From Convolutriloba macropyga (lineage: Eukaryota), in contig NC_134477.1 in NCBI RefSeq assembly GCF_964194025.1, positions 37,324,001 through 37,388,000 on the forward strand: a stretch of DNA of 64,000 nt, read 5' to 3'. Made by a program: the position numbers and the translations under genes. Shown here piece by piece: positions 1 through 64,000 of this stretch (its first letter is position 1; each line of letters starts with the position of its first letter). The notes below the pieces were generated by a model, which did no database searches, was not told where the DNA came from, and saw only the letters and a list, made by a program, of their open reading frames with translations.

Positions 1-50
1 TAATTGAAAAGTGAATCCAAAGAAAAGCTGATACAACTTGAATAACTGCT

Positions 51-371
51 TTATTTCAACTCGGAACAATGGTTTTGTTGATAAAATCTCAACTCTCCGT
101 TTGCTTTTCTGACCTTAGACGGCAGCCTAAAACAATTATCATCCATGCTTGAAAAATGATTTACTCCTTTTGATACGTTAACGTCGTCCAGAAAAGACCC
201 ATTAAATTGCAACAGATTGCAATTCAAAAAAGCTACTGGAAATTTTACCCATTCACCATCGATATGATGAGCAAATCCTTGATCGATAAAAACTGATTGA
301 ACTTGTTTCAAGTTTTTGGCTCCATTTACATCAATTATGGGTACAGAACGCCAACCCAGTATATTTAGCAT
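51..371 (-). pseudogene. Unknown ORF remnant, weakly reminiscent of a Polinton/adintovirus minor capsid (penton)
   Basis: 106-aa ORF of protein-like composition (MLNILG...FPVAFLNCNLLQF...DDVNV), bounded by stops; the family resemblance is only an impression. Confidence 0.2.
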
Positions 372-1089
372 TATATCGTTACAAATTTCATCATATCATC
401 GGAAAAATTTTTTATCGACATCTTTATCTCAAAAATCATGTACCCTGATCACTCAAACATGAAATAAAGAATATGTTAATTAACATCTGACCATCACTCC
501 AAAGGAATCTAAACACGGCCAACAACAGACGCACAGAAAAGCACCCACAGACAACACAACCAAAATGAAAAATTCATTTATATCACTGGACACTTCAGGA
601 CAGGGTTACTCCACAGAAGATGTCTCGTAGACAACTACACCAGCTTACCAAATGGCAAGACAAAAATTTCATTCTGGTGATATTTCCTTTTAGGTAAAAG
701 CAGAGCAGAATTTCATTTAGCGCGAAGTTTCATTTCACCTGTAAATAGTCTTACCTTTTCCACATGAGTTTAAAGCTATACAAAACAATAAACACAGTAT
801 ATAACTCATTATCAGGACCCCTCAACAGAAAAACGCAAATATATTGCATTAATAATTATTACATTCTATGTGCACTGCGCCCCCTTCTTTTGCCAAAATC
901 CTAATTTGTGTTGGAAAAACTAGTTCAGTTGAAAACACTGACGTCAAAAACGAAAAGTCAGCTGACGTCAATCGTCATACGTTTTATAATTCAAACATAT
1001 TTTCATACTTCGAGCACCGACAAGAAAAACTGAAAAAACACCCAGAATCACAAATTTGAAAAATTTCCATTGTCGATATACTGAGGATC

Positions 1090-1640
1090 AAAAATGTTCA
1101 TTCTTGATTATGTCGAGACAAATTCTGCTAAACAGTAATTGCACATTTTCAACCAACTGAGCAATTTTGATTTATAAATGCAGCTTGAAGGTTTTTACAA
1201 TAAAAATAACTTCTTATCTCCAGGACATTTAAGTCTGAGGAGAAAACTCAATAATAAGTTATCTGACATACCAAAAAATGTTCATGCTTGATTATGTCGA
1301 GACAAATTCTGCTAAAAAATAATCACACATTTTCAACCAACAGAGCAATTTTGATTTATAAATGCAGCTTGAAGGTTTTTACAAAAAAAATAACTTCTTA
1401 TCTCCAGGACATTTAAGTCTGAGGAGAAAACTCAATAATAAGTTATCTGACATACCAAAAAATGTTCATGCTTGATTATGTCGAGACAAATTCTGCTAAA
1501 AAATAATCACACATTTTCAACCAACAGAGCAATATTGATTTATAAATGCAGCTTGAAGGTTTTTACAATAAAAATAACTTTTTATCTCGAGGACATTTAA
1601 GTCTGAGGAGAAAACTCAATAATAAGTGATCTGACTTACC
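1090..1640. repeat. Tandem repeat, 3 x 184 bp
   Basis: TGTCGAGACA recurs at 1111, 1295 and 1479 with near-identical surrounding sequence. Confidence 0.95.
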
Positions 1641-3714
1641 TCGAAGCTCAGACAGTTAATTATTTAATATTTAACTTTATCCTACAGTCAAACAAGACTT
1701 GTGAACTTAAGTAAGCCCTGTTTAACTTCATTTTAATTAGAAAACAAAAAAGATTTCCTTGAAAAACCTTCTCTTTATATTACTAATCGTTAGATTGTTA
1801 AAACAATAGCAATGACTCACTAAAAGGTATAGAACTTATGTATCAACAAAAGCTACTGTTGGCAGAAAAATTTGTAAACATCCAATTTCTGGTACCATTT
1901 CCTCGATTGGACACAAATACATTAACAGTTGAAAAACTTATCACTTCTATTTAACGATTCTTGGCTTCAATATGAAATTGGATGGGATCCTAATCGTCAG
2001 CACCCTTGATGTAAATTTTACATAATAATCCCAGCTGCACGGTTCGTCAGACGGAGTGGAGCCACGATGTCCGAAATCCGATTATAGTCAGTTAAATCTG
2101 ACACAACTCACAACCTTCTGAATTTCCGGTTTTTGATACATTAAGTTAATCCTATCAATTAGAACGGAAAGTGTTTTCCAAATTTCTTTCCAATTCTTTG
2201 ACGGTCATGTTTACTTTGCCTATTTTAATACTGCACTCAAAGTTTGATTGTGTTCGTGTACTCTCAGAATATGATTTTGTTGCTACCTTAGATTGAGATG
2301 ATTGACTTTGCTGCAGGAAGTAATAAAGCCATGTCGAACTACCTCTCCCAGCAAAAAAGCATTGACTCGAGTGATTGAGTCCAGCACCAATGCATGTTCG
2401 TCAGCAGAAGCAGATGATTATTTGTGAACGAAATTCTTCTGCAGCGAAAAGCATTTCTTTTATTGTTCTTAAAGTATAAAATCCCTTCAAAATGTTAATA
2501 CCAATGATTACAAAAATTTTGTCAAAATTAGTAGGAGTAGTAATAGTAATAATAATTATAAGTAATAAGTAAGAGAATCATTGTTTAAGACCGAAAAGAG
2601 AACCCAAAATGACTGGGAAAACCATTCGCAAATGACTGCTTTTTTTCCTCAAAAGAAGGAAACAAAACCAGCTTTCGCCGGCTACCAAGGATAGGGAAGA
2701 ATCGTAAAGATGACATTATCTGGAAAGAGCCTTGAGTTTATCTGGACTGGATTCCGTAAAGAGTTCATTGTGGAGGCAGCTCTAATTGGTGATTCCATTA
2801 TCCATATTATTCAATTCCTTTGACAGTCATATTTAATTACCTATTTTAATACTGCACTCTCAAAGCCATGTCAAACTACCTCTCCCGGCAAAAAGCATTG
2901 TCGCGAGTGATTTAGTCAAACACCAATGCATGTTCGTCAGCAGCTGGTTATTTCATTAGACTTCTTCTGTGAAAAGCAGTTATTTTAGTGCTGTTGTTCT
3001 TAAAGTACAGCCCCCCTCTAAATTGTTAATCTCAATAATTACAATTATTTCGTAGAAGTAAGTAGTAGTCGTAGTAGCAGTAGCTTAATGACTGGGAAAA
3101 CCATTCGCAAATGACTGCTTTTTTCCCTCAAAAGAAGGAAACAAAACCAGCTTTCGCCGGCTACCAAGGATAGGGAAGAATCGTAAAGATGACATTATCT
3201 GGAAAGAGCCTTGAGTTTATCTGGACTGGATTCCGTAAAGAGTTCATTGTGGAGGCTGCTCTAATTGGTGATTCCATTATCCATATTATTTAATTCCTTT
3301 GACAGTCATATTTAATTACCTATTTTAATACTGCACTCTCAAAGCCATGTCAAACTACCTCTCCCGGCAAAAAGCATTGTCGCGAGTGATTTAGTCAAAC
3401 ACCAATGCATGTTCGTCAGCAGCTGGATATTTCATTAGACTTCTTCTGTGAAAAGCAGTTATTTTAGTGCTGTTGTTCTTAAAGTACAGCCCCCTCTAAA
3501 TTGTTAATCTCAATAATTACAATTATTTCGTAGAAGTAAGTAGTAGTAGTAGTAGCAGTAGTAGTAATAATAAAAGCAATAGTTATTATTGTTTAAGACC
3601 AATACGAGAATCCAAAACGATAAGGCGAAACATTTGCAAATGACTGCTTTTTACTTCAAAAGAAGAACACAAAACCAGTTTTCTCTGGCTACCAAGAACA
3701 GAGGAATCGCAAAG

Positions 3715-3935
3715 ATGAAATCTGGAAAGAACCTTGAGTCTATGTGAACCGCAATCCGTAACGACTTCATTGTGGACACTGCTCTAAATGGCGATTCTAT
3801 TATAGACATCATCAGTGTGATTGGTGTACAAACTTACTCATTGTCAGGCGGCAAGGTGAGGGATATGTACGAACTCATGCCAACTCTGAAGTCTTACAAA
3901 AAGATCATTGTGTCGGAGGCAATAACCTCTCCTAC
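3715..3935 (+). pseudogene. SGNH/GDSL hydrolase-like gene, 5' half
   Basis: ALNGDSII...SLSGG...KIIVS; stop at ~3745 and truncated. Confidence 0.7.
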
Positions 3936-4058
3936 TTTAAAACCGAAACATGAATCCAAAACGAGTAGGCGAAAAATTCGCAAATGACTGCGTTTTACTT
4001 TAAAAGAAGAACAAAACCAGCTTTCTCCGGCTACCAAGAACAGGGAAGAATAGTAAAG

Positions 4059-4405
4059 ATGACATCATCTGAAAAGAGCCTTGATTTTATGTGGACTGCA
4101 TTCGTAACGAGTTCATTCCGGAAACTGCTCTAATCGGTAATTCCATTATAAATATTATCAGTGTAAACGGTGTACAAACTTACTCTTTGTCCGGTGGCAA
4201 GGCGAGGGGTATGCCAACTCTGAAGTCTTACAAAATGATCTTTGTTAGTGTCGGAGGCAATAACCTCTCCTATTTCAACGAACTTGGCCAGACTCCCGGT
4301 AGTGTGCATGAAGAGCTGAAAAATTTGGAAGCAACAATCAAGAAGCTGGATCAGAAGCTGGATGTAGTTTGCATCATTCTTCAATATTGTCCCATTTGTG
4401 TCTGA
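4059..4405 (+). pseudogene. SGNH/GDSL hydrolase-like gene, 3'-deleted
   Basis: ALIGNSII, SLSGG, VGGNN motifs; block V (DxxH) deleted. Confidence 0.7.
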
Positions 4406-5893
4406 TTTTGTTTGGTTAGATTTTGCCTAATTGTTTTTTCTTACTTATATTCCTGATTTAAAATTTTTTCGATAAAATTGACAATTTGTGTGTTGTCTGC
4501 TTTAGTCATTTATGGCATCGTACGGAACTCTCCTCCAATTTACTTCGCTTCTTGATTTGAATTCAATCAATTTTTGACTCTGTTTAAACGCTTTGTTAAA
4601 TGTAAACTTTAAAATATTTGTTGATATTTCAATTTAGAATTCTTAAATCGGAAACAGTGTTAGTCTTTACGCTTCGTTTTTGAGTCTTGTTGACTGAAAA
4701 ACCTTTCTGCGTTCTTGAAAACTAATAATTAGTTTTTTTGCCTTCCTGCAAAAGGTAGCATAACAAAACAATCCCAGCTGCACGAGTCGTTGCACGGAGG
4801 GAGGCCATGAGGTCCGAAATCCGATTTCAGTCAAATAAAGTCCTTTGACTATCATGTTTATTTTAACTATTTTAATACTGCACTCAAAGTTTGATTGTGT
4901 TCCTGTACTCTCAGAATATGATTTCGTTGCTACCTTAGATTGAGATGATTGACTTTGCTGCAGGCAGGAAGTAATAAAGCCATGTCGATCTACCTCTCCC
5001 AGCAAAAAAGCATTGACCCGAGTGATTGAGTCCAGCACCAATGCATGTTCGTCAGCAGAAGCAGATGATGATTTGTGTATGAAATTCTTCTGCAGCGAAA
5101 AGCATTTCTTTTATTGTTCTTAAAGTATATAACCCCTTCAAAATGTTAATACCAATGATTAGTAGGAGTAGTAATTGTCAAAATTAGTAGGAGTAGTAAT
5201 AGTAATAATAATTATAAGTAATAAGTAAGAGAATTATTGTTTAAGACCGAAAAGAGAACCCAAAATGACTGGGAAAACCATTCGCAAATGACTGCTTTTT
5301 TCCTCAAAAGAAGGAAACAAAACCAGCTTTCTCCGGCTACCAAGGATAGGGAAGAATCGTAAAGATGACATTATCTGGAAAGAGTCTTGAGTTTATCTGG
5401 ACTGGATTCCGTAAAGAGTTCATTGTGGACGCTGCTCTAATTGGTGATTCCATTATCCATATTATTCAATTCCTTTGACAGTCATATTTAATTACCTATT
5501 TTAATACTGCACTCTCAGAGCCATGTCAAATTACCTCTCCCAGCAAAAAGCATTGTCGCGAGTGATTTAGTCAAACACCAATGCATGTTCGTCAGCAGCA
5601 GCAGCTGGTTATTTCATTAGAATTCTTCTGTGAAAAGCAGTTACCTTAGTGCTGTTGTTCTTAAAGTACAGCCCCCCTCTAAATTGTTAATCTCAATAAT
5701 TACAATTATTTCGTCGAAGTAAGTAGTAGTAGTAGCAATAGTAGTAATAATAATAGCAATAGTATTATTGTTTAAGACCAATACGAGAATCCAAAAGGAG
5801 TAGGCGAAACATTTGCAAATGACTGCTTTTTACTTCAATAGAAGAACACAAAACCAGTTTTCTCTGGCTACCAAGAAGAGAGGAATCGTAAAG

Positions 5894-6587
5894 ATGAAAT
5901 CTGGAAAGAACCTTGAGTCTATGTGGACCGCAATCCGTAACGAATTCTTTGTGGACACTGCTCTAAATGGCGATTCTATTATAGACATCATCAGTGTGAT
6001 TGGTGTACAAACTTACTCATTGTCAGGCGGCAAGGTGAGGGATATGTACGAACTCATGCCAACTCTGAAGTCTTACAAAAAGATCATTGTGTCGGAGGCA
6101 ATAAACTCTCCTACTTTAAAACCGAAACAAGAATCCAAAACGAGCAGGCGAAAAAATTGCAAATGACTGCGTTTTACTTTAAAAAGAAGAACAAAACCAG
6201 CTTTCTCCGGCTACCAAGAACAGGGAAGAATCGTAAAGATGACATCATCTGGAAAGAGCCTTGATTTTATGTGGACTGCATTCGTAACGAGTTCATTCTG
6301 GAAACTGCTCTAATCGGTAACTCCATTATAAATATTATCAGTGTAAACGGTGTACAAACTTACTCTTTGCCGACGGCAAGGCGAGGGGTATGCCAACTCT
6401 GAAGTCTTACAAAATGATCTTTGTTAGTATCGGAGGCAATAGCCTCTCCTATTTCAACGAACCTGGCCAGACTCCCGGTAGAGTGCATGAAACGCTGAAA
6501 AATTTGGACGCAACAGTCAAGAAGCTGGATCAGAAGCTGGATGCAGTTATTTGCATCGTTCTTCAATTCTGTCCAATTTGTGTCTGA
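5894..6587 (+). pseudogene. Two further SGNH-like copies (duplicate of 3715-4405)
   Basis: ORFs 5813..6166 and 6390..6587 nearly identical to 3772..3987 and 4091..4405. Confidence 0.7.
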
Positions 6588-7380
6588 TTTTGTTTGGTTA
6601 GATTTTGCGTAATTGTTTTTTTTTTTACTTACATTCCTGTTTTCAAATTTCTTCGATAAAATTGACAATTTGTGTGTTGTCTGCTTTAGTCATTTATGGC
6701 ATTGTACGGAACTGTCCTGCAATTTACTTCGCTTCTTGATTTGAATTCAATCAATTTTTGGCTCTGTTTAAATGTTTTTTAAATGTAGAACTTTAAAATG
6801 TTTGTTGATATTTCAATTTAGAATTCTTAAATCGGTAACAGTGTTAGTCTTTACGCTTCGTTTTTGAGTCTTGTTGACTGAAAGACCTTTCTGCGTTCTT
6901 AAAAACTAATAATTAGTTTTTTTTGCCTTCTTGCAAAAGGTAGCATAACAAAACAATCCCTGCTGCACGAGTCGTTTCACGGAGGGAGGCCATGAGGTCC
7001 GATATCCGATATCAGTCAAATAAAGTCCTTTGACTATCATGTTCACTTTAACTATTTTAATACTGCACTCAAAGTTTGATTGTGTTCCTGTACTTTCAGA
7101 ATATGATTTTGTTGCTACCTTAGATTGAGATGATTGAACCTGCTGCAGAAGGTAATGAAGCATTGTCCAACTACCTCTCCCAGCAAAAAGCAGTGACGCG
7201 AGTGATTGAGTCAAACACCAATGCATTTTCCTCAGCAGAAGCAGGCGATTATTTATTTAGAATTCTTCTGCTGTGAAAGGCAGTTGTTTTAGTGGTGTTG
7301 GTCTTACAGTATAGCCCTCTTTAAATGTTAATACCAATAATTACAATTATTTTGTCAAAATAGGTAATAGTAGTAGTAAA

Positions 7381-10370
7381 CAAAAATGGGGGGGGGGGCA
7401 AAATCCATCCTCACTTCCACGTGGTGCCCCTGTGGTAAGCGTTTTGGCGCTCAGTCCCTAAGCTGAGCTAACGAGGCAATGGTTCTCTAGTTGGTGGCGC
7501 GACTAATTGTATTATAGCCAACAACCCTATAACAAGATTCCAACTGATGAGAAAGACCCCGAGTCCCGGGCAAGGGGTGCTAAGAATCTCACGCGGAATG
7601 GACGCTTGCTCATGCTGGTTGTCTGCAGACTCTTAAAATGGACTTAGCAAAGTACGAGCAAAGTACGATTCAAGAAACCAGACATGACGAACAGGAGATT
7701 GACCTTCGAACGCACAAACTTTTCTTGACCAACTCACTTAGTTCCTCCAATCGTTCCAAGCAAGCAGGTGTGGGTATTTTTGTTAAGAAGACACTGCTTG
7801 GCTGCATAATCGCAAATGTGACTGAATGAACGCTTGTGCTACTTCAAATTTGCTTGCTGTGCAACAAAGAACAAATTTGATTGTCATTGTGTGTTATGCG
7901 CCGACAAATGAAGCGGATATTCAAACAAAGGAAGATTTTTGGAACACACTAACAAGTTTGACACACCACTTCAGAGGAAGGGACGCAACTGTCTTATTGG
8001 AGACTCCAATGCAGAGCCGGAAGTAATAAAGAGAGCGAACATCTATGCATTGGCCCTTTTGGTTTTGGCGAAGAGAACGATAACACAAAAACTTCTGGGT
8101 CTGTGTGACGCAAACCAACTTCTGATTGGAGGAACATAGGTTTGTCGCCGTTTTATGCATAGTTACACCTTCAACCGTCCGGACAAAAAATGTCGGAAGA
8201 GAATGTTGAATTATGTATTGCTCTCAATCGCAGTTGTCAGAACCAGAAGGGGAAATTTAATTTGAATGACCATGAATTATTAACAGCACATTTAGATCTT
8301 AAACTGCAGAACTCTCAACTTCGTAAACCTGCGAAAATTAACCCGACGAAATTGCATGACGAAGTGGATCGAAACAAGTTCAACGAACTAGTGAACAGAA
8401 AATTGCACGAGACGGAGGACATTAACGACGTTGAACAATCATGGCTCATCTTTCGCAGTGCTCTTAACGAAGCTGCCTCAAAGATTCTTGTCCAGGATAG
8501 AACAGAACAAGCCTTCGATATCTAAAGAGACAGTCGATCTGATAAAGAGAGGCAAGTTGCAGTTAAAAAAAACTCAAGCAAAGCGGAGGCTTTGTCTGAG
8601 ACCAATTTGAAGAGAAACCAACTATAAACCGCACTAAATTTAACAAAGCGGAGGCTTTGTTAGAATTTGATGACTGCTTCAAACTTGTGCCAAAAAGCTG
8701 TGCGGGCGGATAGAAGAAAATGGCTCAATGAAAAGGGTACTCTGGTTCAAGAATTTGCTGATAAAGGTCGCATCAAATAAATGTTTGGCGAAACAAAGCT
8801 TGTTTGCAGAAAGTCGTGTCCACAAACAACAAAGCCCACGTCTAAAGATGGCCAAGTGCTAGGAAAGTGCTTTGACGTCAGAGCTGGAGTTCGTCAAGGT
8901 GACGTATGGTCTCCATTCCTGTTTGGACTTGTCATCAATTAAGTTTTGGCAAACTCGGTGCGTGGTGAAATAGACATTGGCCAAAATGTTGCGGACCTTG
9001 ACTTTGCTGATGATGTTGCCCTTGTGGGAAATTGTGATCCGGATGTTGAGAACCTACATAAGATTTAAAAAACTGCTCAGGTTGGTCTCCTGATTAACGT
9101 TAGCAAGACCAAAAACAGGGGAGTATCGTTTCAACACCCGATGGCCTCAACATCAGCATAGCAAAATCAAGTCGAGATTATAACAGGATGTTATAAAGGA
9201 CAAACTGGATTCCTCGGGTAGATAGACAAAGTCTGGAGTTTATCCATTGGCACGGAGGTGCTCAAGGGAAAAAAGAAAAAAAGCAAGCTGGTTTGAAAGG
9301 AGACAAGATCCGTTTAAAACATTTGAAATGCAAGACCATGTCACAATGGACCACCGGAACCTACCAACGAATCAAAAGTATGCTCGAAGTTTGAGCGCTG
9401 TTTTGATACTGTGGTTGGACGAAAAGGACACGAGTCAAGATATTGCAAGAAAGCTGATGCAAACAAAACCTCAGTTAGTGAAACCCATTGGTGCAAAGTT
9501 CAAAAACCTTGAAAAGAGCTTAAGATGGAATAGATGCGAACAAAAATTAAAATCTGTTAACGGTCGAAAAGCACATGAAGCGAGATATTGCGGTAAACTG
9601 AAAGCCAGAGCTAATAAAAGTTTTTCTAGCAGTGTAAAGGACGCTTCGGGTACCGGATTTGAGAGCGTTCATGCATTCAAGTTTCTACGTCAATTTACAG
9701 GACCGGTGATGCAAAAGAAATTATCTGTAAATTGGCTGAAGGTGGACAACGCTTCAGAACATCTGGAAAAACAAACAATTAGCGACAGCATTGAAAAGCA
9801 AGCTTTACAGAGCGTTCACCTTGACAGCGGTGTTGTACAGCTCAGAGACACGGACGATAAACAAAGCGTTGGAGAAAACACTTGATAGCTTTCACTTCAA
9901 CTGCCTACGTCGTATACTTTGTTTGTCTTACATGACGAAAATAACAGTCTGTGCTCAACAAAACACAGATGCCAGCTATATCAAAAAGTATCATGATTAG
10001 ACGCTTTAAATGGTTTGGACACGTCCAAAGAATGGAGAGCGACAGACTGCCAAGGAAAGCTCTGGAATGGAACCCCACTGAGCATTATCCAAACGCCGTG
10101 AAAGCTGTCGGAGGACAGCGAGAGTTACGGCTAGATCAACTGCAAAACGATTGCAAAGGAAATAAGATAGATTTCTCAGTGGTTCAAGTAAGAGCTTATA
10201 GCAATTCGAGATCAGTCTTCAAAAAATTCGTCAATGAAAAGTTTCTTGCTTAACTAATAACTTGATGCTGATTTAATTTAATGATTGCTACATTTATATT
10301 CTTGCCCTAAATCCATGCTTGATTGTCTTGTAATAGTGTCTTTAGTTCTTAGTGGGATTCAAGTTGTATC
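7381..10370 (+). mobile_element. RTE-like non-LTR retrotransposon, internally deleted and decayed
   Basis: APE endonuclease motifs (IQETR, AGVGIFV, CYAPTNEAD, LIGDSNA, DHELL); RT motifs GVRQGDVWSPFLF, DLDFADDVAL (FADD at 9003), GLLINVSKTK; RTE C-terminus KSKLYRAF..VLYSSET..CLRRIL..RRFKWFGHVQRM; candidate TSD AGTAGTAAA at 7372-7380 and 10371-10379; N-terminal RT half lost at ~8860. Confidence 0.9.
7392..7482 (+). ncRNA. Candidate HDV-like self-cleaving ribozyme at the LINE 5' end
   Basis: P1 GGGGGC/GCCCCT, P2 CCAT-CCTC/GAGG-(CA)-ATGG, P3 ACT/GGT, L3 TCCACGT, P4 hairpins, J4/2 GCTAA with putative catalytic C7468. Confidence 0.6.
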
Positions 10371-10520
10371 AGTAGTAAAAATAATAATAGTAATAAGTAA
10401 CAGTATTATTGTTTAAGACCGGGACTGGACGAACCATTCGCAAATGACTGCTTCTTACCTCAAAAGAAGAAAACAAAACCAGCTTCCTCCGGCTACCAAG
10501 AACAGGGAAGAATAGTAAAG

Positions 10521-11077
10521 ATGACATCATCTGGAAAGAGCCTTGATTATATTTGGACTGCATTCCGTAACGAGTTCATTTTGGACACCGCTCTAATCGG
10601 TAATTCCATTATCCACATTATCAGTGTAAACGGTGTACAAACTTGCTCTTTGTCCGGCGGCAACGCGAGGGATATGCCAACTCTGAAGTCTTACGAAATG
10701 ATCGTTGTTAGTATCGGAGGCAATAACCTCTCCTATTTCAACGAACCTGGCCATAGTCCCGGTAGTGTCCTTGAGAAGCTAAGTATTTGGAGGCAGCAAT
10801 CAAGAAGCTGGACCAGAAGCCGGATGTAATTATTTGCACCGTTCTTCGACAACTCAAAGCAAATGATTTTTTGATCAAACGCTTAAACGAATTATTGGAA
10901 AGCTCAGACGTCCGATCTAATAGTCTTCCTCGCAAAGTGTGCAAAACGAGATCCACGGAAGACAGGATCCACTTGACGGAGAAGGGCAGGAAGAGGCAGC
11001 AAGGGAAGGGCAGGAAGGGCAGCAAGGGTCTGCTGGAGCTTACGAAAAACAAGTTCAACGATTCTGTCCAATTTTAA
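10521..11077 (+). pseudogene. Most complete SGNH/GDSL hydrolase-like copy
   Basis: LIGNSII (block I), SLSGG (II), IGGNN (III), EDRIHLT (V); frameshift near 10780 and a repetitive insertion at 10985-11030. Confidence 0.75.
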
Positions 11078-11624
11078 TTTGCGATTTCGTTGTTTTGTTA
11101 GATCTTGCGTGATTGTTTTCTTTCGTACTTATATCTTGATTTCAAAATCCTTTGATGATATTGACAATATTAGTGTCATCTGCTTTATTCATTCATGGCA
11201 TTGTACGTAACACTCCTGCAATTTACTTTGCTAGCTTCTTGATTTGAATTCAATCAATTTTTGGCACTGTTTTTGGTTTTGTTAAATTCACTTTAAAATA
11301 GATAGGTGTGTTGAAATTATTTACATGCTATACCTACGTATTTCTGGCTTCGTATGTGCACTCTACAGAACTTTATTTGACGTTTTAGAGGCTGTCAAAC
11401 ACTGCGTCTCTGTGACCAATTGTTCACACCGGTTTTTTAGATTTTAAAGTAACAGTGATATTTGCATGACGAGAGAAATTGAATTACGGGCAAATTTTAA
11501 TGGTTGAATATTTTTGTCTCCTGCAATTAGTTCAATATATTATTTTTAAAATGAAAAGTGCTGCCAAATAGATCGCTTGTTTTGTCGTCAAGTGGACACG
11601 AATAATCAGCTCTAACAATCAGAT

Positions 11625-11912
11625 TTGGGGCCAAAAAAAGATAGATCGGCTTTGTGCCTTGACAACGAAAAAATTACTTTGTACCCGTATGGAGAACCAG
11701 AAAATTATGTGCCGCTTAAGCAAAGTCTGAGGTCTTTCAACACTGCTGAATTAGCAGCGACAAGAGCAAAAATGTCAAGGTGTGCTTCCAATGCAGGTCC
11801 TGTGGTCAGCAACGAAGAGGTTTACGCTCTATCTCAAGAGAAGAAAACACAACCACATCTGCGGAAGCCTGTTCCTCGGCTGGTTCAGTTCTTGATGTTG
11901 AATCTATTGAGG
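11625..11912 (+). pseudogene. Unknown gene remnant (GPKK...YPYGEPENYV...), repeated at ~16785-16870 and 17638-17993
   Basis: Three homologous copies with shared upstream sequence; two end at a G|GTA donor-like site (11912, 17992). Confidence 0.45.
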
Positions 11913-13489
11913 TATTTTTATACTACTCTGATGAATTTGACAATTTGTGTGTTGTCCGCTTTAATCATTCATGTCATTGTACGTAACTCTCCTGCAATTT
12001 ACTTTGCTAGCTTCTTGATTTGAATTCAATCAATTTTTGGCTGTGTTTTCGTTTTTGTTAAATGTAGAACTTTAAAAAGTTTGTTGATATTTCAATTTAG
12101 AATTCTTAAATCGGAAACAGTGTTAGGCTTTACGCTTTAATGTTGCGTCTTTTTGATTTAAGAACCTTTCTGCTTCCATAAAAATTACTTAATTTCAAGA
12201 TTATTTAGTTTTTTTGCCTTCTTGCACAATTTTCACAAAATCAGATGTTATTTGCACCGTTCTTTGACGACTCAACGCGAATCATTTTTTGATCAAACGC
12301 TTTAACGAATTATTGGAAAGCTCAGACGTGCGATCTAATAGTCTTCCTCGCAAAGGGTCCAAAACGCACTTGACGGAGAAGGCCAGGAAGAATTTTGGGT
12401 GCAATCTGAAGGAGCTTACGAAAAACATGTTCATCGATTCTGTCCAATTTTAATGTGCGGTTTTGTTTTGTTAGAATTTGCATAATTTTTTTACTTACAT
12501 TCTTGATTTTAAACTCCTTTGATGAATTTGACAACTTGTGTGTTGTCTGCTTAAGTCATTCATCGCATTGTACGTAGATCTCCCGCAATTTACTTTGCTA
12601 GCTTCTTGATTTGAATTCAATCAATTTTTGGCTCTGTTTTTGGTTTTGTTAAATGTGGCACTTTGAATAGGTTGTTGATATTTCAATTTAGAATTCTTAA
12701 ATCGGAAACAGTGTTAGGCTTTACGCTTTAATGTTGCGTCTTTTTGATTTAAGAACCTTTCTGCTTCCATAAAAATTACATAATTTCAAGATTATTTAGT
12801 TTTTTTGCCTTCTTGCACAATTTTCACAAAATTTTTAAATAATTTTCAGTCTTGTGGGTATACATAGATACACGAACACATGTGTAAACACATAAAGAGG
12901 TTTTCTTGTTGCGTATTGTTGCTTGAAAGACCTTTCGGCGTTCTTAATAAATAATGAACTTTGAAGATCAGTTCTTTTGCCTTCTTGCAAAATATAGCAT
13001 AACATAACAACAATCCCAGCTGCACGAGTCGTCGCACGGAGGAAGGCCATGAGGTCCGAAACCCGATATCAGTCAGTTAAATCTCACACCACCCACACCT
13101 TTCTGAAATGATGTTTTTGATCATTAAGTTAATCCGATCAATAAGATCGGAAAGTGTTTTCCAAATTTCTTTCCAATTCCTTTGACGGTCATGTTTACTT
13201 TAGCTATTTTAATACTGCACTCAAAGTTTGATTGTGTTCCTGTACTTTCAGAACATGACTCTGTTGCTACCTTGAGTGAGATGATTGACTCTGCTGCAGA
13301 AGGTAATGAAGCATTGTCAAACTACCTCTCCCAACAAAAAGCAGTGACGTGAGTGATTGAGTCAAACACCAATGCAAGTTCGTCAGCAGAAGCAGGTGAT
13401 TTTTTCTTTAGGATTCTTCTGCTGTGAAAAGCAGTTGTTTTAGTGATGTTGGTCTTAGAGTATATCCCCCTTTAAATGCTAATACCAAA

Positions 13490-15322
13490 CATAGCCCGCC
13501 GATTGCCGGAATAGCTGCGAAAGAATAGACCTGCGTGCCATATAATTGAGATAGAAACAGACACAGATCTAAATTGAAAAACTCGACGCCGCTCAAAAAA
13601 ATAGGTAAAAACATTCAGCGATAAATTAATAAAGCTTGTTAAAACTCATTCCGCTAAAAGCCTCTTGTTAGGGACCTGTACTGCACATATGAGTTCCTTT
13701 GACCTTAAACAAATTCAAATTAAACATAAGTTTTAAAGTGCAAAAGTCATTTTATTGAGTGAGGTAAGTCACGTATGATCAAAATCTAATCACGCAAATA
13801 ACCTAAAAAGCGAGTGATAAATGACGTCACGCGCGCAAATGCCGTTAGTGAGAGGAAGAAATCATTCAGATAATTTGAATTTTTCAGCTTTGCTGAGTGA
13901 ACAAGTGTAAAACGAAAAAAGAGCGTCAGACGACGAATAAAAAAAACATAGCCGGAAGAATTCCGGAAACGACTCCAAGAGTCGTCTTCATGAAGGAATT
14001 ACCTTTCAAACAAACTGTTATATAATAAAATGACTATAAACAAGAACCAAAACTCCGTCAAAATGCATAAAACCAACTAAACTAAAAATTACATTCCTCC
14101 TGCATATAAAACAATCCATTTCTTTTTACGCAATTGAAAACATCAAAGCACGCGAGCATCAGAAATCAAGCCATATTAGGCTCCCAAAATTTTAATTTAT
14201 AGGAAAAAGTTGAATACTGCAAGAAATGGCCGAAAGTTGTTACAAAATTTTTCAATTTTTGTAAACTCTCAATCGAAACTTTATTTTCAATATAAAACAG
14301 AAATCAGTTGGCAACTAAATAAACTTTGCCGCTTTAACTGTAAACAATAGTTGTTGCTTCAAACCAGAATGAACCCGATAAAACTAAACAATGACCAAAA
14401 AATTAATCAAATCGAAATTAATCATGAAAAGGACTAAAGAGACAGAACATTATTCAGACGCAAAAATTCGTATTTTACCAAAACCAAGCCCTAAGAATAT
14501 TCGCAAAAAAAGTTGTTCAATATTTGTAAAAGTGAAGGTATTAAAACCTCAGTACCGTATTGCATTGAATTAAATCAACTGCAAAAAAAATTCAAGGCAA
14601 AATGACAAAAATATTACTTCAAATCAAACAAAAAAATTCAAGGAAAACGACCAAAAAATTAGTTCAAATCAATTAGTTTAAGTTTTATAAAAGCAGACAG
14701 GGCGAATAAAACTGTAATTCATAGGAAAATGGTAAAAAAACATGCTAGAATAGGGAGAACACATACATTGTGATAAAGATTAAAAATAATTCGCAATTTC
14801 TGAAAAATCGAAATTAAACCGGCAAAACTAATTAAAATTCAAAATGAAAAAAAATGAAAAGATGGTTTTTTTGCTAATAAGCAATCGTGGTCTAAGAACA
14901 CTACATAGCCATCTTCCTGTCTCAGAGGTGAAAAGTGAAAAGAGCGCAATTGCGAAACAGTAGAACAATTTGCAAAAAAATTGTTCAAAATATGGTAAAA
15001 ATTTTCACTGAATTTAGAAGAGTTGAGGCCAAAAACAACTCAATTAGCAACAAAACGAAATCGAAACTAACGATGGAGCACCAAAAGACTTTTAATGATT
15101 GATAAACTCAAAAAAAAAAACAAAATTTTGACAAAAACCACCAAAATTGTATTAGTAGTTGTACAATTTTGTAAAACAAAAACACCTCACGTCCAAAGGA
15201 GGCATCCAATTCAGGAAATATCAACAAGACGTTGACATATGTACTAATTGGCTAAACTAAAGTCCGCTTAAAAAGCCAAAAATGAAGCAATTAGTGAAAA
15301 AAACAAAAATTGACAAAAAAAA
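13490..15322. mobile_element. Non-autonomous DNA-transposon-like element, 3'-truncated, starting CATAGC
   Basis: Interrupts the array unit after AATACCAA and the unit resumes at GTCAAAATAGGTA; collinear with 40979-42820. Confidence 0.65.
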
Positions 15323-15503
15323 TTTTTTCGTCAAAATAGGTAGTAGAAAAAAAAATGTAATGAGTAATAGTATTAATGTTTAAGACCGAAAAGAGAACCC
15401 AAAAAGGCTGGGCGAACCATTCGCAAATGACTGATTCTTACCTCAGAATAAGAAAACAAAACCAGCTTTCTCCGGCTACCAAGAACTGGGAAGAATCGTA
15501 AAG

Positions 15504-16013
15504 ATGACATCTGGAAAGAGCCTTGAGTTTACGTGGACTGGATTCCGTAACGAGTTCAGTGTGGACGCTGCTCTAATTGGGGATTCCATTATCTACAATA
15601 TCAGTGTAAACAATGTACAAACTTAATCTTTGTTTGGCGGCACGGCGAGGGTTATGCCAACTCTGAAGTCTTACAAAAAGATCATAGTTAGTGTCGGAGG
15701 CATTAACCTCTCGTATTTCAACGAACCTGGCCAGACTCACGGTAGTGTGCATGAAGAGCTGAAGGATTTGGGAGCAGCAATCAAGAACCTGGATCAGAAG
15801 CCGGATGTTATTTGCACCGTTCTTCGACGATTCAACGCGAATCATTTTTTGATCAAACGCTTTAACGAATTATTGGAAAGCTCAGACGTGCGATCAAATA
15901 GTCTTCCTCGCAAAGGGTCCAAAACGCACTTGACGGAGAAGGCCAGGAAGAATTTTGGGTGCAATCTGAAGGAGCTTACGAAAAACATGTTCATCGATTC
16001 TGTCCAATTTTAA
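15504..16013 (+). pseudogene. SGNH/GDSL hydrolase-like copy, near full length
   Basis: In-frame MTSGKSL...ALIGDSII...(one stop ~15624)...VGGIN...KTHLTEK...DSVQF; the Asp of DxxH is deleted. Confidence 0.75.
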
Positions 16014-18311
16014 TGTGCGGTTTTGTTTTGTTAGAATTTGCATAATTTTTTTACTTACATTCTTGATTTTAAACTCCTTTGATGAATTTGACAACTTGTG
16101 TGTTGTCTGCTTAAGTCATTCATCGCATTGTACGTAGATCTCCCGCAATTTACTTTGCTAGCTTCTTGATTTGAATTCAATCAATTTTTGGCTCTGTTTT
16201 TGGTTTTGTTAAATGTGGCACTTTGAATAGGTTGTTGATATTTCAACTTAGAATTCTTAAATCGGAAACAGTGTTAGGCTTCACGCTTCATTTTTGCGTG
16301 CAAAATTTTCACAAAACTTTTAAAGAATTTTCTGTCTTGTGGGTATACATAAATGTGTAAATACATAAAGAGGTATTCACTTATGTAGACCTTTTTGCAG
16401 AATAGCAAATTAAATGGTTACATTGGACAGTTTTATATTATAAAAACTTTTTGCTATTGAGATTGGCTTATTTTCAGTTATTTCAATTTAAAATAGCTAG
16501 GTGTGTTGACATTATTTACATGCAATACTTACGTATTTAGAGGTTTTCATATACTTCGTCTCTGTGCCGAATTGTCCAGACCGGTTTTTCAGCTTTAAAA
16601 GTAAGTGATATTTACATGACGAGAGTATTTGTGTTACAGACACCTTTTATTGGTTGAATATTTCTGTCTCTTGCAATAAGTTCAAAATAGTATTTTTAAA
16701 ATGAAATGTCTCAATTTCTGTTGCCAAATCGATGGCTTGTTATGTCGTCAAAGGACACGAACAATCAGATCTAACGATCAGATCTGGGGCCCAAAAAAAT
16801 TGATTGATCGGCTTTGTGTGCTTCCAATTAAGATCCCGTGGTCAGCAACGAAGAGTTTAACGCTCTAACTCAAATTTAATTATTCTTGGCATTGTACGTA
16901 CCTCTCCTGCAATTTACTTTGCTAGCTTCTTGATTTATATTCTTGGCTCTGTTTTTGGCTCTGTTTCGTTTTTGGCTTTGTTATATGTAGAACTTTAAAA
17001 AGTTTCTTGATATTTCTATTTAGAACTCTTAAATCGTAAACAGTGTTAGGCTTCACGCTTCATTTTTGCGTCTTTTTGATTTTAAAACCTTTCTGCGTTC
17101 ATAAAAATTAAAGAATTTCAAGATTAGTTAGTTTTTTTGCCTTCTTGCACAATTTTCACCAAATTTTTAAAGAATTTTCTGTCTTGTGGGTATACATACA
17201 TACATGTGTAAATACATATGAAGGTATTCATTAATGTATACCATTTTACAGATTACCAAATTAAATGGTTACATTGGACAGTTTTATATTATAAAAACTT
17301 TTTCCTGTTGCGATTGGCTTGTTTTCAGTTATTTCACTTTAAAATAGCTAGGTGTGTTGACAATATTTACATGCAATACTTACGTATTTAGAGGTCTTCA
17401 TATAATTCGTCTCTGTGCAGAATTGTTCAGACCGGTTTTTCAGCTTTAAAAGTAACAGTGATATTTGCATGACGAGAGTAATTGAGTTGAAGGCACAATT
17501 TATTGGTTGAATACTTCTGTCTCTTGCAATAATTTCGAAATAGTATTTTAAAAAAGAAATGTCTCAAGCTCTGTTTCCAAATCGATGGCTTGTTATGTCG
17601 TCAAGTGGACACGAATAATCAGATCTAACAATCAGATTTGGGGCCCAAAAAATGATTGATTGGCTTTGTGTCCTTGACGACGGAAAAGTTACTTCGTACC
17701 CGTATGGAGAACATGAAGATTATGTGATGCTTAAGCAATGTCTGAGGTCTTTGAACACTGAATTAGAAGCGACAAGAGCAAGAATGTCAAGGTATATTTC
17801 TAATGAAGATCCTGTGGTCCGCAACGAAGACTTTAACGCTCTATCTCAAAAGAATCAAAACACAGAGAAATCCCTAGTTATAATAGTCAACAGACAGCTT
17901 GGAATTAACCTCGTGACTCCAATGATTCTTCGGCCACATCTGCGGGAACTTGTTCCCCGGCTGGTTCAGTTCTTGATGTTGATTCTATTGAGGTAATTCT
18001 TCACTCCTGCGCAAATTTGATGTTCAAAGTTTTTGGAAAGGAAGCTTAGTTATTAGTTTGAATTTTTGTCTTTAATATGAAGTTTAATTGTAAACTTTGA
18101 CTAAACTTGACGCTTCAAAATTGATTAAAAACTTCGCTAAGTTGAGGTGATTTTATATTTCTAATTAAATGTGAAGCTTTTTCAAAGAAACTTAGTTAAT
18201 AGTCTGAGACTTTGTCGTTAATCTGAAACTTAATTCTGAAATTTTAATCTAAATAAGCGCCACAGAGAGGTTCAGTTTACAATTTTTTTTTCTGATTCTT
18301 TGATCTTTCAG

Positions 18312-18858
18312 AATGTAGTTTTTTGAAGAGTTTCGTGTTCAGTGCTGCAAATTTCATAACAGAGTGGCTGCACACTGTCGTGAGGTCGAAGAAACTGTCT
18401 TGCATCTTGAATATACTCTTGAGACAACCATAAATGAGAGCAACAATCGATTTGCGAGAAAAACACCTAGAGCCACTTCGTTACATTTTTGTCAAATTGG
18501 AAAAGCCAGTTTGGTGACCTTAAAAACGTTTTAACCCTTTAGCTTCTAGGTCTCAGAAGCTTACAAAACGTTCGTTCCAATAACTCTGATTCTGATATGA
18601 CTGATGGCGATGTAAAAGAACGAGATTTTTTGATGAAGAATGAAATTTTGGCCGAAGTAGGACCAAATCCTGTCTTTCAGTTTGAATCAAATGGTCGCAA
18701 CTTGGATAATATTTCCGACGGCAACCACTCAGATCAATACGGCTTGGCTTTAAGATTAAACATTTTTGGCAAGGATGGTCCCTCCGATGTTATGGTTCGG
18801 CCAAAAAGATCTGGCACCCGTCCTGCTTCTAGGAAACAACTGCTTCTGACCTTTCAGA
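18312..18858 (+). pseudogene. Unknown spliced gene remnant(s)
   Basis: Acceptor TTTCAG at ~18311; 91-aa ORF 18597..18872 with a GTAAGT donor at 18859. Confidence 0.3.
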
Positions 18859-19991
18859 GTAAGTTTTGCTAGTTTTCAGTAATTAGCTGCTTGAAAGCTT
18901 ATATTGTAATATATAAAATATATTACAATAAAAACATATATGGTAACTACTGATACAAAATAAACATATATTTGGTAACTTATTTAAAGGAGCTGTACAG
19001 AAGAGATTTTCTCAAGATTGCTACCCGAAAGCCATAAATGCTGCAAAGCAAAACAGCTCGCAAGCAAACAACAATTAGATAGTTGATAGTGACAATTTCT
19101 GAATGTTATTGACTGTGGTGCTTTGATTTACTGTTTATGTTGAGCTACTATGTTAGAATTTGCTTAACTTTGAATGAGGAGCTTGTTTCCGGCGCAGAAT
19201 TTTATCGTGTTAAGGTTTAATATTAAAGTTACATTGGTGCTTTTGATTTACTGTTTAGGTTGAGCTACTATATAAGAGTTTATTCAAATTTTTTGGAAAA
19301 CTTTGGTTCCGATCCAGACTTTTATTGCATTAAAATTTTTTCATTGGCTGGACAATAATTAGATAGTCATCATAGAAACATTCTGAAGATGTTTGAAAAA
19401 ACCTATATAGAATTTGTTTAACTTTTTTTTGAAAAACTTTTGTTTCCGATTCAAGATTTTAATATCTTAAGGTTTAGATAGTTGTGATTTGAAAGTTGTG
19501 ATTTGATTGATTTGATTTCGTAATTCTTCAGAGGCTCAGCTTTACTGTTAATTGCTTAACGGTTTATGCAGTGTGAAAAAACTAACTAAGTTTTTCGATA
19601 CTAGCATAAATTCAAAGTTAAATTGAGCGCTGGATTTCTTCTTTTCTAACTGAATCAATGTGTTCTTTTCCTCAATGTGTTCTTTTCCTATCATCTTGAA
19701 ACTTTGATTTTTTCAAGTGGCAGAAAAGTGAAAGCCCCTCATTATAGTTCGGTATCAGAAAAAGAACCTAGCAGTACGATACGTCGTCAGAAGTTGGACA
19801 CTTGTTTTCTCTTTTCGCACAATTACGATGTCTTCTCCATTAAAGTTGAGTCTAGTGTCTGGCAAATGGGAACAATACTTGAGGTTAAATTGAATTTGCA
19901 GACCAAAGAAATTATGGATCTCCTTTACAAAGGTAAAGAGCCCGCAGAAGCAACTTTCCACTAACTGGTATCAAATGAGCTCATTTCAGCT

Positions 19992-21118
19992 TGTTGAGGT
20001 TGAGCTTAACAACTCATTAACCAAATTGAATAGCGCTTCAAGGCCATTTCAAGCATCAAAGCTAGAATAGCATGACAAGCGATATTTAATGCTACATTCT
20101 ATCAAAGCCATACGGATATGTTCATTTTGTTCAACAATTATATTCAGTAACCATTATTAGTGCGCAATCGTCATACATGAAGTGAAACTCAAACTCGAAC
20201 TACCTCAACCACCAGCAAAACAATACTACGACTTGACAGTATTGCATCAGATTCTTTGCGATTGGATTGCGAATCAACCTGTTATTGATACAAAATATTC
20301 GCCAAAACTTCTACACGGTTAGCAAATTTCCCATGACATCAAATTTACACTGAAAAAGTGACGTTATGGAAAAGTGTTCACATTCTGTCGACATTATTAT
20401 CTACAACCAATCAACAGTTGAATTTGACATGTATATCCACGTGACTAGCAGCATAAAAGGAGCTTGAAAAACTACCAAAAATCAGTTGAAACTCGTTGTT
20501 TTGGTTATATTAAACTGACATACAGCGCGTATTGAAGCACACTTTCTTGAGCGGTAAATTACTTGTTATCGTGTCTTGTTTCTGTAGATCACTTCATTTC
20601 TGAAGTCAGTTTCTCTTACTGGCTTTAACGAAGCCTACTCTAGTTTGATATTGGTTGTTATTGAAACCAATAGAGAGACTTGTTAACTTTGAATTTAGAA
20701 AAATTATTATTATCAAATTTGCAAATGGTAAAACTGCCCGTTTAACAACTGTTAACTGCAGCAGGTTGAAACTTTGCATAACTATAGCCAGGTTAAAGGA
20801 CTACAATTTGTAGGAACGGGAATTCCTAAATTCGGTTTATAGATTGAGTTATTAACAAAAACTCAAAAATTTCGATTGTTTCAATTTGAATTATTTGTTA
20901 TTCTGAGAGAAACAATTTTGTTATTCAGCAATGCTGAGCAATTAGTTATCAGGAGTAATAGAGCAACAAGTAATGCAACGGCATTCTACAGTATAGCGGA
21001 TAATACAGTTCACAAAGGTTAACTGCAAAAACAAAATATCCGGACAGATTTGAAACCGCTGAAACGAACTGGGCGGTGTAAAGTTTTCCTTGACTTTGAT
21101 AGGAGAGCAGCCGTTACA
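19992..21118 (+). repeat. 5' LTR (1127 bp)
   Basis: TGTTGAGG...CCGTTACA, matches 27044-28289. Confidence 0.95.
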
Positions 21119-21120
21119 TT

Positions 21121-21137
21121 TGGTCCGCCGACCCGGA
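21121..21137 (+). promoter_or_regulatory. Primer-binding site, probably tRNA-Tyr
   Basis: TGGTCCGCCGACCCGGA 2 nt after the LTR; resembles the tRNA-Tyr PBS TGGTCCTTCGAGCCGG common in BEL elements. Confidence 0.75.
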
Positions 21138-21166
21138 CAGTGGAAGGCAAACTGCTGTCCAATCTG

Positions 21167-24100
21167 ATGAAGAGAGTGCCGAAGGCACGCCCCAAAGAGA
21201 ATCAAACAGATCAACAGCAACAGGTCAGTGAGACAGAGCGAAAGGTGCGAGTGCAATTCACAAAAAGCGTTGAAGAGCTAACCTCGCTTAAAAGGAATAA
21301 GCAAAGCAAAAGCAAACAGCAACCAAGCAATCCAAGCACAACCCACAGAGAGGAGCTTCAATCAACAGCCCAAAGGCACGACAAGAAGTTCCAAGATTTA
21401 GTGGAAGAAGAAGTTAACACTAAAAGAAAGCTTGGCTACAAAATAATTGAAGATTCAGATCGACCCAACAAACTAAAGGTCCTCTATCAACAGACTGTTC
21501 ACCTCCTAGAGGAAGAAATACCCAAGCAACTGCAGCGTCGAAACAAGCTTGTGCCCTACCAAGCAAATTTTGTTGAAAAACAACTGAAAGAAGCAAGGAA
21601 GTGCAAAGCAAATTTGGACAATCATTGGCTTGCATACATAAGCAAAGGCACGCAATCAGCAATGAATGCAGAGCAAAGCAACGCAACCCAAGCAGTGAAC
21701 GACAGCGAGAGCAACAACAACTACCCAACGGATAATCCAGTTGCTCAAACAGTACAAAATGGAGCAACAGCAATCTTCAGCAAAGCAAAGGCGTGAGGAA
21801 AGGATGAAGAAATTCGATATTGAATTCAAAACAAAAATGCGACTGGAACAGGCACGGTTCGAGCGGAGGATGCTAGAGCTGGAAATGCAAATGAAGGAAC
21901 TGGAAACCAGGTATCAACTACTGGAGGTAGAACGTGAGCTAGAGCGCAAAATGAAGAGAACAGCATTAGAGAATGATGATGTTCGTTCCCAATCAACTTA
22001 TGCTCACCCCTTAAACAGACAAATCACCCTTAAACTGGACACCCAAGAAGAGAGATGTTTCTGACTGGGGCAGCAGAATCGACAACCTTCTAACACCAGA
22101 TCGATCAACAGCTCGCTTCGAAGACCCCTGAAGTGAACAGGCAAAGTCACTTCTCACGATATCGCAGTTCACGAGACCGTTCCTCAAGTGTTGAAGACCG
22201 GGACGTTTCCCCCAGAGCTGGTCGACTACGATACAACAGTGGGTACGCAAGTAGCAGTCACATACCAAATCTAAGTTGAATAACTTCGACGGAAACCCCC
22301 TCGAATGGCCGGAGTGGTCTAGTATGTTCATTGCTACAGTGGATCAACGCCCAATACCGGACTCAGAGAAGATGAACCACCTGAAGACTCTACTGACAGG
22401 CAAAGCAAGGTCAGCAATCTCTGGAATGGGCTATTCTGGACAATTATATGGTGCTGCAAGCAGCATTCTGGAAAGGAAGTTTGGAAGGCCTCATGTGATC
22501 ATTGACGCACAACTGGAGAGTCTTCGCAAAGCAACTCAGGTGAAATCTCACGACTCAACAGGTCTGATCAGTTTCTCAGTTATTGTTTCAAACTTTGTGA
22601 ATGTGCTCAAGGAGTACAAGCAGATTGGTGATCTGCAATCAAGCTCGACACTGTATATGGCAGATAAACTACCTCAAGTTCTCAAAGAGAAGTGGTGGTT
22701 CTATGTTGATGATAAAGATGAAGATTGGCCTGATCTTATTATGTTTGAAAAATGCCTATCTAGGATGGCTTTCGTGCACGAAGGGTTTTCAGCTTTCAAG
22801 GGAGAGCGAAGAGAAGAAGACCGAAGAAGCACAAATAGAGACAAACGGTTCTCGAAAACATCGAACTTTAGTGCAAGTTCGAACGTGAAGGAACCAAAGC
22901 AAATGCAAAGTGATCACTGTCCGCTAGCTGATGGCACTCATAAAATATGGAACTGTCCACTATTCAGGAACATGAGTGTGGATGATCGGTACGCAGCAGT
23001 GAGGAAGCAACGCTTATGTTACGGATGTCTAGACAAATGACATGCAATCAAAGATTGTAAAGTCAATGCGTGCGGTATCAATGGATGCATCAAGAAGCAC
23101 AACCGATTGCTACACTCAGAAAACCAAATGGACGGGGGCAATCACGCAGTCAATGTAAGCGCAGCAACAATCAACCAAAGTAACGAAGTTACAAGCTTTC
23201 TTCAGATAGTTCCTGTCTCAATACAGAGCGGTGGCAACAGGCTGAATACATATGCTTTTCTTGATAGTGGATCAACGGTTTCATTCATCGATCAAAGTGT
23301 GCAAGAGAAGTTACGAGCCCAAGGCACCGGTGAGACGCTCAACATAGCTGGCATACACGGAACAAAGGATCTGAAGAAAGAAAAAGTTCCTCTCAAAATA
23401 AAGGGACTACATTCAAAGGTGCATTCAATCGAAGCGTTTGCACACCCGTCAATCTCCTTGGGAAACACAAACTACAACTACAGCAAGCTGAAGCAAAGTT
23501 TCAATCACTTGAGTGTTTTACCCAACAAAAGCTTCAACTTGGAAGTTGGCACCATCCTTGGTCAAGATGCTTATGAGCTACAACGCCCATTGGACTACAA
23601 GATAGGAACACGAAGTGAACCTTTCGCCGTTCTAACAGAGCTAGGATGGGTAGTCAGTGGACCCATCACGGGCAAACGAAGACAAAAAGTTTGTCATTTC
23701 GCCTTCACTGAAGATGTGAAAGTGGCTGAGAATATCCAAACCTGGTGGGACATAGAAACCTATGCCTCCAAAATCAACGTCGTCAGTCAGCCGAAGAAGG
23801 AACTGAAGGCACAAAAGATGCTAGAGTGTACGACAAAGTTCACAGGCGAGCGGTACGAAGTCAGAATGCTGTGGAGTGAACCAGAGCCAAACTTACCCAA
23901 CAACTACAGCTCAGCCCTGGGTCAGCTTTACTCACTGGAGCGAAGATTCCAAAGGGACCCAAACCTGAAGAGTTTGTATCAACAGTCAATAGATACAGAT
24001 GTAGAAAAGGGATTCGTAAAGATATAGGACGAATCCGAAGTGAAAGGCACCTTCGGGAAAGAATGGTATTTGCCCCACCATCCAGTACTAAACCCGAACA

Positions 24101-27100
24101 AGCTTGGCAAAGTAAGACGTGTTTGTAATGCCGCATCAAAGTACAAAGAAGTATGCCTAAACGACAAGCTACTAACAGGACCTGATCTGCTACATGGCTT
24201 GATTGTAACAATATTCAGATTTCGCGAAAGACCAATAGCCCTGACAGCTGACATCGAATCGATGTTTCTACAAGTGCAAGTTCCCGAACAGGATAGAAGT
24301 TGCTTGAGGTTCTTATGGCGTCCAAGGACTAATGAAGCCGTTCAGATATACGAATATCAGCGTCATGTATTTGGAGCTAAGAGTTCTCCAACTTGTGCAA
24401 ACTACGCTCTCAAGCGAGTGGGACTGGACAACCAAGAAGAGTATCCAATTGCAGAAAAGGCAATACAAAACAACTTGTACATGGACGATTTCATCAAATC
24501 AGTAGAAACCCCAGAAGAAGCAATCGAGGTCTTCAATCAACTACAACCTCTTCTCTCACAACATGGATTTGCACTGAAGAAGTGGATAAGCAACAACGAT
24601 GCAGTCACCGAAGCAATCCCAGAAGACTTGAAGTCAATTAGCAACACGAAGCAAGTCGAGGTGGAACCCAATACGTAGGGATCCTCAGTGCTAGGACTAC
24701 AATGGACTGTTACTGATGATAGTCTTCAAGTGTGCCGAGGTACGAACAAAGAAATTGAAACACCTATAACTCAAACACCTGAAACACCTATAAGATTCTG
24801 TCACTGGTATCTTCAGTATTCGACCCGATCGGATTGTTTGCTACGTTCAGTGTTCACATGAGACGACTTCTGAAAGGCATCTGGACTAAGAATGGACAAC
24901 ATTGGGACAAAGCAGTGGAACCTGGTGAGGAAGAAGAATTCCTGAGATGGAAAGAGCAACTTCCAATCGTAGCTGAAACAAGCATCAATAGAAGATACTT
25001 CAACAGAGAGAGGCACAAAACCGAACTTCATGTGTTTGCTGACGCATCTGAAGACACGATGTGTGCAGTGGCCTATCTACGTTCACAACCAATAGAATAC
25101 TCAGCTGACTTAGCATTCGTCATTGGAAAATGCAGAGTGACACCGATGAGGCATCTTTCAATACCACGATTGGAATTGCAAGCTGCAGTCATGGCAGTGA
25201 GGTTGAAGGAACAGATAGTCAAGGAACACGAAATGAAGATAAATAGTTGCAGCTTTTGGTCAGACTCAACTACAGTATTGCAGTGGATACATAGTTCCCA
25301 TCGTAAACAACAAGTGTTTGTGGCCAATGGAGTGGCTGAGATACTGGATACAACTGATGTTTCACAATGGAAACATGTGAGCGGTATCAACAACCCAGCG
25401 GACATTGGCACCAGAGCAAAAAACATTGAGGAACTCAAGAGAAGTGAGTGGGTCACTGGGCCGGCCTGGTTGAAGCGACCAGAAAGTGAGTGGCCAGAGC
25501 AAGTGAACCTAATCTTTGCAACAGGTGAAGAGAATATACCCTCATCAGTCTTCATGATACAGGCTGAAGAAAAGAAAGCTGTTATTCAGTGGGAACGATT
25601 CAGTAACTTTAACAGACTAGTAAACACAGTGGCATACGTACAGCGAGCATTGAGCAAATACAAACCAGCAACAATTGTAGTCAGCATTGAAGAAAGAGAA
25701 AAAGCAAAAGCAACAATCTTCAAGTTACTACAGCGAGAACAGTTTGGTGAAGAGATGAAATCTCTCAAAGCTGAAAAGGAAATTCCAAAGGGCAGCAAAA
25801 TCCTACAATTCTCACCCTTCCTAGATGAAAAAGGACTTATTCGAGCCAAAGACAGAATAGGCAAAAGTCGGTTGGATTTCAATGCAAAGCATCCAATATT
25901 GCTACATTGGAAACATCATGCGGTTGAATTATTCTTACGAAACGAGCACAAGGACAATCAACACGAGGGCACTGAGCATGTAAGAAACATTGTCCAGCAG
26001 AAGACATGGATCCTAGGCATACGGAACGCCTTAAGATCAATCAAGAACAAGTGCGTTACCTGCAGAAAAGGCAGAGCGCAAACGATAGCACCAGTAATGG
26101 CAGATATACCCGAGGAGCGATTAGATGCTTCAACAGCTTTAACAAATGTTGGAGTGGACTACTTTGGCACTTTCACTGTGAAGATTGGGCGAAGAAACGA
26201 AAAGCGATGGTGTTGTCTTTTCACTTGTCTGACTATGAGAGCGATGCATATAGAAGTGGTACCCAAGTTGGACACAGATAGTTGTCTCAATGCAATTACG
26301 AGATTTATTGCACGAAGAGGCAAACCAAGTACGATCATCAGCGACAACGGGACAAACTTTGTTGGAGCTGAAAGAGAATTTGTAGAGTACGTTGCGGCAT
26401 GGAACAAAGGAGGGATCGAAAAAGGAGGGAGGTTCAACGCACCCGCAGCACCACACTTTGGAGGAGTATGGGAGCGGTTGGTTAGAAGTTGCAAGAAAGC
26501 AATGTATGCAGTGTTGGGGAACAGATCAGTCACCGAGGACGCTCTTTCAACAACGATGTGTATTGTTGAGCAGACATTGAACGCAAGACTTTTGACTCCA
26601 GTCAGTTCTGATGTTAATGACGTGGAAGCATTGACCCCCAATCACTTCTTGCTTGGCAACAAGAACGTTTGCTTACACTATCTACCATGTTCAGAAGACT
26701 TTGTCGATCATCGAAAGCTCTTTCGACAAACTCAATCCTATGCAAATCTCATATGGGACAGATTTCGTAAAGAATATCTGCTAACTCTGAATAATCGACA
26801 AAAATGGCGATCTACGGCGAACGAAATCCTTAAAGAAGGCGATCTCGTTTGGTTGATCGAAGACAGCAATAAGCGTGGATATTACAATCTAGGTCGAGTT
26901 ACGGAGACCATCGATGGGTCTGACGGTGTGATTCGATCAGCGTTAGTCCGAACGAACGACGGAGTGTACAAGAGACCAGTAGTGAAGCTCGCCCCAGTAT
27001 TGCCTGGAAAAGATGTTTTCGCGACGGAAAACAGGGCCGGCGATGTTGAGGCTGAGCTTAATAACTCATTAACCAAATTGAATAGCGCTTCAAGGCCATT

Positions 27101-27122
27101 TCAAGCATTAAAGCTAGAATAG
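21167..27122 (+). pseudogene. BEL/Pao gag-pol polyprotein with stops and frameshifts
   Basis: Gag FDGNPLEWPEW, three Cys/His knuckles, protease YAFLDSGS, RT WYLPHHPV/ADIESMFLQV/YMDD, RNase H LHVFADAS/SIPRLEL, integrase HH-CC, VDYFG, SDNGTNF, GGVWERLV; stops at 23038, 24025, 24676; start approximate; ORF ends inside the 3' LTR. Confidence 0.95.
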
Positions 27123-28289
27123 CATGACAAGCGAAATTTAATGCTACATTCTATCAAAGCCATACGGATATGTTCATTTTGTTCAACAATTATATTCAGT
27201 AACTATTATTAGTGCGCAATCGTCATACATGAAGTGAAACTCAAACTCGAACTACCTCAACCACCAGCCAAACAATACTACGACTTGACAGTATTGCATC
27301 AGATTCTTTGCGATTGGATTGCGAATCAACCTGTTATTGATACAGAATATTCGCCAAAACTTCTACACGGTTAGCAAATTTCCCATGACATCAAATTTAC
27401 ACTGAAAAAGTGACGTTATGGAAAAGTGTTCACATTCTGTCGACATTATTATCTACAACCAATCAACAGTTGAATTTGACATGTAAATCCACGTGACTAG
27501 CAGCATAAAAGGAGCTTGAAAAACTACCAAAAATCAGTTGAAACTGGTTGTTTTGGTTATATTAAACTGACATACAGTGCGTATTGAAGCACACTTTCTT
27601 GAGCGGTAAATTACTTGTTATCGTGTCTTGTTTCTGTAGATCATTTTAGTGATTGTACAGCTTTAACTTAACTTTGACTTGTTGAAAAGAGAATTAACTT
27701 TGATATTCTGAAAATTTTCTTTCTGAGGAACGAAGTTCCTAAGTAAGAGAAACTTTGTGCAAAGCATAAAGTCAGTTTCTCTTACTGGCTTTAAAGAAGC
27801 CTACTCTAGTTTGATATTGGTTGTTACTGAAACCAATAGAGAGACTTGTTAACTTTGAATTTAGAAAAATTATTCTTATTATCAAATTTGCAAATGGTAA
27901 AACTGCCCGTTTAACAACTGTCAACTGCAGCAGGTTGAAACTTTGCATAATTATAGCCAGGTTATAGGGCTACAATTTGTAGGAACGGGAATTCCTAAAT
28001 TCGGTTTATAGATTGAGTTATTAACAAAACCTCAACAAAATTTCGATTGTTTCAATTTGAATTATTTGTTGTTCAGAGAGAAACAATTTTGTTATTCAGC
28101 AAAGCTGAGCAATTAGTTATCAGGAGTAATAGAGCAACAAGTAATGCAACGGCATTCTACAGTATAGCGGATAATACAGTTCACAAAGGTTAACTGCAAA
28201 AACAAAATATCCGGACAGATTTGAAACCGCTGAAACGAACTGGGCGGTGTAAAGTTTTCCTTGACTTTGATAGGAGAGCAGCCGTTACA
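27044..28289 (+). repeat. 3' LTR (1246 bp)
   Basis: Follows purine-rich GGAAAACAGGGCCGGCGA; ends CCGTTACA before the TSD. Confidence 0.95.
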
Positions 28290-28781
28290 CAGCTCACAAA
28301 GTGCAATTGCAGAATTTCATTGAGGAAAAAACAGTGGTTTTTTAACGTTGATAATCAATGAGCCGTTGCTAGCGACTTCAAGCGTTATGTAACTAGAGCT
28401 AGCCCCCCCGGGAATCGCGAGCGCTAGCACAAGCCGGAATAATTTTACTGGAAAATTCTGCAGTTGACGTTGTAACCCCAATAAAAGTGGTCACAAAAAT
28501 GTGTGCGTCTCACTAGCAACTGTTGAGCGATATGATGCCTGTAGCAGAGTTTTGACGCCTGTTTTGAAAAACATGAACGTCGACTCAGCAAGGCCAAGAC
28601 GGCCTTCGACATAATGAAAAGACAAGGTGACCGGAAAAAGTCCAAAGCTTATTCGTGAATTTAATGATGTGGTAAGACATTATTTCTCTTAAAAACCCTC
28701 CCAATGATTATTGGCAGGCTTTAGATATTGACCAGCTATGTGAAAATACTAATTTGGAAAGCTTTGAGTTTCTGATTGACA

Positions 28782-29300
28782 GGTAGCCCGGCTTGAGGAG
28801 GCGCATAGAATCAAAGCAGCTGGATTCGAAAGTGTAGACAACTCTCCTCATCTGCTACAACAGTATCCAGTAGTCTGTTTTACATTTGGAAGTTGATACC
28901 ATGAAGAAACTGGAGGCCAAAGACCACCCGTCGCAACTTGGAAGATCGCTCCGACAAGATCTGTTTGGAGAAGATTGGTTGGCTAATGACATGATCGACG
29001 CCAAATTTTCAAGGAAAGGTGAAGCTCATTCAGACCTCAAGAAGATTTTTCGGTATATTTCTTAAACTTTCGTTTTCCTTTTGCATCAAGCAGAATAGTT
29101 ATTGGTCCAATTTGCCCGTGGAAAAGATATCAAGATCTGCTCAAGTCAACATGAATTTAGAAGCCAAAAGTTTGCAAGCCCATGATCATAGTTATTGGTC
29201 ATAACATTTGATTTAAATTTGTTAATAGACGTTCATAAAAAGTACCATTTAACGCCCAGATTGGCTTACCGCAAGGTGAGCGATGCAAGCAAACCAAGCA
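28782..29300 (+). pseudogene. Spliced gene remnant with a BEN-domain-like segment
   Basis: Intron GTAAGA(28672)...GACAG(28781); MKKLEAKDHPSQLGRSLRQDLFGEDWLANDMI...DLKKIFR (28901-29052) and DVHKKYHLTPRLAYRKVSDA (~29228-29290). Confidence 0.35.
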
Positions 29301-29919
29301 TGACAAGACAGGAAATCCTATCTGCGCAAACAATAACTCCCATCATTTGAAGAGTCTAGTGACAATGAACTTGAACACGAATCTTGAACTTAAAGATATT
29401 CATTCCTTCTGAGAATTTGAACCCTTTAAATTTTAGTTCCCTCTCAGATGTTGTCCTTACTTGTTGAATACTTAATGTTTGCAGTTGTATGCTGATTTTT
29501 AAATTTCGTTTGCTTGAGTTTGATTCATTTCAATGAGCGCAGTTTATGTTAAAGGCAGTTAGAGTTTTTGATAAATTTTTATCACGATCTCAATTTTTTG
29601 GTAGTTGTTTTTGATTGATTCATTTTTTGCTTGTTCGATATTAGCGTTAGTTTACAATTTACATGCTAATGTTTTGAAAGCTGAGTTGATAGTTTTTCTT
29701 CAATCGGTCTTTCGAATTTCCAATTTTTTTGTTGTATCTTGGACAAGCTTCCTTAGAAATTGAAGTCAGTTTGCCCAACAAAATATTGAAAGCGAAGAGA
29801 TTACTATATTTTTCCGTTGAACGGAATTAACAGAGCTTTCAGCTCAAGCACAGGAGCTCTTGTCAATAGAGTTTCCTTCGGAGTACGAGCAATGTCCAAA
29901 GTTATTAACAAAATTATGA

Positions 29920-30388
29920 AGGAAAGAATTTCTTGAAGCTGAACGCGGCTCGAATAAAAAGTCTCAACAGCTCTTAGGCGATCTTCGTGATGCATACCAA
30001 GCTGCGTCTTCCGAATGTTTAAATATAGAACCTGATAACTTCGGCGGATTTTGTTTACGAAACAGAACAGACAAAGTCATAAGACCTGGTGAGATTCCTA
30101 ATTCTGTGGGCCTGGTTGCGAAGTATTCGAAAAAAGCTGTGAACGAGAGTTGGTCCGTCCAGCAGGTTGAAAAGTTTCTCGTTGGTCTAGCCCGATGGGC
30201 GAACCATTCTTGTAGATCTAATTGCGTCTACTACATGAAAGGTGGATATCGTGGTCCAGACCCACAGTCTGACCCAGAGAATGTGTCAGACTGCGGGCTC
30301 TCAATCCTATTTATCAAGGCGAAGAGATAACAACTTTTTATAGCGACTTCTTTGGTGACAGCAATTGCAATTGTTTGTGCAAATGTTG
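29920..30388 (+). pseudogene. SET-domain lysine methyltransferase, Suv4-20/Set9 (KMT5B/C)-like
   Basis: GGFCLRNRTDKVIRPGE...WSV...FLVGLARWANHSCRSNC, then after a ~20-bp frameshifting insertion RECVRLRALNPIYQGEEITTFYSDFFGDSNCNCLCKC (SET signature plus post-SET Cys). Confidence 0.85.
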
Positions 30389-30389
30389 A

Positions 30390-30990
30390 TTTGCATGGTA
30401 CAAAATCTGAAGCTCATTCTACTCACAAGAAACCGAACTCCTCGGCCTCAGATAATCAACTGCGCATCGGTCTCAAATGAGCTTCAGACTTCTATGATGA
30501 AAGTTCAAACCAAAGAAATTTTGCTAGATGTAGCAATTGAAAATCAGTTTGATACGGACCTTCCCAATGTCTATGATAAAAATGAGTCCAGTGAAAGCTC
30601 TAGTTCTGAAGAGGGCGAGCATATTGTTAAGGAAAACCAGATAAGAACAATTCTGATAGCCCATACACGCAAAAATACCCTGGAAGATCTTCAAATTGCG
30701 TTTTTTAATGGTGATGTAAAAATAATCGATGCAGCTCCTGTCTCGGCAAGCAATTTAGCTGCGTCCCTAATCTCCATTGTAGCTCAGAATAATAATGGCT
30801 CCGATTATTTGCTAAACGCATTACTGAAAAGAGATCGAGTCTTAATCGGTAAAGACGCGGTGTCACATGGAGCACTAAAGCAAAAAACTGATGTCTGAAG
30901 CTGCTCATTATAAGTTTTCTCCACATGAAGTAGAAAAAGGCGAACTAATACATCTCAATATCAGAACTCTCTTACAGGAAATTGTTAAAT
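30390..30990 (+). pseudogene. Acidic linker plus possible CACTA/CMC transposase N-terminal segment, truncated
   Basis: ESSESSSSEEGE linker; SASNLAASLISIVAQ..SDYLLNALLKRDR; GELIHLNIRTLLQEIVK; no catalytic DDE core present. Confidence 0.3.
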
Positions 30991-31719
30991 GACGGACGAA
31001 GTACTTGTGGACGACAGGAGGCAAGAAGCAGGAGTTAGTGGGGCGACCAAACGCCTTAGTCCGTAAGCTAACAGAATCCTTGGCAAGGAAGCACAACGAG
31101 GAAACCAACAAAAGTGATGACAATCCCACATTCTAAATAAGTACGCATAATCAACTCAAATGACAGGAGTACTAATTAAAACTCGCTTTAATGGAGCTAA
31201 ACTTCAAAAACTCAGTTAGTCGTGCTAAACAAAAAAATTATTGCCGACCGTTACATGAAATCCTGAGGTGCTAGATTTGAAATTTTGGAAATCATTTAAA
31301 AATTTACTGCAAACCCGGAAAATGATATAGATATTATGTATACTTACATATGCTTACTTTTACTGCATTTAAGAACTAAGCCACCTATACAATCACTATA
31401 GTTTAGTCCTGAAGTTATCAGGCTCGTTATCGGCAAAGCAATAGTGGACGGTCTGTTCATTGATCAAATGCTCCTTAGCAAAAAACGCAGCTTTGCACGG
31501 GACAAAATTGCGGAATCAAACATGCTATACACGAAATGAGAGCAAGTTTCACGCGACCAGAAAGAAGCTACACTTCCAATTGATACGAAAAATGCAATCA
31601 ACAATCTGAATAGAAAATTAGGTCTTGAGAACTTCCGCAGAATTTTCCCCCTCCATCTTCCACGCTATTCATAATTCATATGCCCTACCCAGCTACTTGC
31701 ACGTGAGTGGAAATGGCTA

Positions 31720-32500
31720 TAGTAGGAGTGTACTACTCGAGGTGGTCTGCTGGCGGTTCCACTCAACGTCAAAGGTAAGTGAACCTAAAGCGTTAATTGA
31801 TGACCCTTATAAGCTTCGAGATATCTTATTTTACCATCTAACTGAGGTTTACTAAGCTCAGTACATATTTTTCATGATATCATTGCTATCTGCGCCTGTG
31901 TCTACTGGCATTTTCAATTATTTATTCAGATATATTCCCAAGTCGTAGACATGCTAAAGATTATTTCTTCAGTATAAAAGTTATTTTTTCAAAAAACTTA
32001 TTTTGTTTATTGTATCTACCTGAATTTGGTTGGGATTTGCTTCAAACAATTTTGAGAACTGTCCCACCTTTTCTCGGGTGTTGCATATTTACTTAGCGCT
32101 GGACAGTTTCTACTAGAATGTGACTCACCTCCATGATGCTGTTTCCAACTACTTTATTCACTTTAAATGGCTTTTTGCTTTACGAACAGCTTGCAAAAGC
32201 CATTGCTAGACTTCTGAGCTGTAAACTCTCCGTCATTTCATTAACCGACATTGCTGGTTTTGTAATACAGTCCAGTATTCAAAATTTTGCTTCAGGGTCC
32301 CTCTATCCTTTGGTTTCACAACTCCTCAGGATCCCTCAATTTGCTTCAGGGTCCCTCAACCCTTTGTTTTCACAACTCCCCTTCAGGGTTGACCGCTTTT
32401 TGAGTGTTTTGAAGATACAATAACGTACTTCTTCTCTGAGACGTGATAAGAAATCATCGTCTGACCCCCTTACACTTCGTATTACGGACAGATATTTAGC
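31720..32500 (-). mobile_element. Gypsy-type gag/protease remnant, copy 1
   Basis: Minus strand KMPVDTGADS (aspartic protease, ~31885-31915), IxTELSKPQL; gag-like GLRDPEAKF..LDCITKPAMSVNE. Confidence 0.7.
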
Positions 32501-32679
32501 CTTTTCGGCCGTTACTTCTCTATCTTTCTCTCCCTCTCTCTCTCGCTCTTTCGCACAAAATTTCATTCACACCTACACTTAACTCACCTCTCTCTCTCTC
32601 TCTCTCGCTTCTTGCACTGTTGATAATAAAAACATGGCCCCTCATTTGCTTACCCGAACGCTCCGAAAAGCCAGCTGAT

Positions 32680-33065
32680 TACAAAAACACATCTGAAAGA
32701 GCAAATGAACTGTTTCAGAACACCAAGGTTGAAGTCACAGATGGCACACTTGTTCTAAGCTCGGTTCGTGCATCAGATGAAGCGGGCTCCAACTGGATCG
32801 ACCAATACGAAACGATATAACCGCAATTTACACAAAAGTGGAATCTCAAATATCCAAAAAACTATTTGCATCAATTACTGGAAATCAACTCACCATCGAA
32901 GAGAGAACTTATTTCATTACCACTGCGCTTATTCAACTGCCGAGTGATTTTTCTCGTGGTCAATTCAAATATAAGACTGCCTGAACAAAGAAGATCGGAG
33001 TCAAATTAAATCAGGGCATCAAAAGAGAAAACATCAGAAATCGGTTGTCTGAAAACCCGAAAAGA
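32680..33065 (+). mobile_element. CRE-clade LINE fragment, copy 1
   Basis: Homologous to 38830-39215 (TDGTLVL..., FASITG..LT..ERT). Confidence 0.65.
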
Positions 33066-33445
33066 ATTCAGAAAGAAGCGACCAGAAAGAAGCTCCACTT
33101 CTAATTGATGCGAAAAATGCAATCAACAATCTGAATACAAAGTTAACTCTTGAGAACTTCCGCAGAATTTTCCCCTCCATCTTCCACGCTATTCATAATT
33201 CATATGCCCTACCCAGCTCCTTGCACGTGAGTTGAACAAAATTGCTATAGAAGGAGTGCACTACGAGTTTTTCCGCTGGCGGTTCCATTCAACGTCAAAA
33301 GTAAGTGATGAAGCAGGTGATCCTAAGTGATGAAGTAAGTGATCCTAAAGCGTTAATTGATGAGCCTTATAAGCTTCGAGATATCTTATTCTAACATCTA
33401 TTATTATTATAGGTTTACGCACCATTTTTAAACTCAAAAGTGTTT

Positions 33446-36240
33446 TCAAAATCGAAAATAAAATAAAAAAGTTTTCAGTTTTTTGCGATAATCAATTTCA
33501 TGGGGTATTAGTTTCATCTCAAAAGGCAACTTATTCCATTCGAAAGGAACAGCAAAACTGAAGGATCTTCGCCCAAATGCAGTTGTGACATTAGGAACCT
33601 TTAAATTGTACGCATATTGGCATCTAGTCACCCTGTCATTTCTGAAAACTAATGCGCCTTGATACATCGGAATTTTCCACGGATGGTGAACTAAACGGTG
33701 ACCAAAAAAGTAGAATTTTGTAGAGGCTACGTTGTTTCATGGTTAGCCAATGAAGCTCTTTGATATAATTTGCTGTTGGTGAACCAGGTGATAGCCTAAA
33801 AATGAGACATGCTGAGTTCATTATACGCTGTAATTTCTGTATAATATTAACAGGTAGTCCATAGTACAGTGAGTTGCAGTAATCTAGTCGCGAGAGAATC
33901 ATTACCCGAACTAATTCGATCAACGACTTTCTGTCGACTGTATCTCTGATGGAACAAATTTTTCGCAGGAAATAATAACATCTCCGGCACACGGAACTAA
34001 CTTGTTTCGCATATGAAAGTCTGGAATCTAAGTTGAAGCCCAATAAAGTTAACATTGTTAGAAAAATTCGCATCCGTTGAAAGTTCAAAATCGCTATTTA
34101 AACTATTCTTTCTACTAACAAACATGCATTCAGTTTTATTCGAGTTTAATCGGAGCTTAGCACCACTGAACCACTTTTGCAGAGTCGTAAGTATCAAATC
34201 AAAAGCCCCCTGATTTATCGAAGAATGGTAAACAAAATAGATAACAGTGTCATCGGCATAAAAATGATAATTGACACCAAGACATTCAAATAGAACTTCC
34301 AGAGGAACAAGATAGCATGAAAAAAGAATGGGGACCTAGAATAGATCCTTGAGAAACATCCGTTTTTATAGTTCTTGGCATCGAATACTCACCATCAATC
34401 AACACATTTTCCGATCTAATACTCAGATAACTATTTAAAAAGCTAAGCACTTTATCTTTGAAACCCAAACCTGTTTCAAGAATTTAAAGAAGTAATTCAT
34501 GATCGAGAGTGTCAAAGGCAGCTGATAGAACAAGTCCAATATAAAAAGTGCTTTTTGTCCTATCTAAATTGAGGAGCAGATCATTTGTAACCTTAACCAG
34601 CGCTGTTTCTGTAGAAAAAATTTCCTGTAGGCACTTTGGCATTTGCTTAAGACACTATTCTTTTCAAGGTGTTCACGCATTTGCATGAAAGCCGCACGTT
34701 CTAATAGTTTTGAAATGTAACTTAGGTTTGAGATAGGTCGATAATTTGAAAGATCCTCTTTGTCAGAATTTGCTTTCTTCAAGTGGGGCTTAACAATGGC
34801 CATTTTAAAGGACTGGGGGAAATATCCCGCCTTCAGCGAAAGCTTAAGAAGTTTTAGGAGGTCGAGAAAATAATAATCTGGAAATGACTTTACAAGATTT
34901 GTCGGAATGATGTCCAGTGGACATGTACTGTTTGACGACGCCGAAATTAAATCTCTAAACTGACTTATCGACAACTCTGTGAACGAATACATTGAGTTAA
35001 CTTCAGTTTTCAGAATTTCAGGACCTATCGCAGTCGGAATCGATGCAATAATACTCTCCACTTTAGATATAAAGAACTCGTTGAAGAGCTGTTCTACATC
35101 TTGACCAAGAAGCAATTTTAATGTGGCAAACTTTTTACGGCTACAATTTTCCATCAACGCATTCTCTATGTACAATCTACGCTTCTCTAGGAATTTTTCA
35201 AAACACATATGGGTAACATTTTCATATTCAGATTTCAGTATAGATGTTTTCGACTTTCTGTATTTACGCTCTGCTTTTCTCTTCTTTCGTTTCAATCTCA
35301 AAAGCTCGTCGTCAAAGAATGGGCATTAATGCTTAGTAAATGTCTTTATTTTGAGTGGTAGAAAGGAATCCAAAATATTCTCCTCAAACCTTAGATACAT
35401 ATCCCATGCTTCATCAATACTTGAGGCAACATCTAACTTTGAGCACGACTTCAATAACTTAATAAAACCATCAGGGTGAAACTTCTTCCAATTTCTATAC
35501 ATCAAACGTTGTTAAGATTTGCGTTGTTTATAACTGCTGAAACAAATAAACGAGTGGTCCGAAGAAGTAATGAAGCTATTCGATTTAACATTAATTAAAA
35601 TATTGTTTGACGCAATAACATGGTCAAGAATCCCACCACTTCTATGTGTTTTCTCGGAGACGTACTGAGTTAGGCCGAAATCTTCAAAAAATGAGTTCCA
35701 CATTTTTGATGCATGGTTATTTACATTTAGTGATATGTTAAAATCACCTAGCAAAACAATCTTGTCTAATTGTTGCCTTTTCTCTTCAAAAAGAACAGTA
35801 AAGTGATCAACGAAAGATTTAAAATGTAATCCAGGTGGTCGATAAACAGCGATTACTAAATAACTGGTAGCCCCAACGTGATCAATGAAAGATATAAAAT
35901 TTAATCCAGGTGGTCGATAAACAGCGATTACTAAATAACTGGTAGCCCCAACAGTTAAAGAGGCATAACAACATTCAAAAAATGCAGAGGTAAACTTTTC
36001 AAAATTTTCCAAATGGATATCATATCTGTAAAAGAGGCAAATTCCACCTCCTCTTTTATTCACCCTTGGTGCACTATAGAAAAGAAACCCCGGGGACAAC
36101 ACTGCTTTAGAATAAAATTGTCATCTGAGTTGTTCGTAATCCACGATTCTATAAATACTCCCAAACTAATATTTACTTCCAAGAGGGCATTTACATCTTT
36201 CGTTTTGTTCCTGATAGATCGTACATTATGTAGACAAATG
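33446..36240 (-). pseudogene. LINE ORF2 (APE endonuclease + reverse transcriptase), fragmented
   Basis: ORFs 35512..36102, 34564..35301, 34286..34468, 33997..34197, 33636..34088, 33446..33667 are collinear parts of one ORF2. Confidence 0.92.
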
Positions 36241-36319
36241 TTTAGTTCTGTAGATCTTTGTTTCTTCGATCATTGTTTTAATGGAGGACTTACTAGTCAA
36301 TTTTGAACCACTTTTTTTA

Positions 36320-37353
36320 GCCAATCACGGGCGGCTTGATTCAGGTAAAATCTTGACACCGTAACGTCTTCAGGCCAGAAATCAGGTAACTCAACTTTCT
36401 CTTCATCAAACTTAAATACAATGGAAGGCTTTCAGGTGAGGCTCTGACTTCGAAATTTGGCGAATGTGAAGTAGTTCGACGTTATTTTCTACACAATACT
36501 CCTCCATTTCTGATGCCGTTATGTTCTGACTCAATCGACCTACATATAAATGACGACGCTTCGGGGGCTTTTTGACACCCTTGATGACTGCTGGATTGGT
36601 GTTCGTTCCCGTTGTTACCTCCTTAGTTGATCTTACTTTTCTCTGTACAGTTTCAAATTCAGAATCATCCGCCCCTCTCTTTTTGTTTACCGTCGCACTG
36701 TGATAACTGGATGAGCTGTCGTTTCGACTTTCTCTTCATCAAACTTAAATACAATGGAAGGCTTTCAGGTGAGGCTCTGACTTCGAAATTTGGCGAATGT
36801 GAAGTAGTTCGACGTTATTTTCTACACAATACTCCTCCATTTCTGATGCCGTTATGTTCTGACTCAATCGACCTACATATAAATGACGACGCTTCGGGGG
36901 CTTTTTGACACCCTTGATGACTGCTGGATTGGTGTTCGTTCCCGTTGTTACCTCCTTAGTTGATCTTACTTTTCTCTGTACAGTTTCAAATTCAGAATCA
37001 TCCGCCCCTCTCATTTTGTTTACCGTCGCACTGTGATAACTGGATGAGCTGTCGTTTCGAGTCCTGCTGGGTCCACTTTTTGCAGCTTTTAGAAAAGGGA
37101 ATTCCGGTTTCTTTATCAACGCTATCTCATTTTGTAGCATTGTCACCTCGCGGATCAAAGAATCAACACAATCGAGTTTCTGCTCAACGGCCGTGATTCT
37201 GTCAGGCGCAGATAGTTCTGCAGTAAAGCTAGGAGTACAACCAGCACATGACCAGAAGATCATTCCTCTGATATTTGCAGTACTTGAAATTCCCAAACAC
37301 CTAAAGAACTTATATTTTCTTACATTTGACACAAAATGCACTCCCTTGTACAT
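36320..37353 (-). pseudogene. LINE ORF1: PHD-like finger, coiled coil, RRM-like domain; 333-bp tandem duplication
   Basis: C.KGVH...FWSCAGC; RRHLYVGRLSQNIT; PDFWPEDVTVSRFYL; duplication 36394-36726/36727-37059. Confidence 0.8.
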
Positions 37354-37959
37354 TGCAAGGCTCGTTACAAATATTGCAGGGAGGTTCGGGCGGTGGTGGG
37401 GGCACCATTGTAACCTTGGGTAAAAGGGGGACTAAGCGAAGTGGCCGCTAGGGCCTAAACTAATTAGTCAAACAAATGTGGAGAACGCTCACACCAAATA
37501 TTTGACTAAGAAAATTATTTAGGATGGCCAAAAATGTAAGGAAGCAATCAAGCAGATGCGGAGAACGCTCCCGCCAAATGCTTGATACCAAATATGGAAT
37601 CGTAGACAAATCTTGTTTAATATCTAAATAAATAGGTACAAGAAAAGTAGTCAGATACCAGTGAAACCTATCTGAGGCTTCGTATGCTTTGGAAAAGTCA
37701 GATACCAGTGAAACCTATCTGAGGCTCGGTATTGTTTGACAAGTAATAAAAATGGTTTGACAAGTGATAAATTGCAGCGATCATTGCAAAAGAATACCTT
37801 CCGCCGGAATCTGAAATCCCCTATAACTGGGGCTACCCAAAGAATGTCCGGCCTCTACTGATCCAGTAAATGATTGCAATCAGAAGCTGAAACGAAATTA
37901 AATAGCCTCCCGGGTGCCTATGGAGACTATTTAATAAGTTTATCATAACAATTAGGCTA

Positions 37960-38620
37960 ACTGAGGTTTACTAAGCTCAGTCCATATTTTTCATATCATC
38001 GTGCTATCTGCAGCTGTGTCTACCTGCATTTTCAATTAGTTATTCATTCAGATATATTCCCAAGTCGTACACAAGCTAAAGATTTTTTCTTCAGTATAAA
38101 AGCGTTTCTTCAAAAAACGTATTCTGTTTATTGTACTTACCTGTATTTGGTTGGGGTTTGCTTCAACACAATTTTTTGAGAACTGTCCCACCTTTTCTCA
38201 GTTGTTGCATATTTACTTAGCGCTGGACAGTTTCTACTAGAATGTGACTCACCTCCACAACTAGTGCACATATACGGTTGCTTTTTTTAGCGGCAAATTT
38301 TTCGTTCGTTTTTCAAAATGTCTTTATGAAGTCGTTTCCAACTTCTTTCACTTTAAAAGACTTTTAACCTGACGAAGAGCTTGCAAAAGCCGTTGCTGGA
38401 CTTCCGAACTGTAAACTCTCCATTATTTCATTAACCGACATTGCTGGTTTTGTTGTAATACAGTCCAATATACTAAATTTTGCTTCATGATCCCTCAATC
38501 CTGAAATAAACTTTGTTTTTACAACTCCTCTTCGGGGTTGGCCGCTTTTTGAGTGTTTCGAAGATACAAAAGCGTACTTCTTCTCTGAGACGTGATAGGA
38601 AATCATCGTGACTCCCATAT
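37960..38620 (-). mobile_element. Gypsy-type gag/protease remnant, copy 2
   Basis: KFISGLRDHEAKFSILD; zinc knuckles CTSCGGESHSSRNCPALSK / CNN*EKVGQFSKNC; MQVDTAADST. Confidence 0.75.
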
Positions 38621-38829
38621 ACTTTGTATTACAGACAGAAATTTAGTTTTTTCGGCCGTTACTTCTCTCTCTCTCTCTCGCACAAAATTTCATTCACACG
38701 TACACTTAACTCACCTCTCTCTTTCTTTCTTTTCTCCCTCTCTCTCTCTCTCTCTCTTGCACTGTTGATAATCAAAAGGAATATGGCCCCTCATTTGGTT
38801 ACCTTAACGCTCCAAATGCCAGCTGATTA

Positions 38830-39995
38830 CAACACATCTGAAAGAGCAAATGATTTGTTTCAGGACACCAAGGTTGAAATCACAGATGGCACACTTGTTC
38901 TAGTTTCGGTTCCTGGCTCAGAAGAAGCAGGCTCAAACTGTATCGACCAATAAGAAACGAAATATTCGCAAATTACACAAAAGTGGAATCTCAAATATCC
39001 AAAGAACTATTTGCATCAATTACTGGAAATCATATCACCACCGAAGAGAACTTATTTCCTTACCACTGCGCTTGGGAGGTTTGAATGTTCAACTGCCTAT
39101 TGATTTTTCTCGTGGTCAATTCAAATATAAGACTGCCTGAACAAAGATCTGAGTCCAATTAAAGCAGAGCATCAAGAGAGCCAAATCAGAAATCGGTTGT
39201 CTGAAAACCCGAAAAGTTCTAGACAGAGCATCTGAATCTCAGAAATAACTTCAGACACTAGCTTCTGAACAAGCTTTATCGAATTGGCTAAAAGCTCTTC
39301 AGCGTTCAAAGTATAGAGATCAGCGTTTAGAGATCTTGATGTCTGAGATATGAATGTAATATAAAAAGTACCCTGCCAATGTGCCTGCGGAAAATTTTTT
39401 CAGTGGCAGATGCCTTGCATTGCGCAAAAGGTGAGCATAATCATATCAGAGACACTGTTGCCAGACTCCTAGACGAAAAATGCCATGATGTTCAAATCGA
39501 GCCTCATCTACAGCCGCTCTAAGGCGAGACCTTCTCGAGTAATGCAACCACTGTTGATGATGATGCAACACTTGACATCAAAACCACAGGCCTATGGGAG
39601 AACTCCTTTGTCCGAACATTCTTCGATGTTGAGAGCTTCAACCCGCTGTCAAAATCTTGTCCGAAAAGCTTGCCAGCTGCTCACAAGTATTATGAGTCAA
39701 AGAGCGAAATACGTACAACGGGAGATTGACGTAGAGCATAGTACATTTAACCCACTAGTTTTTGCCTGCAGTGGAACAGTACGATGACGTCATTCCCGTT
39801 ATTCGAACAAAGATCAGATTCGCTCTTCTTCGAAGTTGCTTTCTCTGTTTCAGAGGATGTCTGTCGTTGCGAAAAAAAACGAATTAATGGAAAATTCTCC
39901 TGCCACTGTTCACGAGGGACGGCTCAACGGATTCTAACGTTTTTGTTCTTCTTAAGCGTTTGCTCAAGTTTTGAATGTGACACCCACTAGTTTTT
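38830..39995 (+). mobile_element. CRE-clade non-LTR retrotransposon, 3' part with restriction-like endonuclease
   Basis: LPLRLGGLNV, ASEQALSNWL, CACG...HCAKG.HNHIRD, VQIEPHLQPL, LDIKTTGLW..RTFFDV..FNP, FNPLVFACSG, IRFALLRSCFLCFRG. Confidence 0.8.
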
Positions 39996-40369
39996 TTGAT
40001 AGTTTTGTATTTAACTATAATCTTTCTTAGCACTGGACAAATATTTGAGAGTAAGTATTTTATATTTCTCTTCATATTACGTATGTATATATGAGGATGT
40101 TGTAATTTACATTTTAAAAATACAATCACTATTAACATGGAGCGACGTAATCATTACTTTATTGTAGTAGTGCAAGCATTACCAAAATAAGTACCTGTCG
40201 ACCTTCACGTTTAGATTGTTTTGGAAACCCGTTTTGTCTATTGACATTATCGCAGCACAGTTGAATTGAACGTTTATGCTTTTCGTCTCACATACCGAAA
40301 GTCCGAAGATTAGATTATCTGTACAGATTAGATTCAGTAATTTCTTGATTATTCTTTCATTTATTAGAT

Positions 40370-40762
40370 TCATATCAAGTACGTAAGATTTACCGTACAA
40401 TAAATAGACTTAAGCTCACTGTAAAGGCCACTTACTTTTTTGGTCCCCAAAAATTTTTCTTTAATAATATTGAATTTCTCCAAAATTGAATTGCTTCCAC
40501 TGCTCACTGATGTTGATGAGATTGCAGTCATGCTGCTTGGAGAAGGAGATGACGGAAACTGGGCATCTGAATCGAACTGCCCAAATACTTGACCGAATTT
40601 GCCAGTAACTTTCTTCCGACAATGGGGGCATTCTTTTTGATTCCTCGGTTTATTAGAAAACCATTGCTCCACGCAAGTTTTATGATAGAGATGGCCACAC
40701 TTTAAAATTACAATATCTTCACTTGGTTTGTAGAGATTGAAGCAAATAGGGCAAACTAGCAT
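40370..40762 (-). CDS. RING-H2 finger protein (putative E3 ubiquitin ligase) with Ser-rich tail
   Basis: CPIC-x14-CGHLYHKTCVEQW-x10-CPHC (C3H2C3); possible intron 40435-40319 (GTAAGT...CTAAT...ACAG). Confidence 0.8.
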   Translation of the reverse strand: MLVCPICFNLYKPSEDIVILKCGHLYHKTCVEQWFSNKPRNQKECPHCRKKVTGKFGQVFGQFDSDAQFPSSPSPSSMTAISSTSVSSGSNSILEKFNIIKEKFLGTKKVSGLYSELKSIYCTVNLTYLI

Positions 40763-40978
40763 CTTTACTGGGTTGACTTCTAGTTTTTAGAGAAAAACGT
40801 TTTCACCGTCGCAAGTAGATGATAAATTAACATAATACCTTAAATTGTACGAAAAATTAGACCAATATATAGACTTCGTATAATGCACAGACCCCAATCA
40901 TTTCTAATCTTCTCATCGAACAGTTAGATAAGTGAAGGCGAATTTTCAAACGTTAGAGAAATAAAACTAAAACTGGAA

Positions 40979-43197
40979 CATAGCTGGCAGATTGCCAGAA
41001 TATAGCCGCAATAGCTTCGTAGATCTACTCTAAAAAAAACAGTAAAAAAGACAGACAAAAAAATCGTCTTTTCAAGGCTGATATGATATTTTGATTTAAA
41101 AATTTTTATAAGTTCTGCCTCTAATAGCTGCTCTCAAATTACTTTCATTTAGAGTGAAACACACCCATTTGACCTTATCTCTTTGAATTAGAGTAAATAA
41201 AAGTCAATTTCAAAGTGAGGAAGTCATTTTTGAGAGCGAGGTAAGTCAAGTGTGACCAAAAATTAAATCACGCGGATGAACAAAAAAACTCGCTCCACTA
41301 AGAGCGAAAAATGACGTCACACACGCACTCTAGTTGAAATTGCATGAACAAATGAACAAAAAGCAGATTTGAAGTGGTTGTGACGTCATATGGTCGTAAC
41401 AAAAATCATGACGACGAAATAAAAAACATAGCCGGAAGAATTCCGGAACCGAATCGATGCGTCAAAACTTCACAAATAAAACCGTAATTGCGGCGGAAGG
41501 CATTAATTACCTTTTGTATTAAACCATTAACTCATTACCTCCCCTTGTCTGATCTAAAAATTGTAGAAACTTAAACCACTGTCAGCAAAAGAAACAAAAT
41601 GCAGCAAAATCTTATTTTATTGAAAATGTTTGGTAACGTTAAAAAAACCCGAAATAGATGAGAAGGTCAAAATACTGATGGGCTGAAACAGCTGACAGGG
41701 CTATCAATTGTTCTCAAATATTTCATGATTCTTATCTCAATAAGATCGGGAAAGCAAACGGCAGATAAATCTTAGACACAAGTTAAATCTTTTAAAAAAG
41801 GAATGCTCAAATTTAAGAATCACAAAACCAGAAGTACATTTCTAATCACTGCAACTAAGACACAAAACCGCACACACTTCTCCCTTTTTCTACATATGCC
41901 AGACAACATGATTTCAAACTAAATCAAAAATTAAATTTATAATGGAAAAGAAATACGCAGCAGAATATTCAAAGGCAGAAAATTGTTTATTAACACCAAG
42001 GCCGGAAAAAAGTTGCAGTAGATAGTATTAAGTGGAAATTTTGGAAAATGCTTGCTAGAAAACTCTCAGTACTGCCTTTTGTTGAATGAAATCAATTGCA
42101 AACCAAAGAAATGACAAAAATCTAAGAAAAAGCTAAAATCATTCAATTTTTTAACAACTGAAAAAAACCAATCAACAAGAAACAGAAGTGCCATAAATAG
42201 GTGACAGGACAAAGCTAGAATGATACTAACTAGAATGTGAAGAGTCTGGACACAATGTGAGGAACACCGTAACAAAAATAGATTCTTGATTTTAAATTAA
42301 AAAATCAAGAAAAACGAATACATTTCATTGTTCAGCATTCGACACATAGAACAGCTAACTAGTCATCCGATACAAATGATCTATACTCCTGAAGAGAACA
42401 AAAAAATAGGAAAAAGCAGAATTCAAACATACGAAACATTGAAATATTTTGCAAAAAAATGGTCAAAAAACTGCATTCATGAAACAGTTTTATCTGTTTT
42501 TCAAAAACTTAACGCCAAAAAATGATTGAATTTTTATTGAAACGAAATTAAAATCCCTCATGTTGCACAAAAAGACCATTTCTAGTAATTGAAACCAAAA
42601 TACGAACAAAAAAACAGACAAAAATCGGAAAAAGACTACCAAAATCGGATTAGCATATGTAAAATTTTATAAAACAAAATTACACCGAGGTAGAAAGCGG
42701 TGTTGAGTATATAAATAGTCAAAACAAATCTGCCATATTAACTGATTTTTGGCAAAAAGACGGTTAAAAGATCCAAAAATGAAAAAATTATTAGAAAAAA
42801 AGCCAAAATTTAACTAAAAAATCAAGAAATATGTGCCAATTTTGAACTTGAAACGCATTTTCAGGCTTCGCAAAACACTGTGGTATCAATTGCTGAAGAT
42901 CGCATTTCAATTTAGCATCGAATAAAAATAATTTCTACAAAAAACCAAATTACAAGCAAAAAAATGGGCCACTTAGACGAAAAAGCGGTTATCTATATGT
43001 GCAATTCGGTCAAAAACTACTTTTCAAAGTCAAAAAGTCATTCACTAAACGTAGCGCATGATCAAAAAACTTCTCTCGCTTAGCGAAAATCTGTTCACCA
43101 AGACAGATTTTCTCACTTTTGCTTTTAGGTCAAAATGCCGCGTGACATGACGTGCACAAAACGAATTTGTTACATTTGTGCCTGTCAGCTCGCTATG
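40979..43197. mobile_element. Non-autonomous element with short TIRs CATAGC...GCTATG
   Basis: Termini CATAGCTGGCAG / CTGTCAGCTCGCTATG; homology with 13490-15322; no coding capacity; no TSD found. Confidence 0.6.
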
Positions 43198-44430
43198 TAC
43201 CCCCCCCCTCAGTCATTTAGCGACTGCCACTGTATAGTAAATCATTAGTAGTTATTGTTGTTGTGGCTTTACAGAAAAACTAAGGGGAGTTGATCCCGAG
43301 TTTGAGTATAGAAAATTGACCACGTTTCCCTGCAGTTCGGGCAGTCGCACGCAATCAGCCAGGTGCAGGAGTTGAATTAATCGCAGGTAGCATCTACAAC
43401 TCTCCAGGATAGCTCGCTCAGTCGTCTCTTTCAGCAGTAGCAGATTTGGATTCGAGGCACTCGCGGTACTTCAGTGTTTGTTGAACTTCAGGGTTTGCTA
43501 TTCGTTCAAGTTTGTAAGTTTATTGAAATAGTTGCAATTTCCGTATCTGCTTAGAATACAAGTACACTCTTTTCTTCCTTGATTTGTTTTATAGAACATC
43601 TCCGATTTTAGAGATCGTGCTTTTTGTCATGTTTCAACATTTTGTATTCTTATTTGATCTCGCCGATTCTTGCTACCAACCTGCATGGCTTTCGACGCTG
43701 ACGGGCTAGCTCCCCTACTACAGAAGACCAATGCACTGCTTTTGTCCATAGTTCAATTTTGGCTGGTCTCGTGATATTTATAGAATCCGTTGTTATGCCT
43801 TCAGGACAACTCTTAGCAAACGGATCAAAAACATTTACATCTAAGTTTACCTCAGCCTATTTCACCAAACAGTCGATTTGCCTTGATATCTAACCGAGCG
43901 TCGTATTCAGTTGCGTTTTCTATTTGCAAAATTTGAAGACAGGGCTACACCTCGACATCATCACATCCTTCATCGACTAAATGAATAGCGTAAATCGTTG
44001 TGCCTCATGTGGGTATAGTCATCTTTTGGACAATGTTATGCAGGAGACAAACGGTTTCGCCACGTGCACAGGTTGGTATTTTTACAGGTTTCGAGTCGTG
44101 TCTGAGGTCAATGTTACCTCTAAATTATCAAATCAAATTTGTATCTTTTCAACGGGACCTCTTTCAACCAGCACGACGCTGACCGTTACGAGGTCTCGAG
44201 AATAATATTCAGTTTCATCAACGATATCTATCATTTGTAAAATCTTCACTCAATCCTGTAGGTCACTCATTTTTCCGATTCTCTCAAGGATCTGCTGTTG
44301 CATAGCAACTGAGTTCCCAGCGCTAGACTCATACAAGGGTTCAAAAACTCAAGCACAGATTTGAATCGAAGCTGGTGTGATCCCATTCATCATCTGTGTT
44401 ATCCTTCTAAATATCATCAATTCCACAGTC

Positions 44431-45056
44431 TAGTAGTAATAGTAGTAGTAGTAAAGGCTTTAGGATTTAAACATAAATAAATCCAAGGGTTTGTTAGAAC
44501 CACATGAGTTCAGTCCAAAGGTAGTTTTAGTTTAGTCTAGTTTTTTCCAGTTATTGCAGTGGTCACATTTGCAAACAATTCGCCAAGTGCATTTGTCCCT
44601 CTTGTCATATTTTCTCAGAAAGTAGTCCCAGTAGATTTTGGAGATGGTGTCTTTATTGAGATATTTTCCGTAGCTGGTGTACACTCTGATAATAATATTG
44701 TATAATAATTTTGTACGATGGAAGAAGTTTTCATCGGTTTTGTAGAGTCGATTCGTTCCGATCGTCAGTTCTCCTCTTGTATGCTGTCGAGTTTTATCTT
44801 CGGTGACTCTAGGTAGATCAACAACAACGTCGTATTCGTTTCTATCCAATGATATCAGAAGCAGGAGATTGTGCATTTCGACATATAAGCTGAGAGGCAG
44901 CAGCTTTAGCTGTAGAAGTCGATCTTTGTATTCAAAACTTGCATTCAGTATCCACTTGGTAGCAATTTCCTGCACCCTTTCAAACTTCGCAAGATTCGAC
45001 TTGTTCGGCTGCCATGCTTGAGAGCAGTAGGTCAGGACTGGCTTGAGAGCAGTAGT
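44431..45056 (-). mobile_element. 5'-truncated CR1-like LINE
   Basis: CSQAWQPNK..ERVQEIATKWIL..YKDRLLQLKLLPLSLY..CKCDHC C-terminus; (TAC)n tail at 44431-44452. Confidence 0.85.
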
Positions 45057-45059
45057 CTA

Positions 45060-48000
45060 GAGCCTCATAGTGTCCAAATGGGAGAGTATGTACGCCGTCT
45101 GCTATTATAGACCGCTTGTTGTCGAACGCTGACAGATAGATTTTATTCGAAGAGACGGTCTGCAGAACATGATGATCCGAAACTATTCGCATGTTTTCGA
45201 TATCTAAGCCACTTTATTCATAAACAAAAGAACTAACAAAATTGTAAAAAAAACAAGACGGATAACTTACTTTTTGACAAAATCGAATCGAGCTTCGGCT
45301 TCAGACAAACGAAATCTGTGATGAAATCACCGACGAACTCGTCTTTAATCTTCAAAACTGTTAGTTTGTTTTGGTCATTGAATAAGTTGCTGGTTGGTTT
45401 GTTCGAAAAGTCAAAGCAATCCAGCACAGCTCGAGGTATAGAAGACGACACTCAAAGTTGGATCGCCTAACTTTAAAATGAAATTAGTACATCTGATGTT
45501 TCGCCAAGTCTAATATTGAAGCGCCTACTATTGTTGGTGTAATCCACAAGATTTTTTTGGGAGGAGTCGATAGTGCAGCTAAGTTTTCTCCAAATTTGAA
45601 ATAGCACTCGAATTCGAGTTTTGATATGGTTGAAAATGTACACTCGGCATCACGGCTAATAACTATTTTGTTCGGCGGCGTTTTGACTCACAATTTTTAC
45701 CGCAAAGAGCATTGTTCATCAACTTATAAAAGCTCTCTTCAAATCTGTTCGATGCAGAGTGACCTTTTTGACTATTTAATGAAATGTAGGGAGCAAGCCG
45801 CTGTGCTTGTCTAAATTGTAGCCTTCTATATACTTTTCCACCAAAAGCCAAGATCCGCATAGAGTTTTAAAAGTTTGTAGTGAACAGCTATCGAGATGGC
45901 TGTTGTTCGCTGCGAATCGTCTCTCAGTACACAGACGTAACTCTACCTCTAACAGCCGACTCTATGATTTCCAGATGTCCACGCTCAGTCAAAATTTCAA
46001 CTTCAGCTTAACCATCTCACAATGACGCCTCTTTGGCCATGTTTGGTAAATTAAAAAAGTGCATAAAATCCAACTTGTGTGTTTCAAGACTCAATTGTCG
46101 ATGAAACTCGCAGACCATGCCAACATTGCACAATCCAATGTAAGATATCCATCATGATAGTCCTGAAGTGTTACAACTGTGTAACACCCCGCACTTTTTG
46201 TGCATATTCCAATTCTGTTTCATATATTGTAACTGCACCACCTTCGAGCTAGTTACGCCAATTTTCGGGGGGTGGTAAAGATGTGTCGAAATTTTTGCTT
46301 CTTTCACATACATACGAGTACGGATAATGACATTTTTGTTTCAACAGCTCTAAATCTATATCAAAAACTCCCGGGAACATCGAATTGAGATACCAAACTA
46401 ATCGGTTGGCCAAATTTCGGTTAATTTTTCCAAAGAGCTATTCATCATATTATACGACTCAATTAATCGCAAGTATTTGTAGATTTTTTTTTGTTTTCGC
46501 CTTCATCCGTCGTGATAGTTTCAATCAAAACGCCAAATATCATAGAGATGTATTTTTTTCAGTTACTGGAATGACATGAACCGTGGTTGTTGGTTCGCAT
46601 TCATTGAGCGGTAAGCAAATATGATGTAAGTCATAGTTTTGAATATTAAGCCCAACAACTGAAAAACAAATTAGCGTAGCGACGAAATCAGTTGCATTTC
46701 TAATGAGTCCAACCGAGGAATTTACCGCCTAAATGACAGTAGTCCAAATCAATTGTGCTTTCTGAGTCATCATCTACAACAAAATCTTTTTCAGAAATCA
46801 GTATTTTGTTGCTTTTTTGCTGGACGTTTGTTCAGCAAATTTTTGTTAGCTCTATAAAAAAGGTGTTTGGTCCTCTGTTTGTAGATATCTCGTGCTAGGT
46901 CGTGTAGCATTCGAACAAACTTTTTCATGCAGTCTTCCGAATTATCTACATGATGGAAAATTGGGGTTGTAGATTGTTGATCAATAACCGTTAATGCAAA
47001 ACCACAGGGCTAATGTTTTTCGATAGCGCGTGTATATGCTGTGTTACTGGGGATCCGCACAACTCGCAACTGGTTGTAGAAAAGATTCGAAATCAAAGTA
47101 TATCACCAGAGGTACAGACCAAGTAGCCAAAAATTTTGAAAATTTGTACATACTTTGCTCCGGAGAGGGCATGTGAACAACAGCTGGTGCATTCATGGAA
47201 CTCGTCTTTAGATGTAGGTTGTAGCCTTCAAGTACGTCTCTACACAGCCAAAAACAATTACGACAGAATTGACAGCTATACCGAAACATGATCTCACGCA
47301 CATAGCAGACAAGTTTCCCCAGGTCTGTTATTGGTACGTAGTGATACCAAACACACTCATACAGGAGGAGGAGGTCCATCATGAAAGAGGACTCGTAGTT
47401 GGAAACTCGAAGAGGGTAAAGCTGACTTTTCTCGAAACCAAAGACTTTCACCTGGACATTGTTCAATGACTCAAACTCTTTCATGTCGTCGAAACCCATA
47501 GGCATTTCAAAGTCACCCAAGGGTTGTTGAAGATTTGGGTTGCTGTAAGTTTCTGGTGATGTTCTCTCAGCATTAGTATTTCTACCGTCACGTTCCAGGT
47601 TGATGTTGTTGTGCAAATGATAAGCTGCAATGTAGCAGTTCTTGAAACAGTTTTGATCGTTGCGGTTCCGTATTTTGAGAAGACCGCGGCAATTGGCTAT
47701 TTTCATGAGCAGAGGTAAATAGGAAGCGCCGTTGACTGATCTATAGCGTGCAAACTTTACGTCCAATATATTAACTTTCTCCAAGATCCAGCCACTTCCT
47801 GAAGACACGCAAATGTTGACAACACTGTTAACATTATATCCATCATTGTCCAGTGAGTTTCGTCTGACATTCCATTATTGAGAACTGGTGTCATGAGTGA
47901 ATATGAGTAAATTTTAATACGCTCGTCATCAGTAGAGCCATCTTTTTCAACTCGATGAGGTTTAAGCAGTTAAACTTTTGCACAAAATTGAACTTTGTGA

Positions 48001-48340
48001 GGTCCGTTTGATAACTTTTCTCGCACCAAGTTTTCCATTCGAGGTTTTTTGATAACATGAATCTAGCAAAGTCTGTGCTTACTTCAGCGTCGATGTTGTT
48101 GATAACTTCGAGGTTTTAAAGTTTTCCACCCAAAGCTGACTCCAATGGTGTATCTCTCGCTTGGAAATCTTCACCGAAGACGGGCAGCCCATGAAGAGAA
48201 CTCATGTGCTGAGCATCGTTTAAGCCTTGGTAACAAACTCGGCAACAGTTGGCAAATTTGGTGTGCCATGTTTGCATGTGCTGCTCAAGCTAGACAATTT
48301 AAGGGCATTGAAAGTGCACAGCGAGCATTAGAAAACAGGT
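45060..48340 (-). pseudogene. Polinton/adintovirus protein-primed DNA polymerase B, decayed
   Basis: GSGW..GASYLPL..KIRNRNDQNCF; ExoI PLVIYFDFES; endonuclease VII-like DYCHLGGKFLGWTH*KCN; NYDLH; HYPYSY; FYKLMNNALCGK; FDFSN..KIKDE..FVCLKPKL; KIYLSAFDNKR..TLPFGHY; motif A and YxDTDS regions not found. Confidence 0.9.
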
Positions 48341-48842
48341 AAACCAAGCCTGCCAGGATAAGCGCTGTTTTCATGCCTTGAACGATTCTATTGGTTGCTG
48401 TAAGTGGCAGAGGAATTTTGGCATTGATGAGTCATTTTTTTTGTCAACTTCGTTGGATTTCGAAGAAAATTGTTTGAACCAGAACAAGTAACGAAAGAAC
48501 AGTAATTGACGACTTGAATTTAAGCTTTTAATAGGAATTGAAATTTGGGCGCCAACTTCAAATGTTTGAAATACTCAAATCTGATTTGCTAATTTTGGCG
48601 CACGCTTCAACTCGAAATTTAGCAAAAACTCCGAGGTACACTCTTTCTAATGTGAACCTCCTTTGCTATTATTCTGATACACTACATTTTAAAAAAATAA
48701 TGTGTGTGTCGAACTTTATCCATTACTTCAACACACCTTTGTGTTGTTTAATACAGCAAAAAATTGCAAGAGTTTGAAGTTTTACATTTAGGCTTTGTTC
48801 TAGCAAACATTGTCTGAATATGCTCATAGCAGAAAGAAATTA

Positions 48843-51800
48843 CTGAAAGTCAATTTCTATATGTAAGTTATAACCGAAGTATTAAAAATAACATCTCTCA
48901 CATAGTAGCAAATAGTTTTTGCTTCCATAACCGTTTTGTTAAAAAAAGGTTTTTGAATATGAAAACGTCAATTTTTATATGTAGGATTTAACTGGAATAA
49001 CAAAAATCACATCTATCATAACGTTACAAAAAGTTTTTGCATTCATAACCACATAGCAACAAAAGTTCTTTGACCGTGAAAAAGTCAACTTTTATAAGTA
49101 GGGTTGAACTTGGATAAAAAAAATCATATCTCTCATTTACTTACAAAAAGTTTTTGCTTTTATAACCATATGGTGAAAAATTTTCTAAAACGTAAAATAG
49201 TCATTTTTGATATGTAGGATTTGACGGAAATTACAAAAATCACATCTATCATATACTTACAAAAAGTTTTTGCTTTCATATTAATATAATAAAAAAAGTT
49301 TTTGAGTGGAAAAAGTCACTTTTTATATGTAGGATTTAACTGGAATAACAGAAATCATATCTCTCATATAGTTACAAAGTTTTGGCTTTCTTAACTATAT
49401 AGTAAAAAAAAGTTTTTAAATGTTAAAAGGTCAATTTTTCTATGTAGGATTTGATGGAAATTGTAAAATCACATCTATAATATAATTACAAAATTTTTTG
49501 CTTTCGTAACCATACAGTAAAAAAAGGTTTTTGAGTGTGAAAAAGTCATTTTTATATGTAGCATTTAACTGGAACAACAAAAATCACATCTCTCATATTG
49601 TTACAAAAAATTTTTGCTCTCATAACCATATAGTAAAAAAAAAGTTTTTAAATGTTAAAAAGTCAATTTATATATGTAGGATTTAACTAAAGCAAAAATA
49701 TCACATCTCTCATATAGTTATAAAAAAAAGTTTTTTCTTTCAAAACTATATCGTAAAAAAATGTTTTGAATGTGAAAAAGTCAGTTTTATATGTAGGGCT
49801 TAACTTGAATAAGCAAAATCACATCTGTCGTATAACTAAAAATAGTTTTTGCTTTGATAAAAATTTAGTAAAAAAAGGTTTTTGAGTGTGAAGAAGACAA
49901 TTTTTATGTGTAGGACTTAACTGAAGTAAAAAAACTAAAATCTCTCATCTAGTTACAAAAAGTTTTGTCTTTCATAATCATAGAGTAAAAAAAGAGTTTT
50001 GAATGTGAAGAAGACAAATTTTATGTGTAGGATTTATCTGAAGTAAAAAAATAACGTCTCTCATATAGTTACAAAAAGTTTTTTTCTTTCATAACCATAT
50101 AGTAAAAAAAGGTTTTTAGATGTTAAAAATTCAATTTTTATATGTAGGACTTAACTGGAAAATGGAAAATAACATCTCTCGAATAGTTACAAGAACTTTT
50201 TCTTTCATATCCATATAGTAAAAAAGGTTTTTAATTTTATGAAAGTCAATTTTATATGTAGGGTTTAACTGGAATAAGAAAAATAACATCTCCTCGTATA
50301 ATAAAAAAAAAGTTTTTGCTTCCATAACCATATAGTAACAAAAGGTTTTTAAATGTTAAAAAGTCAAATTTTATATGTAGGACTTAACTGGAATATGAAA
50401 AATCATATCTCTCATATAGTTACAAGAAGAATTTTCTGTCATCACCATATAGTAAAAAGAATTTTTAAAATAAAAAAAAATGAGTTTCAATGTAGGAATA
50501 TGAAAAAACACATCTCTCATATAGTTACAAGAAACTTTTTCCTTCACAACCATATAGTAGAAAAAAGTTTTTAATTGTGAAAAAGTCAGTTTCATATGTA
50601 GGGTTCAACTGGAGTAAGGAAAATAACATCTCTCCTATAAATAAAAATTTTTTGCTTCCATAACCATATAGTAAAAATAGCTTTCCAAATGTTGAAAAGT
50701 CAATTTCAATATGTAGGACTTAAATGGAATATGAAAAATCACATCTCTCAAATAGTTACAAGAAGTTTTTTCGTTTATCACCATATAGTAAAAAATAGTT
50801 TTTAAATGTAAAAAAGTCAGTTTTATACGTTGGGTTTAACTGGAATAAGAAAAATAAAGTCTCTCGTATAATTAAAAAAAGTATTTGCTTCCATAACCAT
50901 ATAGTTAAAAAGCTTTTTAAATGTTAAGAATTCAATTTTTATATGTAGGATTTAACTGGAATATGAAAAATCACATCTCTCATATAGATAAAACAAGTTT
51001 TTTCTTTCATATCCATATAGTAAAAAAAGGTTTTAAAACGTTAAAAAGTCATTTTTTATATGTAGGATTTAACTGGAGTACGACAAAACACATCTCTCAT
51101 ATAGTTAAAAGAAGTTTTTTCTTTCATAACCATTTAGTAAATAATGGTTTTTAATTGTTAAAAAGTCAATTTTTAGATGAAGGACTTAACTGGAATATGA
51201 AAAATCATATCTCTCACATAGTTACAAGAAGTTTTTCTTTTCATATCCATATAGCAAAAAAAAATTTTTAAATGTGAATATGTCAGTTTTTATGTATGTT
51301 TTAACTGGAATAAGAATCATCTCTGGTATAGTTATAGAAGTTCCTGCTTTCATAACCATATAGTAAAAAAAGGTTTTTAAATGTTAAAAAGTCAATTTTT
51401 ATATGTAGGATTTAACTGAAGTAAAAAAAATCACATCTCTCATATAGTTGCAAAAAGTTTTTTCTACCATAACCATATAGTAAAAAAAATTTTTCAATGT
51501 GAAAAAGTCAGTTTTGTATGTGGGGCTTAATTGGAACACGAAAAATAACATCTATCGTATAATTAAAAAAATTTTTGCTTCCATAACCTTATAGTAAAAA
51601 AATGTTTTTAAATGCCAAATCCAATTTTTATATGTTTGATTTAACTGAAATAAAGAAAATCAACTCTCTCATATAGTTGCATAAAGTTTGTTTCTTTCAT
51701 AACCATATAGTAGAAAAAGTTTTTCAATGTGAAAAAGTCAGTTTTATATGTTGGGTTTAACTGGAATGAAAAAAATAATATCTCTTGTATAATTAAAAAT

Positions 51801-54800
51801 GAGTTTTCGATTCCATTACCACAAAATAAAGAAAGGTTTTTAAATGTTAAAAAGTCAATTTTTATTTGTAGAACTTAACTGGAACATGAAAAATCACATC
51901 TCTCATATAGTTACAAGAAGTTTTTTCTTTCATAACCATATACAAAAAAAGAGGTTTTTAAATGTGAAAAAATCAGTTTTATAAGTAGGGTTTAAATAGA
52001 ATAAGAGAAATAACATATCTCGTATAATTGAAAAATGCTTGCTTCCATGACCATATAGTAAAAAAGTTTATAAATATGAAAAAGTCAATTTTTATATGTA
52101 GGACTGAACTGGAAAATGAAAAATCACATCTCTCATATAGTTACAATAAGTTTTTTTCTTTCATATCCAAATAGTAAAAAAAGGTATTTAAATGTTAAAA
52201 AGTCAATTTTTATATGTAGGACCTAACTGGAGTATGACAAAACACATCTCTCATATAGTTACAAAAAGTTTTTTTCTTTCATATCCATATAGTAAAAAAT
52301 GGTTTTTATTTGTTAAAAAGTCAATTTTTAGATGAAGGACTTAACTGGAATATAAAAAAATCACACCTCTCATATAGTTACAAGAAGTTTTTTCTTTCAA
52401 ATCCATATAGTAAAAACAAGTTTTTAATTGTGAAAAAGTCAGTTTTATATGTAGGGTTTAACTGGAATAAGAAAAACAACATCTCTTGTGTAATTAAAAA
52501 AGTTTTTGCTTCTGTAACCATATAGTAAAAGGAGCTTTTTAAATGTTAGAAATTCAATTATGATATGTATGGCTTAACTGGAAAATGAAAAATCTTATCT
52601 CTCATAAGGTTACATGAAGTATTTTCTTTCATATTTATATAGTCAAAAAGGTTTTTAAATGTTAGAAAGTCAATTTTTATTTGAAGGACTTAACTGGAAT
52701 ATGAAAAATCACATCTCTCATATAGTTACAAGAAGATTTTTCTTCCATCACCATATACAAAAAAAGAGGTTTTTAAATGTGAAAAAATCAGTTTTATATG
52801 TAGGGTTTAAATAGAATAAGAGAAATAACATATCTCGTATAATTGAAAAATGCTTGCTTCCATGACCATATAGTAAAAAAGTTTATAAATATGAAAAAGT
52901 CAATTTTTATATGTAGGACTTAACTGGAAAATGAAAAATCACATCTCTCATATAGTTACAACAAGTTTTTTTCTTTCATATACATATAGTAAAAAAAAGG
53001 TATTTAAATGTTAAAAAGTCAATTTTTATATGTAGGACATAACTGGAGTATGACAAAACACATCTCTCATATAGTTACAACAAGTTTTTTTCTTTCATAT
53101 CCATATAGTAAAAAGAAGTTTTTAATTGTGAAAAAGTCAGTTTTATATGTAGGGTTTAACTGGAATAAAAAAATAACATCTCTTGTGTAATTAAAAAAGT
53201 TTTTGCTTCCGTAACCATATAGTAAAAGGAGCTTTTCAAATGTTAAAAATGCAATGATGATATGTATGACTTAACTGGAAAATGAAAAGTCTTATCTCTC
53301 ATAAGGTTACATGAAGTATTTTCTTTCATATTTATATAGTCAAAAAAGTTTTTAAATGTTAAAAAGTCAATTTTTATATGTAGGACTTAACTGGAATATG
53401 AAAAATCACATCTCTCATATAGTTACAAGAAGATTTTTTTTCATCACCATATAGTAAAAAAAGGTTTTTAAATGTATAAAAGTCAGTTTTATATGTAGGA
53501 ATATGAAAAAACACATCTCTCATATAGTTACAAGAAGTTTTTTCCTTCTTAACCATACAGTAGAAAGAAGTTTTTAATAGTGAAAAAGTCAGTTTCATAT
53601 GTAGGGTTCAACTGGAGTAAGAAAAATAACATCTCTCGTATAAATAAAAAAAGTGTTTGCCTCCATAACCATATAGTAAAAAAGGTTTATAAATGTGAAA
53701 AGTCATTTTTTTGTATGTAGGATTTAATGGATGTTATATAAATCACATCTCTCATATAATTACAAAAAGTTTTTGCCTTCATATCCATATAGTAAAAAAA
53801 TGTTTTTAAATGTTAAAAAGTCAATTTTGGTATGTAGGGTTTCACTGGAATAAGTAAAATCAAATCTGTCGTATAATTAAAAAAAGTTTTTGTTTTCTTA
53901 ATCATAAAGAAAAAAAAGGTTTTTGAGTGTGAAAAAGTCAATTTTTATGCATAGGATATAACTGAAGCAAAAAACCACATCTTTCATATAGTTATAAAAA
54001 AGTTTTTTCTTTCTTAACCATATCGTAAAAAGAAGTTTTTAATTGTGAAAAAGTCAGTTTCATATGAAGGGTTCAACTGAAGTAAGAAAAATAACATCTC
54101 TCGTACAAATAAAAAAAACTTTTTTGCATCCATAACAATATAGTAAAAATAGCTTTCCAAATGTTGAAAAGTCATTTTCAATATGTAGGACTTAACTGGA
54201 ATATGAAAAATCACATCTCTCAAACAGTTACAAGAAATTTTTCCGTTCATCACCATATAGTAAAAAGAAGTTTTTAAATGTAAAAAAGTCAGTTTTATAG
54301 GTAGAGTTTAACTGGAATAAGAAAATTACCTTCTCTCGTATAATTAAAAAACATTTTTGCTTTTATAACCATATAGTATAAAAAATTTTTAAATGTTAAA
54401 AAGTCAATTTTTTTATGTAGGATTTAACTGAAGTAAAGAAAGTCACATCTCTCATATAGTTGCATAAATTTTTTTTCTTTCATAACCATATAGTAAAAAA
54501 AAGTTTTTCAATGTGAAAAAGTCGGTTTTATATGTTGGGTTTAACTGGAATAAGAAAAGTAACATCTCTTGTATAATTAAAAATAAGTTTTCGCTTCCAT
54601 TACCATAAAGTAAAAGAAAGTTTTTTAGGTTTTTAATTATTATAAAGTCAACTTTTATATGTAGAACTTGACTGGAATATGAAAAATCACAAATCTCATA
54701 TAGTAACAAGAAGTTTTTTTATAGTAAAAAAAGGTTTTTAAAGATTAAAAAGTTTTATTTTTAGAGTTTAACTGGAATAAGAAAAATAACAACTCTTGTA

Positions 54801-57800
54801 TAATTAGAAAATGTTTTTGCTTCCATAACCATATAGTAAAAAAAGCTTTTTAATTGTTAAAAATTCCATTTTTATATGTAGGACTTTACTGGAATATGGA
54901 AAATCACATCTCTCATATATTTACAAGAAGCTTTTCTTCATAACCATATAGTAAAAAGAAGTTTCTAAATGTAAATAAGTCAGTTATATATGTAGGGTTT
55001 AACTGGAATAGGGAAGAAACATCTCTAGTGTAATTAAAAAAGTTTTTGCTTCCATAACCATATAGTAAAAAGAGCTTTTTAAATGTTAAATTTTGAGTTT
55101 TTATATGTAGGGTTTAACTGGAAAATGAAAAATCTTATCTCTCTATAATTTATAGGAAGTGTTTTAATTCATATTTATATAGTCAAAAAGGTTTTTAAAT
55201 GTTAAAAATCAATTTTTATTTGTAGGTGTTAACTGGAATATGAAAAATCACCTCTCTCATATAGTTACAAGAAATTTTTTCTGTCATAAACATATAGTCA
55301 AAAGAATTTTTCAAATGTGAGAAAGTCAGTTTTATATGTAGTATTTAACTGGACTAAGAAAAATCACACCTCTCATCTGGTTACAAAAAGTTACTGCTTT
55401 CATAACCATATAGTAATAAAAAGGTTTATAAATGTAAAAAAGTCAGTTTTTTATATGTAGGAGTTAATGGATGTTATATAAATCACATCTCTCATATAAT
55501 TACGAAAAGTTCTTGCCTTCATATCCGTATAGTAAAAAAGGTTTTTAAATGTTAAAAAGTCAATTTTTGTATGTAGGGTTTAAATGGAATAAGTAAAATC
55601 AAATCGGTCGTATAGTTAAAAAAAGTTTTTCTTTTCATAATCATATAGTAAAAAAATGTTTTTGAATGTGAAAAAGTCAATTTTTATGTGTAGGATTTAA
55701 CTGAAGTAAAAAAAACCACATCTCTCATATAGTTATAAAAAAGGTTTTTCCTTCATAACCATATCGTAAAAAAATGTTTTTGAATGTGAAAAAGTCGGTT
55801 TTATATGTAGGGTGTAACTGGAATAAGAAAAAAACATCTCTCGTATAATTAAAAAAGTTTTTGCTTCAACAACCAAATAATAAAAAAAGGTTTTTGAATG
55901 TTAAAAATTCAATTTTTATATGTAGGACTTAACTGAAAAATGAAAAATCACATCTCTCATATAGTTGCAACAAGTTTTTTTCTTTCATATCCATATTGTA
56001 AAAAAAAAGGTTTTCAAATGTTGAAAAGTCAATTTTTTTATGTAGGACTTAACTGGAGTATGAAAAAACAAATCTCTCATATAGTTACGAGAAGGTTTTT
56101 CTTTCATAACCATATAGTAAAAAGAAGTTTTTAAATGAAAAAAAGTCAGTTTCATATGTAGGGTTTAACTGGAATAAGAAAAATAACATCTCTCGTATAA
56201 TTAAAGAACGTTTGCTTCCATAAGCATATAGTAAAAAAAGTTTATAAATGTGAAAAAATCAATTTTTATATGTAGTACTTAACTGGAATATGAAAAATCA
56301 CGTCTCTCATATAGTTATAAGACGTTTTTTCTTCCATATCCATATAGTAAAAAGAAGTTTTTAATTGTGAAAAAGTCAGTTTTATATGTAGGGTTTAACT
56401 GGAATAAGAAAAACAACATCTCTTGTATAATTAAAAATAAGTTTTCGCTTCCATTACCATAAAGTAAAAGAAAGTTTTTTAGGTTTTTAAATGTTATAAA
56501 GTCAACTTTTATATGGAGAACTTGACTGGAATATGAAAAATCACATACCTCATATAGTAACAAGAAGTTTTTTTTATAGTAAAAAAAGTTTTTTAAAGAC
56601 TAAAAGTCGGTTTTATTTTTAGAGTTTAACTGGAATAAGAAAAATAACAACTCTTGTATAATTAGAAAAAGTTTTTGCTTCCATAACCATATAGTAAAAA
56701 AGCTTTTTAATTGTTAAAAATTCCATTTTTATATGTAGGATTTTACTGGAATATGGAAAATCACATCTCTCATATTTTTACAAGAAGCTTTTTTATAACC
56801 ATATAGTAAAAAGAAGTTTCTAAATGTAAATAAGTCAGTTATATATGTAGGGTTTAACTGGAATAGGGAAGAAACATCTCTAGTGTAATTAAAAAAGTTT
56901 TTGCTTCCATAACCATATAGTAAAAAGAGCTCTTTAAATGTTAAATTTTGAGTTTTTATATGTAGGGTTTAACTGGAAAATGAAAAATCTTATCTCTCTT
57001 TAATTTATAAGAAGTATTTTAATTCATATTTATATAGTCAAAAAGGTTTTTAAATGTTAAAAAGTAAATTTTTATTTGTAGGTGTTAACTGGAATATGAA
57101 AAATCACCTCTCTCATATAGTTACAAGAAGTTTTTTCTGTCATAAACATATATTCAAAAGAATTTTTCAAACGTGAGAAAGTCAGTTTTATATGTAGTAT
57201 TTAACTGGACTAAGAAAAATCACACCTCTCATCTGGTTACAAAAAGTTACTGCTTTCATAACCATATAGTAAAAAAAGGTTTATAAATGTGAAAATGTCA
57301 ATTTTTTATATGTAGGATTTACTGGATGTTATATAAATCACATCTCTCATATAATTACGAAAAGTTCTTGCCTTCATATCCGTATAGTAAAAAAAGGTTT
57401 TTAAATGCTAAAAAGTCAATTTTTGTATGTAGGGTTTAAATGGAATAAGTAAAATCAAATTGGTCGTATAGTTAAAAAAATTTTTGTTTTCATAATCATA
57501 TAGTAAAAAAAGGTTTTTGAATGTGAAAAAGTCAATTTTTATGTGTAGGATTTAACTGAAGTAAAAAAACCACATCTCTCATATAGTTATAAAAAAAGTT
57601 TTCCTTCATAACCATATCGTAAAAAAATGTTTTTGAATGTGAAAAAGTCGGTTTTATATGTAGGGTGTAACTGGAATAAGAAAAAAACATCTCTCGTATA
57701 ATTAAAAAAGTTTTTGCTTCAACAACCAAATAATAAAAAAAAGGTTTTTGAATGTTAAAAATTCAATTTTTATATGTAGGATTTAACTGAAAAATGAAAA

Positions 57801-60800
57801 ATCACATCTCTCATATAGTTGCAACAAGTTTTTTTCTTTCATATCCATATTGTAAAAAAAGGTTTTCAAATGTTGAAAAGTCAATTTTTTTATGTAGGAC
57901 TTAACTGGAGTATGAAAAAACAAATCTCTCATATAGTTACAAGAAGTTTTTTCTTTCATAACCATATAGTAAAAAGAAGTTTTTAAATGAAAAAAAGTCA
58001 GTTTCATATGTAGGGTTTAACTGGAATAAGAAAAATAACATCTCTCGTATAATTAAAGAATGTTTGCTTCCGTAACCATATAGTAAAAAAAGTTTATAAA
58101 TGTGAAAAAATCAATTTTTATATGTAGTGCTTAACTGGAATATGAAAAATCACATCTCTCATATAGTTACAAGACGTTTTTTCTTTCATAACCATGTAGT
58201 AAAGAGAAGTTTTTAATTGTGAAAAAGTCAGTTTTACTTGTAGGATTTAACTGGAATAAGAAAAATAACATATCTCGTATAATTAAAAAATGTTTGCTTC
58301 CATAACCATATAGTAAAAAACGTTTATAAATGTGAAAAAGTCAATTTTTTTATGTAGGATTTGATGGAAGTTATATAAATCACATCTCTCATATAAATAA
58401 TTACAAATAGTGTTTGCCTTCATATCCATATAGTTAAAATTTTTTTAAATGCTAAAAAGTCAATTTTTATATGTAGGACTTAACTGGAAAATGAAAAATC
58501 ACATCTCTCATATAGTTACAACAAGTTTTTTTCTTTCATATCCATATAGTAAAAAAAAGGTACTTAAATGTTAAAAAGTCAATTTTTATATGTAGGATTT
58601 AACTGGAGTACGACAAAACACATCTCTCATATAGTTAAAAGAAGTTTTTTCTTTCATAACCATTTAGTAAAAAGAAGTTTTTAATTGTGAAAAAGTCAGT
58701 TTTATATGTAGGGTTTAACTGGAATAAGAAAAATAACATATCTCGTATAATTAAAGAATGTTTGCTTCCATAACCATGTTGTAAAAAAAGTTTATGAATG
58801 TGAAAATGTCAATTTTTTATAGGTAGGATTTGATGGAAATTATATAAATCACATCTCTCATTTAATTACAAAAAGTTTTTGCTTTCAAATCCATATATTA
58901 AAAAAGGTTTTTAAATGTTAAAAAGTCAATTTTTATCTGTAGGACTTAATTGGAATAAGAAAAATCACATCTTTCATTTAGTTACAACAAGTTTTTTTCT
59001 TTCATATCCATATAGTAAAAAATGGTTATTAATTGTTAAAAAGTCAATTTTTATATATAGGACTTAACTGGAATATGAGAAATTACATCTCTCATGTAAA
59101 TACAAGAAGTTTTTCTTTCTTAACCATATCGCAAAAAAATTGTTTTTTAATTTAAAAAAGTCAGTTTTATAGGTAGGGTGTAACTGGAATAAGAAAAATA
59201 AAGTCTCTCGTATAATTAAAAAAAGTATTTGCTTCCATAACCATATAGTTAAAAAGCTTTTTAAACGTTAAAAATTCAATTTTTTTATGTAGGACTTAAC
59301 TGGAATATGAAAAATCCCATCTCTCATATAGATACAACAATTTTTTTCTTTCATATCCATATAGTAAAAAATGTTTTTAAACGTTAAGAAGTCAACTTGT
59401 TTATGTAGGAATTAGCTGGAAAATGAAAAATCACATCTGTCATGTAAATACAAGAAGTTTTTCTTTCTTAACCATATCGCAAAAAAAAATGTTTTTTAAA
59501 TTAAAAAAGTCAGTTTTATATGTAGGGTGTAACTCAATTTTTATATGTAGGATTTGATAGAAGTTATATAAATCACATACATATAATCACTCTCATATAA
59601 TTACAAAAAATTTTTGCCTTCAGATCCATATAGTAAAAAATGTTTTTAAATGTTAAAAGTCAATTTTTATGTGTAGGACTTAAATGGAAAATGAAAAATC
59701 ACATCTCTCATATAGTTACAACAAGTTTTTTTCTTTCAAATCCATATAGTAAAAAAAGGTATTTAAATGTGAAAAAGTCAATTTTTATATGTAGGATTTA
59801 ACTGGAGTACGACAAAACACATCTCTCATATAGTTAAAAGAAGTTTTTTCTTTCATAACCATTTAGTAAAAAATGGTTTTTAATTGTTAAAAAGTCAATT
59901 TTTAGATGAAGGACTTAACTGGAATATGAAAAATCATATCTCTCACATAGTTACAAGAAGTTTTTTCTTTCATATCCATATAGTAAAAAGAAGTCTTTAA
60001 TTGTGAAAAAGTCAGTTTCATATGTAGGGTTTAACTGGAATAAGAAAAATAACATATCTCGTATAATTAAAGAATGTTTGCTTCCATAACCATATTGTAA
60101 AAAAAGTTTATGAATGTGAAAATGTCAATTTTTTATAGGTAGGATTTGATGGAAATTATATAAATCACATCTCTCATTTAATTACAAAAAGTTTTTGCTT
60201 GGGAATCCATATAGTAAAAAAGGTTTTTAAATGTTAAAAAGTCAATTTTTAAATGTAGGACTTAATTGGAATAAGAAAAATCACATCTTTCATTTAGTTA
60301 CAACAAGTTTCTTTCATATCCATATAGTAAAAAATGGTTTCATTTAGTTACAACAAGTTTCTTTCATATCCATATAGTAAAAAATGGTTTTTAATTGTTA
60401 AAAGTCACTTTTTATATGTAGGACTTAACTGGAATATGAAAAATTACATCTCTCATGTATATACAAGAAGTTTTTCTTTCTTAACCATATCGCAAAAAAA
60501 TGTTTTTTAAATTAAAAAAGTCAGTTTTATATGTAGGGTGTAACTGGAATAAGAAAAATAAAGTCTCTCGTATAATTAAAAAAAGTATTTGCTTCCATAA
60601 CCATATAGTTAAAAAGCATTTTAAATGTTAAAAATTCAATTTTTATATGTAGGACTTAACTGGAATATGAAAAATCACATCTCTCATATAGATACAACAA
60701 TTTTTTTCTTTCATATCCATATAGTAAAAAATGTTTTTAAACGTTAAGAAGTCAACTTGTTTATGTAGGAATTAGCTGGAAAATGAAAAATCACATCTGT

Positions 60801-63800
60801 CATGTAAATACAAGAAGTTTTTCTTTCTTAACCATATCGCAAAAAAAAATGTTTTTTAAATTAAAAAAGTCAGTTTTATATGTAGGGTGTAACTCAATTT
60901 TTATATGTAGGATTTGATAGAAGTTATATAAATCACATACATATAATCACTCTCATATAATTACAAAAAATTTTTGCCTTCAGATCCATATAGTAAAAAA
61001 TGTTTTTAAATGTTAAAAGTCAATTTTTATGTGTAGGACTTAAATGGAAAATGAAAAATCACATCTCTCATATAGTTACAACAAGTTTTTTTCTTTCAAA
61101 TCCATATAGTAAAAAAAGGTATTTAAATGTGAAAAAGTCAATTTTTATATGTAGGATTTAACTGGAGTACGACAAAACACATCTCTCATATAGTTAAAAG
61201 AAGTTTTTTCTTTCATAACCATTTAGTAAAAAATGGTTTTTAATTGTTAAAAAGTCAATTTTTAGATGAAGGACTTAACTGGAATATGAAAAATCATATC
61301 TCTCACATAGTTACAAGAATTTTTTTCTTTCATATCCATATAGTAAAAAGAAGTTTTTAATTGTGAAAAAGTCAGTTTCATATGTAGGGTTTAACTGGAA
61401 TAAGAAAAATAACATATCTCGTATAATTAAAGAATGTTTGCTTCCATAACCATATTCTAAAAAAAGTTTATGAATGTGAAAATGTCAATTTTTTATAGGT
61501 AGGATTTGATGGAAATTATATAAATCATATCTCTCATTTAATTTCAAAAAGTTTTTGCTTTCAAATCCATATAGTAAAAAAGGTTTTTAAATGTTAAAAA
61601 GTCATTTTTTATATGTAGGACTTAATTGGAATAAGAAAAATCACATCTTTCATTTAGTTACAACAAGTTTTTTTCTTTCAATTCCATATAGTAAAAAAAG
61701 GTATTTAAATGTTAAAAAGTCAATTTTTATATGTAGGATTTAACTGGAGTACGACAAAACACATCTCTCATATAGTTAAAAGAAGTTTTTTCTTTCATAA
61801 CCATTTAGTAAAAAATGGTTTTTAACTGTTAAAAAGTCAATTTTTAGATGAAGGACTAAACTGAAATATGAAAAATCATATCTCTCACATAATTACAAGG
61901 ATTTTTTTCATTCATATCCATATAGTAAAAAGAAGTTTTTAATTGTGAAAAAGTCAGTTTCATATGTAGGGTTTAACTGGAATAAAAAAAATAACATATC
62001 TCGTATAATTAAAGAATGTTTGCTTCCATAACCATATTGTAAAAAAAGTATATGAATGTGAAAATGTCAATTTTTTATAGGTAGGATTTGATGGAAATTA
62101 TATAAATTACATCTCTCATTTAATTACAAAAAGTTTTTGCTTTGGAATCCATATAGTAAAAAAGGTTTTTAAATGTTAAAAAGTCAATTTTTATATGTAG
62201 GACCTAATTGGAATGAGAAAAATCACATCTTTCATTTAGTTACAACAAGTTCTTTTCTTTCGTATCCATATAGTAAAAAATGGTTTTTAATTGTTAAAAA
62301 GTCAATTTTTATATATAGGACCTAACTGGAATATGAAAAATTACATCTCTCATGTAAATACAAGAAGTTTTTCTTTCTTAACCATATCGCAAAAAAAAAT
62401 GTTTTTTAAATTAAAAAAGTCAGTTTTATATGTAGGGTGTAACTGGAATAAGAAAAATAAAGTCTCTCCTCTAAGTATTTGCTTCCATAACCATATAGTT
62501 AAAAAGCATTTTAAATGTTAAAAATTCAATTTTTATATGTAGGACTTAACTGGAATATGAAAAATCACATCTCCCATATAGATACAACAAGGTATTTATG
62601 TAGGTTGTAACTGGAATAATAAAAATAAAGTCTCTCGTATAATTAAAAAAAGTATTTGCTTCCATAACCATATAGTTGAAAAGCTTTTTAAATGTTGAAA
62701 AGTCAATTTTATAAAGTAGGACTTAAATTGAAAATGAAAAATCACATCTCTCATATAGTTACAAGAAATTTTTTATTTCAATACCATATAGTAAAAATGG
62801 TTTTTAATTGTTAAAAAGTCAATTTTCATATGTAGGACCTAACTGGAATGAGAAAAATCACATCTTTCATTTAGTTACAACAAGTTCTTTTCTTTCGTAT
62901 CCATATAGTAAAAAATGGTTTCTAATTGTTAAAAAGTCAATTTTTATATATAGGACCTAACTGGAATATGAAAAATTACATCTCTCATGTAAATACAAGA
63001 AGTTTTTCTTTCTTAACCATATCGCAAAAAAATGTTTTTAAAATTAAATAAGTCAGTTTCATATGTAGGGTGTAACTTGAATAAGAAAAATAACATCTCT
63101 CGTATATTTAAAAAGATTATTTGCTTCCATAACCATAAAGTAAGAAAAGGTTTTTAAATGTTAAAAAGTCAATTTTTATATGTACTACTTAACTGGAATA
63201 TGAAAAATCACATCTCTCATATAGATACAACAAGTTTTTTCTTTCATATCCATCTAGTAAAAAAAGGTTTTTAAACGTTAAAAAGTCAATTTTTTTATGT
63301 AGGAATTAACTGGAAAATGAAAAATCACATCTCTCATGTAAATACAAGAAGTTTTTCTTTCTTAACCATATCGCAAAAAAATGTTTTTTAAATTTAAAAA
63401 GTCAGTTTTTTATGTAGGGTGTAACTGGAATAAGAAAAATAAAGTCTCTCGTATAATTAAAAAAAGAATTTGCTTCCATAACCATATAGTTAAAAAGCTT
63501 TTTAAATGTTAAAAATTCAATTTTTATATGGAGGACTTAACTGGAAAATGAAAAACCACATCTCTCATACAGTTACAAGACGTTTTTTCTTTCATAACCA
63601 TATAGTAAAAACAAGTTTTTAATTGTGAAAAAGTCAATTTTATGTGTAGAGTTTAACTGGAATAAGAAAATAACATATCTCGTATAATTAAAAAATGTTT
63701 GCTTCCATAACCATATAGTAAAAAACGTTTATCAATGTGAAAAAGTCAATTTTTTTATGTAGGATTTGATAGAAGTTATATAAATCACATCTCTCATATA

Positions 63801-64000
63801 ATTACAAAAAGTTTTTGCCTTCATATGCATATAGTAAAAAATGTTTTTAAATGCTAAAAAGTCAATTTTTATATGTAGGACTTAACTTGAAAATGAAAAA
63901 TCACATCTCTCATTTAGTTACAAGAAGTTTTTTCTTTCAATACCATATAGTAAAAAATGGATTTTAATTGTTAAAAAGTCAATTTTTACATGTAGGACCT
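48843..64000. repeat. AT-rich satellite, ~118-bp monomer, with higher-order repeats; continues beyond the window
   Basis: GTCA anchor at 52084, 52202, 52320, 52438; consensus AAAAAGTCAATTTTTATATGTAGGACTTAACTGGAATATGAAAAATCACATCTCTCATATAGTTAC... Confidence 0.98.

Follow-up and report, generated by a model that had tools for sequence, protein, structure and literature searches.

A decayed candidate HDV-like ribozyme at the head of an abundant RTE-type element family in the acoel Convolutriloba macropyga

A 95-base stretch in a 64,000-nucleotide window of the Convolutriloba macropyga genome (contig NC_134477.1, positions 37,324,001 to 37,388,000 of RefSeq assembly GCF_964194025.1; hereafter, the window) is described here as a worn copy of an HDV-like ribozyme that heads an abundant family of RTE-type elements. 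Positions 7394-7482 are probably what remains of a genuine HDV-like self-cleaving ribozyme, which occupies the initial ~92-120 nt of RTE-type LINEs in this genome. The original prediction had placed such a ribozyme at the 5' end of an RTE LINE, and matches of family copies to Rfam HDV models, exchange of the P4 stem around a retained core, and compensatory changes in P1 all argue for it. The window copy itself is probably weak or inactive, judging from its sequence, since its P1 has 6 bp, a single P1.1 pair is left, and P4 is damaged.

Fold and decay of the window copy

All of the pairings originally named (P1, P2 with its extension, and P3) are present at 7394-7482 (Table 1), and they follow the nested double-pseudoknot order P1-5', P2-5', P3-5', L3, P3-3', P1-3', J1/4, P4 hairpin, J4/2, P2-3' that is found in both the window and the family. 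Cleavage is predicted 5' of G7394, with a register that is ambiguous inside the G run. The extra Gs upstream of this site probably reflect slippage at the 5' junction or the addition of non-templated bases there; copies L013, L022, L079, and L086 have the same poly-G extension.

Table 1. Coordinates of the ribozyme copy and its host element in the window.
Feature	Position	Strand	Sequence and remarks
Relic of upstream (GTA)n microsatellite	7364-7378	+	GTAATAGTAGTAGTA, then AACAAAAAT; pure (GTA)n adjoins the element in sister copies
G run extra to family	7388-7393	+	11 Gs in total vs 6 in family
P1 5' strand	7394-7399	+	GGGGGC; pairs with 7426-7431; 6 bp; G.U at predicted cleavage end
J1/2	7400-7404	+	AAAAT; invariant across all lineages
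P2 5' strand	7405-7412	+	CCATCCTC; CCTC 7409-7412/GAGG 7473-7476; CCAT 7405-7408/ATGG 7479-7482
P3 and L3	7413-7425	+	P3 ACT/GGT, 7413-7415/7423-7425, one U.G pair; L3 TCCACGT, 7416-7422
P1 3' strand	7426-7431	+	GCCCCT; one T lost vs family GTCCCCT (alignment to model R1, built here)
J1/4	7432-7435	+	GTGG; family GGGG, second G is T here
P4 domain, damaged	7436-7464	+	Family-A hairpin AGC-g-UUGCGGGGC/GUCCCGUAA-GCU altered at three sites
GAGC-TAAC, with J4/2	7465-7472	+	J4/2 CUAAC; C7468 candidate catalytic cytosine (C75 equivalent); invariant in all lineages
P2 3' strand	7473-7482	+	GAGG-ca-ATGG
Short hairpin just 3' of ribozyme	7486-7507	+	Family CTAGT...ACTAG, window ACTAA; conserved
Degenerate LINE coding region	7537-10244	+	blastx: residues 1-436 and 677-1164 of sister 1166-aa APE+RT frame
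Short 3' UTR	10245-10370	+	Ends ...caagttgtatca; homologous to family 3' end ...aaagtgttgaaaca preceding (GTA)n
Degenerate (GTA/ATA)n tail	10371-10411	+	

The search for an HDV fold that had been proposed as a check came out in favor of the assignment. A descriptor written for this analysis (L3 motif, 3-bp P3, a P1 of 6-7 bp beginning with G, CNAA, and a 4-bp P2) was applied to the window on both strands and gave exactly one match, at 7394-7476. Eight matches arose in 200 dinucleotide shuffles, or an expectation of ~0.04 per window. Positions 7393-7482 also aligned over their full length with two HDV-like Rfam families at sub-threshold scores (~13 bits each, E ~5), and a scan of the whole window yielded no Rfam family at its gathering score.

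The caution that this copy might be a variant or decayed was well placed. The family P1 comprises 7 bp (GGGGG(G/A)C with GTCCCCT, closed by G1.U), and the window P1 comprises 6 because of the T missing from its 3' strand. The first two Gs of the family J1/4 pair with the CC of L3 to form P1.1, which belongs to the HDV active site; both pairs are present in copies of lineages A-D (GG), whereas the altered J1/4 of the window copy (GU) has lost one of them, and the descriptor no longer matches this copy when P1.1 is required. The family P3 is ACC/GGT, as against ACU/GGU here. The extra C in J4/2, in contrast, is not a sign of decay: CUAAC is invariant across the four lineages, and identical letters stand at this place in the drz-Agam-1 model. 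A P4 hairpin of the form GCTCAG/CTGAGC was rejected for the family; it would pair the candidate catalytic C, and the lowest-energy folds of lineages A, B, and C leave GAGC unpaired, as does lineage D when its sequence is read by eye.

The 7394-7482 copy might still be active as a CPEB3-like variant whose 6-bp P1 tolerates a one-pair P1.1, although this is unlikely. The CPEB3 ribozyme is active with a 6-bp P1 stem that the window P1 (GGGGGC/GCCCCU) resembles; P1 is intact at this length, as are P2, P3, L3, and J4/2, and the L3 sequence is the one carried by the highly successful lineage C. Moreover, HDV-like ribozymes with a 6-bp P1 and helix mismatches have been described as active (PMC3774820). 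What weighs against activity is that a U-C clash stands in place of the second P1.1 pair, that the family-A P4 has undergone three damaging changes, and that the lowest-energy local fold of this P4 region is a competing hairpin that pairs C7468. In addition, the copy is ~82% identical to its nearest relatives, its host element is dead (frameshifts, 0.7-kb deletion), and there has been no selection for ribozyme activity since insertion.

Copies, boundaries, and lineages in the genome

The genome contains at least 670 exact copies of a 28-nt ribozyme core pattern, with none in a reversed control, and the junction of GTAGT with GGGGGACAAAATCCA was found 505 times. Full-length elements begin at the G of the predicted cleavage site, usually directly after (GTA)n. 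Homology among copies begins at the G run that follows (GTA)n in either phase (ending in GT or in GTA), and in lineage D it begins after unrelated flanks. One array consists of five head-to-tail units, each made up of ribozyme, ORF, and (GTA)32-124. Several full-length copies in arrays carry long open frames. A huge k-mer depth was recorded in five public RNA runs (contigs, of unknown library type and without read starts).

Four lineages, A to D, were distinguished, whose APE domains are 24-55% identical and whose near-invariant core surrounds four unrelated P4 hairpins. A comparison of 5' ends had been suggested as a check on the fold, and the pairings are indeed conserved in sister copies: 93% of the cells in the family alignment are paired, versus 38-58% with slid partners, and P1 is fully paired in eight of eight representatives. 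Lineages A, B, and C, whose proteins are ~45-60% identical, form a mosaic in which identity is 84-95% in the core, 25-39% in P4, which is unalignable, and 59-65% over the following 1 kb, with conserved blocks flanking P4 on both sides. The P4 regions of these three lineages each fold as a hairpin (-14 to -25 kcal/mol; z of -3.3, -4.6, and, for C, only -1.3) that leaves GAGC-UAAC free, and the P4 hairpin of lineage D was read by eye from its sequence. Within the core, three L3 variants occur (TCCCCGT, TCCACGT, and TCCTCGT); lineages A, C, and D combine ACC/GGT with UCC(C/A/U)CGU, and the outer pair of P3 is mismatched in lineage B. In P2, CCTC/GAGG and the outer CC/GG are conserved across lineages, and the middle AT/AT pairs are confined to lineage A, outside of which they have no support. 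The hairpin segment just 3' of the ribozyme is 60-82% identical between subfamilies.

Covariation, which that comparison of 5' ends was meant to reveal, was found between lineages and was not significant among close copies. In lineage D, whose APE domain is 24% identical, three adjacent pairs of P1 have undergone compensatory changes (G-C to A-U, G.U/A-U to C-G, and C-G to U-A), giving a covariation score of 0.195 versus 0.107 in shuffles that was reached by 0 of 500 shuffles, with all three covariations lying on one branch (A/B/C versus D). Among 28 close copies, two compensatory pairs were observed, a number reached by 56 of 500 shuffles, because most of the differences between such copies represent post-insertion decay. 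Position 6 of P1 is G or A, both of which pair with U, and is T in only eight copies and C in none.

A family-A copy (L003:1499-1590) aligns with RF00094 over its entire length (38.3 bits; E 1.9e-4 when 201 nt are searched and 0.009 when 9.8 kb are searched) and also matches the drz-agam-1 and HDV-F-prausnitzii models; no other Rfam families matched there. The best scores lie below gathering in each case (RF00094, 38.3 of 50 bits; RF01787, 26.9 of 37; RF02682, 23.2 of 44). It should be noted that the HDV-type models of Rfam do not score the pseudoknot and that the RF00094 seeds are viral. GCUAA aligns with the HDV GGCuAA in the RF00094 alignment. A search of the whole genome with RF00094 gave no match at E<=10, since a score of 38 bits does not reach significance in a search space of 1.18 Gb.

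The conserved 5' block could instead be some other element of the 5' UTR (an internal promoter, a packaging signal, or a site at which translation starts or RT binds) with a fortuitous fit to HDV, but this is quite improbable. The core is conserved mostly as sequence, with few variable pairs, the Rfam scores fall short of gathering, and the literature describes HDV-like 5' ends that double as a translation-initiation element and, in L1Tc, overlap the promoter. Nevertheless, three independent HDV-family covariance models are the sole matches and align end to end, and the conserved letters are those that define the HDV active site (G1.U, L3 CC with J1/4 GG, and the C-U-A-A of J4/2). P4 has been freely replaced yet forms a hairpin in every lineage, three pairs of P1 covary, and copies of the element start at the predicted scissile bond. 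A second function of the block would add to the ribozyme role rather than replace it. A chance resemblance limited to the window and devoid of biological meaning is scarcely credible, for although the loose descriptor occasionally matches random sequence (7 of 200 shuffled windows contained at least one match) and the Rfam E-value of the window copy alone is ~5, hundreds of homologous copies have, at the corresponding place in the element, a fold that equals or surpasses that of the window copy.

The host element and known ribozyme-headed elements

The HDV-like ribozyme copy of the window heads a dead RTE-type LINE (~7388-10370) with frameshifts and an internal deletion of ~0.7 kb; its coding region matches the sister frame in several reading frames and lacks ~240 codons, including the N-terminal half of the RT. 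A target-site duplication had been proposed, and the shared AGTAGTAAA is indeed present at 7372-7380 and 10371-10379, but it lies within the (GTA)n relics and is thus indistinguishable from microsatellite remains. Short ORFs of the window copy gave no Pfam match, and the element was therefore typed through its sister copies. One of these encodes 1166 aa in a single open frame, in which Exo_endo_phos spans 40-257, RVT_1 spans 567-778, and DUF6451 matches weakly; this is an architecture of an N-terminal APE endonuclease and RT in one ORF with no ORF1. The family 3' UTR of ~125 nt is followed by a (GTA)n tail, a trait of the RTE clade, in which a very short 3' UTR ends in simple-sequence repeats (Tay et al., 2010, PMC2887409). 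These features support assignment of the element to APE+RT, single-ORF, SSR-tailed LINEs of the RTE type.

Hundreds of ~1000-aa homologs with APE, RVT_1, and DUF6451 are encoded on ~3.3-kb contigs (E ~1e-160). Named homologs comprise Schistosoma proteins, which are the closest (~34% identical, E ~1e-157), and 'craniofacial development protein 2'. At one Schistosoma homolog locus, a twister-P1 match (53.7 bits) ends ~125 nt before the ORF, and we infer that the Schistosoma homologs are Perere-3, an RTE-clade element that has a twister variant in the slot equivalent to that of the HDV-like ribozyme here (PMC8501958). The two share a similar distance from ribozyme to AUG and a short-repeat 3' tail, and insertion of Perere-3 is not site-specific. 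Five distant marine-metagenome RTE relatives (L072-L075, L077) gave no HDV-like match with Rfam or model R1. Another relative (P0089, 47% identity) yielded nothing but copies truncated at the 5' end, which lie between (TAG)n arrays of ~750 bp.

The ribozymes of the RTE clade, and drz-Agam-1 with them, are reportedly to be credited to Webb 2009 and Ruminski 2011. Two reviews place HDV-like examples at the 5' ends of RTE-clade LINEs, with drz-Agam-1 (RF01787) coming from Anopheles gambiae, and call elements headed in this way promoter-less (PMC6765202, PMC3774820). drz-Agam-1 and the Convolutriloba ribozyme are alike in fold and in location, each heading an APE+RT single-ORF element from its very first nucleotides, and the sequence likeness of the model to the family is striking (AAAAUCC, ACCUCCnCGUGGUGUC, and CUAAC before P2), with AAAAU-CC common to the model and the J1/2 of the window family. 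The differences lie in the host, an acoel and so of another phylum, in scores of 20-27 bits against a gathering score of 37, and in the P4 sequences. The Convolutriloba elements sit in (GTA)n and form head-to-tail arrays, which may set them apart from the mosquito elements.

Dong, of the R4 clade in Bombyx mori, belongs to another LINE clade and has a restriction-like endonuclease, unlike the APE type of the Convolutriloba element; the trinucleotide microsatellite upstream is (TAA)n in Dong and (GTA)n here. The Dong ribozyme cleaves at the repeat/element junction, freeing a 21-nt (UAA)7 leader, and the Dong 5' end as printed is laid out alike, with a 7-nt P1 strand followed by AAAAU-CC (PMC3774820). 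Cleavage is shown for Dong and predicted for Convolutriloba. In R2, an HDV-like ribozyme processes the element out of a co-transcript and sets its 5' end, and a role in aiding translation of the uncapped RNA has been proposed. R2 inserts only in 28S rDNA and is transcribed by Pol I; in many species the R2 ribozyme cleaves upstream of the junction, whereas the cut predicted here falls at the junction. The HDV genomic/antigenomic ribozyme (RF00094) and the mammalian CPEB3 ribozyme share with the family the double pseudoknot, the closing G1.U pair, the L3-J1/4 P1.1, and a catalytic C followed by NAA. Their contexts differ, the former lying in the rolling-circle genome of a virus and the latter in an intron of mammals. 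L3 has 7 nt here versus 8 in HDV, and J4/2 has one nucleotide more here.

Proposed processing and significance

The fold, its pattern of conservation, the 5' boundary, and the organization in arrays were observed directly; for the processing of the element, co-transcription, cleavage, and use of the cleaved RNA are steps that we infer. The element would be transcribed within a longer RNA, arising either from host transcription or from an upstream array copy, placed head to tail, whose transcription reads through, and the nested double pseudoknot (P1, P1.1, P2, P3, P4) would fold in that transcript. The J4/2 cytosine (C7468 in the window copy), together with Mg2+, could then cleave the backbone just 5' of G1, yielding an element RNA that begins exactly at the first element base. 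Such an RNA would be translated and then reverse-transcribed into (GTA)n targets by way of its (GUA)n tail.

A more speculative extension, which we consider possible but doubtful, is that in arrays the ribozyme defines both ends of a unit. The same cut that frees the 5' end of one unit would leave the upstream unit with a 3' end of the form ...(GUA)nGU carrying a 2',3'-cyclic phosphate, and this tail could serve as a primer on (TAC)n targets or as an acceptor for template jumps. If true, this would explain how promoter-less copies home into the (GTA)n tails of one another, the 505 GTAGT-G junctions, and the build-up of arrays of full-length copies, and an autonomous LINE would have a self-sustaining cycle from array to transcript to monomer. 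Separately, and as tentatively, the ribozyme may be a mobile module that passes from one LINE lineage to another, given that the same core, with compensated P1 changes, heads a lineage whose APE is just 24% identical.

RTE, R2, R4/Dong, and L1Tc elements were previously known to carry HDV-like ribozymes, and the Convolutriloba case is thus an added member of a known arrangement and a further example rather than a new mechanism. A literature search on ribozymes in acoels found nothing relevant, and the ribozyme-headed RTE arrangement is here extended to an acoel (Xenacoelomorpha). The window itself is ordinary, holding a dead copy. For annotation, the family accounts for many (GTA)n arrays and for the sharp 5' ends of the repeat. 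The family also offers an unusually clean natural system: its young copies are almost identical and number in the hundreds, its four lineages have swapped their P4 stems and show compensation in P1, its tie to one microsatellite is strict, and its tandem arrays could supply the co-transcripts that such promoter-less elements need.

The candidate fold in the window copy

The original prediction placed an HDV-like ribozyme, with nested P1, P2, P3 and L3 elements, at the 5' end of an RTE-type LINE. That pseudoknot layout is present in the sequence, and its site is the single match in both strands of the 64-kb window to a descriptor combining the L3 motif, a 3-bp P3, a P1 of 6-7 bp whose first base is G, the CNAA motif and a P2 of 4 bp. 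The same descriptor returned 8 matches in 200 dinucleotide shuffles of the window, a chance level of about 0.04 per window. No match in the window was obtained with Rfam at gathering thresholds. A permissive Rfam scan of 7300-7600 gave four weak matches, two of them end-to-end to HDV-type families; the copy scored 13.2 bits with drz-agam-1 and 13.1 bits with HDV-F-prausnitzii, and of these alignments one model scores P2 and P3 and the other P1 and P3. Because scores of about 13 bits fall below gathering, the window copy taken alone is suggestive of an HDV-like ribozyme but not compelling.

Positions of ribozyme features in the window copy and of the lineage D ribozymes
Feature	Sequence	Position	Strand	Remark
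Relic repeat	(GTA)n	7364-7378		upstream of ribozyme, followed by A-rich spacer
G run	11 Gs	7388-7398		
P1	GGGGGC / GCCCCT	7394-7399 / 7426-7431		
J1/2	AAAAT	7400-7404		
P2	CCATCCTC / GAGG-ca-ATGG	7405-7412 / 7473-7482		
P3	ACT / GGT	7413-7415 / 7423-7425		
L3	TCCACGT	7416-7422		
J1/4	GTGG	7432-7435		
P4 region		7436-7464		
Catalytic region	GAGC-TAAC	7465-7472		candidate catalytic C at 7468
Lineage D ribozymes		~1413-1532 of each locus	minus	extracted loci L079, L082, L084, L091

The prediction had also cautioned that this might be a variant or decayed copy, and comparison with family A bears this out. Extra Gs are found at the 5' junction; P1 is down from 7 to 6 bp through loss of one T from its 3' strand; P3 has a C-to-T substitution that retains a wobble pair; a G-to-T change in J1/4 costs one of two P1.1 pairs; and P4 carries three changes that make a fold pairing C7468 the best local one. 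The L3 is of the lineage C form, though the copy is assigned to lineage A, and its nearest relatives in a DNA search of the genome are about 82% identical. With P1 shortened, P1.1 reduced and P4 damaged, the window copy is judged to be a weak or inactive ribozyme, and it is unlikely that it still cleaves.

Copies, 5' boundary and (GTA)n context

A search of the genome with window positions 7388-7700 recovered at least 918 family candidates; the full-length ones almost all align from query base 6-7 onward, equivalent to window position 7393/7394. In extracted junctions, homology among copies begins at the G run, with (GTA)n directly upstream in almost every copy. Genome-wide, there are 670 occurrences of a 28-nt core pattern spanning the P2 end to J1/4 (reversed control, 0) and 505 of the exact junction of GTAGT with GGGGGACAAAATCCA. 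At the junction the repeat ends in either of two phases (GT or GTA), and 5'-truncated copies likewise adjoin (GTA)n, which argues that the upstream repeat is target or tail sequence, not a fixed 5' end, and that the full-length element starts at G1, the first base after the predicted cleavage site. The HDV-like interpretation is thus supported by the fold, by conservation in the family and by element starts at the predicted scissile bond, with cleavage itself being predicted.

At many loci, the 3' UTR of another copy precedes the upstream (GTA)n. On contig G000:C1 of the same genome (16379000-16398900, minus strand; loci L070 and L071), five full-length RTE units are arranged head to tail, each consisting of a ribozyme, an ORF of ~860-1180 aa and pure (GTA)32-124. 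The 100% purity of these repeats suggests that the array was very recently active.

Several further repeats were observed. (TAG)n arrays of ~250 units each lie between 5'-truncated RTE copies at locus L067 (1405-2137, 5174-5934 and 8604-9354), and the RTE family seems to contribute heavily to this genome's long GTA microsatellites, as either their source or their sink. Directly after a ~760-bp (TAG)n array, L067:5935-6200 holds a GC-rich, visibly self-complementary segment of ~250 nt that starts TCAGAAAAGGACG. It has no relation to the RTE 5' end and could be a further small retroposon with the same microsatellite target. At L030:546-693, (GTA)n adjoins inverted (TAC)n to form a perfect long hairpin; several miRNA and Y RNA families of Rfam match it spuriously, an annotation trap. 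In the window, (GTA)12 and degenerate AGTA-type repeats at 3530-3566 and 5161-5237, upstream of the element, could be left over from other insertions or represent tails of this RTE family. Summed k-mer depth on L030:1466-2700 was 10,000-260,000 in ~1-Gb public contig runs of unknown library type, which would mean very high copy number if the runs are DNA and very high expression if they are RNA.

The LINE lineages and conservation of the ribozyme

The window element extends from ~7388 to 10370, with a degenerate (GTA/ATA)n tail continuing to 10411; its own ORFs are short and have no Pfam match. Products of sister copies carry Exo_endo_phos followed by RVT_1; an open 1166-aa frame in one array member carries Exo_endo_phos (40-257), RVT_1 (567-778) and a weak DUF6451 match, and its AUG is 151 nt downstream of the predicted cleavage site. 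In a blastx comparison of 7300-10500 with this frame, residues 1-436 and 677-1164 were matched in several reading frames; with these frameshifts and ~240 codons missing, the element is dead. Homologs of the 1166-aa protein number in the hundreds (~1000 aa, same three Pfam families, on ~3.3-kb contigs, E ~1e-160); among the few with names are Schistosoma proteins and a 'craniofacial development protein 2', and a protein belonging to this family is annotated in Convolutriloba macropyga. The family element shares the architecture described for RTE elements, which have a single APE+RT ORF and a very short 3' UTR closed by simple repeats (PMC2887409), and is classed as RTE-type on this architecture.

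Three RTE lineages, A (including the window copy), B and C, were told apart, with proteins of roughly 45-60% mutual identity. Nucleotide identity between them is 84-93% from P1 through J1/4, 25-39% (unalignable) in P4, 90-95% in GAGC-UAAC-P2' and 59-65% in the next 1 kb after the ribozyme. Since conserved blocks flank the diverged P4 on both sides, simple exchange of 5' ends among the lineages cannot account for this mosaic. The P4 sequences of all three fold as hairpins in a common frame, GGGG-UA-[hairpin]-GAGC-UAAC, at -16.4 kcal/mol (z -3.3) in A, -25.1 kcal/mol (z -4.6) in B and -14.1 kcal/mol (z -1.3) in C; the z-score of C does not stand out from shuffled sequence, and the P4 argument is therefore carried by A, B and the shared frame. 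A clean family-A copy aligned end-to-end to the Rfam HDV_ribozyme model at 38.3 bits (E 1.9e-4 in a 201-nt scan, 0.009 in 9.8 kb), with the C of GAGC-UAA aligned to the HDV catalytic C; at that place it also matched drz-agam-1 and HDV-F-prausnitzii, and no other families.

A distant fourth lineage, D, was found by seeking copies in which P1 position 7 is not C. It comprises about 6 copies with the same ribozyme core, heading a different LINE whose APE shares just 24% identity with the lineage C one. Its L3 is the canonical UCCUCGU, its P4 is a fourth, unrelated sequence that reads by eye as a long hairpin, and its insertion sites are unrelated and outside (GTA)n; here too, homology begins at the G run. 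The prediction called for covariation in sister 5' ends, and lineage D supplies it in P1: GGGGACT/AGTCCCT versus GGGGG(G/A)C/GTCCCCT elsewhere amounts to three adjacent compensatory pair changes, all on one branch of the tree. Across eight representatives, P1 is 100% paired, and the overall covariation score is 0.195 versus 0.107 in shuffles, none of 500 reaching the observed value. Slid partners pair at only 38-58%. Covariation among 28 close copies was not significant, as expected if neutral decay accounts for most of what sets them apart. Support for the middle of P2 comes from lineage A only, and the outer P3 pair is mismatched in lineage B. The ribozyme may have been exchanged between LINE lineages as a module.

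Other features of these LINEs were noted. The lineage D LINE has a Cys-rich N-terminal segment. The long open frame of lineage A (e.g., locus L031 from 448 onward) has no in-frame AUG near its start, whereas in lineage C an in-frame AUG is found 151 nt from G1; the absence of an early AUG brings to mind suggestions that ribozyme-capped LINE RNAs use non-canonical initiation. A short hairpin, CTAGT...ACTAG, lies just 3' of the ribozyme (window 7486-7507) at the same place in all RTE lineages, in a segment 60-82% conserved between lineages, above the downstream coding sequence; it could serve in protein binding or in translation.

Proposed mechanism and relation to known systems

To the observed fold, conservation pattern, copy starts at the predicted scissile bond, (GTA)n context and head-to-tail arrays, a mechanism can be added from the known behavior of HDV-like ribozymes on R2, R4/Dong, RTE and L1Tc elements. 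Transcription would come in from upstream of the element, the ribozyme would cleave 5' of G1, the resulting 5'-OH RNA would act as mRNA and template, and its (GUA)n tail would pair with (TAC)n targets in target-primed reverse transcription. The closest precedent for the microsatellite context is Dong, which lies behind (TAA)n and has a ribozyme demonstrated to cleave where repeat and element meet (PMC3774820); its 5' end has the same layout of 7-nt P1, AAAAU and CC.

The window copy is best supported as a further HDV-like ribozyme at a LINE 5' end, an already-known arrangement, within a dead element. Near the closest named protein homolog, on a Schistosoma curassoni chromosome, a type-P1 twister match (L076:1308-1377; 53.7 bits, E 1.4e-9, below the gathering threshold of 67.2) ends ~125 nt before the ORF (1501-4521), in agreement with the published association of Perere-3 with twister (PMC8501958). 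In this relative, a twister would occupy the slot that an HDV-like ribozyme fills in the family described here, suggesting that related LINEs fill the 5' slot with different ribozyme classes.
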